DNA of 64,000 nucleotides. Origin: Opitutales bacterium. GTDB taxonomy: Bacteria; Verrucomicrobiota; Verrucomicrobiia; Opitutales; JABSRG01. The DNA is taken from positions 32,001-96,000 of the forward strand of contig JBMYOQ010000006.1 of the NCBI GenBank assembly GCA_049599475.1, written 5' to 3'. The position numbers and the translations under genes were made by a program. This document shows positions 1-64,000 of the stretch, in pieces; the first letter of the stretch is position 1; every line of letters starts with the position of its first letter. Under the pieces are notes generated by a model. That model was not told the origin of the DNA. It did not search any database and worked only from the letters and a program-made list of their open reading frames with translations.

Positions 1-1637
1 ACTCGTTGACGAATAGCTGGGAATTGGCTTTGGGCTATGATCTTTCAAATCCTGATACAGATGGGAACGGAACCCCGGACAATGAAGAAGATGCGGATGC
101 TGATGGTCTTCCAAACGATTGGGAAATCTGGAACTGGATGGACCCCCAGTATGCTCTCGACGCGACGGAGGATTTCGAACCGGATGGCTTGGACAACTTG
201 CTAGAGTTTTACCTAGGAACGGACCCAAACAGTGAGTTTAGCTACGACGAGGTTGGCAACCCAGTGTATGATATCTCTCGTGACGATGATGGTGACTATT
301 TGACTACGGAGTGGGAAATCATCCTAGGTTATGATGCACTAAGTTCTGATACAGATGGGAACGGAATCCCTGACAATGAAGAAGACGCGGATGCTGATGG
401 TCTTCCAAACGATTGGGAAATCTGGAATTGGATGGACCCCCTGTATGCTCTCGACGCGACGGAGGATTTCGAACCGGATGGCTTGGACAACCTGCTAGAG
501 TTCTACCTGGGAACGGATCCAAACAGCGAGTTTAGCTATGACGAGTTCGGGAACCCAGTGTATGACATCTCCCGCGACGATGATGGTGACTATTTGACTA
601 CGGAGTGGGAAATCATCCTAGGTTATGATGCATTAAGTTCTGATACAGATGGGAACGGAATCCCGGACAATGAAGAAGATGCGGATGCCGATGGTCTTCC
701 AAACGATTGGGAGATCTGGAATTGGATGGATCCTCTGTACGCTCTCGACGCGACGGAGGATTTCGAACCGGATGGCTTGGACAACTTGCTAGAGTTTTAC
801 CTAGGAACGGACCCAAACAGTGAGTTTAGCTACGACGAGGTTGGCAACCCAGTGTATGATATCTCTCGTGACGATGATGGTGACTATTTGACTACGGAGT
901 GGGAAATCATCCTAGGTTATGATGCATTAAGTTCTGATACAGATGGGAACGGAATCCCGGACAATGAAGAAGATGCGGATGCCGATGGTCTTCCAAACGA
1001 TTGGGAGATCTGGAATTGGATGGATCCCCTGTATGCTCTCGACGCGACTGAGGATTTCGAGCCGGATGGCTTGGACAACCTGCTGGAGTTCTACCTAGGA
1101 ACAGATCCAAATAGCGAGTTTAGCTACGACGAGTTTGGGAACCCAGTGTATGACATCTCTCGTGACGATGATGGGGACTATTTGACTACGGAGTGGGAAA
1201 TCATCCTAGGTTATGATGCACTAAGTTCTGATACAGATGGGAACGGAATCCCTGACAATGAAGAAGACGCGGATGCTGATGGTCTTCCAAACGATTGGGA
1301 AATCTGGAATTGGATGGACCCCCTGTATGCTCTCGACGCGACGGAGGATTTCGAACCAGATGGTCTGGACAACCTGCTAGAGTTTTACCTAGGAACAGAT
1401 CCAAACAGCGAGTTTAGCTACGACGAGTTCGGGAATCCTGTGTATGATATCTCCCGCGACGATGATGGTGACTATCTGACTACGGAGTGGGAAATTATCT
1501 TGGGGTATGATCCGCTTAACTATGACTCGGATGGAGATGGTATTTTCGATGATCTCGAAGATGAAGACGCTGATGGGGTATCAAACATTGATGAAATCCT
1601 GGCAGGGACTGACCCTCTCGATGAGCTTTCTTTCTAG
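1..1637 (+). CDS. C-terminal part (5'-truncated by the window) of a large acidic tandem-repeat protein with bacterial thrombospondin type-3-like Ca-binding motifs
   Basis: Frame is open from the window edge. About 5.5 copies of a 98-aa unit containing DTDGNG, DADADG, DDDGD and LGTDP motifs. Confidence 0.85.
   Translation, partial: SLTNSWELALGYDLSNPDTDGNGTPDNEEDADADGLPNDWEIWNWMDPQYALDATEDFEPDGLDNLLEFYLGTDPNSEFSYDEVGNPVYDISRDDDGDYLTTEWEIILGYDALSSDTDGNGIPDNEEDADADGLPNDWEIWNWMDPLYALDATEDFEPDGLDNLLEFYLGTDPNSEFSYDEFGNPVYDISRDDDGDYLTTEWEIILGYDALSSDTDGNGIPDNEEDADADGLPNDWEIWNWMDPLYALDATEDFEPDGLDNLLEFYLGTDPNSEFSYDEVGNPVYDISRDDDGDYLTTEWEIILGYDALSSDTDGNGIPDNEEDADADGLPNDWEIWNWMDPLYALDATEDFEPDGLDNLLEFYLGTDPNSEFSYDEFGNPVYDISRDDDGDYLTTEWEIILGYDALSSDTDGNGIPDNEEDADADGLPNDWEIWNWMDPLYALDATEDFEPDGLDNLLEFYLGTDPNSEFSYDEFGNPVYDISRDDDGDYLTTEWEIILGYDPLNYDSDGDGIFDDLEDEDADGVSNIDEILAGTDPLDELSF
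3..1510 (+). repeat. 294-bp tandem repeat array (about 5 units) inside the repeat-protein gene
   Basis: Near-identical blocks recur at 294-bp spacing, mirrored by the antisense ORFs at 319, 613, 907 and 1201. Confidence 0.97.
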
Positions 1638-1883
1638 GGGGCAGAGTATGTTTTCTCCGGCCTGAGTATTGATTTAGGTCGGAGTTTTGGGGCTCGACTT
1701 GGGTTTGACCGTTTGGGTCCAATGTCTCCTCGTTGAGAATCAATATTCGATAATAACGTTAAGAAGCGCTAGTTTTTCTAACGATGGGTTTCGCACATGC
1801 GATCTTAGTATCGGAACGATCTGCTGTGCTTCCTGGTTTGCTAGGGGTGTGGTGGGTCATGATTCGACAACCTAATATAAACT

Positions 1884-3083
1884 ATGCGATTAAATCTTGT
1901 TTCGTGCGTCACTGCGCTTGGAGTGAGTTCCTCACTGTGCGCAATTGAATATGAAGACATTAATTTTAGTGGAACATTGAGTACCACTGTTTCCTATTCC
2001 ACTCAGTATCCGTTTTATACTGAAGAAGCGGATGAATGGGACTTAAAACATTGTAGAGTTTATCTACAACGGGATGTACCAGTTTGATAATGGCATTCAG
2101 GCTGGAGCCCAGATATATGCTTACACTCTCGATGGAGTCTCGGATATTACTCTGGATTGGGGTGGTGTGAGTTACCAGTTCAGTCCAGAATTCGGGGTGT
2201 CCGTGGGGCGTAATAAGATCTATAACGGTCTGCATAACCATACCCAGAATTTGGATGTTGTTCGCACCTTTGCGAGCTTGCCCTTTGGTCCCTATTACAA
2301 GGCACTACGGCCCATTACTTCGGCGATGGATGGAGTGTCGATCGGTGGGGTCTTGGATTTTGGTTCAGCGGGCTCCTTTGAGTATAACGTGAATGTGGGT
2401 TTTATCCCGGACGTCGGCGAGGATGCTTATATTTTCGTGGGTAGCTTGAATGACGAAACGATCACTGAAGGGTGGAACATCGAAGGTATCAATTTTTCGG
2501 TCTGGGGCGCGTGGAATACTCATGTAGACGGCCTCCGAGTCGGGGCGTCGTTTGCGCGTGTGCCAGATAGTAATATTCCCTCGAGATACGCATATACCAA
2601 TGAGCTTTCAGGGGTCGATTTGGCAACAGCTTTGGAGCAGGGTGCGTTCTATGCAAACTTGTTGGGCATACCGGGGCTGACTCCAGCGATGGCTTGGGAC
2701 TCTGTCTTAGCGGGGAACGATGCGGAGTTCTTTGGGCATGAGGGGGATGCTTATTTGAATGTTCCTGCATTTGGTATCATTAACCAAGAGACTCCTTTAT
2801 TCCTTCGCAATCATAGTATGCCGAGGCGGTTTACCAGTTTACTGATAAATTAGCTGGCGGACTCCGTTTTAGTGAGTGGGACTCAAATTATCAAAGATCG
2901 GGAGATGAAACTGAATCGATCACAGTCGCGACCAGCTACTGGTTCACCGACCATCTTCTCCTGAAGGCTGAAGCTCATTTCTTTGATGGGACGTCACTTG
3001 CTGGCTCTGCTGCGGTAAATACCGATACCAGCGCTAATGATTCATGGGAACACTTCGTGTTGAAGGCTACCCTTACATTCTAA
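1884..3083 (+). pseudogene. Disrupted outer-membrane beta-barrel (porin-like) gene
   Basis: Signal-peptide ORF at 1884; frameshift at the A-run near 2045; middle ORF 2074-2853; second frameshift near 2800; in-frame TAG at 2814-2816; C-terminal frame YAEAVYQFTDKL...HFVLKATLTF* ends at 3083 with the terminal Phe typical of OMPs. Confidence 0.8.
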
Positions 3084-3102
3084 CTTTCAAGGAGACCCAT
3101 TA

Positions 3103-3516
3103 ATGAAATTAGTAGCTCTACTTTCTATTCTTACATTAGCATTTTCTGCGAACTTAGTTGCTGCGGATTATCTGTTGATTACGCATCCGTCCAATCCTGT
3201 TAACTCAGTGAGCGCGAAGGATGTGGAGTCTATCCTCTCGGGGCAAAATAACCGCTGGGAGTCCGGCAGTGCTGTGAGATTGGCCGTTTATAAGGGTGGC
3301 GATTTTCATGAAGCCACTATCAAGGCCTTAACTGGACGCTCTGGCAGCCAATTCAAGCGCTTTTGGAAGAAGCTCATTTTCACCGGTAAAGGCATCGCTC
3401 CCAAAGAACAGAAGGACGTTGCCGAGATGGTCGACTTTGTGACTTCTACTGAGAACAGCTTTGGTTATGTGCCTGCTGGGCAAGAGGGCTCAGCGAAAGT
3501 GCTAATTGTGAACTAA
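3103..3516 (+). CDS. Small periplasmic PBP2/phosphate-binding-like protein
   Basis: Signal peptide; ITHPSNPV, FWKKLIFTGKG and FGYV motifs of the small PBP family usually found next to porin genes. Confidence 0.75.
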   Translation: MKLVALLSILTLAFSANLVAADYLLITHPSNPVNSVSAKDVESILSGQNNRWESGSAVRLAVYKGGDFHEATIKALTGRSGSQFKRFWKKLIFTGKGIAPKEQKDVAEMVDFVTSTENSFGYVPAGQEGSAKVLIVN

Positions 3517-3546
3517 AACCGCTTTCAGCTGGCGATTTGCAATGAT

Positions 3547-3577
3547 AAGGGGCCCCTGGGAAACGGGCCCTTTTTTT
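3547..3577 (+). terminator. Rho-independent terminator
   Basis: GGGCCC stem followed by T7, just after the 3103-3516 gene. Confidence 0.7.
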
Positions 3578-3745
3578 GGCCATCATCGAATGGATCCGCC
3601 GGAAATTTGCGAATGTGACCGTCTAATTGCCCCATCCCTTGGAAATTGGAGGCGAGCAGGGGTGAACTCAGGACAAGGCGAGGGACTTCTGAAAGCTTTC
3701 TGCTTTTATAGAAGGGAAGACTTTGCCCGGTGCCCCGGTTTTGCC

Positions 3746-4210
3746 TTAGCGTGTGAGATCGCCGCGAGTTAGGACGCGGATGCCGCAGGACTGAAGGACT
3801 TCGGTGCCCACGTCGGAGTCTTCGAGACGCATGACGAATGCGGTACTACCGCTCGGACGGCCGAGGAAAGGGTAGATATAGTGCAGGTTGACCTCTGCTT
3901 GAAGGAGGGCGCACGTTACCTTGTGGATGTCGGCGAGTTGATTCACTTCGACGGCGACCACTTCAACTTCATTGAACGTGAAATTCGATTTTCTGAGGAT
4001 CTCGCGGGCTTCTCTATGGTAGTCTACTACTATCCGAATGATGGCGCTGTCGGTCGTGTCGAGGACAGTCATCGCGAGAATGTGAAGGTCCGCATGTGTG
4101 ATCGCGCCAATGAGATCGTTTAGCTTGCCCACTTTGTTGTCTGCGTAGACGGAAAACTGCAGGATAGGGCCGAGGCTGGAATCTTTTCGAGTATTAGTTG
4201 ATACGCTCAC
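3746..4210 (-). CDS. Tandem ACT-domain protein
   Basis: QFSVYADNKVGKL, AIIRIVVD and AEVNLHYIYPF pattern of the double-ACT family. Confidence 0.8.
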   Translation of the reverse strand: MSVSTNTRKDSSLGPILQFSVYADNKVGKLNDLIGAITHADLHILAMTVLDTTDSAIIRIVVDYHREAREILRKSNFTFNEVEVVAVEVNQLADIHKVTCALLQAEVNLHYIYPFLGRPSGSTAFVMRLEDSDVGTEVLQSCGIRVLTRGDLTR

Positions 4211-4426
4211 TTAGAAAATATTTAAAACAACCTGATTGTGAAAGATTTATGACTCTCTGGCAACGTTTGATCGTGTCAAGGAAGCGTAATAATTTCACCT
4301 TATCATCGTTTCGTATCCGTAACATAGGTGGCAAAACTGTGATTTTGCTGGCGCGCAATTGAAATAATTTTGACCCATTGAGTCGTAAGCCATAGCACAC
4401 TTGAATCTTTTGAAGGGCTAATTTCT

Positions 4427-5308
4427 GTGAAAAAATCGACGCTCAAATTCCGGACTATCTTCCTATCTGATATCCACCTCGGGACTCAGGATTGTAAGAT
4501 TGATGAGGTGAACCATTTTCTCAAGTTCACTCACTCAGAGAAGCTAGTGCTCAATGGTGACATTATAGATGGCTGGAGTCTGTCGCGCAAGGGTGGTTGG
4601 ACGAAGCCTCACACGCGTTGCATCCGCTTGATTTTGAAGAAGTTAGAGAAGCGCGATACGGACGTAATTTATACGCGAGGGAATCACGACGATATTTTAA
4701 CCCGCTTTTTGCCTCTTCAGCTGGATAATTTGCAGATCGTGGAAAGTCATATTCACCACGGCGTCGAAGGAGATTATTTAGTCGTCCATGGAGATGGATT
4801 TGATTCGATCACGACCAATCATAAGTGGTTGGCGGTTGTGGGAGATGTCGGTTATCAGACCCTCTTGAAAGTCAATCGGCTGTATAACAAGTATCGGGCT
4901 TGGCGTGGTAAAGAGTACTACTCGCTGAGTAAGGCGATCAAGGGTCGGGTGAAGTCAGCTGTGAACTTTGTCGGAAAATATGAAGAGCAGCTACAGATGC
5001 TGGCCGCGAAACACAATTGCCGAGGAATTATCTGCGGTCACATTCACACTCCCGCTAACAAGCACATTGGCGATGTGCACTACCTGAATTCAGGGGATTG
5101 GGTAGAATCTTTGACTGCGCTCGTGGAGCACTTTGATGGTTCCTTTGAAATCCTGACTTTCAAAGAGTTTGAGCGCAGAAGAATCGAGAAGCGCAAGAGC
5201 TTTGATAAGGAAGAGGTCATCGAAGACCTGGATCCGGTCGACGAGGATGAAGACGTCGAGATCGCAAAAACGATCCTACATGTGCAGGAATCATTGAAGG
5301 ACAGCTGA
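4427..5308 (+). CDS. UDP-2,3-diacylglucosamine diphosphatase-like metallophosphoesterase (LpxH/YbbF family)
   Basis: SDIHLG, GDIIDGW, GNHD, HGD, GHIH and NSGDW motifs. Confidence 0.88.
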   Translation: MKKSTLKFRTIFLSDIHLGTQDCKIDEVNHFLKFTHSEKLVLNGDIIDGWSLSRKGGWTKPHTRCIRLILKKLEKRDTDVIYTRGNHDDILTRFLPLQLDNLQIVESHIHHGVEGDYLVVHGDGFDSITTNHKWLAVVGDVGYQTLLKVNRLYNKYRAWRGKEYYSLSKAIKGRVKSAVNFVGKYEEQLQMLAAKHNCRGIICGHIHTPANKHIGDVHYLNSGDWVESLTALVEHFDGSFEILTFKEFERRRIEKRKSFDKEEVIEDLDPVDEDEDVEIAKTILHVQESLKDS

Positions 5309-5527
5309 GCCATGTCGTTTGATGCGCCGAATGGCTAGGTGCACCGTGTTAGAATCGCTGTAAAAATATTTTTTATTTTTAGGCGATGTAATCTGCTTGC
5401 ACGGATGGTTTTGTGGAGTAGCTTTCACCACATAGCGCATCGATAAAGATGTCTCTCTCATCTGCGATTTTGTTAGCGGGAAGCCTCTCTCCCTATTTCA
5501 AATCGTCGTCACCCAAAATTCTCTCCG

Positions 5528-5998
5528 ATGAAGCGTGTTAGTTTACCGAAGCATGGATTCACCATGATCGAACTCATGATTGTAGTTGTGGTCATTGGTT
5601 TGCTTATAGCGATAGCAGTTCCTGCTTTCAGGAAGATTACTGAATCTTCGCGTATGGCCACTTTTATCAATGATTGTCAGGTGTTTGGAGGGGCAGCTCA
5701 GTATTATTTATTTGAATCGGGTGACGATGAGATTGAAGACGCCGGTAGCGGCGAATTGCCTGAAGACCTTGAAGGTTATATTCAAGAGTCGGCATTTGAG
5801 GGGCAGACCCCAATTGGCGGTCAATGGGATTTTGATGCCGATTACGGTTTTTCTGGAGTGGGAGCCGTCGGGTCTACACTTTCCCTCGACGCGTTGGCTC
5901 GTTTGGACGAAAGTTTCGACGACGGAGATTGGTCGACGGGTCAGATTCGCGTATTTGGCGCCGACCGTGTTTATCGTGTTTATTGGGTAATAGAGTAG
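5528..5998 (+). CDS. Prepilin-type N-terminal cleavage/methylation domain protein
   Basis: G|FTMIELMIVVVVIGLLIAIAVP type IV pilin signal. Confidence 0.9.
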   Translation: MKRVSLPKHGFTMIELMIVVVVIGLLIAIAVPAFRKITESSRMATFINDCQVFGGAAQYYLFESGDDEIEDAGSGELPEDLEGYIQESAFEGQTPIGGQWDFDADYGFSGVGAVGSTLSLDALARLDESFDDGDWSTGQIRVFGADRVYRVYWVIE

Positions 5999-6277
5999 TC
6001 GTTTATTCTGTTTTCTGCGGCTTGGTGTTGCGCTTGGTACTACCAGGTAAGCTATACCCGGAAAAACGAGTGGATTGCGTGATTCACATAGCAAAATTAG
6101 GATTTATCAGGCTCCTTTATTTGGGATTCAGAATTTTGTGCCGAATATATTTTCGTCTACTTGGGGCAGACAGAATTTCCATTGCGAGTCTGGCTGTTGG
6201 AAGATTCTAAACTTGGGACTGATTCCGGTTGAATTTCCGTCCTAAATTAGAATTTTGATCAACCAACCACCCCGCAC

Positions 6278-7477
6278 ATGAAAATTTGCTTAGTTACCGA
6301 GACGTTTCCACCCGAAGTGAATGGCGTTGCCATGACGAATTGCCGTTTGGCAGATGGAATGGCCGACCGTGGCCATCGAATCTTTGTCATTCGCCCTCGT
6401 CAGAAGAAGGAAAACAAGGAGCTGAGCTCTCATGCTGGTGTTTCCGAGTATACCGTTCCAGGTGTGCCTTTGGTGGGATATCCTGGGATTCAGATGGGGT
6501 TGCCGGTCTATTTCCGTCTCAAACGTATGTTTGAGAAGTTTCAGCCGGACGTCGTGCACATTGCGACTGAGGGGCCTCTGGGTATTGCTGCCTTGCTGGC
6601 TGCCAAGAAGCTGGACCTCCCGGTGACATCTACTTTTCACACCAATTTCCAGCTTTATTGTGCTGATTACGGAGCAAAGTGGCTCACGCAAACCATGCTC
6701 GGATTTTTGCGCTGGTTTCACAATAGCTGCGCTTTGACCTTTGTGCCGTCCCAGGACCTGATCGATGATCTGCGGGGTTCGCAATTTGAGCGGCTTTTTT
6801 ACCTCGGACGGGGTGTGGATCGGGTGCTTTTTGATCCGGGTCGCCGCAGCCAGGAGTTGCGTAAAGAATGGGGTGCAGATTCGGATGATACGCCAGTTGC
6901 TGTCTACGTCGGTCGCGCGGCTGCAGAGAAGGACATTCCATTGGCTATTCGTGCTTACGAGGCATTGAAACAGCGCATCCCAGAAGCTCGGATGGTTGTT
7001 GTCGGGGATGGTCCGGTGCGTGAAAAAGTCCAGGCTCAGTTTCCAGATGTGCATTTTGCGGGTATGCGCTACAGCGAAGACCTCGGGGTGCACTATGCCT
7101 CGGCAGACTTGTTTCTGTTCGCGAGCACCTCAGAGACTTTTGGAAATGTCGTGACTGAGGCGATGACCTCGGGTCTGGTGAGCGTGGTGTATGATTACGC
7201 GGCTGGACAGAAATTCATTAAAGACGGTGAAAACGGGTTCCTGGCTAAATTTGATGATTCCGAAGACTTTATCGCTAAGACGGTGGCTCTCGCGGATTGC
7301 CGGGATCGCTGGGAGGAAATAGGGGTGGCTGCGCGCAAGACCACCGAAGCGATTCCGTGGTCAGACATTATTGGAGAGTTTGAAGGCCACCTGCGTCGCG
7401 TCATCGATACCCATAGCTCGGAGGCTTTGAGCGATTCCAAAATTCTCGCAGGTAAGGTTGTAGAGTCTAATTCTTGA
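6278..7477 (+). CDS. Glycosyltransferase family 4 (MgtA/PimB-like)
   Basis: TETFPPEVNGVA, HIATEGPLG and ETFGNVVTEAM motifs. Confidence 0.92.
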   Translation: MKICLVTETFPPEVNGVAMTNCRLADGMADRGHRIFVIRPRQKKENKELSSHAGVSEYTVPGVPLVGYPGIQMGLPVYFRLKRMFEKFQPDVVHIATEGPLGIAALLAAKKLDLPVTSTFHTNFQLYCADYGAKWLTQTMLGFLRWFHNSCALTFVPSQDLIDDLRGSQFERLFYLGRGVDRVLFDPGRRSQELRKEWGADSDDTPVAVYVGRAAAEKDIPLAIRAYEALKQRIPEARMVVVGDGPVREKVQAQFPDVHFAGMRYSEDLGVHYASADLFLFASTSETFGNVVTEAMTSGLVSVVYDYAAGQKFIKDGENGFLAKFDDSEDFIAKTVALADCRDRWEEIGVAARKTTEAIPWSDIIGEFEGHLRRVIDTHSSEALSDSKILAGKVVESNS

Positions 7478-7508
7478 TCTGGCACACCGAGCGCTCCAGC
7501 GTGGAGCT

Positions 7509-9092
7509 ATGCTTAGGCACATCGGGCCCCATTTTTTAGGAATCCTCTCCAGTCTGTTTCTTCTCGCGTGCAGTTCACCTGAGAAGGAGGAGACGACGGC
7601 TTCGTCCGAGCAGCGCAATGTCTTCATTTTGGGCAATGGCTCTGAGCCCTCCTCATTGGATTTTCACCGAGTGAGTGGAAATGCTGATCTTCGGGTCGCG
7701 ATGGCCCTCTTTGAAGGTCTCGTTCAAGAGCACCCTTTAGAGCAGGGGGTGACTTCGCCTGGGGTCGCTGAGCGCTGGGAGATCGATGAGTCGGGCAAGC
7801 GCTACACGTTTTATTTGAGAGAAAATGCTCGTTGGTCCGATGAGGCATCGGTCACAGCGCAACAATTTGTCGATGGCGCTCGGCGTGTTTTGGATCCGGC
7901 ATTTGGTGGTCCGTTAGCCAATTTGTTTGATTTCATTGTAGGTGCAAAAGCCTACCGGGAGGGTTCAGTGGAGGATTTTAACCAAGTAGGAATGCGTGCA
8001 ATCGATGCACTGACTTTGGAGATCGAGCTCGAAAACCCGACCCCATTCTTTCTTCAGATTTTGAAAATCCCAGTATTCTTTCCCTGGCGTGAGGAAATTT
8101 TTGCCAATGACCCGCGCATACCTCAGGTCGTGAATGGCCCTTTTGTGGTGGAGGCATGGGTGCCTAATGAATACCTGATTGCGGGCCGCCAGCCGCATTA
8201 TTCCGGAGCATTTGTTCCGAAGGTGGATGCTGTATCCTTTCTTCCGATATCAAACCCATCTGCCGAGGAGCGTGGGTTTTTGACGGGCGATCTGCATTTT
8301 ACCAACGGTGTACCTGCTGCCACTCAGGATCGCTTGCATGGGACCGAAGATCCGACCTATCGCGAAGACGCGCATTTAGCGACGGCTTATATTTTGATGA
8401 ATACCCAGGATCCCCGGTTGTCCGATGTCCGCCTCCGCCAGGCTTTGAGTCTGGCGATAGACCGCGAAGCCATTGTTGATTACGTGCTCAAGCTGGGGCG
8501 TCCGGCGGCATCCTTTACGCCTGATAATCTGCCCGATTACGAACCTGGCAAACTGCTCGGCTTCGACCCTGAGAAAGCGCGCGCACTCTTGGCTGCCTGG
8601 GCGGCAGAGCATGGCGAGCTGGATAAGCTGGTGCTCTCCACTTCGATGAATGTCAACTCGCGGCGCGTTACTGAAGCCATGCAAGGAATGTGGAAGGAGA
8701 ACTTAGGTCTCGAGGTGGAGCTGATGCAGTCGGAATTTAAGGTGTATCTGAATAGTCTGAATCAGGGCGACTATCAGCTCGGGTTCTTGGCCTGGTATGG
8801 TGACTATGTGGACCCATATACCTTCCTGGATGTATTTCGCAGCACGGCTCCATCCAATCGCGCTCGTTGGAACTCTCCGAGCTATGATGCTCTCTTGGAT
8901 AAATCCTTGGTGAGTAGTGGCCTGGAACGCAAGGCGACCATGGAGGCCGCGGAAAAGATCCTCATGGAAGAGTTACCCATCGCGCCCGTCTACTGGGTGT
9001 CCCAGCCTCACCGTATCTCAGAAAAAGTATCTGGCTGGCCGCCGAAATTGCTCAATTTACGCCCGTTCACCGCGGTGGATGTATCCAACTAG
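7509..9092 (+). CDS. oppA: OppA-family peptide ABC transporter substrate-binding lipoprotein
   Basis: Lipobox LLAC; EPSSLD, LFEGLV, RLRQALSLAIDR and WYGDYVDP motifs. Confidence 0.85.
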   Translation: MLRHIGPHFLGILSSLFLLACSSPEKEETTASSEQRNVFILGNGSEPSSLDFHRVSGNADLRVAMALFEGLVQEHPLEQGVTSPGVAERWEIDESGKRYTFYLRENARWSDEASVTAQQFVDGARRVLDPAFGGPLANLFDFIVGAKAYREGSVEDFNQVGMRAIDALTLEIELENPTPFFLQILKIPVFFPWREEIFANDPRIPQVVNGPFVVEAWVPNEYLIAGRQPHYSGAFVPKVDAVSFLPISNPSAEERGFLTGDLHFTNGVPAATQDRLHGTEDPTYREDAHLATAYILMNTQDPRLSDVRLRQALSLAIDREAIVDYVLKLGRPAASFTPDNLPDYEPGKLLGFDPEKARALLAAWAAEHGELDKLVLSTSMNVNSRRVTEAMQGMWKENLGLEVELMQSEFKVYLNSLNQGDYQLGFLAWYGDYVDPYTFLDVFRSTAPSNRARWNSPSYDALLDKSLVSSGLERKATMEAAEKILMEELPIAPVYWVSQPHRISEKVSGWPPKLLNLRPFTAVDVSN

Positions 9093-9122
9093 GCCTGCTT
9101 TTATGGTTTCTCGAAAGTAATA

Positions 9123-9417
9123 TCGTAAACCTGGGAGGGGCGTCCTCAATGTCCGCTGCGATCGGCTCTGCGGAGGCTAAGGACAGCGGACGGAGGCTTG
9201 CCGGAGATGGCGCAGTAATAACGCTGCATTTAGGATGGCGTCATCGGTAGCGGCCGATCTCCGAGCGGCCGAATGCGGGGTATTAGCTGGGCGAAATTGC
9301 TGTCTTCAACCGCTCGGAGATCGGTTGCTACCCCCATTTCTTCTCTAAAGGCAGCGCCTCTCGAGGACAGCGTCTCTCTCGGAAAACTCACGATTATAAA
9401 TTGAGCTCAATGCGAAC
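9123..9417. mobile_element. Composite non-autonomous repeat, copy A (left arm, 170-bp core 9191-9360 containing a REP doublet, right arm)
   Basis: Every segment matches 31705-32144: the core in direct orientation, the arms in reverse complement. Confidence 0.85.
9246..9332. repeat. GTAG-type REP doublet (REPIN-like)
   Basis: GGTAGCGGCCGATCTCCGAGCGG ... CCGCTCGGAGATCGGTTGCTACC inverted pair. Confidence 0.85.
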
Positions 9418-9457
9418 GGGCTTTTAAGACAGCGAGCAAATTAGGACAGATATGAAT

Positions 9458-10609
9458 TTATGGCCGATGTTTCTTGCGAAAAGCCATAGGTGTCATGCCG
9501 AACTGTTTTTTGAAAAGCCGGGCGACATTGGTATCCGAATCATAGCCCATGGAGTAGGCGATTTCGGAGACAGTGAGATCGGTTCCTAGGAGGAGTTTTG
9601 AGAAATGGTCGAGTCGTCGGTCGCGGATGAATGCAGAGATACTCTTGCCGGTTGCACTGTCGAAGCGCGTGTAAAGTCCGCGTCGTGAAAGGCTTACCTG
9701 AGCGACTACATCGTCGACCCCAATCGGATAATTGATGTGCTCGGTTATGTATGAAATAGCGCGCGCCACCTCGGGGTCGTGGGTCTCGTTAGGATCAGTA
9801 GATCGACGGGCAACCACGCGTAGGGGCTCGATCACGATGTCGTTGCGGACAGGCTTCCCCTTCATCATCTCGGCGAGCTGTTTCGCTGCCTCGTATCCCG
9901 CCTTTTTGAGATTGAGTTCAATGCTACTCAGCGGAGTGGAGGTCAGTTTGAAGATGGATTCATCGTTACCCACGCCGATTAATGCGATCTCGTCCGGAAT
10001 GGAACGTCCTATGGCGATACAGGCCTCCTGGATCAGCAGAGCAAAATCGTCGTTGCAAGCCATGATGCCGGTGCGATCGGGTAGGCTTTTGAGCCAGGTC
10101 TGTAGCTTGCTAGAGTCCGAGCTCCATCCGAGAAATTCATCTCCTTGCGGGCTTTCAAATAAGTGCACTTCATGCCCGAATTCCTTTACCTGCTCAATGA
10201 ATCCCTGTTGCCGGTGGCGCGACCAAAAAAACAGCTCGCTGATACCGCTGAAGGCGAAGCTACGACAGCCGATTTCGTGAAGGTGCCGCGCGGCTATGCG
10301 TCCGGCTTGGTAATCGTCTACGATAATGTGGCTGAGTCCCGGGCGATATTGGGTGGCCGGACTGTAAATAATGGGAATGTCCAGGCCCAGGACTTCGTCG
10401 AAAATATGCGGAGAACTCTCACGCACAATTAGTGCATTCGGGGCCCATTTGCGAATAAGGTCTGAGGGCGTATCTTTCTCTTCAGGAAGATAGGAAACGT
10501 TCCGATAGAACTGCCAGGGTCCGTGGAGGTTGGAATACTCAGCGATCCCGCTCAACAACTCACGCTCATAGTTTCGCACGCCTTGGATCAGGAGGGCGAT
10601 CTTGGGCAT
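9458..10609 (-). CDS. XylR-type transcriptional regulator (LacI-like sugar-binding domain plus AraC HTH)
   Basis: GIMACNDD, IPDEIALIGVGND, LSSI and RRSTD motifs, then a C-terminal AraC HTH (FKKQFGMTP). Confidence 0.92.
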   Translation of the reverse strand: MPKIALLIQGVRNYERELLSGIAEYSNLHGPWQFYRNVSYLPEEKDTPSDLIRKWAPNALIVRESSPHIFDEVLGLDIPIIYSPATQYRPGLSHIIVDDYQAGRIAARHLHEIGCRSFAFSGISELFFWSRHRQQGFIEQVKEFGHEVHLFESPQGDEFLGWSSDSSKLQTWLKSLPDRTGIMACNDDFALLIQEACIAIGRSIPDEIALIGVGNDESIFKLTSTPLSSIELNLKKAGYEAAKQLAEMMKGKPVRNDIVIEPLRVVARRSTDPNETHDPEVARAISYITEHINYPIGVDDVVAQVSLSRRGLYTRFDSATGKSISAFIRDRRLDHFSKLLLGTDLTVSEIAYSMGYDSDTNVARLFKKQFGMTPMAFRKKHRP

Positions 10610-10672
10610 AAACAGCTCTTTGGGGGCCATCTTTTTATACAACATTATCGCAAATCAGCTATCAACTTTTTT

Positions 10673-10701
10673 TGCACGAATTGAAGATAAGCATGCACGG
10701 C
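10673..10701 (+). promoter_or_regulatory. Putative AraC/XylR operator, site 1
   Basis: TGCAC-N4-TGAAGAT-N5-TGCACGGC; the same motif recurs at 12550-12578. Confidence 0.65.
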
Positions 10702-10816
10702 CCGAGGTTGGTGCTTTCGTGTCTCTCTGCTATAAATGTCAGCCGCCCGATTATTTTTTATCCGAAACTTCCAGCGCGTGAGCGATTCCAATTCTTCAAC
10801 ACCCCAGTCTGCGTCC

Positions 10817-12502
10817 ATGAACCCCAAGATCGAGGCGCATCGCCAGATTATACTCGAGGGTAAGTCGAAGGGGCGGGCAGCGACGATGCTCGCTTACGCA
10901 CGCCTGTCGGGGCCGGGTTGGCTGCAGAGTGCTATCACTTTGGGTGGAGGGTCTCTGGCGAATTCGCTTTATCTCGGCGTTCTTGGGGGCATGGCCTTCC
11001 TCTGGCTGCAGCCAATGGCGATGGTGTTTGGGATCGTCATGATGAGTGCGATCGCCTACGTCACTTTGTCCACGGAAAAGCGGCCACTTCGGGAGATCAA
11101 CAAGCATATCAGCCCCGTTTTGGGCTGGGGGTGGCTCATCGCTTCGATGATGGCGAATTTGGTGTGGTCAATGCCGCAATTTGCTCTGGCGGTGGCGGCG
11201 ATCCGGCAGAATTTATTGCCTGGCGTTTTGGGCCCAGAGGCGATGCCGGACGAAATGGGCAAAACGATTGCGGCAGTCGCAGTCCTGCTCGTGGTCCTTG
11301 TGAATGTATTAATTTATAATATGGGCGGCCGAGGCGTTAAGATCTTTGAAGGTCTGATGCAGGCGATGGTCGGCGCCATTGTGCTCTCTTTCTTTGGGGT
11401 GGTAATACGCCTGGTCGTCGCGGGGCAAGTCGATTGGGGTGCCCTCTTCAAAGGCCTGGTGCCGACTCTGAGTGGGCTCTTTAAGCCGGCGGAAACATTT
11501 GCCCCATTCCTGGATGCCTTGTCGGAAGGGGGCCGTCTCTTTTGGGAGGATCTGATCGTGCGCCAGCAACGCGATGTAATTATCGGAGCGGCGGCGTCTG
11601 CGGTGGGGATCAATATGACTTTCCTCCTGCCGTATTCGATGCTGCGCAAAGGGTGGGGGCGTGATTTTCGCGGTCTGGCCATTTTTGATCTCTCGACGGG
11701 TCTGCTGATTCCTTATGTCTTGGCGACTGCGTGTGTGGTGATTGCCTCATCTTCGCAGTTTCATGCGCAGCCTGCTCCGGGCTTTTTAGGGGAAACTGAT
11801 GAGCGGGGTGCGCTGATTGAACCGGCTGCGAATTTGGTGGGACCATTCAATGGTCTATTGAAGCAACGCCTGGAGGCGGATCTTGGGTCCGATGTGTTTA
11901 CTGCACTCAGTGAAGATCAAGTTGAGTCCAAAATTGCAGAAATGCCGGTGGCCGAACGATCGATGGCGGCGATGCTGGTGAAGCGAGACGCCTTTAATCT
12001 AGCTGCCACCTTGGAGCCTCTTGTGGGCTCGACGATTGCCAACTACCTATTCGGGATTGGCATACTCGGTATGGCTTTGAGTTCGTGCGCGATGCTCATG
12101 CTGGTGAATGGTCTGTGCTATTGTGAGCTGGTCAATAAACCCGCGAGCGGCCGTCCCCAGCAGATTGGTTCTTTGATGGTCTGTGTCGGTGTCCTTGGAC
12201 CGTTCCTGTGGTCGGGCGATGCGAAGCTCTGGTTGGCGGTGCCGACCTCGGCCTTTGCGATGATACTGCTTCCAATCGCCTATGCCGTCTTTGCCCTGCT
12301 GATGAACAATAAGACGATCCTCGGGAAGGATATGCCGTCGGGCCCGATGCGAATTTTCTGGAATGTCCTGATGGCAGGTTCCTGCACATTTGCTGCAGTT
12401 GGAAGTATCTGGCTGCTCTGGGCGACCTTGCAGTGGATGGGCATTGTGCTCTTTCTGGCTTTCATCGGAATCGTTGTAATGACGCGTAAAAAGCCGAATT
12501 GA
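10817..12502 (+). CDS. NRAMP-like (APC superfamily) membrane transporter
   Basis: GPGWLQSAITLGGGS and AVGINMTFLLPYS motifs; many TM helices. Start placed at MNPKIE. Confidence 0.8.
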   Translation: MNPKIEAHRQIILEGKSKGRAATMLAYARLSGPGWLQSAITLGGGSLANSLYLGVLGGMAFLWLQPMAMVFGIVMMSAIAYVTLSTEKRPLREINKHISPVLGWGWLIASMMANLVWSMPQFALAVAAIRQNLLPGVLGPEAMPDEMGKTIAAVAVLLVVLVNVLIYNMGGRGVKIFEGLMQAMVGAIVLSFFGVVIRLVVAGQVDWGALFKGLVPTLSGLFKPAETFAPFLDALSEGGRLFWEDLIVRQQRDVIIGAAASAVGINMTFLLPYSMLRKGWGRDFRGLAIFDLSTGLLIPYVLATACVVIASSSQFHAQPAPGFLGETDERGALIEPAANLVGPFNGLLKQRLEADLGSDVFTALSEDQVESKIAEMPVAERSMAAMLVKRDAFNLAATLEPLVGSTIANYLFGIGILGMALSSCAMLMLVNGLCYCELVNKPASGRPQQIGSLMVCVGVLGPFLWSGDAKLWLAVPTSAFAMILLPIAYAVFALLMNNKTILGKDMPSGPMRIFWNVLMAGSCTFAAVGSIWLLWATLQWMGIVLFLAFIGIVVMTRKKPN

Positions 12503-12549
12503 GCGACTTTGATGAACACGCTTCGTTAAAAAGCTACAGATTTATGTTA

Positions 12550-12578
12550 TGCACAATATGAAGATTTAAGTGCACGGC
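12550..12578 (+). promoter_or_regulatory. Putative AraC/XylR operator, site 2
   Basis: TGCACAATATGAAGATTTAAGTGCACGGC matches the layout of site 1. Confidence 0.65.
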
Positions 12579-12669
12579 AGGAGGTGGTGTTAAAACCATA
12601 AATAGGCTATTCTTCTCTCAGTTCGCCTGAAATAGGACGCGATTACTTTAAACCTCAAAACTATCGAAA

Positions 12670-13494
12670 ATGGGAAAAATTGGAATTGGACTGAATCTCG
12701 AAGCGGTTCGCACTGCGCACAAGAGTTTCGAGTGGGGCTGCGAATTTGCGGCGGATTTAGGATATGAGTATCTGGAGCCGATGGTGCACTGGGGTCGTGA
12801 GCTCCTGAGTGAAGCACGTTATTTCCACAGTGTGTCTATGCTGGATGATCCATACCGCGTGAAGGATACGGTCGAGAAGCATGGCTTAAAGCTCTCCGCC
12901 CTGTCATCTCACAGCCAGGCTTCGAAGCCCGAGATCGCAGTCGAGTATTTGAAGCAGGCGGCCCGATTTGCCGCGGAATGTGGTGCACCGATCATCAATA
13001 CGCACGAGGGACATAAGCAGCCGTGGACCACCGAAGAAGAAGATTTTGTGCTGATCAAATACTCGCTGACGGAGGCCTTGAAGGTCTGCGAGCGCCGCGG
13101 GATCAAAATTGGTTTCGAAATGCACCAGACTTATTCGTTGAAGCCGGAGCTCTATGATAAATGCTTGAGCTTGGTCGATTCGCCAAATCTCGGAGCCAAC
13201 TACGATACCGGTAATGCTCACTTGGGTGGAATCGACGCGGTGGAATGGTTTGATCGGGTAAAGGACCGTGTTATCCACGTGCACGCTAAGGATATCTCCA
13301 TTGAGCAATCCGATAAAGAGCGCGGCAAAGTGATGGGAACTGCGGTCGGATGTGCCTGTGGCGATGGTGTTGTCGATTATCCCGCGATCTTTGAAATCTG
13401 CCGCGATCTGCCGCAGGATATCGTGTTCAGCGTGGAGTGTGAAACGCTCGAGCAAGCGGAGCGAAGCATTAAGTACTTTAAGAGCATTCTCTAA
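12670..13494 (+). CDS. Sugar phosphate isomerase/epimerase (xylose-isomerase-like TIM barrel)
   Basis: FEMH, YDTGN, HVHAKD, GDGVVD and SVE metal-ligand motifs. Confidence 0.9.
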   Translation: MGKIGIGLNLEAVRTAHKSFEWGCEFAADLGYEYLEPMVHWGRELLSEARYFHSVSMLDDPYRVKDTVEKHGLKLSALSSHSQASKPEIAVEYLKQAARFAAECGAPIINTHEGHKQPWTTEEEDFVLIKYSLTEALKVCERRGIKIGFEMHQTYSLKPELYDKCLSLVDSPNLGANYDTGNAHLGGIDAVEWFDRVKDRVIHVHAKDISIEQSDKERGKVMGTAVGCACGDGVVDYPAIFEICRDLPQDIVFSVECETLEQAERSIKYFKSIL

Positions 13495-13503
13495 GCGAAT
13501 CGC

Positions 13504-14142
13504 TCAGCCGGCTATCTCAACTATACGCCGGATTACCGTCTTGGAAATAAGCAGCCAAGGATGCAAGGGGGCCCAGTGTATTTCGCACTGGGCCTTTTTC
13601 CATATAGAATTCGTGGACGGAATGATCATGAGATCGAGGGGTGTCCACAGTGAATAGATCGGTAGGCTGTCGGGGAGTCGGTCCTCGCTGGCTTTAAGCT
13701 GCTTCAGAAAGCGACTGGTTGGGCGCATGTCGCGAGAGCCTTTTCCTGGATAGAAATAGGTCAATAGGGAGCCGTGGTGGGGGCTGCCGAAGGTAACGAA
13801 TGTCTTGGGCCAATGGGGAACGCCGTGGTTTTGCAGCAGGGCGCGGCAGACGATACCGCCCATGCTAAAACCGGCGAGAATCCACGGGCGATCAGAGCTC
13901 TGGCCGATATTGTTCTGCTCCATGTAGGCGGATATTTGGGCGGCCAGCTCGTCCATGCTGAAAGTCCCGTAAGGAGGGCTCATGCTGGGGGTGTAGACAT
14001 TCCATCCTGCTGTGCTGAGGGCCTGTGTCATGGGCCTGAACACATCTCCCTTGTTGAAAATTCCATGAAGTAGGAGGGCATCTCCTTTACACGGAATATC
14101 CGGATTTGCAGGGGTCCGCATCTCTGGTTGAACGAGATTCAT
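13504..14142 (-). CDS. Alpha/beta hydrolase (lipase/esterase)
   Basis: LLHGI, GFSMGG nucleophile elbow, SPHHGS, DLMIIP and catalytic His (LHPWL). Confidence 0.88.
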   Translation of the reverse strand: MNLVQPEMRTPANPDIPCKGDALLLHGIFNKGDVFRPMTQALSTAGWNVYTPSMSPPYGTFSMDELAAQISAYMEQNNIGQSSDRPWILAGFSMGGIVCRALLQNHGVPHWPKTFVTFGSPHHGSLLTYFYPGKGSRDMRPTSRFLKQLKASEDRLPDSLPIYSLWTPLDLMIIPSTNSIWKKAQCEIHWAPLHPWLLISKTVIRRIVEIAG

Positions 14143-14177
14143 ATTGGAAAAATGTGAGTTCCTGAGTTTGTTTTCGG

Positions 14178-14822
14178 ATGCGATGGGGATTGGATGGTGC
14201 GCGAGGCGGATGGGTTTTAGCAAGGCTGGATCCTGATTGCTCAAGCGGTGCCCAGGTTTTCTTTTGTGTATCCCTGGCGGAGGTCGAGCAGAGGACACTG
14301 GACGACGCCCTGCATGTCGACATGCCGATTGGCTTAGCGACGGCGTCCAGTCCTCAGAGAGATTGGGATTTGCGTGCGCGGCAGCTGCTCAAAGGCCGCC
14401 TGACTAGTCGTGTGTTTACGCCGCCGATCCGCGAGGTTGTTGGGTGTGGGACATACGCTGAGGCCAATGCTTTGTCGAAAAAACTGATTGGAAAGGGCCT
14501 ATCTGTTCAGGCTTGGAATATTGTGCCTAAAATCCGTGAGTTGGACGCGTTTCTCGAGGCAAATACTCGATTGCGCACGCTGTGGCATGAGGCTCACCCA
14601 GAAATCGCGTTCTCCTTGTTGAATGAGGGTAAGCCGATACTTGAGTCGAAGAAGTTGGCTGAGGGGCTTCAGATTCGTAAGGGTCTCTTGCGCCGATCAT
14701 TCGCTGTCTGCTTCGACGAGGTTTGGGATGGCTTGAGCCTGGATCGCGCTGGCGGTCGTTTCGGAAAAGACGACATCCTGGATGCCCTGGCCCTATCCGC
14801 GGCGGATTCGGCTTTTACTTGA
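14178..14822 (+). CDS. DUF429 family protein (predicted RNase H-fold nuclease)
   Basis: GLDGARGGW, VDMPIGL, EAHPE and DDILDA motifs. Confidence 0.85.
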   Translation: MRWGLDGARGGWVLARLDPDCSSGAQVFFCVSLAEVEQRTLDDALHVDMPIGLATASSPQRDWDLRARQLLKGRLTSRVFTPPIREVVGCGTYAEANALSKKLIGKGLSVQAWNIVPKIRELDAFLEANTRLRTLWHEAHPEIAFSLLNEGKPILESKKLAEGLQIRKGLLRRSFAVCFDEVWDGLSLDRAGGRFGKDDILDALALSAADSAFT

Positions 14823-14861
14823 AACAAATAAAGTACATCGTGCGTTGTTTTTACTCTGTTG

Positions 14862-16073
14862 ATGAGCCTCAAATACCCTGTAGTTCGCCCGTTGGCCAGA
14901 TCGTTCATATTCCTGAATTCATTGATTGTGATGATACTCATGAGTGGCTGTGGCGATTCAGCTCAGTCGGAGCCTGTGGTAGGTGCAGGCAAAGAAACCG
15001 CTTCCCAGCCCGTCGAGCCGCCTGAAGGCATGGTCTATATCCCTGGCGGGAGTTTTATGATGGGGGGCGATGCTGGCGAAATGGGTGGCGATTCTAATTC
15101 GCACCAGACCTCGTATCCGATCCGCGATGTATATGTAGACTCTTTTTGGATGGATGCTACGGAGGTCACGAATCGGCAATTTGCCGAATTTGTCGAGGCC
15201 ACGGGCTATGTGACATTTGCTGAGCGCCCGCTGCCCGAAGAGGTGGTTCTGGAGTATACACAGATGGCCGAGGCAAACCTCGCGCGGATGAAGCGAGATC
15301 TGGACTTTGTCGACGATGCTCAGCGGCCCGAATTGGAGGCGGCAATTGAGCGCTTAAAGCAGACGGTGGAGACTCTACATCTCTCTGGTGCTATTTTATT
15401 TAAACAGCCCGAAGGGGCGCTTTTTAGCGAAAATGACACCAGTCAGTGGTGGCAAGTTGTCCCGGGAGCGACCTGGAAAACGCCGAGCGGGCCTGGATCG
15501 AGTATTGAGGGCTTAGAGGACCATCCAGTGGTGAATGTAACGCACGAAGATGCTGCGGCATACGCGAAATGGGCGGGGAAACGCCTGCCAACTGAGGCCG
15601 AATGGGAGAAGGCCGCGCGGGGTGGATTGCTGCGGAAACCTTTCGTCTGGGGCGATGATTTTTCGCCGATGGGAGAAGAGGTGTGGATGGCGAATATTTG
15701 GCAGGGCGCTTGGCCGTATCAGAATACAGCCGAGGACGGTTATGAGCTGACATCGCCCGTGAAAAGTTTTCCGCCCAACGCATATGGCCTTTATGACATC
15801 GCCGGCAATGTCTGGGAGATCGTCGGCGACCTTTACCACCCGCATGCCTATGAAATGCGTGAGCCAGGAGCAATCAATCCGACTGGGCCGACTGCTCGAC
15901 AGGTAGCCTACCCTGGGCAAAGGCTAGTTCGACATATCACGCGCGGTGGTTCCTTTTTGTGTTCAGACGGCTGGTGCAAAGGGTATCAGCCGGGTTCCCG
16001 CCAACCTATCGACAATGAATCGCCAGCAAATCACACCGGATTTCGCTGTGTGAAAGACATCCCTAAAACTTAA
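14862..16073 (+). CDS. Formylglycine-generating enzyme (SUMF1/FGE family), predicted lipoprotein
   Basis: RLPTEAEWE, GNVWE, RGGSFLCSDGWC (both catalytic Cys) and HTGFRC motifs; LMSGC lipobox. Confidence 0.9.
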   Translation: MSLKYPVVRPLARSFIFLNSLIVMILMSGCGDSAQSEPVVGAGKETASQPVEPPEGMVYIPGGSFMMGGDAGEMGGDSNSHQTSYPIRDVYVDSFWMDATEVTNRQFAEFVEATGYVTFAERPLPEEVVLEYTQMAEANLARMKRDLDFVDDAQRPELEAAIERLKQTVETLHLSGAILFKQPEGALFSENDTSQWWQVVPGATWKTPSGPGSSIEGLEDHPVVNVTHEDAAAYAKWAGKRLPTEAEWEKAARGGLLRKPFVWGDDFSPMGEEVWMANIWQGAWPYQNTAEDGYELTSPVKSFPPNAYGLYDIAGNVWEIVGDLYHPHAYEMREPGAINPTGPTARQVAYPGQRLVRHITRGGSFLCSDGWCKGYQPGSRQPIDNESPANHTGFRCVKDIPKT

Positions 16074-16140
16074 TCCAAGTTGAGGTGTTTGATTGATTGT
16101 AAATTGTAAACATAAAAGTCCGGTCCCCTCCTCCTGAACT

Positions 16141-17730
16141 ATGAAAATATCATCTTTACTCCTACCCGCGATGCTCTCATTGGGCGCCGCTTTCAATCTT
16201 CACGCTAAGGAGCGGCCCAATATCGTATGGATCTTCTCCGATGATCATACCAATCAGGCCATCGGGGCATATGGCGGACCCTTAGCGGCTGTGAATCCGA
16301 CGCCGAATATTGATCGACTCTTCGAAGAGGGCATGCGCTTTGATCATTGCTATGTGGGCAACTCTATCTGCGCTCCCGCGCGTGCGACGCTGCTTACCGG
16401 AAAGCACAGCCATATTCACGGTAAAATCGATAATCACAACCAGTTCGATCACAGCCAAATGCAGTTTCAGAAATTGCTGCAAAAGGGAGGATACCAGACT
16501 GCGATGATTGGCAAAATTCATCTGAGTGGCCCGATGCAAGGCTTCGATTATTGGGAAGTGCTTCCGGGGCAAGGATCATATTATCAGCCGGAATTCCGTA
16601 GTCCCGAAGGAAAGAAATTCTACGAAGGCTATGTCGCCGATATCATTACTGATAAGGCTATCGAATGGATGGCTACCAAGCGCGATGAAGAAAAGCCGTT
16701 TATGGTGATGGTTCATCACAAGGGTACGCACCGCACTTGGAAGGCTGCGCCGCGCCACGTAGGGCTTTATGATGATATGGATCTGCCTATTCCTGATACG
16801 CTCTTCGATGATTACTCGGGGCGTGGTGTTGCGGCAGCAGGATCGGATATGTCGATTAAAGAGACAATGCGTCCAGAGCCAGATTTGAAAATTCGTTCAG
16901 AAGCCGACAAGGCCAAGGGCTTTAAGCAATGGGCAGAGCACAAATACCCGTGGGGTGAAAAGGGTGCGTATTACCGCATGAATGACGAGCAGCGCAAGGT
17001 GTGGGATATTGCCTATGATCCTCGTAACCAAGCGTTTTTCGACGCGAACTACGAAGAAGGCAGTAAGGAGTGGATCGAATGGCGTTACCAGCGCTATGTT
17101 AAGGACTATCTACGCACAGCAAAGAGTATCGACGAAAGCGTCGGCGCAATTTTGGACTATCTGGAAAAAACGGGCTTAGCAGAAAACACAATTGTCATGT
17201 ATTCTTCCGATCAAGGGTTCTACCTCGGAGAGCACGGCTGGTTCGACAAGCGCTTCATGTATGAGGAATCCTTCCGCACGCCCCTTCTTGCGCGCTGGCC
17301 TGGAAAAATTCGCCCAGGGTCTGTTAATAAAGACCTGGTGCAAAATATTGATTTTGCTGAGACATTTCTCGATCTCGCGGGCCTCGAAGCTCCGGAGGAT
17401 ATGCAGGGCGAGAGCATTGTTCCTTTATTGAAGGGTGAAAGGCCTGCTGATTGGCGTGAAGCTCTGTATTACCACTACTACGAGTATCCGGGTATTCACA
17501 GCGTGCGGCGCCATGAAGGCGTAACAGATGGTCGCTGGAAGCTTATCCGCTTCTATGGTCCAGATGTGCCAAGCGGGGAAGAGTTCGAATTGTTCGATAC
17601 AAAAAATGACCCTTCAGAAATGACGAGCGTGTATGCTAATCCTGAGAATGCGAGTACTGTAGAACGCTTGAAAAAGAAACTTTCTGAACTGAAAGAAAAA
17701 TACGAAGTGCCTGAGGAAACGAGCGCCTAG
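16141..17730 (+). CDS. Sulfatase (S1 family), secreted
   Basis: Signal peptide; FSDDH, CAPARATLLTGK and SDQGFYLGEHGWFDKR motifs. Confidence 0.95.
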   Translation: MKISSLLLPAMLSLGAAFNLHAKERPNIVWIFSDDHTNQAIGAYGGPLAAVNPTPNIDRLFEEGMRFDHCYVGNSICAPARATLLTGKHSHIHGKIDNHNQFDHSQMQFQKLLQKGGYQTAMIGKIHLSGPMQGFDYWEVLPGQGSYYQPEFRSPEGKKFYEGYVADIITDKAIEWMATKRDEEKPFMVMVHHKGTHRTWKAAPRHVGLYDDMDLPIPDTLFDDYSGRGVAAAGSDMSIKETMRPEPDLKIRSEADKAKGFKQWAEHKYPWGEKGAYYRMNDEQRKVWDIAYDPRNQAFFDANYEEGSKEWIEWRYQRYVKDYLRTAKSIDESVGAILDYLEKTGLAENTIVMYSSDQGFYLGEHGWFDKRFMYEESFRTPLLARWPGKIRPGSVNKDLVQNIDFAETFLDLAGLEAPEDMQGESIVPLLKGERPADWREALYYHYYEYPGIHSVRRHEGVTDGRWKLIRFYGPDVPSGEEFELFDTKNDPSEMTSVYANPENASTVERLKKKLSELKEKYEVPEETSA

Positions 17731-17788
17731 GTGCTCGTTTTTCATTCATTCTGAAGAGACAATCAATCTAACAGTCTAGGGAGTTCCG

Positions 17789-19651
17789 ATGCAAAAACGT
17801 TTATTTATTATACTATCACTGGCAATTACGTCTATCTGGGCGAAGGGCGAAACTGAACGCCCTAATGTTCTCTGGATTGTGAGTGAGGACAATGGGCAGT
17901 TACTTGGTTGTTATGGTGATGAAAATGCGAATACGCCGCATTTAGATAAGTTGGCAACAAACGGCATACGCTACACGAACTCGTATGCGAATGCGCCCGT
18001 TTGTGCGGTGGCGCGAAGTAGTTGGATTTTTGGGACTCCCGCAGTTTCCACGGGAACACTCCATATGCGTTCTAAGTATTTGGTACCTCGTGACACTTTC
18101 AGGGCCTACCCTGAGGTGTTTCGAGACGCCGGATACTATGTGACGAACAATTCTAAGACCGATTACAACACGCACTCGATCGATTCAAAGAAAATATGGC
18201 ATGAGTCTTCTAGGAAAGCTCACTACAAGAATCGTGAAGAAGGCCAGCCCTTCTTTGCTATTTTCAATATCGGTCAATCGCATGAAAGTGGAATCTTTAA
18301 AGCGGCTTCGAGACAGTCTGAGAATTTTCGTGTAAAACCTGAGGATGTGAACTTGCCTCCATATCAGGCGGACACCCCAGAGACGCGCAAAGACTGGCAA
18401 TTTTATTACGAGCGGCTAGAACTAATGGATGAGCTGGTCGGAAAACGAATCTCCGAATTGGAGGAGCTCGGTGTGGCGGAGAATACGATTATTCTGTATT
18501 GTTCCGATCATGGCGGAATTACGCTCCGAAGTAAGCGCTTCCTTCACGACTCAGGCACGCGTATCCCATTGATCGCATACTTTCCTGAGAAATGGAAGCA
18601 CCTGGCGCCGGAAGAAGCAGGGACTGTGTCGGATCGCTTGGTTCAGTTTATAGATATGCCGAAAACATGGCTTAATCTAGCTGGTATCGAAGCCCCAGAT
18701 ACAATGACTGGTAATGTATTCCTTGGGGAAAATGTAGATCCTCCACCTGATAGCGTCTTTTTATTTTCGGGCCGGTTTGACGAATCTCCTGATAACTCGC
18801 GAGCGGTCACGGATGGTCGCTGGAAGTATATCCGTAATTTTGAGTCGGATCGGCTGCGCTTTCAAATGCTCACATATCCCATGCGTCACGAGGGGCAGCG
18901 GAGTCAGTGGGAGGCCTACGATTCGGGTGACTTGAACGCGCATCAATCCGCTCAATACATGCCTCAGCCTGCAGAAGAGCTCTACGACACGCTCAATGAT
19001 CCGCATGAAGTGAATAATTTGGCTGCCAACGAGCCCGCGATATTGGCGAAGATGCGTGAGCGCTTGCGCGAGCATGTGTTCGAGAATCGCGACTTGGGAT
19101 TTATTCCGGAGCCTTTGATGGTGCGTATCAATGAATCGGCCAGCACAACTATTTTTGAATGGGGGCAGTCGGAGGCAAATTATCCCCTCGAGCGCGTGTA
19201 TGATTTGGCGCTCAAGGCTTCGGACAAAAATCCTGAAAACCTGAATACATTTATCGCTGTTCTCTCTGATCCCAACACAAGCATTCGCTATTGGGGTGCA
19301 GTCGGGATACGCGCCTTGGGCGAAAACGCAAAGCCTGCCCAGGGTGCTTTGAGAAAAGCACTCCGGGATGAAGCGCTTTCTGTGAGAATACCCGCCGCGG
19401 TCGCTCTGGCCAAGCAAGGGGCGCGTGATGAGATGCTGGCGTTTCTACTCGAAGCGTTTAAGTCCGCCGAAAATGACATTCAAGGTGCTTGGGCCTTGGA
19501 TGGTATCAAGCTTTTGGATGCGCCAGAAGTGCTTCAAGCGCATGATCCCGCCAAACTCCTAGCGCTGGCGAAGGGAAATTATTCCAAGCGCATTATCGAG
19601 GTGCTTCTGGCTGAGGGTTCGGCCTACAAAATGCCGAATAAGAAGCTGTAG
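17789..19651 (+). CDS. Sulfatase (S1 family) with C-terminal HEAT-like repeats, secreted
   Basis: SED, CAVARS and SDHG motifs; C-terminal IRYWGAVG and VRIPAAVAL repeats. Confidence 0.93.
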   Translation: MQKRLFIILSLAITSIWAKGETERPNVLWIVSEDNGQLLGCYGDENANTPHLDKLATNGIRYTNSYANAPVCAVARSSWIFGTPAVSTGTLHMRSKYLVPRDTFRAYPEVFRDAGYYVTNNSKTDYNTHSIDSKKIWHESSRKAHYKNREEGQPFFAIFNIGQSHESGIFKAASRQSENFRVKPEDVNLPPYQADTPETRKDWQFYYERLELMDELVGKRISELEELGVAENTIILYCSDHGGITLRSKRFLHDSGTRIPLIAYFPEKWKHLAPEEAGTVSDRLVQFIDMPKTWLNLAGIEAPDTMTGNVFLGENVDPPPDSVFLFSGRFDESPDNSRAVTDGRWKYIRNFESDRLRFQMLTYPMRHEGQRSQWEAYDSGDLNAHQSAQYMPQPAEELYDTLNDPHEVNNLAANEPAILAKMRERLREHVFENRDLGFIPEPLMVRINESASTTIFEWGQSEANYPLERVYDLALKASDKNPENLNTFIAVLSDPNTSIRYWGAVGIRALGENAKPAQGALRKALRDEALSVRIPAAVALAKQGARDEMLAFLLEAFKSAENDIQGAWALDGIKLLDAPEVLQAHDPAKLLALAKGNYSKRIIEVLLAEGSAYKMPNKKL

Positions 19652-19668
19652 AGGGGCGAAGGTGTTTC

Positions 19669-19784
19669 GGTAGCGCCCACTCTCCGAGCGGGCGGCTCTG
19701 TGAATAATGTCCTGTCTGTATCACGGATTTGCATTGCCATCCCCGGCATCGCCTCCGTCCACCGCTCGGAGAGCGGCGGCTACC
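19669..19784. repeat. GTAG-type REP doublet (REPIN-like) between convergent genes
   Basis: GGTAGCGCCCACTCTCCGAGCGG ... CCGCTCGGAGAGCGGCGGCTACC. Confidence 0.8.
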
Positions 19785-19805
19785 CATAGGTAACTGTTAT
19801 GTCGC

Positions 19806-20891
19806 TTACTTCTGCGTCACGCAGGGATAGCTGCCGAGCCATTTGATGAAGAGGCAGCATTTCTCGAGTTCTTTATAGGCTTCCTGCACGACGGGCTCGT
19901 CGAAATGGCCCACAAGATCGATAAAGAAATAATACTCCCACGGCTTCAAGCGGGTGGGGCGGGATTCAATCTTGCAAAGGTTGATGCCGCGTTTGCTGAA
20001 AGGCTCGAGGACTTTCTGTAGGGCCGATACTTCGTCGCGAACCGAGAGGACGAGGCTGGTGCGGTCGCGTCCGTTGCCGATAGCGGGAGATGGAGTATCG
20101 CCGATTACCAAGAAGCGTGTGCTGTTGTCCATCCGGTCTTGGATGCTCTTAGCGACAACGCCGACTTGGTGGCTTTGGGCGGCTAATTCGCTTCCGATAG
20201 CAGCGCCATTTTCCGAATCCTTAGCGATTAGGACACCCTTTGCGGTGCTATCCACTTCGATGAGCTCGGCATTGGGCAAATGTCTGTTGAGCCAATCACG
20301 GCACTGGCTGAGCGCCTGGTCTTTTGAATATACCTTGGTGATCTTATCGACCGGATGGTCGGAGATCAGGCAGTGCTCCACAGGGAGGAAAACCTCTGAA
20401 ATGATCTTCAAGTCGCTGTCGACGAGAATTTCCTGGGAGTGGTTTACTGCGCCGCCTGTTGAGTTCTCAATCGGGAATACGCCGTAATCTGCTTCGCCGC
20501 GCTCGACTTCGAGAATCACATCTTGGATCGTCTTCATCGGACGGTAATCCAGAGAGGATCCGAAATTTTTGATGGCTGCCTGGTGGGTGAACGTGGCTTC
20601 GGGTCCCAGGTAAGCGATGATCAGCTTTTTCTCGAGAGAGATCGAGGCTGAGATAATTTCGCGCCAAATAGAGCGAATGGCGCTATCAGTGAGTGGGCCC
20701 TTGTTTAGCTTTGAAAGCTTGTCGAAAATCAGTTGCTCGCGGCTGGGCACGTAGATGCTGCCGCCTTCGCGCATTTTAATCTTTCCGACTTCTCCCGCCA
20801 GGCGAACGCGTTCGTTGAGCAAGCCGATGATCTCGTTGTCGATCTTATCGATGTTTTGCCGAAGGGGGCCGAGGGCTTCTTGAATATTCAT
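19806..20891 (-). CDS. pheA: Chorismate mutase / prephenate dehydratase
   Basis: AroQ N-terminal domain; YLGPEATF, PIENSTGG, NSTRF and IESRP motifs. Confidence 0.97.
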   Translation of the reverse strand: MNIQEALGPLRQNIDKIDNEIIGLLNERVRLAGEVGKIKMREGGSIYVPSREQLIFDKLSKLNKGPLTDSAIRSIWREIISASISLEKKLIIAYLGPEATFTHQAAIKNFGSSLDYRPMKTIQDVILEVERGEADYGVFPIENSTGGAVNHSQEILVDSDLKIISEVFLPVEHCLISDHPVDKITKVYSKDQALSQCRDWLNRHLPNAELIEVDSTAKGVLIAKDSENGAAIGSELAAQSHQVGVVAKSIQDRMDNSTRFLVIGDTPSPAIGNGRDRTSLVLSVRDEVSALQKVLEPFSKRGINLCKIESRPTRLKPWEYYFFIDLVGHFDEPVVQEAYKELEKCCLFIKWLGSYPCVTQK

Positions 20892-20906
20892 GTCGCGTGG
20901 CAATCT

Positions 20907-21821
20907 CTAGCGGTTCTCGGACTCGCTGTCCGTTTCCTCGGAATCTTCAGAGTTTTCTGCATCCTCATTGTCGTCATCGAAGTCAGTATCGATATACGAT
21001 TCCTCGGATGCTTCGATGGGTTCGTATGGCTCGGATGCGGGCTCAGGCTCTTCGGGCGCGGCCTCGGGTTCTTCAACGGTTTCAGACTCAGCCGATTCGG
21101 GCTCCGTTCTGTCGGAATCCATCTCGATTTCGGACTGAGTGGGCTCATCGGAAGGTAGGCCGACGTCGGAATCGCTGATTTGCTCGGGATTCTGAGCATC
21201 GCGGATCCACGTATCGAGTTGATTGCGGGAAACGACGTCGCTGGCCGGAAGCTCTTCGAGGGATTTGATCCCGGCAAATTCCATGAACAGCTCGGTCGTG
21301 CCATACTGTAGTGGGCGACCTGGCAGCTCGGCGCGGCCCATGATGTGGATGAGCTCCAGCTCTAAAAGTTTGTGCACAGCACTGTCTACCGAAACGCCGC
21401 GTATCGTCTCCATTTCGGAGCGGGTTACGGGCTGGCGGTAGGCGATGATGGAAAGGGTCTCGAGTGCCGCAGGGCTTAGGCGCAGCGGGCGTGGTTGGTT
21501 ACGCAGAAGGCGAATCCACTCTGAATATTCGGGTGCTGTCGCTAGTTTGAAGCCTTGTGGGCCTTCGATGATACGAAAGACAGAGTTGCTCTCGACATAG
21601 TCGCTGCGAATGGAGTCGATCGCTTCGCGGATGTCTGAGGCAGTTACCAGCGAGGGTACTTCGGGCTTTTTCTCTTCGCCTTCTTCCTGTTTTTCCTCCT
21701 CTTCGCTCTGGGCATGTTCCTCGTGGTAACGGGTCAACACGCGTTGCACTGTCTCGGTGGAAACAGCTTCGGAAGTTGATAGCAGAAGGGCCTGCAGGAG
21801 ATTTTTGAGGTTAAATTCCAT
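20907..21821 (-). CDS. scpB: Segregation and condensation protein B with acidic tail
   Basis: LSPAALETLSIIAYRQPVTR, IRGV and GRPLQYGTT motifs. Confidence 0.96.
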   Translation of the reverse strand: MEFNLKNLLQALLLSTSEAVSTETVQRVLTRYHEEHAQSEEEEKQEEGEEKKPEVPSLVTASDIREAIDSIRSDYVESNSVFRIIEGPQGFKLATAPEYSEWIRLLRNQPRPLRLSPAALETLSIIAYRQPVTRSEMETIRGVSVDSAVHKLLELELIHIMGRAELPGRPLQYGTTELFMEFAGIKSLEELPASDVVSRNQLDTWIRDAQNPEQISDSDVGLPSDEPTQSEIEMDSDRTEPESAESETVEEPEAAPEEPEPASEPYEPIEASEESYIDTDFDDDNEDAENSEDSEETDSESENR

Positions 21822-21972
21822 AAATAAAACGTTGCCGGAAGCGGGCTCCAGTCCTTGTGTGGACCGCCTCGATCAACCTTTCTTGGAGGAGAATCCTTCA
21901 ACTAGGGGATTTTCGAGTTGAGTGGCAACATTCAAAAACCCAAGCGCATACAATACTTTTTCCCAGAGACAA

Positions 21973-23676
21973 GTGAGCAAAGAGATCGACCCGAAGCGTC
22001 CTTTTTCATCCATCGTTGTAGATGGTAACGATCGTGCCCCGGCGCGTTCAATGTTGCGGGCAACAGGATTTACCGACGAGGACTTCAAAAAACCTCAAGT
22101 CGGGATCGCAAGCACCTGGAGTGATTTGACTCCGTGTAACATGCATATCAACGAGCTGGCGGAGGCCGCTGGAACAGGTGTGGATGACGCAGGGGGCAAA
22201 CCCGTGACTTTTGGAACGATCACCGTATCAGATGGTATTTCCATGGGCACACAGGGCATGCGTTACAGCCTGGTATCTCGCGAGGTGATTGCTGATTCGA
22301 TTGAGACGGTGACTGCTGCTGAAGGCTTTGATGGCCTTATCGCGATCGGGGGCTGTGATAAAAACATGCCGGGCTGTATGATTGCCATTGCGCGCCTCAA
22401 TCGCCCGTCTGTTTTTGTGTATGGTGGAACGATCCTTCCTGGCCTGCACCGCGAAAAGGCAGTCGATATCGTATCGATCTTCGAAGCTGTAGGTCAGCAC
22501 GCGAAGGGCGAAATCGACGACGCTGAGCTCAAGGAAGTAGAGAAAACGTGTATCCCTGGCCCAGGTTCTTGTGGCGGTATGTATACGGCGAATTCTATGG
22601 CTTCGACCATTGAAGCACTGGGTATGAGTCTTCCGGGAAGCAGTGCTCAGCTCGCAGTCTCGAAGGACAAGCGCGAGGATTGTCGCGCTGCCGGTGCTGC
22701 GGTCTTGAAGCAGATCGAGATGGGGCTCAAGCCACGTGATATTTTGACCCGTAAGGCCTTCGAAAATGCGATCACGGTCGGTATCGCGCTTGGGGGCTCG
22801 ACAAACATTGTCCTTCACCTGCTTGCTATTGCACATGCCGCTGGAGTGGACGTGACGATTGATGACTTTGAAGAGATTGGTGAGCGCATTCCGCTTCTCT
22901 GCGATGTGAAGCCATTTGGCCGCTACAACATGAGCCACCTAATCCGGATCGGAGGCATTCGCCCGCTCATGAAGGAGCTGCTTGATCGTGGCCTTCTTCA
23001 CGGGGATGCGATGACGTGCACCGGCAAGACTTTGGCAGAATCGCTCGAAGGGGTTCAGCCTTACCCGGCTTATCCTTCGGAGCAGGACATTGTGCGCCCA
23101 TGGGATGACCCGATTAAGTCCACATCTCACCTCCGCATTCTCCGTGGTAACTTGGCTCCGACCTGTGCGGTTGGAAAGATTACCGGTAAAGAAGGGCTCT
23201 ACTTTAAGGGCACTGCTAAGGTTTACGAAGGTGAAGAAGATGCGCTTCAGGGTATTTTGCGCGGTGATGTCGTCTCGGGCGATGTTGTTGTTATTCGCAA
23301 TGAAGGCCCGGTCGGGGGCCCCGGTATGCGTGAAATGCTTTCGCCTACAAGTGCTGTTGCCGGACGCGGTTTGATCAAAGAAGTAGCCTTGATCACTGAC
23401 GGTCGTTTCTCGGGAGGCAGCCATGGATTTGATGTCGGCCACATCACCCCAGAGGCCGCCAACGGCGGACCGATCGGGATTGTGAAATCGGGCGATACCA
23501 TCGAGATCGATGCGGAAAAAAACAGCATTAACCTGCTCATTCCTGATGACGAATACGCCGCGCGGATGGAAGCTTTCACAGGCTCCGGAAGCCCAGAAAA
23601 ACTGGGTGTCTTGGGCAAGTATGCAAAGCTCGTCGCTTCCGCCTCCGAAGGCGCTGTAACGGATAAGGGCCTATAA
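21973..23676 (+). CDS. ilvD: Dihydroxy-acid dehydratase
   Basis: TPCN, CDKNMPG, CGGMYTANSM and TDGRFSGG motifs. Start placed at GTG 21973 (alternative 21922). Confidence 0.97.
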   Translation: MSKEIDPKRPFSSIVVDGNDRAPARSMLRATGFTDEDFKKPQVGIASTWSDLTPCNMHINELAEAAGTGVDDAGGKPVTFGTITVSDGISMGTQGMRYSLVSREVIADSIETVTAAEGFDGLIAIGGCDKNMPGCMIAIARLNRPSVFVYGGTILPGLHREKAVDIVSIFEAVGQHAKGEIDDAELKEVEKTCIPGPGSCGGMYTANSMASTIEALGMSLPGSSAQLAVSKDKREDCRAAGAAVLKQIEMGLKPRDILTRKAFENAITVGIALGGSTNIVLHLLAIAHAAGVDVTIDDFEEIGERIPLLCDVKPFGRYNMSHLIRIGGIRPLMKELLDRGLLHGDAMTCTGKTLAESLEGVQPYPAYPSEQDIVRPWDDPIKSTSHLRILRGNLAPTCAVGKITGKEGLYFKGTAKVYEGEEDALQGILRGDVVSGDVVVIRNEGPVGGPGMREMLSPTSAVAGRGLIKEVALITDGRFSGGSHGFDVGHITPEAANGGPIGIVKSGDTIEIDAEKNSINLLIPDDEYAARMEAFTGSGSPEKLGVLGKYAKLVASASEGAVTDKGL

Positions 23677-23791
23677 GTCCTCGATACTGTCACATTAAAC
23701 CTTTTAACTTCCAGCTAATTGCAGATTGGCGGGGCATCTCCACAACCTCCAATTCTCTCTCAGCAATTAAACATTACTAACACTGATACCT

Positions 23792-25372
23792 ATGTCTTGG
23801 GACCGCTTCCAAAAAGAATACCTTCACCTTGATGAGCTTGGCTTCGCCATCGACACCAGTCGCATGGATTTTGCAGATGATTTCTTCGCATCGATGGAGG
23901 GCAAGTGGACCGCAGCTTCAAAAGCTATGGCAGAACTTGAGGGGGGCGCGATTGCGAACCCTGATGAAGAGCGCATGGTGGGGCACTACTGGTTGCGTGC
24001 ACCAGAGCTGGCCCCGAGTGCGGATTTGACTGCGGATATCAAGGCTGCGGTAAAGCAGATTCACGACATCGCGGCAGGCGTTCACTCGGGTGAAATCGCC
24101 GGAGCGGACGGTGCTTTTGAAAACATCCTTATCATCGGTATTGGCGGTTCGGCATTGGGGCCGCAGTTCGTCGCGCAAGCTCTCGGCCATCCATCCGAGG
24201 ACAAGATGGGTGTTTATTTCTTTGATAACACCGACCCTGAAGGCATCGACTTGGTCCTCGCTTCACTGAGCGGTAAGCTGTCGAAGACATTGAGCATCGT
24301 GATCTCAAAGTCTGGTGGCACGCCTGAAACACGCAACGGCATGCTCGAGGCTAAGGCAGCCTATGAGGCCCTGGGGCTGGATTTCGCAAAGCACGCGATC
24401 GCTATCACCGGAGAGGGCTCAAAGCTCGACAAAGTTGCTGAATCCGAAGGCTGGATCGCGCGCCTCCCAATGTGGGACTGGGTCGGCGGTCGTACTTCTG
24501 AGTTGGCTACTGTTGGATTGCTTCCAGCTGCACTCCAAGGTCTCGACATCGATAGCCTTCTCGCGGGTGCCGCGAAAATGGACATCGCCACACGTGGAGC
24601 GGATTATAACACAAACCCTGCGGCTCTGTTGGCTCTATCTTGGTATCACGCGACGAACGGTAAGGGCGAAAAGGACATGGTTATCCTTCCTTACAAAGAT
24701 CGCTTGATGCTCTTCTCAAAATATCTCCAGCAGCTCGTTATGGAGTCTCTGGGTAAGGAGAAGGATCTCGATGGTGAGACTGTCCTGCAAGGTATTGCGG
24801 TATATGGAAACAAGGGATCTACCGATCAGCACGCATATGTGCAGCAGTTGCGTGAAGGTGTGCCTAATTTCTACGCAGTTTTCATCGAGGTGCTCAAGGA
24901 CCGCGCAGGTGAGTCTATCGAAGTGGAGCCTGGCATCACTACCGGTGACTACTTGCATGGCTTCCTTCTCGGAACACGCGATGCTCTTTACGAAACCGGT
25001 CGCCAGTCGGTGACACTTACAGTCGAGTCAGTGACTCCCGAAACTGTGGGTATGCTCATCGCTCTCTTCGAGCGTGCCGTCGGGTTCTATGCTTCATTCG
25101 TAAACATCAATGCTTACCACCAGCCAGGTGTTGAAGCTGGCAAGAAGGCAGCGGCATCTGTCCTCGATCTTCAGAAGGCTTTGGTCGCGAATCTGCCGAC
25201 TGCAGAGGCCGATGCAATTAGTGCTGAAGAGCTCGCAAAAGCGGCTGGAATGCCCGAGATGGCGGAAACTGCCTTCAAGTTGCTCAATAGATTGGCGACA
25301 AATCCGTTAAACAATGTAAAAATCATCTTGGAAAGTCCGGTAACATCGTCCACATTCTTTAGACTCTGTTAA
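23792..25372 (+). CDS. pgi: Glucose-6-phosphate isomerase
   Basis: [30 protein letters not shown] and QPGVEAGK motifs. Confidence 0.98.
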
Positions 25373-25401
25373 CCTCCACACTATCCTAACCTACCCCTAT
25401 C

Positions 25402-26214
25402 ATGAAGATACTGTCCATTCTGTTCACAGTACTCGCACTTGTCGCCGCCGGCGGATCTGGCGGCGTATATTTCCTAACTAAGGGAAAACTCGAAGAAGCG
25501 AATGCTGAATTAAAATCGACTCGTGGTTCATTGGACACTGCTCAGGACGAGCTTGGGAAGGCAAAGACTCAGATTCTATCTACTGAGCAGCTCCTCAAGA
25601 ATACGCGTTCCGAGTTGGCAGACGCAAAACAGCAAAGCTCTTCTTTGAGCCGCAAATTGGTGTCACTCCAAACCACAGCCCAGGAAGCCCAAGACAAGAT
25701 CACTTCGCTCGAAGGTCAGGTGTCTGAAGCTCAAAAAGACAACGCAAATCTCCGTAAGGAACTTTTGACTCGTGCGAATGCGCAACCCGAAGACAACGGG
25801 GGTGCGAGTGCAGAAGAGGTAGAAGCCTTCAAGACTGAGATCGCTGAATTGGAAGAGAAAGTTTCTTCTCTCGAATCTCAGATGGCAAGCGGCGCGGTTG
25901 CTCCAAGTCCTGCTGTAATGGCTGCGGCGAGCCCCAATTCTGGCGCTTCTGCATCCTTCAGCACAGTGCCCACGGGCAACATCGAAGGCACAATTGCTCG
26001 CGTAAATTCTCAGTCTGGAATTTTGGTCCTGGCTAAGGGAAGCGATCACGGGATCCAGCCAAACGGCGAATACACCTTGAAGAAGAGTGGTTATGTTCTC
26101 GCTAAGGTGAGAGTTACTAAACTGACTCCTGACCACACGGTGGCGACAATCATTCCTAATATCGGTATTCCAAATAGCTTGCGCATCGGTGATTCAGTAG
26201 ACATCACTCGATAA
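25402..26214 (+). CDS. Membrane-anchored coiled-coil protein with C-terminal beta domain (hypothetical)
   Basis: N-terminal hydrophobic helix, long heptad region, Ala/Pro linker, beta-rich C-terminus. Confidence 0.75.
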   Translation: MKILSILFTVLALVAAGGSGGVYFLTKGKLEEANAELKSTRGSLDTAQDELGKAKTQILSTEQLLKNTRSELADAKQQSSSLSRKLVSLQTTAQEAQDKITSLEGQVSEAQKDNANLRKELLTRANAQPEDNGGASAEEVEAFKTEIAELEEKVSSLESQMASGAVAPSPAVMAAASPNSGASASFSTVPTGNIEGTIARVNSQSGILVLAKGSDHGIQPNGEYTLKKSGYVLAKVRVTKLTPDHTVATIIPNIGIPNSLRIGDSVDITR

Positions 26215-26215
26215 C

Positions 26216-26380
26216 ATGCCTTTTCTAAAAACTCTTTTCAAAATCGCGCTACTGGCCTTCGCGGCCTTGGGACTCAATGGCTGTTTCGACGCCTCAGCAG
26301 ACGATTCTCAGATCCCTTGGGGACGTCCCGCTGAGTTTGAAAACAGAGGCCCAGGAATGGGACCAGGAAGTACCTACTAA
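26216..26380 (+). CDS. Small lipoprotein (54 aa), absent from the ORF track
   Basis: MPFLKTLFKIALLAFAALGLNGC|FDASADDSQIPWGRPAEFENRGPGMGPGSTY*. Lipobox present; starts 1 nt after the upstream stop; followed by a terminator. Confidence 0.8.
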   Translation: MPFLKTLFKIALLAFAALGLNGCFDASADDSQIPWGRPAEFENRGPGMGPGSTY

Positions 26381-26384
26381 TTTC

Positions 26385-26417
26385 AAAACCGGTTCACGCA
26401 AGTGAGCCGTTTTTTTT
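26385..26417 (+). terminator. Rho-independent terminator
   Basis: CGGTTCAC-GCAA-GTGAGCCG hairpin followed by T8. Confidence 0.85.
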
Positions 26418-26579
26418 GCGTACCGATGCGAGTTAGGCGCTTTCTCGTCTATTTTGATGGCTAAAGCAGGGCGAACTTGTCCCGGCGATACCGATTTCGA
26501 AATTTAATGATCCCTTAAGTACATGGCTATCTTTGTTAGATCCAGTATGATACCGTTTCGCAAATTGCCATGAGCAAAA

Positions 26580-26661
26580 GGTAGCGCGCTTCGTCCTCGA
26601 AGCGCATTGCGTTTAAGCCGACCCTCAGGCCCTAATGCGGATCGAGACGATCCGCGCTACC
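26580..26661. repeat. GTAG-type REP doublet (REPIN-like)
   Basis: GGTAGCGCGCTTCGTCCTCGAAGCGC ... GCGGATCGAGACGATCCGCGCTACC; each half is itself a hairpin. Confidence 0.8.
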
Positions 26662-26900
26662 TTTTTCATTTAATCAGGCCTTTCGCGAACCGGTATGAGA
26701 GGTGGTTGAGCGGGCTCCCTAGGCTCACAGTGGCTGCCTCGGAGATTCAGCCCTACCACTCGCTCTTTGAGAGTGTGGATTTGTCAGAATAAAGGAAAGC
26801 ACTCATGAGGAGCGGCCGATAAAGAGTCTCAAGTATGAATCGATGTCTGTCTTGAGCCCGCAATGATCCAGCGGAGGTGCCGAGCCTGGTGAAAGCGGGC

Positions 26901-27611
26901 CTAGTCAATATACACGACGCAGCCAGTGACATCGCAAAAGTGCGGCGTGCCGTGTGTTTTGGCCTCAGAAATTAGCTCATTGGAGACTTTGAGGTGGCTA
27001 CGTTTACAAACGCCGCCCTCGATGGGAGCGACGTAGGGAGGGCGGTTTTTAAGATTTACCTTAGCCTGATTGTAAGCGCGTAGAAATTTTTGAGACACGG
27101 GTCCCAGGGCGTCTTCGTATCTAGCCTCGGCTTCGGTGAGCTCTTCTTTCAGGGCTTTTTCGGCCTCTTTTGCCTGGGAAATCTGGGTGTCCAGGGCCGC
27201 TATCTCATCATCGAAGGTGCCTTCGATGGCCTTGAGCTTCTCAGCCTCCACATCAATTTGCTCCATTACTTCGAGTTCTTCTGTCTCGAGGTCGCTGATT
27301 TTTCCTTGTGTGGTCTCTATTTCGTGGGTGAGGGCCTGGTATTCCTCGTTTTTCTTTACCGAAAGCTGCTGGTTTTTGTATTTTGTGATCTGCGCTTCGC
27401 TGCCAGCGATTTCGTTCTCCAGCGTTTTGCGCTGGGCCTCTAGGCTGCGCAAGGTCTGTTTCGCTTCGTCGAAGCGATCTCGTGCAGCCTGCTTCTCTGA
27501 CTCGACCTCTTTGATTTTAACAGGAATGGCCTGGAGTTCTTTGTTGATCTCGTCCCGCTTGAGCTCGCGGGCTTGAAGAGTGAGCAAATTTTGCACTTCG
27601 GGGTCGATCAT
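26901..27611 (-). CDS. Coiled-coil protein with C4-type zinc-ribbon-like C-terminus (DUF164 family)
   Basis: KKNEEYQALTHEI motif, long coiled coil, degenerate terminal ribbon. Confidence 0.88.
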   Translation of the reverse strand: MIDPEVQNLLTLQARELKRDEINKELQAIPVKIKEVESEKQAARDRFDEAKQTLRSLEAQRKTLENEIAGSEAQITKYKNQQLSVKKNEEYQALTHEIETTQGKISDLETEELEVMEQIDVEAEKLKAIEGTFDDEIAALDTQISQAKEAEKALKEELTEAEARYEDALGPVSQKFLRAYNQAKVNLKNRPPYVAPIEGGVCKRSHLKVSNELISEAKTHGTPHFCDVTGCVVYID

Positions 27612-27742
27612 CAGGTAAACAGGCTTGGAAATAGCGCCCCTAATGACAATCGGAAAACTCGAATTTGGCGTGCTTTTTGCCTATTGGAGTCATCGCAAGG
27701 ATCGTTGACACGATATTGTGACAAGCCATACTCCGCCAGCTC

Positions 27743-28717
27743 ATGGATACTGCAGCCACTTTTTCTCTAGAATTTGAAAAGCCGATTCGCGACTTGATCG
27801 AGCAACTCGATCGCCTAGTGCAGATTTCACAGGAAAACGAAATCGATGTCTCTCTGGAGATTCAGGCTATCGAGCGAAAGATCGAAACGACTAAGAAAGA
27901 AGTCTACGCGAACATGGACCCATGGCAGCGTGTTCAGATGGCTCGCCACATCCAGCGCCCGTACTCTTTGGACTATATCGGTGCCCTGTTTGAAGATTTC
28001 CAGGAGCTGCATGGAGACCGACGCTTCAGCGACGATGCTGCTATTGTCGGTGGGCTCGCACAGTTTGAGGGCCAGTCTGTGATGGTTATCGGTCAACAGA
28101 AAGGCCGAAACACAAAGGAAAATCTGTTGCGCAATTTCGGTTGTGCGAATCCTGAGGGCTATCGCAAGGCTCTGCGCTTGATGAAGCTTGCCGAAAAATT
28201 CCAGCTTCCAGTGATCACGTTTATCGATACTCCGGGAGCTTATCCGGGGATTGGTGCTGAGGAACGCCACGTTGCCGAAGCCATCGCCTTGAACATCATG
28301 GAGATGAGTGCTTTGAAGACACCGATTATCTCGGTTGTGATTGGAGAAGGCGGTTCCGGCGGAGCGCTCGGTATGGCGGTAGCCGATGTGGTGCTTGTGC
28401 TCGAGAATGCGTGGTATTCTGTGATTTCTCCTGAAGGGTGTGCGGCTATTCTCTGGAAGGATCGTGCGAAAGCCAAGGATGCGGCGGCTGCTCTCAAAGT
28501 GAATGCGCAGCACGTGAAAGAATTTGAGATAGCAGATGATATAATTCCTGAGCCGCTCGGAGGCGCGCATCATGATCCGCAAGCTGTCTATGATGCTCTA
28601 CGTAAGCGTCTCACATCTGATTTGAAAGCGCTTCAGCGCAAGAAGGTAGCCACCCTCTTGGATCATCGTTATAAACGCTATCGCAAGCTCGGCCCCTTCG
28701 AAGAAGCAGGGGTTTAA
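27743..28717 (+). CDS. accA: Acetyl-CoA carboxylase carboxyltransferase alpha subunit
   Basis: LHGDR, PEGYRKA, GEGGSGGALG and YSVISPEGCAAILW motifs. Confidence 0.98.
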   Translation: MDTAATFSLEFEKPIRDLIEQLDRLVQISQENEIDVSLEIQAIERKIETTKKEVYANMDPWQRVQMARHIQRPYSLDYIGALFEDFQELHGDRRFSDDAAIVGGLAQFEGQSVMVIGQQKGRNTKENLLRNFGCANPEGYRKALRLMKLAEKFQLPVITFIDTPGAYPGIGAEERHVAEAIALNIMEMSALKTPIISVVIGEGGSGGALGMAVADVVLVLENAWYSVISPEGCAAILWKDRAKAKDAAAALKVNAQHVKEFEIADDIIPEPLGGAHHDPQAVYDALRKRLTSDLKALQRKKVATLLDHRYKRYRKLGPFEEAGV

Positions 28718-28866
28718 GGATTCGATTGCGCTCTTGTGAAGGGCGGGCGAATCAAGTTTTTCATTTCGTGCTGAAAGGCCGGGTGATGCTGGATTTGAGC
28801 GACACTGTTTAAATCTGCATTCGACTTCGGTCTTTCTTTTTGCATACCGGCTGCTAGGAGGCACTC

Positions 28867-29760
28867 ATGGATATTTTGCAGCAGCTGATTGATCAGTTTA
28901 AGGTTATCTGGACATTAGAGCTCTATAAGAGCGGAGATTCCGTCATTTACATGAATCAGCTCGTGATTGCGTTGGTCGTGACAGTGATCGGTCTCTCGAT
29001 TGCCAAAAAGCTTTCTCATCTGATTGCGAATCGCATTGGCAAAGTAGCCAAGCTCACGGAAAACACCGTTCACCTGATCCAGCGGTTGACCTTCTATTTT
29101 ATCGATATCCTGGTCATCCTGATAGCGCTGCCGATCGCGGGGATTCCGATCACGATTTTCGCGGTAATGGGTAGTGCCTTTGCGATCGGTATTGGTTTTG
29201 GTGCGCAGAACCTTTTTAGAAACCTAATCTCGGGTTTCATCATAATGTTTGAGAAGCCCATCCGGATTGGTGACATTGTCGAAATCGGTGACGTCGAGGG
29301 GCGTGTTCAGGAAATCGGAAACCGAACAATCTTAGTAAAGCGCTCTGATGGTGTAGACCTCGTCGTCCCCAATCACTACTTCATCGACGAAATTGTTGTG
29401 AATTGGACGCGGGAAGACGGCGCGGTGCGCGCGACACTTCTTGTCGGTGTCGCCTATGGTTCACCGGTTGCCAAAGTGCGTGAGCTTCTCTTGAGAGTCG
29501 CCAATGAGAACCCGAAGGTGCTTCAGGAGCCGCGGCCACCAGAAGTGCTTTTTGCGGATTTTGGAGATAACGCCCTGGGGTTTGAGCTCCATTTTTGGTC
29601 AAACATCGTGCGACCGATGGATCGCCGCCGCGTCATGTCTGAGCTACGTTTCGAGATAGATCGCTTATTCAATGATGCGGGCATTGTCATATCCTTCCCG
29701 CAACGCGATGTGCACTTGGATACCTTGAAGCCCTTAGAGGTGAAAATGGTGAAAGAGTAG
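28867..29760 (+). CDS. Small-conductance mechanosensitive channel (MscS family)
   Basis: GIGFGAQN, PIRIGD, VPN, GVAYGS and FPQRDVHL motifs. Confidence 0.95.
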   Translation: MDILQQLIDQFKVIWTLELYKSGDSVIYMNQLVIALVVTVIGLSIAKKLSHLIANRIGKVAKLTENTVHLIQRLTFYFIDILVILIALPIAGIPITIFAVMGSAFAIGIGFGAQNLFRNLISGFIIMFEKPIRIGDIVEIGDVEGRVQEIGNRTILVKRSDGVDLVVPNHYFIDEIVVNWTREDGAVRATLLVGVAYGSPVAKVRELLLRVANENPKVLQEPRPPEVLFADFGDNALGFELHFWSNIVRPMDRRRVMSELRFEIDRLFNDAGIVISFPQRDVHLDTLKPLEVKMVKE

Positions 29761-29796
29761 AAGATTGTTCAAATTTCAATGCCGCTTGACTTTTGG

Positions 29797-29818
29797 CGAC
29801 CGACCGATTGGTTGGTTG
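29797..29818 (+). promoter_or_regulatory. Putative TetR operator overlapping the tetR promoter/start
   Basis: Imperfect palindrome CGACCGACCGATTGGTTGGTTG just after a TTGACT -35-like hexamer. Confidence 0.6.
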
Positions 29819-29819
29819 T

Positions 29820-30374
29820 GTGCGTGATAAAATACTTCAAGCAGCCGAAGAGATTGTTCAGGCAAAAGGACTCGACGCGGTGAGCTTTCAGCAGCTGGCC
29901 AACTCTGTTGGTTTGAGCAAGGCGAGCGTGTTTCATCATTTCCGCACCAAGGAGGCTTTGGCGCAGGCACTCATTGGACAATGTCGCTCAAAATATGGTC
30001 TGGAATACGCGACTATCGCGGAGAAGGATAAAGCGGCCCCAAAGAAGCTTCGAAAGATTGCAAAGTCCTTCGATAAAAGCCTGAAGGAGAACCGTTTATG
30101 TCTGCTGGCCGCATTGGGATCTAGCTACACAACGTTGTCTCCGAATCTTCAGGAAGAGATGAGCAATACTGCGGAAGCTGCGATTGCGATCTTTGCGGGT
30201 GTCTTTGACCAGGGGCGTACAGAGAAGTCTTTGAAATTTAATGGTAGCTCCGAGGAGGCCGCACGATCATTTTTGGCGATGCTGCAGGGTATGCAGCAGA
30301 TGGCTCGCTACTCCGGAGTCCCAGAGAATTTTATGGGTGCCGTGGATGCATATCTAAAAAATTTAGAGAAGTAG
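29820..30374 (+). CDS. TetR/AcrR family regulator (NemR-like)
   Basis: HTH GLSKASVFHHFRTKEAL; C-terminal LCLL motif. Confidence 0.92.
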   Translation: MRDKILQAAEEIVQAKGLDAVSFQQLANSVGLSKASVFHHFRTKEALAQALIGQCRSKYGLEYATIAEKDKAAPKKLRKIAKSFDKSLKENRLCLLAALGSSYTTLSPNLQEEMSNTAEAAIAIFAGVFDQGRTEKSLKFNGSSEEAARSFLAMLQGMQQMARYSGVPENFMGAVDAYLKNLEK

Positions 30375-30393
30375 AAAAATTTTGACTAACTGT

Positions 30394-30413
30394 AACCGAT
30401 CGGTCGATCGGTT
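30394..30413 (+). promoter_or_regulatory. Putative TetR operator upstream of the redoxin gene
   Basis: Near-perfect palindrome AACCGATCGGTCGATCGGTT after TTGACT at 30382. Confidence 0.7.
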
Positions 30414-30427
30414 GTATTTTTGATTTT

Positions 30428-30958
30428 ATGAATACTAAAAAACTAAATTCTGGGGGAACGTTTCCCGAAATAGAGCTCCCCCTTGTTGGAGGAGGAACCG
30501 CCGTCCTTGGGCGCGCAGATGAAGTAGGCAAATGGCGTCTCGTTTTCGTCTACCGAGGACTGCATTGTCCGATTTGTCACAAATATCTGAAGAAGCTGGA
30601 TTCCTTGCGGAATGGATTCGAGGAGGCGAATGCCGAGATCATTATCGTATCTGGGGATCCGCGCGAAAAAGCGGAGGCTATGGTGAGTGAAGAGGGTTTG
30701 AGCCTGAAAACTGCCTATGGACTCAGTGTTGAGCAGATGAAAGCACTCGGGCTTTGGATTTCTGAGCCGCGTTCACCACAGGAGACCGATCGGCCTTTCG
30801 CTGAGCCCGGCCTCTTTGGGATTAATGGAGACGGGCGCATTCACCTGATCGATCAATCGAATACACCCTTCAATCGTTCAGACCTCGCGGAGCTATTGGA
30901 TACAGTGATCTGGATCCAAGAAAATGATTATCCAATCCGGGGGACTTTTGCTCAATAG
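30428..30958 (+). CDS. AhpC/TSA-like redoxin (peroxiredoxin-like family)
   Basis: YRGLHCPIC and PFAEPGLF motifs. Confidence 0.9.
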
Positions 30959-30963
30959 CCCTT

Positions 30964-31560
30964 ATGAAAAACATATACATAATTAATGCGCACCAGCCGT
31001 ATCCATTTTCGGAAGGTAAATTGAATGCCAGTCTGGTTGCTAGGGCTGCAGGCTATCTCTCTGATCAAGGGTATGCTGTGAAAAGTATCACAATGAAAGA
31101 TACATACGATGTGGATACAGAGATTGAAAAACACATCTGGGCAGATGTTATCATTCTTCAGAGCCCCGTGAATTGGATGGGAGTGCCTTGGTCCTTTAAG
31201 AAATATATGGACGAGGTGTATTCCTATGGGATGGATGGTCGGCTGTGTTCTGGGGATGGTCGGACACGTCAAGACCCGACCAGGCAATATGGACAAGGCG
31301 GATCTCTTGAGGGAAAGAAGTATGCGCTTTCACTGACATTCAATGCCCCGAAGGATAGCTTTAATGATCCTGACCAATATCTATTTCAAGGTAAGAGCGT
31401 AGATGATCTCTTTCTCCCGACACATATGAATTTCCGCTTTTTGGGGATGAGCCCATTGGAAACGTTTGCGTGTTATGATGTCATGAAAAATGGAGACATT
31501 GAAAATGACTTTACGCGGTTTGACGCGTATTTGAAAAAGCATTTTCCCAAGGTGCTTTAG
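30964..31560 (+). CDS. mdaB: NAD(P)H-dependent quinone oxidoreductase, flavodoxin-like (MdaB family)
   Basis: [26 protein letters not shown] and DVMKN motifs. Confidence 0.88.
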
Positions 31561-31593
31561 TATATACTGATTTCTAGCCATTTTTATTGTTTT

Positions 31594-31674
31594 GGTAGGG
31601 CGAACTGTCTCGGTGATATATTGCAGGTGAGTCTAGTCTGCCGTGGCTTGCTCACCAAGACGGTTCGCCCTACC
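31594..31674. repeat. GTAG-type REP doublet, second sequence class
   Basis: GGTAGGGCGAACTGTCTCGGTGA ... TCACCAAGACGGTTCGCCCTACC. Confidence 0.8.
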
Positions 31675-31704
31675 GATATGTTTTGTACCTATTCTTAAAA
31701 GTGT

Positions 31705-32144
31705 GTTCGCATTGAGCTCAAATTATAATCGTGAGTTTTCCGGGAGGGACGCTGTCCTCGACGGAGGCTTGCCGGAGATGGCGCAGCAATGGCGCTGCGA
31801 TTAGGATGATGTCATCGGTAGCGGCCGATCTCCGAGCGGCCGAATGCTGCGTATCAGCTGGGCGAAATTGCTGTCTTCAACCGCTCGGAGATCGGTTGCT
31901 ACCCCATTTCTTCTCTAAGGGCAGCGCCATCTCCGCTGTCCTCAGCGTCCGCAGAGCCGATCGCAGCGAGAGGCTGTCTCAAAAGAGGTGGCGCCGGATC
32001 ACCGTATCCGGCATGAGCGCGTTAGCCCAAACGACTAGTGCGACTAAGGTCGAGTCATGCTCACTCGGTGAGCGCGCGCTACCAAAAATAGGGATTTATC
32101 CGAGTTTTGAGACAACCTGGGCATTGTCCCTCCCAGGTTTACGA
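31705..32144. mobile_element. Composite non-autonomous repeat, copy B (arms reversed relative to copy A, core 31762-31931, nested MITE)
   Basis: Segment-by-segment match to 9123-9417; contains a REP doublet at 31817-31903. Confidence 0.85.
31971..32118. mobile_element. 148-bp MITE-like insert with 14-bp terminal inverted repeats
   Basis: AGGCTGTCTCAAAA ... TTTTGAGACAACCT (13/14 match); absent from the homologous arm of copy A. Confidence 0.75.
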
Positions 32145-32296
32145 AATTAATTTTGCGAAAGAGTCTAAAGCTGCCGGAGCCTACAAGAATTGGTATTTGT
32201 TCACCGGGGGTCTGTAAGGCTCGTTAAATTATGTAGCACGCTAGAGAAAGGCACCGTTCTGTATTTGAGTCCTTGCTCGATGTATTTGTTGGGTTG

Positions 32297-33829
32297 CTAC
32301 AAATACTCGAGCAGGTCTGTTGTCGCGATGTGTTTTTCTCCTTTGGTGCGGGCTAGGCGGTCTGCCGCTCGTCCGTGTATGGCGGTTGCGTAGCTAGCGG
32401 CGTGTTCTAGAGCATCTGGGCGAGCCGCTGCGGCACCAGCGACTAAACCTGCTAGAATGTCTCCGCTTCCCCCTCGGGCGAGCACGGGACTACCAAAAGG
32501 AATCAAAGTCGAATCGGATTCTGAGTGGATCCAGGTGCGTGGGCCTTTTTCCACGACAATCCCACCCACTAGAGCTGCGAGCTCTCGTGGAGGTAGGTCG
32601 CCGGATATTCGACTCATTTCGCCTGCGTGGGGTGTGAGTATAGTCCCGGGTCGATTGTCTTTAGATGCGGATGCCGCTTCTATGTTTTCCTGTTGGAGCG
32701 CATCTGCATCGAGGATCAGTGGAATGTCTTCAAGCTCTTCAATCATGGATTGAATTAAGTCCTGGGTGCTTTGGCTGCGGCCCATGCCGGGACCTATGAG
32801 AAGGGATGATGCTCTCGAGATGTGTTTTCGGATGACAGGCATCGCTTGTAGGTCGAGATCTCCTGAGATTGATTCAGGAAGTGGAACCCACATAGCTTCG
32901 GGAAGTTGTATGGAAGCTTGGATACAAATTGATTCTGGCGCGCAGACAGTTACAAGGCCGACTCCGGAGCGAATCGCGGCCTGAGTAGCCATGATTAGCG
33001 CGCCTGGCATGCGCCGAGAGCCTGCGATCAAAAAGACGTGTCCGAATGTCCTCTTATCGGTATTACATGGTCTGGCAGAAGGTAATAGGGATTTCGGTGA
33101 AAGGACGTGATCAGAATTGGAGTCGTCGGTGTTTTCGAAGAAATCTAGATCGATCATCCTTAACCTGCCGACCTCCCGGCAAGGTGCGTAGGTAGGCAGA
33201 GTTTTTAGAATGCCCGTAGCGTAGGTCAGGTCGCTTCGGAAATGGTTTGTAGAGTAGTTTGCCGATGCCTCGCTTAAGCCGGAAGGCATATCGACTGCGA
33301 CGCGAAGCCGTATAGCGTCCGAGTCGTTTATGAGCGTAATGAGTGCTTCGGGAAACCCGCGAAGGGGCGGCCGGAAACTCATCCCAAAAATGCCATCTAG
33401 CACGATCGGGCACTCAGTGCTTTCGATTGCCTTTTGGAGGGCGTTTTCCCATGCATCCTCGTTGTTTAGATCGATAATTCTGAAGATCTCAGCCGTGTTT
33501 TGAAGGGTTTCGAAGGCTCTGAATACAGGATCGCTCCATGAGTTGGGATTCCAGCAGCAAAACAAGGAGACGCGACAATCCGGCCACGAATCGGCAAAGG
33601 CTGAAGCAGCATAAAGTGCATCGCCAGTGTTGTTTCCTTTACCAAGTAGAAGAATGAGGTCGGGTGATTCCTCCTCTTCTATGAAGGTGTATACGTCTTG
33701 CGCGAGGTGCTTGCCGAGTTCGATGCCGGCTCGCCGCATGGCTGCTTCTTCGCGTTCTAAATCGTTGTTGAAAAAAGCGGCCTCGTATTGCTGCGCTTCT
33801 TTACAGGTCAGGATGGGGAGTCTATGCAT
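32297..33829 (-). CDS. nnr: Bifunctional NAD(P)HX epimerase/dehydratase (YjeF)
   Basis: GKGNNTGD, DMPSG, GPGMG, DADAL, TPHAGEM and GGSGDILAG motifs. Confidence 0.94.
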   Translation of the reverse strand: MHRLPILTCKEAQQYEAAFFNNDLEREEAAMRRAGIELGKHLAQDVYTFIEEEESPDLILLLGKGNNTGDALYAASAFADSWPDCRVSLFCCWNPNSWSDPVFRAFETLQNTAEIFRIIDLNNEDAWENALQKAIESTECPIVLDGIFGMSFRPPLRGFPEALITLINDSDAIRLRVAVDMPSGLSEASANYSTNHFRSDLTYATGILKTLPTYAPCREVGRLRMIDLDFFENTDDSNSDHVLSPKSLLPSARPCNTDKRTFGHVFLIAGSRRMPGALIMATQAAIRSGVGLVTVCAPESICIQASIQLPEAMWVPLPESISGDLDLQAMPVIRKHISRASSLLIGPGMGRSQSTQDLIQSMIEELEDIPLILDADALQQENIEAASASKDNRPGTILTPHAGEMSRISGDLPPRELAALVGGIVVEKGPRTWIHSESDSTLIPFGSPVLARGGSGDILAGLVAGAAAARPDALEHAASYATAIHGRAADRLARTKGEKHIATTDLLEYL

Positions 33830-33854
33830 TTTGTATCGAGTCTATGATACAAAA

Positions 33855-34199
33855 TCATCCAGGAGGCCACTGGAGCGCGCGCCCTCCGAGTAGGTGGACA
33901 TGTAGGTGAGGCACTGTTTCACCGCCGTCTTCGCCATTATTGATTACAATGCGAAAGCCATTTTCGAGTCCGAGCTCGGCGGCCACTTTACGTGCTGTAA
34001 GGAGGAGGTGTCCGAGGGTTTCGGCGTCCGTTTCCTCCGCGAGAGCAAGCCGTGGAATGAGTTTTTTTGGAATGACGAGGACGTGAGTCGGCGCTTGTGG
34101 AGAGATATCCCGAATGGCTATGCACTTGTCATCCTCATGGAGAATTGTCGCAGGTATCTCACGCAGAATGATTTTTTCGAAAATCGTTTTGGCTGACAT
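33855..34199 (-). CDS. hinT: Histidine triad nucleotide-binding protein
   Basis: HLHVHLLGGR and WPPG motifs. Confidence 0.96.
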   Translation of the reverse strand: MSAKTIFEKIILREIPATILHEDDKCIAIRDISPQAPTHVLVIPKKLIPRLALAEETDAETLGHLLLTARKVAAELGLENGFRIVINNGEDGGETVPHLHVHLLGGRALQWPPG

Positions 34200-34264
34200 G
34201 ACTTGCAGGATGCCTGATTCTATAGGTGCAGATCAATGAAAAATGGAAGCTCCGTCGATTGGGG

Positions 34265-35962
34265 CTATTCTACGTCTGCGCCTAAGATAAATAAGGGCAC
34301 TTCTGTGATACGCTCCTCTACGTCCGCAGGTAATAGCTCGACGGGCGCGGTGCTGGTGACTCCCGCATCTCGGATGGGGGCGACGACTCCGATTGTCTTA
34401 GAGGATGGCAAACCTTGCACCCATTCTCGGGCGACACCGTCAATTTCGTCCCAAATGAGGTAAATTGGGTCTTTTACCGGGAAATCAAACCGATAGACCC
34501 CTTTACCGATTTCCGTCGCAGCCTCAAAACCGCGGATGAGATCGATCATCATGGCGTAGGTGAAATAGGCAGGCTTGCGTCCGTCTTGGTTGAATACGAC
34601 TTCCGACCAGCCATCGACATAGGTCAGAGGGTTGGGGAGGGCGCGATTATCAATGAGGGCGTTGCGCTGATAGTTGGCTTCGAAGTTTACTTCAGGATTT
34701 CCGGCGGCGTAGAAGAAGCTTTTTAGACCGGATGCGAATCCGATGGCGTGTAGTTTCAGGAGGTAGTCTGCCTGAATGCCCATGTGGTAGGGGGCAAGAT
34801 TAGTGCCGTCCTCACAGTAGCTCGGATCGGTGTCTCCCGGTGCTTGTAAACCAAGTAGGGGGAAATAATAATAGGGGCCGGATATCTCGAGGCCCCATAT
34901 TTCGACATCGGTTTCAGGAGGCATCTTGTCTCTCAGGAATTGCACGGCTTCCTGTAGGAGGTAGGGATCTTCTCGGACGCGGAAATGAAAATCGACGATG
35001 TCTGCCTTGGGGACCGTGTTCCACATCAAGTATTCGAATTTCTCTTCGTAGGCAGCTCGATAATCTTTGTCTGCCTGAGGCGCCGTTTCTAGCCCTTCGG
35101 GGGTGAGGACGCGGTATGTGCAGTCGTCTCCGTTCTCAACGAATCCAGCCCGGACATAGCCCTCCTCGAGCATGTGGGGTTTGGAGGGATTCATGGCGCC
35201 GATAACGATGAATGCTTCCGGGTCTGCGGCCTTGATGACCGCTTTCATTTCATCGAAATGGGCGTCCAGTGTGGGACCATCTGCTAGAGCGTAAGGAGGC
35301 CGCGCAGTTGGGTCTCCGTAGACGTATATGGTGTGTAGCCACTCTTGCTCGATTTGCCAGTGCTTCACCGGATAGTTGGTGATAGCGTCTTGCAACTCTT
35401 CATCAGGGTAAAGGCCGTCTCCCGGAAAGTAGCAATCTGTGGTGTTGCCAGCAATATTTACCAGGCAGCCGTAATCGTCGTCGCCATCATATCGCTCGAC
35501 CATGGCTGATACAAATCGCTTCCACATCTCAAGTTCTTCGCCAGTCGGCAGAATGTAGTCCATGTCATACTCATCACTCGTGAATTTTGACTGGAGGGTT
35601 GCGATTGATTGACGGTCTACGCCATTACGTGCGCTGAAAAGGATAATTTCATCGTACTTTGTGAAGAGGGCTCGAATGCCATTTCGAGCTCGATCCGGGG
35701 ATATTGGGATGTCTCCAAATATTTGATAAGCAGTAATGATGTCTCGGTGGTCGATGACCATTCCGAACTCTTCAAACATCGTATCCTCGAGTGTGCCGCC
35801 GGAGTGAATAGCGAAGGGCCCAAAATTTCCAATGCCCTGGAAGGGTTCGCTATCTTGGGCGCTTACCGGCGTGATGTAAAGCGACGCCGCTGTGAGTATG
35901 GCGCCACTTTGGGTAAAACGTTTGAGACAGGATGGCAGTAAACCAGAGAGTTTGTTTTTCAT
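34265..35962 (-). CDS. Secreted protein, probable clan GH-A-like TIM-barrel hydrolase
   Basis: Signal peptide (start MKNKL); VERYDGD, HWQIEQE, IKAADPEA, DIVDFH, IWGLE and KPAYFTY patterns. Confidence 0.6.
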   Translation of the reverse strand: MKNKLSGLLPSCLKRFTQSGAILTAASLYITPVSAQDSEPFQGIGNFGPFAIHSGGTLEDTMFEEFGMVIDHRDIITAYQIFGDIPISPDRARNGIRALFTKYDEIILFSARNGVDRQSIATLQSKFTSDEYDMDYILPTGEELEMWKRFVSAMVERYDGDDDYGCLVNIAGNTTDCYFPGDGLYPDEELQDAITNYPVKHWQIEQEWLHTIYVYGDPTARPPYALADGPTLDAHFDEMKAVIKAADPEAFIVIGAMNPSKPHMLEEGYVRAGFVENGDDCTYRVLTPEGLETAPQADKDYRAAYEEKFEYLMWNTVPKADIVDFHFRVREDPYLLQEAVQFLRDKMPPETDVEIWGLEISGPYYYFPLLGLQAPGDTDPSYCEDGTNLAPYHMGIQADYLLKLHAIGFASGLKSFFYAAGNPEVNFEANYQRNALIDNRALPNPLTYVDGWSEVVFNQDGRKPAYFTYAMMIDLIRGFEAATEIGKGVYRFDFPVKDPIYLIWDEIDGVAREWVQGLPSSKTIGVVAPIRDAGVTSTAPVELLPADVEERITEVPLFILGADVE

Positions 35963-36155
35963 ATTAACGGAAAATGCAGAAAGGCCTCGAAGATGAGAGT
36001 CAGAGCAGGGCGTCGTATAGGGAACTACGCACTTGATACGCCATTTCCAATGAGAATTTTCTGTCCTCAGTGGATATAACAGATTTGTGACGCTTTTATT
36101 AAGTCGATAGGGTTTCTTGACCTCCGCGCAGCCTTGATACCATCTATGGGGTATC

Positions 36156-37379
36156 ATGGTTCGTATTGTATGCGTCGGGTTATTTAGCCTGCTATTCTTA
36201 GTCGCTTGTAAAGAACAGTCATCAGGGGGTGGAGTGGGGCCGGGTCCTACTCAACCTGTGGTTGTATCAGACCAGGGGAGTTCGCTTCCAAATGAAGGTG
36301 GTATCGGAGCAAGTAAATCTTTGAAGATTGGTTTGCATGGATTGCCCAATCCCAACCTGCTGCGCCAGACAGGCGCGGGAGGTTTGCGAATGATCGTCTC
36401 GGATACTGAGCTAAAGCAGATCCTCAGCGGCAAGGGTGGGCCCAAAGCACAGGCGGCCATGAAAATGGTGCAGCAATTACATTCCCAAGGGGCTCATGTA
36501 GTGGTGAGCCTGCGCTTTCCTGACCGAGACGGCCCTGAGAGCACTTCGAGTGTGCGCCCGCGCTTTGACCGAATTCCCAAGGGGCAGGACCGCACCGAGA
36601 CGATTCAGTTGGTGCGGCGCTTCTTAAGGCAGGCGGGACCTTTTCTATACGGAGTGCAATTGAATAACGAGCCGGTGGGTGGCCCTGGGCAATATGCGAT
36701 GAAGGATATGGACCCTCGTGGAAATGCATGGAGCCCAGCCACCCAATGGTTTATCGATCTAGTGAATGTTATTCGTGAAGAGCGTGCGAGTAATCGCCGT
36801 TTATCTAATCTCAAAATTGTATCGCCGGGCTTTGCGGGAATCGGCGAATATTTGAGAGGGAAGCGTTTTCCGAAAGCCTATTTGGCTTTCACTGAGGAAC
36901 TGATCCGGTTTTCAAACGAATATACGGAGCTCTTGGATGTGCATTTACACGTCGAGGATGTTGAGCAAGTCCGCGAAATCGTGGAATACATGCGGAAGCA
37001 GTCTTCGCTGCCGTTCATCACTCTTGAGTGGTCGCAGGCGCGCGGTGTCTTTGGATGGATGAAAGAACGGGTCCAAGTGCCTGGCTACCGGGGTACAAAT
37101 GAGGATTTCATTCGTCAGGCTTACAGAAATCCAGTAACACCGGATGTCTGGCGTACCTTCATGGAGTCTTCTCCGCTCGACCCTCATTTCGTGAGGGAGA
37201 GTTTCCCGATACTGCGTGATGCAGGCTTTGTTTTTGTCTGTTATGGACCATCCATTCAGTATGGGGACCCCCCTTTCGATATGGTCTGCTTGTTTGCAGC
37301 AAAAACAGTAAAATCGTCTGGAGGACGTGTCCCACGCAATGAGTTTTGGTTCGGGCAATATCAGAAGTTAGTGCGCTGA
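36156..37379 (+). CDS. Lipoprotein, probable clan GH-A-like hydrolase
   Basis: Lipobox LVAC; QLNNEP, LDVHLH and ITLEWS patterns. Confidence 0.6.
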   Translation: MVRIVCVGLFSLLFLVACKEQSSGGGVGPGPTQPVVVSDQGSSLPNEGGIGASKSLKIGLHGLPNPNLLRQTGAGGLRMIVSDTELKQILSGKGGPKAQAAMKMVQQLHSQGAHVVVSLRFPDRDGPESTSSVRPRFDRIPKGQDRTETIQLVRRFLRQAGPFLYGVQLNNEPVGGPGQYAMKDMDPRGNAWSPATQWFIDLVNVIREERASNRRLSNLKIVSPGFAGIGEYLRGKRFPKAYLAFTEELIRFSNEYTELLDVHLHVEDVEQVREIVEYMRKQSSLPFITLEWSQARGVFGWMKERVQVPGYRGTNEDFIRQAYRNPVTPDVWRTFMESSPLDPHFVRESFPILRDAGFVFVCYGPSIQYGDPPFDMVCLFAAKTVKSSGGRVPRNEFWFGQYQKLVR

Positions 37380-37597
37380 CCTTTGATGAGAGATCGCCCT
37401 CATCGGATTCAAATTTTTTAACGATTGAGGTATCTGATTTGCTGCTAGTGTTTACGAGGCTGCGTTGTATTGACTTCCGTGGACTCGCCCTTTGAAACAT
37501 CGTTAAATACGTCGTTGCTAAATGTATTTGGCGTTTCAATCGTTTCGGTTCTGCTCTGACTCTTAATTCTCATCTGCAATTCCTATCCTGACTATAA

Positions 37598-39703
37598 ATG
37601 TATACGGACGTTCGATCACTGTTGCGTAGTGTTTTTGCTGCGACAACGGGCCTATTGCTACTTTCAGTGAATCTTCTGAGCCACCCTGGCCAAGCAGGCA
37701 GTGGAGATCCTGGCCAAGCCTTTGGGTTTGCATCTTTCAGTCCTCACGGAGATGAGCTGGAGCGTCTTCTTGAAAAAGGAGGGGTGTCTTTGGACAGCCA
37801 GTCGTTCCCGACGGTGGAAAATGTATTTATCTTCGTCTTAGACGGTCTGCGGGCGAGCGAAGGAATTAACGATCCGGAGCATGCGTTAATACCCAATATC
37901 TGGAATCGGCTCCGACCGCTGGGCACGCTCTATAATAATATCTATACCATGGGGCACTCCGCGACTTCGTCGGGGCACGGTGCAATCTTGTCGGGAAATA
38001 CATTATTCATGGGGAATACTGTGATTCCGGAATACGGAGTGGTTCCCCTCTTTCAAAATAACCCGAGCATTTTCCAGTATTTCCGGGAGCAGACGGGTGC
38101 TGCTGCGCGCGAGGCATGGATGATCAATGGTAAGGGGGATATCATCCAGTGGACTGGAGTTTGCAGGAATCCTTATTATCAACGGGACTTTGCTCCTTCA
38201 GTCGCCTTCAACATTGGCACCCTGGATCACGTCGTTTACGCAGAAGCGCGCAAGATTATCTCGCGGGACAAACCAAAATTGGCCCTGATCAATTTTCAAA
38301 ATGCAGACCTGTCCGCGCACCACAAACTCTGGGATTCCTACGTAGAGAATATTCAAAATGCGGACCAATTGATAGCTAACCTGATCCAAGCGATCGAATC
38401 CTCGGGGCATTACGCGGGCAAAACTGCTTATTTCATTACAACAGATCACGGGCGTCACCTCCCGGATGTATTGACGGGTTACCAAGATCACTATGGGAAC
38501 TGTTCTGGGTGTCGCGAAGTCTTCCTCTTGGCCATTGGCCCGAATATTAAGACTGGCCAAATCGTCACACGGCGTCGCCACTTACGTGATATTACCCCAA
38601 CGATTGGTAAGATGATGGGGTTGCAAACACCGCATGTCACCGGCTCTGTCATGGAAGAAATGTTTCAATTTGCTCCGGAGCCAGAAGAAGCCTCTCTGTA
38701 TTCTCCAGAGATGGCATCGGGTAACGGTGTTGAGCACTTGGCATTTGTCAGAACCTCCGACGGGTACGACGATATTTATTACCAGCGGCGATCCGCAGGC
38801 ACTGAAGCGTGGTCGGGCGCCCAGGTATTGAGCACCGAGAAAGAACTCCTGGCTCCTAAGATCTATGCCGATGGTGACCATGTCGCTGTAGTGTGGGCGC
38901 ATTACACGCCTGACGGAGAAAATAAGGTAGTCGTTCGTCAAAGTTTGGACGCCGGTCAGAGCTGGTCTGGTCCGCTCTACCTGGGGACTAATGATCCGTT
39001 TATTCCTGATTATGCGCCGGATCTAGTTGTCGATGACGGGGATGTCTATGTGGTCTGGGAGAACAATACGCGCAAAATTAATGCAGCGCAGATTCGCGGT
39101 CAGGCGGTTCTCTCGCGGCAAACATTGTCGGATTTCCCTTCCGAGCGCCCAACCTGCGTTAAGACTGAGGAGGGCGTCCTCGCTGTGTATCGAAAATACG
39201 ATACTGATTTGGAAAGCTTTAATCTCCGTGCTTGCCGGTTCGAAGATGGAGAATGGTTAGACCCTGTATACGCAGTAAGAACGGATAAGGATTCTATGCA
39301 GCCTGCGGTCGCTAAGACCTCTGAAGGGTTTACGATGGTATGGGCAGAGGAAGGGCATATTTCGAATTACAACGTGCTCGCTTCTGATTCTGTAGACGGT
39401 GTTACTTGGTCGACTCCTGAAGTCCTAGATGTCGCTACATTCGGTGCATGGCGCCCGGCGATTGAGTCATATGGCGGCCTCACTCAGGTCGCATTTGAAA
39501 GCTACGATGAGAAAGAGCCCACCGTCTGGGCGACATCGCGCACATCTGGTAGCACCTGGGGGTCCCCAGTTTTGGTCCCCGGCGTATCTGCAAATTCCGG
39601 CTTCCCTACCTTGCATATCGGGGGCGACGGAGCGATGGACCTTGTGGTAACGACTCTCCCCTGGCCCAAGGCTATCGAAGTGATCTCCTTGGATCAATTA
39701 TAG
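37598..39703 (+). CDS. Secreted alkaline-phosphatase-superfamily domain fused to a BNR/Asp-box beta-propeller-like domain
   Basis: LDGLR, D..AH, TTDHGRH and DITPT motifs; C-terminal SLDAGQSW and SVDGVTWS Asp-boxes. Confidence 0.75.
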   Translation: MYTDVRSLLRSVFAATTGLLLLSVNLLSHPGQAGSGDPGQAFGFASFSPHGDELERLLEKGGVSLDSQSFPTVENVFIFVLDGLRASEGINDPEHALIPNIWNRLRPLGTLYNNIYTMGHSATSSGHGAILSGNTLFMGNTVIPEYGVVPLFQNNPSIFQYFREQTGAAAREAWMINGKGDIIQWTGVCRNPYYQRDFAPSVAFNIGTLDHVVYAEARKIISRDKPKLALINFQNADLSAHHKLWDSYVENIQNADQLIANLIQAIESSGHYAGKTAYFITTDHGRHLPDVLTGYQDHYGNCSGCREVFLLAIGPNIKTGQIVTRRRHLRDITPTIGKMMGLQTPHVTGSVMEEMFQFAPEPEEASLYSPEMASGNGVEHLAFVRTSDGYDDIYYQRRSAGTEAWSGAQVLSTEKELLAPKIYADGDHVAVVWAHYTPDGENKVVVRQSLDAGQSWSGPLYLGTNDPFIPDYAPDLVVDDGDVYVVWENNTRKINAAQIRGQAVLSRQTLSDFPSERPTCVKTEEGVLAVYRKYDTDLESFNLRACRFEDGEWLDPVYAVRTDKDSMQPAVAKTSEGFTMVWAEEGHISNYNVLASDSVDGVTWSTPEVLDVATFGAWRPAIESYGGLTQVAFESYDEKEPTVWATSRTSGSTWGSPVLVPGVSANSGFPTLHIGGDGAMDLVVTTLPWPKAIEVISLDQL

Positions 39704-39772
39704 GAAAACGGGAACTCGGGCGTTCCGAGGTGAGCGGCCCCGATCTCGGTGAACCGAAGACTTTGTTTAAAG

Positions 39773-40249
39773 CTATACGAAAAGCAGGTTAAGCTTTGTG
39801 CGTTGCGTGCAATAGTTTAAGGCCAGGTTCTCGATGTATTCGACGGCTTGCTGATAACGCTGTTTGCGCGATTCGGTGAAGTATTTCCCCTTTGGGCAAA
39901 TCGAATTACGCAGGCCGACAACGATGAGACTTGCCTCGGGATAGCCCGCTATGCGGCGGAGCTGGTTTACGATCTGGTAGCGAATCCAGAGTGGATCGTA
40001 GTCGTGCTCGCGCAAATCCCAAACAGCGACGCCGTGGGTGTCACTTTTTTGGTCCAGATGCATCTGGATGAGTTCGCGGACTTCCTCGTCGAAGGGCTTA
40101 GCATTGCGCTTAAACGGATTGTCCTGATTTTGCGCGTAGCGCAGGGCGGCGGAAATTTGCTCAGCTTGGTAGGCGTCTGTGCCTGAAGCTGCTGAGAAGA
40201 GCTGATTGATAGTATGAAGTTTGGAGAAGCTGGCGGTGGTGGCATTCAT
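39773..40249 (-). CDS. Hypothetical protein
   Basis: 158-aa ORF co-oriented downstream of nrdR with protein-like composition. Confidence 0.7.
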   Translation of the reverse strand: MNATTASFSKLHTINQLFSAASGTDAYQAEQISAALRYAQNQDNPFKRNAKPFDEEVRELIQMHLDQKSDTHGVAVWDLREHDYDPLWIRYQIVNQLRRIAGYPEASLIVVGLRNSICPKGKYFTESRKQRYQQAVEYIENLALNYCTQRTKLNLLFV

Positions 40250-40335
40250 GACGCAAAGGATTCATATGGAATTATTGGCTGGTTCTATTGCTTGTTGAAT
40301 GACGCGGGGCGCCGTTGCTTCAGGAAACGTTGAGA

Positions 40336-40785
40336 TCAGAGTTCGCTGATTTCCCGACGTAGGTCGGATATTTCCTTAAAATCTTTATATACAATAGCAA
40401 AACGCACAAATGCAATCTTATCTATACGTTTCAGGTAGGTCATGATCTTCTCTGCGATATCCTTACTGGGAATTTCTAGCACATTCTCGTTGCGCAGTTG
40501 CTCAACTATCTCTGTGACCATCAGGTCTATCTGCTCGGCATCGACCTGAGTCTTCTCAGTGGCCTTGATGATGGATCCGCGGAGTTTTTCCAAGGAGAAA
40601 TCTTGGCTGGAGCCATCCGCCTTGCGCACTGGAAGTTCTTGGCTTTCAATAGTTTCGAGCGTTGTGAAGCGGTGCCTACAATCGGGGTTGAGGCACTCCC
40701 TGCGGCGCTTGATCGAGAGATCATTCTTGGCCGTTCGCGAGTCGATCACTTTATCGTTGGTGCTTCCGCAACGTGGGCAGCGCAT
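40336..40785 (-). CDS. nrdR: Transcriptional repressor NrdR
   Basis: MRCPRC, KVIDSR, RRREC, ATP-cone, and AFVRFAIVY motifs. Confidence 0.97.
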   Translation of the reverse strand: MRCPRCGSTNDKVIDSRTAKNDLSIKRRRECLNPDCRHRFTTLETIESQELPVRKADGSSQDFSLEKLRGSIIKATEKTQVDAEQIDLMVTEIVEQLRNENVLEIPSKDIAEKIMTYLKRIDKIAFVRFAIVYKDFKEISDLRREISEL

Positions 40786-40815
40786 GACGTTCGATGGGGG
40801 TAATTCGGAGAGTAT

Positions 40816-41379
40816 CTATTGATTCAGGAAATTCTGGAGCATCTTCATGCCGTTCTCGGTGGCGTAGGATTCCGGGTGAAACTGGACCCCGTGTACCTGA
40901 AATTCCTTATGTTGGACGGCCATAATGATACCATCTTCAGTCTCAGCGGTGATTTCTAGGCAATCTGGGATGGTTTCGCGTTCAATGATAAGTGAATGAT
41001 ATCGGGTCGCGGTCAGGGGCGAGGGGAGTCCGGAGAACAGCCCTTTACCCTCGTGCAGAATAGAAGAAGTCTTGCCATGCATCAGCTCAGGGGTGCGGAT
41101 TACATTTCCGCCGAAATGATGACCAATACTCTGATGTCCCAGGCAGACGCCGAGGATCGGCCGCTTCCCGGCGAATTTCTCAATCATCGCCAAGCTCACC
41201 CCAGCTTCCGTCGGGGTGCATGGGCCAGGAGAAATCAAAATGCGCTCCGGATTGAGCTCCCAGGCTTCTTCCGGCGTAATTTCATTGTTGCGCACAACCT
41301 TCTGCTCAACGCCCAAATCGCCGAAATACTGCACCAAGTTATAGGTGAAGGAGTCGAAATTATCGATAACCAGTAGCAT
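40816..41379 (-). CDS. trpG: Anthranilate/aminodeoxychorismate synthase component II
   Basis: [27 protein letters not shown] and QFHPES motifs. Could equally be pabA. Confidence 0.92.
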
Positions 41380-41463
41380 GAAGCGTGTGACAAAAACGTG
41401 AAGACGCTCCCGTGGCAACGAAGATTTAAAGGCTAATCAATAATGCGTTATTGTTAATGTCTG

Positions 41464-42366
41464 CTACTTCTCTACTGTGATTTTGCTACTGGTCTCGTTG
41501 CTTAGCTCGCCTGCCTCAGCATGAAGCGTGATGGTATGGGTGCCCGGGCTCAGTTTTCGTTGGATCAGTTCACCTGTTCCCAGATTCCCATCTATCGATG
41601 ATTTCCATGAAAGTTGCCTGGGTCCTAGAGGCGCCCAGGTATCGTGGTGATAGGCTTGTCCCATGAGAAGTAGCTGGCTTCTCTGCGAAATTGGCAGGTC
41701 AGTTAGGTCAGAAGCTATATGGACAATCACTGGTTTGCGCTGCACCTCGAATATTTCACTCGTGGCGCTTGAGTTGTGATAACCATCTGTTACGACAACT
41801 TGTAGCAGGCACTGTTCACTGCCTCTGAGGGTATCACAATCGATCTCGATAGAATTGGCTGATGTGCGGTCCGCGATCCTAGAGAATTTCTTGCCTCCGT
41901 CACGGCTGAATCGGACGATCGATTCCACTGAGTTATCGCCTTCATAATGGATCTCCCAACCCAATTGGATTTTGCCCGTGGCGACTTTGGGGATCTCGTT
42001 TTTCCAAGAGACTTTAGGGTGATGCTCGGGAACCACTAAAGTTTCAATCACGGCTTCCATGTAGTTGAATTCAATTTTAGCTGTTTCCTGCTTAAGCGGG
42101 ATGTGTCCACGCACTGCAAAACCCTCTGCCTTGTGCTTATATCTGCAATAGGGCATTAGTTGTAGTGGTACCTCGGTTATTATATCTCCTGACTTGGTGA
42201 TGAGTCGTGCGGTGAGGTCGTTCTTATCCTTATACTCTGTGATCCTCCGAGTTTTCCCGAAAAGTGGAAGGTACCTCAGTGATTTCGTATCCGAATCGAA
42301 TTGCCCGATGAATGTCAAATACGGTTGTTCGTGCGTAGAGGAGATTGAACTGTAATGTGTTTTCAT
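41464..42366 (-). CDS. Hypothetical beta-rich (Ig/FN3-like) partner protein of the upstream metalloprotease
   Basis: ATG overlaps the upstream TGA (ATGA); FSRDGGKKF, VVTDG, WKSSIDGNLGTG and LSPGTHTITL motifs. Confidence 0.75.
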   Translation of the reverse strand: MKTHYSSISSTHEQPYLTFIGQFDSDTKSLRYLPLFGKTRRITEYKDKNDLTARLITKSGDIITEVPLQLMPYCRYKHKAEGFAVRGHIPLKQETAKIEFNYMEAVIETLVVPEHHPKVSWKNEIPKVATGKIQLGWEIHYEGDNSVESIVRFSRDGGKKFSRIADRTSANSIEIDCDTLRGSEQCLLQVVVTDGYHNSSATSEIFEVQRKPVIVHIASDLTDLPISQRSQLLLMGQAYHHDTWAPLGPRQLSWKSSIDGNLGTGELIQRKLSPGTHTITLHAEAGELSNETSSKITVEK

Positions 42367-45047
42367 TCGGAATCGATGAGATCGAAAAGACGTTCGTAGG
42401 TTGCTATGGAAATCCATTTGGATTCCTCTCCGTATCCATTATCGGGAACACAATAACCCATAAAAGATGTGGTGCCCGCAGGAATGATAAACGGTTGGGT
42501 CCGGGTGCTGGGCTCGACTACTATGCCGTGGTCTTCAATACGTGAAGGGACATCTGGGTCTAGATCATCAATACTTGCCGTACACCCTGGAATGTTTGGG
42601 GCGTGATCGATTCCGAAAGTGTGTGCCAGCTCGTGGGCAAAGACTACCCCAGACCCAGATTTGGCCAGGAAGCGTTTGTGACTGTCGAACCAATAGTCCT
42701 CTACTCCATCGTGGGCCATACCTCCCCAGCGATATTCGCCATTGAAAGGAAGCAGCCCACACCAGATGTAATCTTCACTGTCTTCGTAGTCGTCTGCGAT
42801 GTCGTCGAGTCGATCCAGTAAATTGCGCGTATCGCCCCAACGCGAGAGATCTTGAGTCGTGGTTCGAATGGGGAAATCAGTCGGAGTGAAAAGGCGAAAG
42901 CCGTTTTCCTTAATCGGGAAACGAGCTTGGGCTCCTATCACCGAATTCCAGAATTGAGCTACTGATGGGGCGGGTAGGTTTTGCACTCCATCTGCGATAC
43001 GAATTAGAGCGATTTTAATGTTTCCACTATTCTGAAATTCGAATGATCGCTCAGGGACTCGCGAAATTTCACCGTAATACGGATTTCGAAAGTGCCCGCT
43101 TTCGTAGATACTAGCCTTAATCATTACGACTCCCGTGAGTTTTTCGATAGGGAGAACGAAATTAAGGCTGTGATCGATTTTACTCCGATCTATATTTTCG
43201 CGAGATTGAGCCGCAGTAATTTGGTCCGGGTTTACTGGATTGCTGATACGCTGAAAGGTCCCATCAGTGTAGTGAAGATTTAAATCACCCGAAATGTTCG
43301 CGAGGGCTCCCGGGCCATCGCCAAAATTAAAGCTGTCTTGAATTCCTGATACAGGATACACTCTTGCTAGCGTCGACTTTTGAGCTACTAGGAGAACTTC
43401 ATTCTGTTTTGATATATTATCAAAATCAAAATTCTGTATGGTTTGGGTAATCTCTATACCTAGATTGTTGAGGTCAGAGGGCGTAGTAAGTCTTACGGAA
43501 ATGAATCGATTGATCGTCGAACACGCGTTCATCGCGGTCAATTTATAGGTGGCCGATATACTTTCACTACCGGTGAATTCCCCTAAATTGTCATTACCAG
43601 AGGTTGGGCCATCTATTTCCGCGTTGGGGCCAAATAGCCCTGTGCGTTGAATTGAAACGGAATCTGCATTTTCAACCTCCCATCGAAGGGTCAATTCGGT
43701 GCCGACGTCTACGTCCACACTTCGCGAAATCCCATTAATCGAAAATTCTCTTATAATAGGATAGCTGCCTAGGAATCGATTGACCTGATTGCACTCTGCA
43801 CTTTGCGGCGCGTAGGGATTCACCAAGGGTGTACCTGGTTTTCCGAGGCATTGGAGTTGTTCATTGTACTCAGTTAGAGCCTCTTTGTTGCGCTCGTAGA
43901 TGTCACGGCGCCGGGCTTCGATCTGAGTGTTTCTAAGGGACACACAGACTTCTCCTATCCGCCGAGGACACTTCACCCGTATTTCAGTATCGGACCAGAA
44001 AGTTACCTCCGCTTTCGCTGTTCCGAAGATGACTACCCAGTCGCCTTGTTCCTCACCAAAGCCTTCTCCTTTGATCGTAACTGGTTGGGTGAAGCACGCA
44101 CTTGTAGGGCTTATGGATGTTATCTGATGGCTTGAGATGGCATTTGGCATGAGCTCAAGTTGATGGAAAGAGCCGCGCATCAGTTCTGTGCAGGTGTCAT
44201 GAAAGTCATCGCACGGTTCTCTGGGAGGGAGCGATGGAGGTGACCCTCCGCCTGGGCCGCAAGGTGAAGGAGCTCCGGGCATGCCGGGCTCCGGGGGAGG
44301 CCAGTTGGGCGGGTAGGTCGAGGGTGTGTCGTCCTCGGGTATGGGTTCTCCCGGTCGCGAATGAGGGCGTGTCCACTGGGAATCCCATTTGGGTAATGAT
44401 TCCTTGTACCCACTCTTATCTATGATTTCGTCTAATGCATCATTGAAGCGAGTGCCTCGGTCTCGTTTGTCTCTTTGGGCCCATAGCCCGAAGGCATCTA
44501 TGCAACTGATTTGTGAATACAGATGAATAATAGCATTTATCTGCAGACCATAGAGGTCACGATTGTGGCTGTTTAGATAATGAGCTGCTTGATACAGTTG
44601 AACGATGCGTTGCCTGGGTATTAGCGGGATGTCAGGGCATTTCGCGCGAAATGCTGGACGCTCGCTTTTGATGAGTTCCGGAGGCGTATTCGAAAGATCG
44701 CGAGCAATCGCTATTTTTTGGAGCTTCGTATTGAAGGTCTCGATCGCTAGGCTGTTTCCTTGGTAGATGCCCTCTATCAAAGCATATAGCTCTTCTATAG
44801 GGCGTACTTGGTCATAAAGGTGACGCTGGAAGCGGGCAGCGATTCTGTCCTCCTCATCAGATTGAGGATATTGGGCGAATGCCTCTCGAAGATTCGTGAT
44901 GGGGGAGCCATCCCAGAAGCCTTCCCAATTGAGGGCCTCGATTTTATCCTCTGAATAGCCTTTGTCAGAAGAATCATCCGACACTTCTTTAGGTGACCAG
45001 AGCTGTTTGATCCAATGGAGGAATAATTTTAGGAATTTGTTTAACAT
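42363..45047 (-). CDS. Large protein with Pro-rich linker, IPT/TIG-like domain and zinc metalloprotease domain (M66-like)
   Basis: HELAHTFGIDH zinc motif, FMGY Met-turn, WIS..TY; IKGEGFG...WSDTEI IPT pattern. Confidence 0.78.
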   Translation of the reverse strand: MLNKFLKLFLHWIKQLWSPKEVSDDSSDKGYSEDKIEALNWEGFWDGSPITNLREAFAQYPQSDEEDRIAARFQRHLYDQVRPIEELYALIEGIYQGNSLAIETFNTKLQKIAIARDLSNTPPELIKSERPAFRAKCPDIPLIPRQRIVQLYQAAHYLNSHNRDLYGLQINAIIHLYSQISCIDAFGLWAQRDKRDRGTRFNDALDEIIDKSGYKESLPKWDSQWTRPHSRPGEPIPEDDTPSTYPPNWPPPEPGMPGAPSPCGPGGGSPPSLPPREPCDDFHDTCTELMRGSFHQLELMPNAISSHQITSISPTSACFTQPVTIKGEGFGEEQGDWVVIFGTAKAEVTFWSDTEIRVKCPRRIGEVCVSLRNTQIEARRRDIYERNKEALTEYNEQLQCLGKPGTPLVNPYAPQSAECNQVNRFLGSYPIIREFSINGISRSVDVDVGTELTLRWEVENADSVSIQRTGLFGPNAEIDGPTSGNDNLGEFTGSESISATYKLTAMNACSTINRFISVRLTTPSDLNNLGIEITQTIQNFDFDNISKQNEVLLVAQKSTLARVYPVSGIQDSFNFGDGPGALANISGDLNLHYTDGTFQRISNPVNPDQITAAQSRENIDRSKIDHSLNFVLPIEKLTGVVMIKASIYESGHFRNPYYGEISRVPERSFEFQNSGNIKIALIRIADGVQNLPAPSVAQFWNSVIGAQARFPIKENGFRLFTPTDFPIRTTTQDLSRWGDTRNLLDRLDDIADDYEDSEDYIWCGLLPFNGEYRWGGMAHDGVEDYWFDSHKRFLAKSGSGVVFAHELAHTFGIDHAPNIPGCTASIDDLDPDVPSRIEDHGIVVEPSTRTQPFIIPAGTTSFMGYCVPDNGYGEESKWISIATYERLFDLIDSE

Positions 45048-45092
45048 TGGTTAATTTTGTATTCAAATTCTTATTCCTCTATAGTAGCTAGA

Positions 45093-47666
45093 TTAACGCC
45101 ATTCGTGCTTGGGATATCTTCCAGCGAGATCTTTTTTAATTTGGGGATAGCTGCGTTCCCAGAAGCCCTCGAGGTCGTTGGTGAGCTGGACGGGACGGCG
45201 GTTGGGGGCGAGCATCTCGATGGTGAGTGGTACTTCTCCTTCACAGATAGACAGAGCGCTGGGTGCTAGGTCGTAGAAGTCTTGTACCATGCTGGAAACG
45301 ACAGCTCGCGGGTGGCTGGACTCGTAGCGTAGTTTGATGGGCTTATTGCGCCGGGGAAGTTGAAATGTTTCGGGTGCCAGGTGGTCGAGCAAGGGGTGCA
45401 GCATGTCAGGTAACCACGCTTTGACAGCTGGCCATACGGGCTTGTTTTCAACCTCCTTGAAACGCGTAGTTCCGGCGCAAATTTCGGTCAAAATCATGCG
45501 TCTGCCCTCATCGTCGATGGGAGAAATTCCGGAATCGGGTTTCCATTGAGCTACGCAGTTTACGCGCTCGATCCACTGATCGACTGCGTGGTCCCATTGC
45601 TTCAACTTCCAAGAGCCACTGAGAATCTTATCTGCGAAGAGCTCCGCAGCGCTGTCTGTATCGATATCTGAAGTCTCTTTTTCTTCGAGAACCAGCCCCA
45701 AGTAATTGCTTTGTTCAAGGCCGATGAGTGCTTGTTTGGTGTTGTCGAAATGGGCAATTTTTTGTGTCTTTAGGGCTTCTGGAAAAAGCGACTCGAGCCA
45801 CGCCGGCTCAATGGCCGCCAGACCGTTGATGAAGGTGTTCACGCCCTTTGCCGTGGTCCGCTCGTCGATGTCTGTGGCGACAAAGAGGGGAGCACTTTGC
45901 ACCTGAGACTCCCGTCGAATATCGCCGCGTCTGTTCCCCACGAGTTCGCAGCGAAGGGTTCCGCGATCCAGACGTTTACCGACTTGGTCAGGGAATCCTG
46001 CAAGGATGGACCGAGCAATCGCTGGGTGATTTGTCGAATCATTGCGGGGCTCGATACCCGCGCGCTCGGCTTGTTGGATAAGTTGTTGGGCCGTGCGTGC
46101 GGCCTGCTGTGCGCCGGTAAAGTGGATGCCCCATTCGCGACAGAAGCTAGGGTTGAAACGCTCTTGCTCGAGACGATCCCAGATAGCAAGCAGGGCGATG
46201 AAATCTGACTTCTCGGAATCGGGTTCGTCTTCCCACCATTGGCGTCGCTCGCGATCTTTGCGACGGTCTTTCAGGGGAAGGATAATCGATCGTCCCTGGA
46301 CAAGTGCCGCGATCACGATGACGGCGTCCACGCAGCCTTGATTCTCGGCCTCGCATAGCATGCGACTGAAGCGTGGATGCAAGGGGAAGTGCGACATGCG
46401 TTTGCCGAGACCGGTCACTACGTTTTCCGAATCGATCGCGCCGAGCATCTTCAGCAGGGCAAGGGCGCGCGCCCAGCGATCGGGGTCGGGTTGATCGAGC
46501 CAGGGTAGACCTTCGACGTCTTCGATTGTGCTCGCCAGGAGGGTGAGTGCGATTTCCGAAAGCTCGATACGCTGTATCTCGGGCGCTTCTGCCGCGGGGC
46601 GTCGTCCATGCTCGGACTCTCCCCACATCCGGACACACATCCCGGGAGCGGTGCGCCCGGCGCGACCCGAACGCTGGTCTGCCGAGGCCCGCGAGATGGC
46701 GGTGGCGTAAAGGGTGTTGAGGCCGCGACGGGGATCGAAATTGAGGGTGCGTGCAAGGCCGGAATCCACCACTTTAGTGACGCCGGGAATGGTCAATGAG
46801 GTCTCCGCGACGTTGGTTGAAACGATGATCTTGGGCCGCTTGCCCGGAGAGAGGACGGCGTCCTGCTGAGCGGGAGGCAGGTCTCCATAGAGGGGGAGAA
46901 TTTCGAATTTTCTCAGAGCTGCGTGTTGATTGAGCGCATCCACGGTTTTGTGAATCTCAAAAGCTCCAGGCATGAAAATCAGGCAGCTGCCGGTTGGGTC
47001 TTCATCGCACAGATTCTTGGCGTGGTAGGCGGCTTGCACCCAGACAGGCTGGCTATCGACGGCTCTTGGCTGGGCTGCATATCGGATATCAACAGGGTAG
47101 GTGCGCCCAGATCCTGACAGCACGGCACACGGCTCCATGTGCGACTCCAAGTCTTCCTTCTGCAGGGTGGCCGACATGACCACCAGCGCTAGATCGGAGC
47201 GGAGTTCCCTCTGGGTGCGCAGTGCACAGGCGAAGGAGACATCTGAGAACAGATTGCGCTCGTGAAACTCGTCGAACACTAAGGCGCCTACCCCTTCCAG
47301 TAGGGGGTCATCGATCAAGCGCTGAAGAAGGATCCCCTCGGTGACGAACTCAATCCGCGTCTCGGAAGATACCTTATGGTCGTGGCGAACGCGGTATCCC
47401 ACGGTCTTTCCGGCCGCTTCTCCGCGCTCCTGCGCTACTCGCTTGCCCAGCATCCGAGCCGCAATCCGCCGAGGCTGAAGGACGATGATAGACTCCTTGG
47501 GGCCCACCAGGCCCTCGTCCAAAAGCATCTGCGGCACCTGGGTAGATTTACCCGAACCTGTCTCCGCAGACAGGACCACGCGCCGCGGGCCTTCTGAAGA
47601 TAGCGCGGAGACGAGATCGGCCCTCAGGGCCTCTATGGGGAGTTTAAGTTTTGCTTGGTCTTTGAT
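45093..47666 (-). CDS. hrpB: ATP-dependent RNA helicase HrpB (start uncertain)
   Basis: GSGKST, QPRRIAAR, DEFHER, MSAT, TNVAETSLT, QRSGRAGR and GRYPKHEW motifs. First canonical start is GTG 47579, but HrpB-like sequence extends upstream. Confidence 0.93.
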   Translation of the reverse strand: MKDQAKLKLPIEALRADLVSALSSEGPRRVVLSAETGSGKSTQVPQMLLDEGLVGPKESIIVLQPRRIAARMLGKRVAQERGEAAGKTVGYRVRHDHKVSSETRIEFVTEGILLQRLIDDPLLEGVGALVFDEFHERNLFSDVSFACALRTQRELRSDLALVVMSATLQKEDLESHMEPCAVLSGSGRTYPVDIRYAAQPRAVDSQPVWVQAAYHAKNLCDEDPTGSCLIFMPGAFEIHKTVDALNQHAALRKFEILPLYGDLPPAQQDAVLSPGKRPKIIVSTNVAETSLTIPGVTKVVDSGLARTLNFDPRRGLNTLYATAISRASADQRSGRAGRTAPGMCVRMWGESEHGRRPAAEAPEIQRIELSEIALTLLASTIEDVEGLPWLDQPDPDRWARALALLKMLGAIDSENVVTGLGKRMSHFPLHPRFSRMLCEAENQGCVDAVIVIAALVQGRSIILPLKDRRKDRERRQWWEDEPDSEKSDFIALLAIWDRLEQERFNPSFCREWGIHFTGAQQAARTAQQLIQQAERAGIEPRNDSTNHPAIARSILAGFPDQVGKRLDRGTLRCELVGNRRGDIRRESQVQSAPLFVATDIDERTTAKGVNTFINGLAAIEPAWLESLFPEALKTQKIAHFDNTKQALIGLEQSNYLGLVLEEKETSDIDTDSAAELFADKILSGSWKLKQWDHAVDQWIERVNCVAQWKPDSGISPIDDEGRRMILTEICAGTTRFKEVENKPVWPAVKAWLPDMLHPLLDHLAPETFQLPRRNKPIKLRYESSHPRAVVSSMVQDFYDLAPSALSICEGEVPLTIEMLAPNRRPVQLTNDLEGFWERSYPQIKKDLAGRYPKHEWR

Positions 47667-47853
47667 CCTCTCGAAAAAACGCTAGCAGCGCTAAGATGTG
47701 AAGAGAATTCAGGGTATCCGAATAACACTTTTTTTGATTATCACGCAAAGACCCCGAAGACCCAAAGAACTAGCTGAAAGAGATGTTTTCGGTTGATTTC
47801 TCTACTTCGGGCCTTTGGGTCTTGAGCTTTAGCGGGCGAGGGAAATTAGAATA

Positions 47854-48504
47854 TTACAGTGAATCCCAGATTATCAGAGGATATTCAAAGAGGATCGGAA
47901 ATTTCTCTGTAAGTATCTCCAGGTCTCGAGTCTGCTCATTTTCGAATTCATGGTATCCTCCGGTGGGAATCGTCATGCCAAGCGAGTTTTTACCCCATGT
48001 ATGTTTGGCGATGATACTCCCAACATAGAGCGCTTTGCCTGCTTCTATTTTAAATGGAATCGAAAAATCTGATTTTCGATTATGAGTGACACTAAACGAG
48101 CCGCGATTGTCGTAAAACGAGTAGTTGTAAAATTCGTAATTTCCCTCGGGAAGACGTAAGATAAAGACTTCTCCTTTCCCTCCTTTGATATCGAAGTCTG
48201 TTTTGTTGCCGATCCCCATGAAAGATCTTAACCCATCCGCGACATTGCCTTTGAGCTCGTTTCCTGGATCAGTGGACCTGAAATAATACCCATAGCTCGA
48301 ATACCTGTCGTTCGCTAGTTGGCCGAAGAATGAGGGGTTCTCCCCTTGGTATGCAAACGAGCCGACCAAGAATCCTTCGGTGGGTCCCATAGGATTTTTC
48401 TTCAGATCTTCATTTGAAAGTGTGCTCTCGTAGGATGTTACACATCCAGAGAAGAGGCTGGCGATAATTAGCAGAACAGGTAGGAGAGTTGTGCGTGTTT
48501 TCAT
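47854..48504 (-). CDS. Hypothetical lipoprotein
   Basis: Lipobox FSGC; LPEGNYEFY and FKIEAGKALYVGSI beta-sandwich pattern. Confidence 0.8.
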   Translation of the reverse strand: MKTRTTLLPVLLIIASLFSGCVTSYESTLSNEDLKKNPMGPTEGFLVGSFAYQGENPSFFGQLANDRYSSYGYYFRSTDPGNELKGNVADGLRSFMGIGNKTDFDIKGGKGEVFILRLPEGNYEFYNYSFYDNRGSFSVTHNRKSDFSIPFKIEAGKALYVGSIIAKHTWGKNSLGMTIPTGGYHEFENEQTRDLEILTEKFPILFEYPLIIWDSL

Positions 48505-48601
48505 AATATGCAAACTACCTGCTTCACAGGTTTCCTTTTGGAATACCAGTCAAAATCTGGATTTGCACTCTAGCAGTTGATTATTTGTATCTCCAAAAAC
48601 T

Positions 48602-49741
48602 TTACGCCGCTTTCATGACAAGCCTGAGGCCTTTCTCCAGTTGTTCGAGTTGATCGGGGCGCCCGGTGCTGATGCGGAGGTAGTTTTGGTTGTAATAGTT
48701 TCTTGGGCTTATTTTGACTTGGCTACTGTAGAAAATGCCGTCGGCTAGAGCTTTGCTGTCTTGTTTTACCGGGACCAATACAAAGCCAGCCTTCGATGGG
48801 ATCGGCTCGAGATTGAGGTCCTGAAGAAGTGCTGTAATTTGATCGCGTCCTGCTGCGTTTTTTTTGTAAACGGTTTTCAAATACGATTGGTCTGAATAGG
48901 CGGCCAATGCTGCTTCTATTGATAGCCGCGATGCTCCGCAGCCGATTCCCGTGACGTATTGTGAACCGACGCCTTTGGCGAGTTCTGGTGGCGCGATTGC
49001 GTATCCGACACGCATGCCGCCTAAACCATAGCTTTTGGAGAAGGTGCGCGTGACTACGATTGGGTAACCCTCTTTCACCAACGGTATCATGCTGAGTTTC
49101 GTGGCTTCTCCCGCATAATCGATGTATGCCTCGTCGACTACGATGGGGCACTTCTCGCTCATTTCCTTGCAAAATGAGCTGAGCTCTTCGGGGCCCAAGA
49201 GAGCGCCTGTGGGATTCTCAGGATTACAAATATAGATGAGACCGGTCTTCTCCGATACAGCATCTTTGAGTGCATTGAGATCGATCCCATGCATGCTGTT
49301 GTGTCGAACTGTCTTCAGGGTGGAGCCGACTTTCTCCGCCACGCGGCTCATTATGTGAAAGCTTGGGTCCGCGCTCACGATCTCGATGTCTTTCAGGCCG
49401 AAAAAATAGCCTGCGCCATAAAGCACATCAGCGGATCCTGCTCCAATGAGCACATTATCTTTGTTGAGGCCGTTGAGCTTCGCAATGGCGTCGGTGAGCG
49501 CGACTCGCGGGATGTCTGGATATTCATGCGATAGGCCGGCTGCTTTGACAATGGCCTCCGCCACTTTCGGCGATGGGCCGAACTGGTTCTCGTTTATACT
49601 AAGATTAGTAAACGGGTAACCTGTGTCGGGCGTTGCAGGCGCGCTCTGAGCATGAGCACTCCGTTGAGAGACGGCGGCACTGGCAAGCAGGCCGGTGGCG
49701 GATAAGCGTATCCAGGAACGGCGATCGAGATTGGGCATCAT
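48602..49741 (-). CDS. Tat-exported class I/II PLP aminotransferase (HisC-like)
   Basis: DRRSWI twin-arginine leader with AHA cleavage site; NEN, CNPENPTG, DEAY and RTFSKSYGLGGMRVGY motifs. Confidence 0.88.
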   Translation of the reverse strand: MMPNLDRRSWIRLSATGLLASAAVSQRSAHAQSAPATPDTGYPFTNLSINENQFGPSPKVAEAIVKAAGLSHEYPDIPRVALTDAIAKLNGLNKDNVLIGAGSADVLYGAGYFFGLKDIEIVSADPSFHIMSRVAEKVGSTLKTVRHNSMHGIDLNALKDAVSEKTGLIYICNPENPTGALLGPEELSSFCKEMSEKCPIVVDEAYIDYAGEATKLSMIPLVKEGYPIVVTRTFSKSYGLGGMRVGYAIAPPELAKGVGSQYVTGIGCGASRLSIEAALAAYSDQSYLKTVYKKNAAGRDQITALLQDLNLEPIPSKAGFVLVPVKQDSKALADGIFYSSQVKISPRNYYNQNYLRISTGRPDQLEQLEKGLRLVMKAA

Positions 49742-49778
49742 ATATGACCCCGAGCATCAAATGTTCCGGTTTTTGAAA

Positions 49779-49938
49779 GGATGAGGGATGAAGGATGAAG
49801 GATGAAGGATGAAGGATGAACTGATTTTCTTTGAGGCTCTTACGCGTCAACATCTATTCGGGAAAATACACCTGTTTCACATCCAGCAATTACGCTTTCA
49901 TCCTTCATCCCTCATCCTTCATCCCTCATCCTTCATCC
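49779..49938. repeat. Two inverted heptamer arrays, (GGATGAR)6 and (YTCATCC)6
   Basis: Six units at 49779-49820 and six reverse-complement units at 49897-49938. Confidence 0.95.
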
Positions 49939-49981
49939 TTTTACTACCCTGGCACATCGACTGCTTTTTGAGCGCGACCCA

Positions 49982-50803
49982 ATGATACGAATAGAAACTC
50001 CCGAAGGCTGGATACTCATAACCCACAAAGACCATGCGCGCTTGGCTGGAAAGTTCGCGGTGGCATGGGATTGTAGCCGATTTGAATTCCCTGAACCGCG
50101 TAATTCGGTGCTGCTCGGAATCGCGTCTCATGACGACTCCTGGCAAGAGCCCGATAGTATGCCGTCGATCACTAATGATGGGACGCCGAGTGCTTTTTCC
50201 AAGGAGCTAGTTGGAAGCTATGATGCCTTTGAAAATATCGACCTTCCCGCCTACCTTGAGGTGCGCAAGATGGCTACGGAAGCCTGTGCGAGCAAAGATC
50301 CCTTCTCGGCTCGGATGATTTCCATGCATACGGTAAGCCTGTTGACCGATCATGCCGACTTGACCACGCTTTCGGAGGAGCAGCGTCCGGTGCATGCCGC
50401 ATTCATCGAGGCGCAGAAGGTGAGGCAAGCGGAGCTCACTAAAGCCAGTCCTGAGGAATATGCGTCGGAAGCTCACTTTCAGGCAGCTTTCGAGTTGCTG
50501 CAAGCCTGTGATAGCTTGTCGCTCTATTGCTGTGCATTGTTCCCGGAGCCTGGGGCTCTTCAGCACACGCATCCTATGAAGGGGGCCGAGGAGCGGGTTC
50601 GTATCACTTACACGCCGGTTGATGAAACTACTTTTGCTTTAGATCCCTTTCCGTTTTCTGGAGACGAGATGGAGTTTGAAATCCCCTGCGTTCGAATTTT
50701 GGGTAAGCAATTTGACTCCTCTGAATCTCTGAGAAACGCTTATAACGCCGGAAAACGAGAGACCCTCTCGGTGCGCCTCGTTTCTGGAACCGTCTCTGAA
50801 TGA
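49982..50803 (+). CDS. DUF3891 family protein
   Basis: ITHKDHARLAG, HDDSW, ISMH, CDSLSLY and LDPFPF motifs. Confidence 0.85.
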   Translation: MIRIETPEGWILITHKDHARLAGKFAVAWDCSRFEFPEPRNSVLLGIASHDDSWQEPDSMPSITNDGTPSAFSKELVGSYDAFENIDLPAYLEVRKMATEACASKDPFSARMISMHTVSLLTDHADLTTLSEEQRPVHAAFIEAQKVRQAELTKASPEEYASEAHFQAAFELLQACDSLSLYCCALFPEPGALQHTHPMKGAEERVRITYTPVDETTFALDPFPFSGDEMEFEIPCVRILGKQFDSSESLRNAYNAGKRETLSVRLVSGTVSE

Positions 50804-51783
50804 TGAAATCGATGCCCGCTCTAATTCCCCTTCTGGGGTGCTTGCTGCTTGCCCTATTCTCGGGTTGCGCGACTCCTTCGAAGCAGACTTTAACACCCGT
50901 GGTCATGCAGTTGGACTGGAAGTTCAATGTGCAGTTTGCCGGTCTTTACCAGGCTGTAGAACAGGGCTATTTTGAGGACGAAGGCCTGGCTGTTGAGCTC
51001 AAAGAGGTGCCGAAAGACTATGATATCTTCTCGCCGGTAGTGGGACATGCGGATCTTCGCTTTGGGTGCTCTGAGAGTAATCGTATCCTGATGGAGAGTA
51101 GTGGCGGAATGCCCTTAGTTGCCTTGGCTACGATGTTTCAAGGCTCACCGATGGGGTGGATCTCCTTGGAGTCGACGGGTATTGAGTCGGTTGCAGATTT
51201 TCGCGGCAAGAAAATCGGGGTGCATGAAGACGGCGTGTTTGTCATCGATCTAGCGCTCAGAAAAAATGGACTCGCCGATGTGCCTTTTGAGACCTTTGAG
51301 GTGGGGCACAGTCCGGAAGCGCTGCTTTCAGGAAAAGCGGATTTGGTTCAGGGATATGTCCTCGATGAATTTGTTAAATACAGAAAAGTCAGCCCTGAGC
51401 CACTGCGGATTGTGATGGCTAAGGACAACGGGTACCTTGCCTATTCCCAAGTGATTTACGCGGATAAAGCGACGGTCGCGAAATACCCTGAGAAAACACG
51501 GGGATTCCTGAGGGCTGTGCAGAAAGGATGGGAGTATGTGGACCAAAATCGCGAGGCGACGGTTGATTTGGTCCTATCGAAATATAGCCCGCAGCTGGAT
51601 CGCGATTACCAACTGGAATCCCTCGATGAAGTCATGAAACTCGTTAAGCCTGAAGGGATGGTTGCTTTATCCCCGATGGATCGGGCCGTTTGGGAGGGCA
51701 GTATGAATGAATTTATCGGTGTGGGGCTTATGGAAGAAGCTGCGGATTTAGATGCACTGGTGACCACCGAATACAACCCATGA
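50800..51783 (+). CDS. NMT1/THI5-like ABC substrate-binding lipoprotein
   Basis: Lipobox FSGC; QLDWKFNVQFAGLYQA and FLRAVQKGW motifs. Confidence 0.9.
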   Translation: MMKSMPALIPLLGCLLLALFSGCATPSKQTLTPVVMQLDWKFNVQFAGLYQAVEQGYFEDEGLAVELKEVPKDYDIFSPVVGHADLRFGCSESNRILMESSGGMPLVALATMFQGSPMGWISLESTGIESVADFRGKKIGVHEDGVFVIDLALRKNGLADVPFETFEVGHSPEALLSGKADLVQGYVLDEFVKYRKVSPEPLRIVMAKDNGYLAYSQVIYADKATVAKYPEKTRGFLRAVQKGWEYVDQNREATVDLVLSKYSPQLDRDYQLESLDEVMKLVKPEGMVALSPMDRAVWEGSMNEFIGVGLMEEAADLDALVTTEYNP

Positions 51784-53108
51784 TTTGCTACAAGCGCGCT
51801 AAGGTGCCGACGGTATGTTTGCCGTCCGAATTGGTTCAAAATGGTAGCTTTGATGCGGCTTTGGATCCCGCGATCGAGGTAGATATCTGTGTCGAGAATA
51901 CAGAAATCCGTGCGGTGTGTTTAGCTGGAGACAGTGCAGGTTGTAAGGCGGACAGTGTGCATGACCTAGGCGGCCAATTGCTTTGGCCTGGAATGGTCGA
52001 TGCGCACATGCACCTCGATAAGGCACATACCTGGAACCGAGCCCCGAATCGCCGCGGGGAATTCTGGGATGCTATCGAGCTTTTATCTGCAGATAAAGTG
52101 AATTGGACTTTTGATGATGTGTATCGGCGCGCATCTTATACCCTAGAATGTGCCTGGCAGCATGGAGTATCAGCGATCCGGACGCATCTGGATACCGGTG
52201 CGGATTTTGGGGAAACGAGTCATCAGGTCCTGGCGCAGTTGCGAGACGAATGGGCGGGTCGTATTGAGATTCAGACCGTCTGCTTGACGAGTATCGAAGA
52301 TTTTGTGCGGCCTGAGTTTGCCGATGCGATGGGGCAATTGTTGGTAGATACGGGGGGACACGCGCTCGGCGGGATGCCCTTGATGTCGGATAATTTAGAC
52401 ACCGAATTGGATGCTTTTTTCGAGACGGCGAAGCGTTTTGATTTGCCGGTGGATCTGCACGTAGACGAATCCGGTGACCCGAACGCAGAATGCCTAAAAC
52501 ATGTCGCTGAGGCCGTTTTACGCAATGAGTTTACGCTGCCAGTGACCTGTGGCCACTGCTGCAGTCTCGCCGTCCAGGAGCCACATAAGCAGCGTGATAC
52601 TTTGGCAAAGGTGGCTGAGGCGGGGATTCATATCATCTCCCTACCCATGTGTAATCTCTTCCTCCAGGATCGCATGCGAGAGAATAAGGAGCGTCAAGAT
52701 GCCCTAGGGATCTCGGGCCCCGGAACACCTTTTTGGCGCGGGATTACTCTGGTGAATGAGTTTCAGCAGCTTGGCGTCACGGTGGCTGCGGCGAGTGACA
52801 ATGTGCGCGATGCCTTTTATGCCTTTGGCGATGCGGATACATTCGAATCCTATATCACGATGCTGCGCGCGGGGCACCTGGATCTTAGTTTGGAGACTTC
52901 CACGGCCTATGTGACAACAGCTCCGGCGAGCATAATGGGTATCGAGGCGAACGTGGGAATGGTGGCTCCGGGGGCTGTGGCAAACTTCTTGGTATTCGAG
53001 GGTATCTCACATTATAGCCAGCTTCTCAGCCGCATGGGCTCAAAACGTTTGCGGATATTCGGAGAGGAAGTGTGGGAGCGGAGTCTCCCGGATTATCCGA
53101 AATTCTAA
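51780..53108 (+). CDS. Cytosine-deaminase-like amidohydrolase
   Basis: HMHLDK, IRTH, DLHVDE, GHCCSL and ASDNVRD motifs. Confidence 0.9.
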   Translation: MICYKRAKVPTVCLPSELVQNGSFDAALDPAIEVDICVENTEIRAVCLAGDSAGCKADSVHDLGGQLLWPGMVDAHMHLDKAHTWNRAPNRRGEFWDAIELLSADKVNWTFDDVYRRASYTLECAWQHGVSAIRTHLDTGADFGETSHQVLAQLRDEWAGRIEIQTVCLTSIEDFVRPEFADAMGQLLVDTGGHALGGMPLMSDNLDTELDAFFETAKRFDLPVDLHVDESGDPNAECLKHVAEAVLRNEFTLPVTCGHCCSLAVQEPHKQRDTLAKVAEAGIHIISLPMCNLFLQDRMRENKERQDALGISGPGTPFWRGITLVNEFQQLGVTVAAASDNVRDAFYAFGDADTFESYITMLRAGHLDLSLETSTAYVTTAPASIMGIEANVGMVAPGAVANFLVFEGISHYSQLLSRMGSKRLRIFGEEVWERSLPDYPKF

Positions 53109-53221
53109 GTCTTTGCCGTCATTACCTTATATATCTTGATGCGTTGATACTTTAACCTTGTTCGCAGAGGGCTCTTTTGCAGTGTCATGAGGTTTTGGTT
53201 TTATCCGTTTATTGATATATC

Positions 53222-53605
53222 GTGAAATCCCCGATCCAGCTCCTTTCCTTCCTCACTTGTGACGGAGTCCATGTGGACCCGATCACTGGCAAGCAGACTA
53301 TTCTTGGTGTCTTCTCCAATTTACGCGCTGCTAAGTTCCCCGCGGTGCACCCGCGTATGATTTGGTTCCTGAGCATCACGGATGTGCCGGTCGGGATGCA
53401 TAAGCTGAAGGTTACCATGGGGCTAGCGATCGAGGAGCCGAAGACGATTATTGACCGCGAATTCGAGTCACGTAATCCGGCACACCGCCTCAATCTGGTG
53501 AATGATATCCAAAAGCTTAAGTTTGATAAGCCCGGTGATTATACCATCAATATCGAGGTGGATGATCAGACGCTGTTGGTCACTTCGTTCTCTATCACTC
53601 AATAG
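53222..53605 (+). CDS. DUF6941-like hypothetical protein
   Basis: CD.V..DPITGK..ILGVF and F.KPGDY pattern. Confidence 0.75.
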   Translation: MKSPIQLLSFLTCDGVHVDPITGKQTILGVFSNLRAAKFPAVHPRMIWFLSITDVPVGMHKLKVTMGLAIEEPKTIIDREFESRNPAHRLNLVNDIQKLKFDKPGDYTINIEVDDQTLLVTSFSITQ

Positions 53606-53615
53606 TTTTTAGCAG

Positions 53616-54533
53616 ATGTCTTCTGTCGTAATCGTAGGTTCTGTCGCGTTCGATAACATCATCACGCCCTTTGCGCGTGGAGAGTATTTGCTGGGAGGTT
53701 CGGCCTCGTATGCGAGTATCGCTGCTTCTTATTTTGCCCCTGCGCGCTTGGTTGCAAATGTGGGCAAAGACTTTGAAGAAAAGTTTTTAAACCGCTTTCG
53801 TCAGCGCGACATCTGCATGGAAGGTCTGCAAATCGATCCAGAGGGAGAGACCTTCTTCTGGGCGGGCAAATACCACGATAATTTCGACCAGCGGGATACG
53901 CTGGAAACGCGCCTGAATGTGCTAGAGCATTTTCGTCCAGAGTTGCCAGCAGGCTATAAGACGACCCCTTTTGTCTTGTTGGCGAATATTGGTCCAGACT
54001 TGCAGATTCATCTGCTCGATGAAATGGACCCGGATACAAAGCCGTTTGTTGTCGCCGATACCATGAACCTCTGGATCGATATCATGCGATCCAAGCTTAT
54101 GGAAATGATTGGTCGCGTGGATTTGCTTGTTCTCAACGACGAAGAGGCCGAGATGCTGACAGAGGAGCGCAACGTGTACAAGGCGGGAGCCGCTCTACGC
54201 AAAATGGGTCCGACTTATGTGATTGTGAAGAAGGGCTCTCACGGCGCCATTCTCTTTGGCCCAAACGAACAGCTGTTTGCCCTGCCAGCCTATCCTGTTG
54301 AAGACTTACAAGATCCGACCGGCGCGGGAGATTCTTTTGCAGGGGCCTTGACTGGGTATTTGGCGAGTAAGAACGCTCAAGACTTTGATTCCATTAAGCA
54401 GGCGATGATCTACGGGACTGTGACTGCTAGTTACACCGTGGAAGCCTTTTCGAGCGATTCTCTGGAAGCCGCGGGACGTGAAGGGATTAACACCCGAGCT
54501 GCTCGTTTACGTGAGATCATAGAAGTCGATTGA
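53616..54533 (+). CDS. PfkB/ribokinase-family kinase
   Basis: GGSASY, NDEEA, KKGSHG and DPTGAGDSFAG motifs. Confidence 0.94.
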   Translation: MSSVVIVGSVAFDNIITPFARGEYLLGGSASYASIAASYFAPARLVANVGKDFEEKFLNRFRQRDICMEGLQIDPEGETFFWAGKYHDNFDQRDTLETRLNVLEHFRPELPAGYKTTPFVLLANIGPDLQIHLLDEMDPDTKPFVVADTMNLWIDIMRSKLMEMIGRVDLLVLNDEEAEMLTEERNVYKAGAALRKMGPTYVIVKKGSHGAILFGPNEQLFALPAYPVEDLQDPTGAGDSFAGALTGYLASKNAQDFDSIKQAMIYGTVTASYTVEAFSSDSLEAAGREGINTRAARLREIIEVD

Positions 54534-54582
54534 CCTTCCTTGGGTAGCGGTTTGCTTACAAGGGACGCCTCTTTGATTTTCT

Positions 54583-55983
54583 ATGCTAGCCTCACCCCTT
54601 GTTGATTATTCTGTTGGAGATTGGCCACGACTGCGGGCTGAAATCGAGCAATCGGGCATTGCCTTATTTCAGGCAGAATTCGAGATGGCTTTAGCTGTCT
54701 TTCTTGGCGCGATTCTAGAGGGAAATACTGCGCACAAGGATCAGATGCTTGCCGCCTTGGGTCAAAAGCTGGGCTGGACCGATTGGCGTGCCCAACTATT
54801 CAAAGAGCGCATTGATGCCTTGCCGTCATACTCTGTGGAGCACTTTGAGGCGGCTCCGAAACTCAAGGCTCTAGGGGCAGTGGTCACACGTTTAGCTCTT
54901 TCGGCTAGCCGGCTGGATGGTAAATGGTCTTACAACGAACGCGCCTTTACTCAGAATTTAGCGGATCGTAGTGGCCTAGATTCGCAAGCGGTGGATGCAT
55001 GGAAACAGAGCATCGAAAATCAGATCTCTGGGCAGCCCGCGGGCGATCTCGATAGTGAATTGGAAGCCTTGATGAATTCGGCCCAGAGCCGCAAAAGCTC
55101 GGACGATCGTGATGTTGCATCGGACATTTCATTGAAGCCCTCAAAGAAGGAGGCGAGTGCTCCAAAGGAGGATCTGGACGCTTGCCTGAAAGAGTTGGAC
55201 GAGCTCGTAGGGCTGGAAAATGTAAAAGAAGAGATCCGCAAACTGAGTGATTTCCTCAAAGTCCAGCGAATGCGAGAAGATGCCGGCTTAGCGACTGCGG
55301 CTATCTCAAACCACATGGTGTTCACTGGAAATCCTGGGACCGGTAAAACGACGGTTGCGCGTCTGGTCGCACGCATCTTTAAAGCATTAGGATTCTTGAA
55401 AAAGGGCCACCTGATAGAAGTAGATCGGAGTGGACTCGTGGGCCAGTATGTCGGGCATACCGAAACCAAGACGCGTGAGGTCATCAACTCAGCGCTCGAT
55501 GGTATTCTCTTTATCGATGAAGCCTATGCGCTAGTCGGCGAGGGCAAGGAGGACTTTGGGCGTCAGGCGGTGGATGCCCTGGTTAAAATGATGGAAGACC
55601 ACCGTAAACGCTTGGTGGTTATCGTCGCAGGGTATTCAGGTCCCATGGATCGCTTTATTAATGCGAATCCAGGACTCCAGTCGCGATTCACCACTTATAT
55701 TGATTTCCCAAATTACGAAGTGGATGCGCTTGTGGAGATCTTTGAAATCATCTGCTCGAAGAACCAATATAAACTCGCAGACGATGCGGGTCCGGCATTG
55801 CGGGCATGTATCGAAAAGGCCCTTGAGCAAGAGCCGGAATCCTTTGGCAACGGCCGCTATTGCCGCAACCTCTTTGAGCAAACGCTGCGGATACATGCCA
55901 TGCGCTTAGCGCGGATGGAAAAACCGCCTTCGAAGGAAGACCTCAGCTTATTGCAAGCCGCAGACTTCGTGGTGGGCGATTAG
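54583..55983 (+). CDS. SpoVK/CbbX-family AAA+ ATPase with TerB-like N-terminal region
   Basis: HMVFTGNPGTGKT, LFIDEAY, NPGLQSRF and FGNGR motifs; N-terminal A..DG....E....L....GL pattern. Confidence 0.88.
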   Translation: MLASPLVDYSVGDWPRLRAEIEQSGIALFQAEFEMALAVFLGAILEGNTAHKDQMLAALGQKLGWTDWRAQLFKERIDALPSYSVEHFEAAPKLKALGAVVTRLALSASRLDGKWSYNERAFTQNLADRSGLDSQAVDAWKQSIENQISGQPAGDLDSELEALMNSAQSRKSSDDRDVASDISLKPSKKEASAPKEDLDACLKELDELVGLENVKEEIRKLSDFLKVQRMREDAGLATAAISNHMVFTGNPGTGKTTVARLVARIFKALGFLKKGHLIEVDRSGLVGQYVGHTETKTREVINSALDGILFIDEAYALVGEGKEDFGRQAVDALVKMMEDHRKRLVVIVAGYSGPMDRFINANPGLQSRFTTYIDFPNYEVDALVEIFEIICSKNQYKLADDAGPALRACIEKALEQEPESFGNGRYCRNLFEQTLRIHAMRLARMEKPPSKEDLSLLQAADFVVGD

Positions 55984-55999
55984 ATGCCCGAAAATGATC

Positions 56000-56027
56000 G
56001 GTCGTTCGCGGCGAACTGGCCCCTACC
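56000..56027 (-). repeat. REP-like hairpin upstream of the RAYT gene
   Basis: Minus strand reads GGTAGGGGCCA-GTTCGC-C-GCGAAC. Confidence 0.6.
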
Positions 56028-56119
56028 TTCTGTGCGATTGAGGGAGTGCGATTTGAGACGGTTCGGTTCGGGAATCCAGGATTGTCAGAAAATACGAACA
56101 GAGGCTTCGTCTAAACCAT

Positions 56120-56587
56120 GTGTCAAACTCGTTGCCGAATAGGAAATCGCTGAATCATGGTATCTCGCGTTGGGTGCCAGATGGAGGACATTTCTTCATC
56201 ACGATTAACTGTGCGGAACGCCGGGAAAACCAATTATGCCTCAACCGAATTTCTGCGCAATTGAAGGAAAGTATCCAGATTCGCGTGAATGCAGGAGAGT
56301 GGGATGTGCGCTTATGGCTCCTGATGCCCGATCATATTCATGCGATCATGTCCTTTGCTCCGTGGGTCTCCATGAGCCAGTCGATCACCGATTGGAAGAG
56401 CTATACTGCTAGGACTCTGGGGATCAACTGGCAGCAGGGCTTCTTTGATGATCGCTTGCGCAGTGATCGGGAGACGGAGGATAAAGAGTGTTATGTGGTT
56501 TTGAATCCGGTTCGAGCGGCTCTATGCGATTACCCATCTGAATGGAAGTTTCGTTGGAGTTCTTTCGATTTCGAAGTGAACCGCTAG
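56120..56587 (+). CDS. REP-associated tyrosine transposase (RAYT; Y1/HUH family)
   Basis: FFITIN, HUH motif MPDHIH, WQQGFFD, catalytic Tyr in YVVLNPVRA, and P.EW. Confidence 0.88.
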   Translation: MSNSLPNRKSLNHGISRWVPDGGHFFITINCAERRENQLCLNRISAQLKESIQIRVNAGEWDVRLWLLMPDHIHAIMSFAPWVSMSQSITDWKSYTARTLGINWQQGFFDDRLRSDRETEDKECYVVLNPVRAALCDYPSEWKFRWSSFDFEVNR

Positions 56588-56753
56588 CCATTGAGCGCCT
56601 GGTAGAGGCGCCCGTGAGTAGTGCGAAAGCGCCTAAAGCATGGATCCATTGCCGGGGTATTACCCTGTTTTAGCTGGTCTCCAAATGGTATATCATTTGC
56701 TGTCTGACACGAACCCCAAGCTAACCGCTTTGGCTTTCGAACATACTACAAAC

Positions 56754-59366
56754 ATGACTAACGATTCAAAACGACTGATATGGAGCGCCTGTGCTGTGGT
56801 CACAGGATTTGCATCCGCCCTCGTCGGCCAAGAGCAGGAGAACATCCAAGAGCTCGAAGCCTTCATCGCTGAACAGACCGCGAATGAACCCGTAGATTCC
56901 CTGCTGCCAACTGACCAAGTGGTGAGCGGTGCATTTATGGACGGCATGTCTCTCTTTGAGACGCCTCGTTCCGTTTCGGTTTTGAGCCCTGAGTTGCTCG
57001 ATCAGTTTAACATTTCTGATTTCAAGGACCTCACGAAATTCGGTGCATCTACTGAGCGTGTGAATTTCTACGGTATCGCTGGTGCTCCAGTCCTTCGTGG
57101 CTGGCAAGGCGGCATCTACTATAATGGTATGCTTCGCGCATTCCAAAGAAATGAGATGCCGACTTCTTTCGGTGCTTTGGACTCGATGGAAATCGTAAAA
57201 GGTGCTGCACCTGCACAGCTCATTCCATCGCACATCGGTGGTTACGTAAACATGGTGCCGAAAGCTCCTTATTTCGATGAATTCCGTGGATCTATCGAAG
57301 TAGAAGCTGGTACATATGATCACTTTAAGGCTCAGCTCGATGTCGGTGGCCCGGTTTACATCGCTGATAGTGTCCCTGCGGCGTATCGCGTATCGTTGAC
57401 TGCGCAAAACTCTGACAGCTACTACGATGATGTTTCCAACGACTTCGTTTCATTGTATGCCTCCGCTAAAATGCAGCTGAGTGATAGCACCATGCTGACG
57501 CTCGGTGGTGAGTATTTTGAGTATAAGTCCAATGAAAATGCTGGTTGGAACCGTCCGACCCAGGCCCTCATCGATAACGGCGATTACGTCATTGGTGAAC
57601 CATTGAGCTTGGTGCGTAGCGACATCGGTGTAGCCGACAGAGGCCTCATTGACGGAACTGTATTTAGCTTCCTCGGAACTGCTGACCAGAACCAATGGTT
57701 CCGTTCACTCCTTCTTCCTGCGAGTGTGATCGATTCCGCTGTCTCTGCCGGAACCATCACCGCAGCTCAGCGTGACGCCATGCTCGATCTAAGTGATGCG
57801 GCAACGCGTGCGACAATCTACGATGGTCTCCCATCGAATATAGTGCAGTCTGATTCGGGCTACCTCTACACTGCGGATTATTTCGCGGCCGGAGGTGAAG
57901 TATTCACCACTCAGATCGAAGGAAATGAAGTGTTGGCGGATCCTAGTGACTTTGCTGACTCAGAAGACTTTATCTTCTTCGCGGACCTCGAGCATCAGGT
58001 GACACCTGATTCGAGCATTAGCTTTGACCTGCTCTATGAGGCTGTAGATACAGATAAATTCTCCTCATACGGATATGCTATCCGGACAGAACAAGAGGTC
58101 ATCGATACGCGCGTAACCGCGTCTCACTCGTTTGTCGGAGATGTTATCAGTGCCGATATCCTTTACGGTGCCCAGCTTCGTTACACTGAAGCTCAGCAGC
58201 TCCAAGACTTCTGGACTGAGCCGTTCTCACGCCGCGACATTACCTTGCCAACGATTTCGGACAACTCCGTTATCCTTGCGGGTGACCAGGTTGACCCTGC
58301 ATCTGGAAATAACTTCTGGGGTGGTGGATTCGGCGCTGGCGGTCCTGCTGGACACGCGGTCGACTCAGAGCTCACTCAGCTGGGTGGTTTCGGTATGGCT
58401 AATATCAAGTTCGGTGAAAAAATCGGTCTGATCGCAAGTGCGCGTGTCGATGATTTTGAAACTACTGCGATGGTACCAAGTGGTCCTACTGATATTGCGG
58501 CAGCAACCGTCGAAGACAGCGATACCGGCTTCTCATGGTCTTTGAATCCATCTTTGACGCTGAGCGAAAACTTCAGCTTCTACGGTGTTGCACAAGAGTC
58601 TACAACTTACGTCCCGACTCAGGGCGGTGCTGTTCTCGGAACAGGCAACTTTGGTCAAGGCAAACTCCAGGAAGTTGGAATGAAATTCCAAGCTTTTGAC
58701 GGCCGCCTCTTCTCGTCCCTAGCGTTCTTCACTTGGGAACAGGGTTCATTCAATGACCGCACAGGTATTTCAGACAATTATGAGTCTCAGGGTATCGAGT
58801 TTGAGGTGACTTACCAAGCTACTGAAAACTTGACTCTGATCGGTGCCGCTACGATGCGTGAGACCAACCTCACAAGCTCTCTTGGGTTCCGCACAATGCC
58901 TTGGGGACTCACCGATCCTACGGGAGCTGGTGATGACGAAATTGGTCTAGCCCTCAATGGTGGATCATTGCTCAACCAGTTTGCCGATGCATTTGGAGGC
59001 TTCACTCCTGAAGGCGGCAACCCTTCAGCGAATCCGACTCTTGAGTCCTCTGGTTCTCCTGAGACAACATACAAGCTCTTCGCAGTTTATGATGATCTCA
59101 TCTGGGACGGCTTCGGTATTTCAGGTGGATTCGTATACTCTGAGTCATACTGGCAAAACTACGACCTCACACTTCGCCTTCCATCATCAATGGTATGGAG
59201 TGCTAACATCTTCTACAAAACAGAAGCATGGGAGGTTATGCTGAGTGGTGAAAACATTACTGACGAAGACTACTTCTTGGGTTCAGACCCAATCTTCGCG
59301 GCCAATACTATCATCACTAAGGCACCTGGCGCTGAAGCCAAAATATCTTTCAAATACAGGTTCTAG
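56754..59366 (+). CDS. TonB-dependent receptor
   Basis: Signal peptide; plug motifs ETPRSVSV, EIVKG and GGYVN; C-terminal ENITDEDY...FKYRF. Confidence 0.93.
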   Translation: MTNDSKRLIWSACAVVTGFASALVGQEQENIQELEAFIAEQTANEPVDSLLPTDQVVSGAFMDGMSLFETPRSVSVLSPELLDQFNISDFKDLTKFGASTERVNFYGIAGAPVLRGWQGGIYYNGMLRAFQRNEMPTSFGALDSMEIVKGAAPAQLIPSHIGGYVNMVPKAPYFDEFRGSIEVEAGTYDHFKAQLDVGGPVYIADSVPAAYRVSLTAQNSDSYYDDVSNDFVSLYASAKMQLSDSTMLTLGGEYFEYKSNENAGWNRPTQALIDNGDYVIGEPLSLVRSDIGVADRGLIDGTVFSFLGTADQNQWFRSLLLPASVIDSAVSAGTITAAQRDAMLDLSDAATRATIYDGLPSNIVQSDSGYLYTADYFAAGGEVFTTQIEGNEVLADPSDFADSEDFIFFADLEHQVTPDSSISFDLLYEAVDTDKFSSYGYAIRTEQEVIDTRVTASHSFVGDVISADILYGAQLRYTEAQQLQDFWTEPFSRRDITLPTISDNSVILAGDQVDPASGNNFWGGGFGAGGPAGHAVDSELTQLGGFGMANIKFGEKIGLIASARVDDFETTAMVPSGPTDIAAATVEDSDTGFSWSLNPSLTLSENFSFYGVAQESTTYVPTQGGAVLGTGNFGQGKLQEVGMKFQAFDGRLFSSLAFFTWEQGSFNDRTGISDNYESQGIEFEVTYQATENLTLIGAATMRETNLTSSLGFRTMPWGLTDPTGAGDDEIGLALNGGSLLNQFADAFGGFTPEGGNPSANPTLESSGSPETTYKLFAVYDDLIWDGFGISGGFVYSESYWQNYDLTLRLPSSMVWSANIFYKTEAWEVMLSGENITDEDYFLGSDPIFAANTIITKAPGAEAKISFKYRF

Positions 59367-59393
59367 GACTTGTAGATCTAGACTGATTACTAC

Positions 59394-59425
59394 AAAGCGT
59401 CGCCTGAAATCAGGCGGCGCTTTTT
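59394..59425 (+). terminator. Rho-independent terminator
   Basis: AAAGCGTCGCCTGA-AA-TCAGGCGGCGCTTTTT hairpin. Confidence 0.85.
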
Positions 59426-59532
59426 GTTGATCGGTTTTCTCGGAAAGTCTTTCGGCAAAGGAAAGGGCGCACCTGTTTGGCTCGTATCACCAACGCGGTG
59501 CGAAAATGCTTTCGAGGAATTTCAGAAGGGCA

Positions 59533-60327
59533 CTAAGCCTGGACTGCTTGCCAGACGCGTAGGCATTTTTCCACTACGCTTTCGATGTCGCTGAGGTGAA
59601 TCTGATTGGGGCCGTCGGAAATTGCGTTGTCGGGGTCTGGGTGAGTTTCGATGAATAGACCACTGGCTCCTGCTGCGAGAGCTGCTCGGGCGAGCACGGG
59701 GGCGTATTCGCGCTTGCCACTAGTGGTGCCTCCGCCGGCCCCGGGCATTTGAACTGCGTGAGTCGCATCCATGATAGTCGGGTGCCCGAGAGCGTTCATG
59801 ATGGGGAAACTACGCATATCGACGACCAAGTTTTGGTAGCCGAATGTCGTTCCGCGATCGGTTTGCCATATTTCTTTGGCTCCCGAAGCCTCTAGCTTTT
59901 TCACTACAAATTCCATCTCATAAGGTGAGAGGAATTGGCCCTTTTTCACATTTACCGTTGCAGGTGTTGCAGATGCGGCGACAAGGAGGTCGGTTTGGCG
60001 ACAGAGAAATGCTGGGATTTGCAATACGTCGCAAACCTCGGCAACTGGTGCACATTGATCGGCCGTATGGATGTCTGTAAGGCAAGGGAATCCGAAAGCG
60101 TCTTTTACTTTCTGGTGAATTTTCAGACCGTTTTTGATGCCCGGGCCGCGCTCGCTGGTGACGGAGGTGCGATTGGCTTTATCAAAGGACCCCTTAAAGA
60201 TGATATTGAGCTCGGGAAATTTCGTGCGCAGGCGATCCAGTTCTTGGGCGACTGTCATGGAAATATCCTCACTCTCTAGAGAGCAAGGGCCCGCTATGAG
60301 GAGAAGTTTATTAGGATCGTAAAGCAT
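59533..60327 (-). CDS. kdsA: KDO 8-phosphate synthase
   Basis: [31 protein letters not shown] and DATHAVQ motifs. Confidence 0.97.
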
Positions 60328-60432
60328 GTTTAGAAAATTGGGGGTCCGCGAAATACCGGAAACCACGAAAGCAAGGCCCCGATGATGGTGGTGTAGACTC
60401 TTCGTAGAATTAAATGAGATCTATTTAAGCGC

Positions 60433-62073
<1,641 letters not shown>

Positions 62074-62192
62074 TCAGAAAAAACCCCATGGGCGGTTATG
62101 TTGGCAATGGTTTTTTGGGCTTCGGTAAATCTTTTCCGGACTTCTTGGAGGATTCGATTGTCTTCTTTGGATCTCAGAGGAAACTTCGGCGC

Positions 62193-62990
62193 ATGTCATT
62201 GATCGATAGCCATTGTCATCTGGAGAAATTTGCAAAAGCGGGGAATCTGAAAGCGATCCTGGATCGCGCTGTGGAGTCCGACGTTAAGCGGCTGATCACG
62301 GTGGGTACGGATGCGTCTGATTGGGGCCTTTACCGCGACCTTGCGAAGGCGTATCCGGACATGATCGCGTATACGGTAGGCATCCATCCGTGCTCTGTAG
62401 ATGCGAAGTGGAGGGAGCAGGCTCAGGCAGTCAGTAGTTTTTTTATCCCACCCGTAGCGCCTGTGGCTCTCGGTGAGATTGGCTTGGACTATTTTCATTT
62501 GCCCCAGGATGAGAAAGAGGCGGCGGAGTTGGTCGAATTCCAGAAAGATGCCTTTCGCTTCCAGCTCGATATTGCCTATCAATTGGATTGCCCGGTGGTG
62601 GTGCACAGTCGTCATGCCTTCAAGGATTGTGTGGATATGATCGATGAATCGGGGGTCGATTGGGCGCGTGTGGTCTTTCATTGTTTCTCAGAAGGGCCTG
62701 AATCGATGCAGCAGATTTTGGAGCGGGGTGGCTATGGTTCGTTTACCGGAATCATCACATACAAGAGCGCGGAAGATGTGCGTGAAGCGGCGAAGTTGCA
62801 GGGGGTCGACCGCCTGATGCTCGAGACGGATTGTCCATACCTCACGCCGGTGCCTCATCGTGGTAAACCAAATGAGCCTGCCTATCTCAAGCATACCGCG
62901 GCCTATGTGGCCGATATGTTTGGCATCACCGAGCAGGCCTTGGCTGAGAAGACGTCGCAGCGCGTCTGTGCCTTTTTCGATTTAGACTGA
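62193..62990 (+). CDS. tatD: TatD family hydrolase/DNase
   Basis: DSHCH, GIHP, GEIGLDY, HSR, FHCF and ETDCPYL motifs. Confidence 0.95.
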   Translation: MSLIDSHCHLEKFAKAGNLKAILDRAVESDVKRLITVGTDASDWGLYRDLAKAYPDMIAYTVGIHPCSVDAKWREQAQAVSSFFIPPVAPVALGEIGLDYFHLPQDEKEAAELVEFQKDAFRFQLDIAYQLDCPVVVHSRHAFKDCVDMIDESGVDWARVVFHCFSEGPESMQQILERGGYGSFTGIITYKSAEDVREAAKLQGVDRLMLETDCPYLTPVPHRGKPNEPAYLKHTAAYVADMFGITEQALAEKTSQRVCAFFDLD

Positions 62991-63085
62991 TTCGGGCTGT
63001 ATTCTCGAAGGTAGCCCGGTTTTATGGCTCAAGTTTGAACGAATAGTGTGGAACAGCTTTGTATGGGGCTGATAGTAATGCGCCA

Positions 63086-64000
63086 ATGAGTCCGATCCTA
63101 ATCGCATTTCTGGTTCTCCTAGTCCTCAAAACACTCGTCAGCCTGTACTTAGATTTTTTGAATCTGAAGCACGTCCAGGCACATGCTTCGGAGCGTCCGG
63201 AGGCCTTGAAATCGGTGGTGGATGCAGAGACATACGAGAAAACTGTGCGCTATACCCTGGCTAAGGGAAAATTTGGGGTATTCAACGGACTATTTGATGC
63301 AGTGGCGCTTGGGATCATCGTGGCGACGGGGTTCTTGGGAGGATCCTTTGTCTGGTTGACGGAGGCTTGGGGCGCAGGCATCTGGGCTCAAGCGGCCATC
63401 TTGTTTCTGATTCCAACAGTCTTAGGACTGCTTGATTTGCCTTTTGATTACTATTCTCAGTTCAAAATTGAAGCTGAGTTTGGCTTTAACAAGTCGACGG
63501 TGGGGCTCTGGGTCGCGGACCAGTTTCGCAATCTCGCAGTAGGGGCTCTGTTGATGATACCTCTCGTGGCGCTCCTGCTCTTCATTGTGCAATCGCTCCC
63601 GAATACATGGTGGCTATGGGGTTTCATACTCCTGTTTGGCTTTCAGCTGGTGATGATCGTGGTGTATCCGAAATTCATCATACCGCTGTATAATAAGTTG
63701 AGCCCCTTACCGGAGGGAGAGTTGAAAGAGCGTTTATTGGCGCTGGCCGAGAAACTCGACTTCCCCACAAAAACGATCGAAGTGATCGATGGCTCGAAAC
63801 GCTCCGGGCATTCCAATGCCTACTTTACTGGATTTGGGAAATTCAGGCAGGTGGTGATTTATGATACGCTGATTGAGCAGCTGGAGCCCGAGCAGCTTGA
63901 GGCGGTCCTTGCTCATGAGATCGGGCACTACAAGAAGGGACACATTCCCAAGACTTTGATCACCTTCGGTGTTGTTGGCCTAGCGGCGTTTGCCTTTATC
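63086..64000 (+). CDS. M48 (Ste24-like) membrane zinc peptidase, 3'-truncated; absent from the ORF track
   Basis: Manual translation: MSPILIAFLVLL...DGSKRSGHSNAYFTGFGK...AVLAHEIGH; no stop before the window end. Confidence 0.93.
   Translation, partial: MSPILIAFLVLLVLKTLVSLYLDFLNLKHVQAHASERPEALKSVVDAETYEKTVRYTLAKGKFGVFNGLFDAVALGIIVATGFLGGSFVWLTEAWGAGIWAQAAILFLIPTVLGLLDLPFDYYSQFKIEAEFGFNKSTVGLWVADQFRNLAVGALLMIPLVALLLFIVQSLPNTWWLWGFILLFGFQLVMIVVYPKFIIPLYNKLSPLPEGELKERLLALAEKLDFPTKTIEVIDGSKRSGHSNAYFTGFGKFRQVVIYDTLIEQLEPEQLEAVLAHEIGHYKKGHIPKTLITFGVVGLAAFAFI

Follow-up and report, generated by a model that had tools for sequence, protein, structure and literature searches.

The two composite repeats of the window (the whole 64,000-nucleotide stretch analysed here, G000:C6:32001-96000, from an assembly of 4.68 Mb in 146 contigs that is 96.6% complete) are two worn members of a genome-wide family, and the flip of the segment they share likely reflects ordinary transposon insertion followed by reshuffling among copies, not a dedicated genetic switch. 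The mobile cassette is likely a 146-bp IS4-type MITE, M', that lies inside the shared segment S and was moved by a DDE transposase, and the arms around it are two GGAG-type REPs in a doublet, the hairpin of which likely served as target. The names M', X, REP1, REP2 and REP3 are coined in the present analysis.

The flip of S relative to its arms, reported in an earlier note on this sequence, is real: S lies on the same strand in copy A (9191-9360) and copy B (31762-31931) and aligns end to end (92.9% over 168 nt, BLAST), with armR (9361-9429 against 31693-31761, 91%) and armL (9154-9190 against 31932-31968, 95%; 9107-9139 against 32128-32160, 88%) inverted between the copies. S is of equal length in both, as claimed, but through two compensating 1-nt indels, and the reading of B as reversed armR, S and reversed armL stands with the correction that its armL holds an additional repeat of a different family (element X, Table 1). 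The GTAG doublet ascribed to S is present, and the core hairpin is much stronger than in shuffled sequence (z -4.6). The direct repeat noticed on both sides of S is there too, its length being 10 bp, and the composites extend beyond the limits first given, to 9107-9429 and 31693-32160. The claim that GA/TC is the sole inverted homology at the junctions holds for A and B but not for intact family members, which have 45-bp inverted repeats; GA/TC stands alone in A and B because each lacks one 27-nt outer unit, present on the left side only in A and on the right side only in B. An Rfam scan of the window gave no match.

Table 1. Parts of the two composite copies, and the RAYT gene, in window coordinates
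Feature	Position	Strand	Remark
Copy A, whole composite: outer shell, REP3 doublet and inserted module	9107..9429	+	
Left REP3, GGAG-type hairpin	9133..9154	+	5 nt shorter than in other copies
Left 10-bp direct repeat of A, likely target-site duplication within right REP3	9179..9188	+	matches 9363-9372 at 9/10; C11, an empty site, has one copy
27-nt REP-like outer unit (REP2)	9189..9215	+	REP2 + TIR = 45-bp long end
M' of A, 146-bp likely IS4-type MITE	9216..9362	+	TIR 9216-9233, core 9234-9344, TIR 9345-9362 (final 4 nt altered)
GTAG REP doublet (REP1) within core	9246..9332	+	arms 9246-9273, 9305-9332
Right 10-bp direct repeat of A	9363..9372	+	
Remainder of right REP3 and right shell (armR)	9373..9429	+	
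Copy B, whole composite, arms on minus strand	31693..32160	-	
10-bp direct repeat of B, armR side	31750..31759	-	10/10 with 31934-31943
27-nt outer unit (REP2) of B, armR side	31760..31786	+	
M' of B	31787..31933	+	TIR 31787-31804, core 31805-31914, altered TIR 31915-31933; opposite to A relative to arms
10-bp direct repeat of B, armL side	31934..31943	-	
Element X: separate 148-bp repeat, inverted ends, own REP doublet, inserted in armL of B	31971..32118		14 near full-length copies in G000
RAYT named in the earlier note	56120..56587	+	no composite part in flanks; probably not the partner

The core matches 51 loci in the assembly. Two intact copies (C12 and C29) display the order left arm, 10-bp repeat, 45-bp inverted repeat, 110-bp core, 45-bp inverted repeat, 10-bp repeat and right arm, each 45-bp end consisting of a 27-nt REP-like unit and an 18-bp inner end, and the module of C12 forms a single hairpin (z -10.6). 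Scripted scoring of the ends adjacent to cores returned 71 ends at 53 loci, some weak ones being probably chance; the target 10-mer adjoins them at 24 of the 53 loci and not at the other 29. Fifteen of these 24 target-abutting loci are A-like and nine B-like, the two ends of a locus never disagreeing, and native short ends meet the target in both orientations and on both sides. The two orientations are therefore a family-wide state and not a property of the A/B pair. The genome-wide count of orientations and empty sites that had been proposed thus yielded both orientations, together with an empty target at C11. Core and arms are independent repeats, which is one half of what the earlier note named as refuting it, but their junctions are fixed and not random. 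No homologous or orthologous copy was found in one genome of the same genus (86% complete) or in six of the same family, so that these relatives provide no empty, filled or flipped orthologue for comparison. In G000 the end pattern matches 35 times, and among 200 other same-order genomes five have a single match each; the exact core pattern had no match among metagenome contigs.

What is conserved from copy to copy is a unit inside S that runs from one terminal inverted repeat (TIR) to the other, with the direct repeats outside it, and not the REP doublet on its own as would be expected of a REPIN. This unit, M', measures 146 bp in total with 18-bp TIRs around a short core, occurs also away from the arms, is present in many copies and holds no transposase gene, the open reading frame over B being without a Pfam match. 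Direct repeats that have the character of target-site duplications flank it at independent loci: among 16 hand-picked elements, in-register repeats of at least 8/10 (chance 0.0009 each) were found at five of six non-target loci (C26 with 10/10; C3, C34, C60 and C81 with 8/10), the sixth, C17, showing one only with 1-nt slack. When 29 end pairs were scanned less strictly, C56 (8/10) and C15 (11/11, around a different REP doublet) joined these loci, and C47 had no direct repeat. Members of the IS4 subgroup carry the end signature -AATR--------WTW---- and generate direct repeats of 10-13 bp (Table 1 of PMC2266710), and the portion of that paper available to us also describes a strong target preference (De Palmenaer et al. 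2008, PMC2266710). Five of the six M' ends tested match the signature, and the direct repeats are 10 bp long, once 11 bp. M' thus resembles the subgroup in end signature, direct-repeat range and strong target preference, and differs from it in its length of 146 bp, the lack of a transposase, the REP doublet inside and the lack of any autonomous partner found in the assembly. Insertion by an IS110/IS1111-type element was considered since such elements target REPs; the 10-bp repeats and true terminal repeats argue against it.

The 27-nt outer unit, which sits between direct repeat and TIR, is not accounted for by simple insertion. That it is a free REP singlet inserted in other repeats is unsupported, none of five loci having an uninterrupted counterpart. 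The same unit followed by CAAT, without a core, also occurs at G000:C8:76297, C2:47274, C25:165 and C58:28797, where no uninterrupted counterpart was found.

Taken without the module, the arms form the REP3 doublet. An empty composite with one copy of the 10-mer occurs at C11, free REP3 doublets at five loci, and C16 has the module in the other REP3, at the equivalent position. Within REP3 targets the direct repeats are well preserved in A (9/10), B (10/10), C12 (9/10), C29 (8/10), C109 (8/10) and C63 (9/9), and poor in C44 (6/10), C58 (5/10) and C40 (2/10). Since 10-bp direct repeats also surround M' at unrelated loci, the repeat on both sides of S in A and B is likely a target-site duplication. 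One of the two readings offered earlier, a cassette that enters a second repeat at one site in both orientations, is accordingly supported by the 15 and 9 loci, by C11 and by the duplications at unrelated sites, with the amendment that the cassette is M' within S and not S itself.

In search of a transposase we screened G000 for the IS4 family and found none: PF13006 gave no match, tblastn with four IS4 proteins no match at E<=1, and a protein search none. PF01609 had two matches, neither beside an M' end, PF14294 none and PF05598 two. A family search that made no use of the M' ends detected IS4 elements in 2 of 301 same-order genomes (loci L181-L207 of G187 and G086). They are multi-copy, and both ends were found in 24 of the 27 loci examined; the IS4 end of G187 is identical to intact M' ends at 13-14 of 18 positions. 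The best direct repeat is 11 bp in 23 of 24 copies, 13 of them perfect, against mostly 10 bp for M', and the target, a palindromic repeat, is entered both ways (14 versus 9 copies and one ambiguous, read by eye). In some copies (L190, L201) the flanks are inverted and not direct, the arrangement expected from recombination between copies inserted in opposite orientations. The target is reminiscent of the GGGGWSAS motif that the accessible part of PMC3733652 describes for repeats next to tyrosine transposases. Scanning metagenome contigs with the M' end pattern gave at least 119 matches, and among the 80 fetched, two mark the left end of 1515-bp elements that encode IS4 transposases above cut-off with a YREK motif; their ends are 15-16/18 identical to M', an identity that is partly by construction as the pattern came from the M' end. 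A 149-bp metagenome element (L080) shares the 18-bp ends but not the interior, and its flanks show no convincing direct repeat (6/11).

We consider it probable that M', carrying REP1 as cargo, owes its spread to an old burst of activity of an IS4-type transposase, which favoured the 10-bp REP3 site and inserted either way round, and that the filled targets then multiplied and recombined. An IS4-family transposase acting in trans would have moved the gene-less M', with its 18-bp inverted ends and the REP doublet inside; it would have cut a fixed 10-bp site in the REP3 hairpin, and M' would have gone in either way round. The filled targets would then have multiplied, with copies reshuffled by exchange across inverted repeats, and no dedicated invertase would be required. 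The IS4 nature of the mover is deduced from ends and direct repeats, and the activity appears old, the copies being 4-10% apart and the repeats decayed.

Insertion would not be the only source of mixed orientations, and we infer a further exchange of cores, within the inverted repeats or at the end of M'. In the intact copies the core lies either way between the same pair of outer alleles. The outer marker tracks the arm (12/0 versus 3/6, p 0.0015) and not the core (p 1.0), and the inner marker tracks the core (7/1 versus 4/16, p 0.0019) and not the arm (p 0.67); these Fisher tests cover 21 and 28 hand-labelled ends of related copies, so the p values are overstated, and C40, C1 and C82 are left out of the 21. 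Ordinary recombination and template switching are candidate routes of such exchange. The tree of 23 M' copies, computed without C72 and truncated copies, is star-like; 17 of its 20 inner branches are open and none is starred, and it therefore cannot count flips.

An alternative, the bolder reading of the earlier note, which we regard as unlikely, is that A and B are the two states of an invertible segment: the 174-bp module would be flipped or re-inserted as a whole, precisely between the 10-bp repeats, by an enzyme specific for its ends, either a RAYT or a recombinase encoded elsewhere. The modules of A and B are indeed reverse complements between the direct repeats to within two 1-nt indels, and one-long-end modules exist in both orientations (A, C7, C109 and C40 against B and C27). 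Both A and B have an altered, TC-type end and a rare C at position 25 of the long end (2 of 22 ends; 3 of 41 matches); this shared rare base together with the similar end fits one module flipped whole. However, A and B have no common non-consensus allele inside M' and do not group in the star-like tree (distance 0.103), B being nearest to C109 (0.036); the core alleles of A are shared with C72. The armR-type allele beside armL in A would also fit a flip, but this arrangement occurs at 3 of the 15 ends, and A does not stand out by it. In length the A end equals that of C5b and C109, two copies with one long end, and slipped pairing of the altered end with the outer unit is feasible, which makes a parallel templated change of the A and B ends possible. 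The similar worn ends of A and B thus reflect either shared descent or parallel slippage.

The surroundings also argue against a whole-module flip. The genes neighbouring A and B encode a solute-binding protein, an AraC-type regulator, a flavodoxin-like protein and YjeF, which bears out the earlier remark that no recombinase is adjacent. A and B both lie between convergent genes, and no promoter-like site was found in A; across 22 loci the gene context is tandem at 12, convergent at 9 and divergent at one. In invertible switches of phase variation, a segment between inverted repeats is found in two orientations. Inverted repeats flank the segment here as well, 45 bp long in C12 and C29 and reduced in A and B to worn 18-bp TIRs, but the two orientations occupy different loci, the genes flanking A and B include no linked site-specific recombinase, and no change of promoter or coding sequence by the flip was found at A or B. 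The suggestion of an invertible segment applies in a weak sense, in that cores were exchanged across inverted repeats; neither a recombinase among the genes flanking A and B nor a promoter-like site in A was found, nor, within what contigs can show, dimorphism at one locus.

It is very unlikely, in our judgement, that RAYT-driven nesting of REPINs explains the structure by itself, with the direct repeats arising from RAYT chemistry or slippage and the IS4-like ends being coincidental. The idea is not without ground: the three nested layers are REP-like, the RAYT-like gene at G000:C7 (79.9 bits against a RAYT cut-off of 80) has a REP3 doublet behind it and a composite copy in its flanks, and the RAYT at G000:C12 (93.1 bits) is flanked by REPs within 5 mismatches of REP1. 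The 10-bp repeats, however, adjoin the 18-bp ends at unrelated sites, 12-14 nt outside the GTAG motifs; the ends match those of real IS4 elements; and RAYT cleavage, as described in the available text of PMC8266576, consists of single-strand cuts at CT or CA and not of staggered duplications. Twelve Y1_Tnp matches occur in G000, and only that at C7, whose relatives amount to two 42% matches, has clear composite matches in its flanks. Around the RAYT of the window (80.2 bits), which the earlier note put forward as a candidate mover, these repeats are absent over about 700 bp upstream and about 1400 bp downstream, and it is probably not the partner of the composite. A Y1 transposase family of about 340 aa occurs at G000:C5, C11, C59, C145 and C9, four of them near-identical, with none of these repeats adjoining.

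That the opposite orientation is a short-read mis-join at a repeat is hardly credible: public contigs break inside both copies with none spanning either locus, and the inner junction of B was not seen as a joint in them, but contigs from two studies include the right junction of A (joint 31759-31927; depth 24 in X1, 3.3 in X2), both orientations recur over 24 loci whose ends agree, and the S segments of A and B are 7% different. The sample X1 may be the source sample, X3, with a small share, was left out, and public contigs are of a kind that cannot show rare flips.

Insertion of IS elements into REPs has precedent. Insertion sequences that target REPs include ISRm22 (of the IS4 family), ISPsy8, ISPpu9/10 and IS1397 (Tobes and Pareja 2006, PMC1525189); according to the portion of that paper available, ISRm22 and ISPsy8 enter REPs at fixed positions, with direct repeats and on either strand, and ISRm22 shows hybrid flanks through recombination between copies. 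M' shares with them the fixed position within the REP, the direct repeats, the broken REP on either strand and the hybrid flanks; unlike them, it is non-autonomous and has a REP doublet of its own inside, from a REP family other than that of the target. The flip is thus explained by known behaviour, since fixed-site insertion of IS elements into REPs on either strand and reshuffling between copies are already published.

The cargo is another matter. The REP1 and REP3 doublets have the architecture of REPINs, with two inverted REPs, the tetranucleotide outside and a long hairpin, and in the parts available of Bertels and Rainey (2011, PMC3116915) and PMC3337134 REPINs are likewise extragenic, multi-copy hairpins of an inverted REP doublet in genomes with RAYT genes; the unit moved here is larger than the doublet and is bounded by TIRs and direct repeats. 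GTAG dimers regularly wrapped in a second palindromic sequence are described by Di Nocera et al. (2013, PMC3733652), in whose accessible text the wrapper is treated as a target and given neither a target duplication nor an IS family; the wrapper here, in contrast, has IS4-type ends and moved together with its cargo. The doublet was clearly copied together with the IS4-type ends, the target duplications being the footprints. Of 132 REP1-like matches, 53 sit 5-22 nt inside an IS4-type end (chance 0.4%), and other REP doublets are enclosed by the same ends. REP doublets riding as cargo of IS4-type ends may be new: the literature searched, which leaves most subscription papers outside and was available in part, gave no description of them. 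It is tempting to hypothesize, as a tentative possibility, that most of the spread of REP doublets in this lineage took place as cargo between IS4-type MITE ends, through DDE chemistry and without need of a RAYT, and that the MITE in turn targets hairpins formed by a different REP family, so that two mobile systems hitch-hike on each other and build four-layer repeats. As the copying mechanism of REPINs is described as still open in the available parts of PMC3116915 and PMC8266576, the cargo arrangement provides REPs with another way to spread, one open to test, and part of what REPIN counts measure in such genomes may be MITE bursts.

Further repeats occur in and around the composites. Element X is likely a second MITE-like carrier of REP doublets; its inverted ends are much like the outer ends of the composite, and several of its copies lie in REP3-like hairpins. 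The composite outer ends themselves (9107-9116/9422-9429 in A; 31693-31700/32151-32160 in B) are loosely inverted and conserved across copies, and the shell may be a MITE around the REP3 doublet. A further GTAG doublet (31594-31674) directly adjoins copy B, and a free REP1-like doublet with a different spacer and no IS4-type ends lies between convergent genes at 19669-19784. Elsewhere in the window, an inverted pair of 7-bp tandem arrays, 76 nt apart, is found between divergent genes (49776-49941), and five 294-bp tandem repeats (1-1476) lie within the open reading frame at 6-1637.
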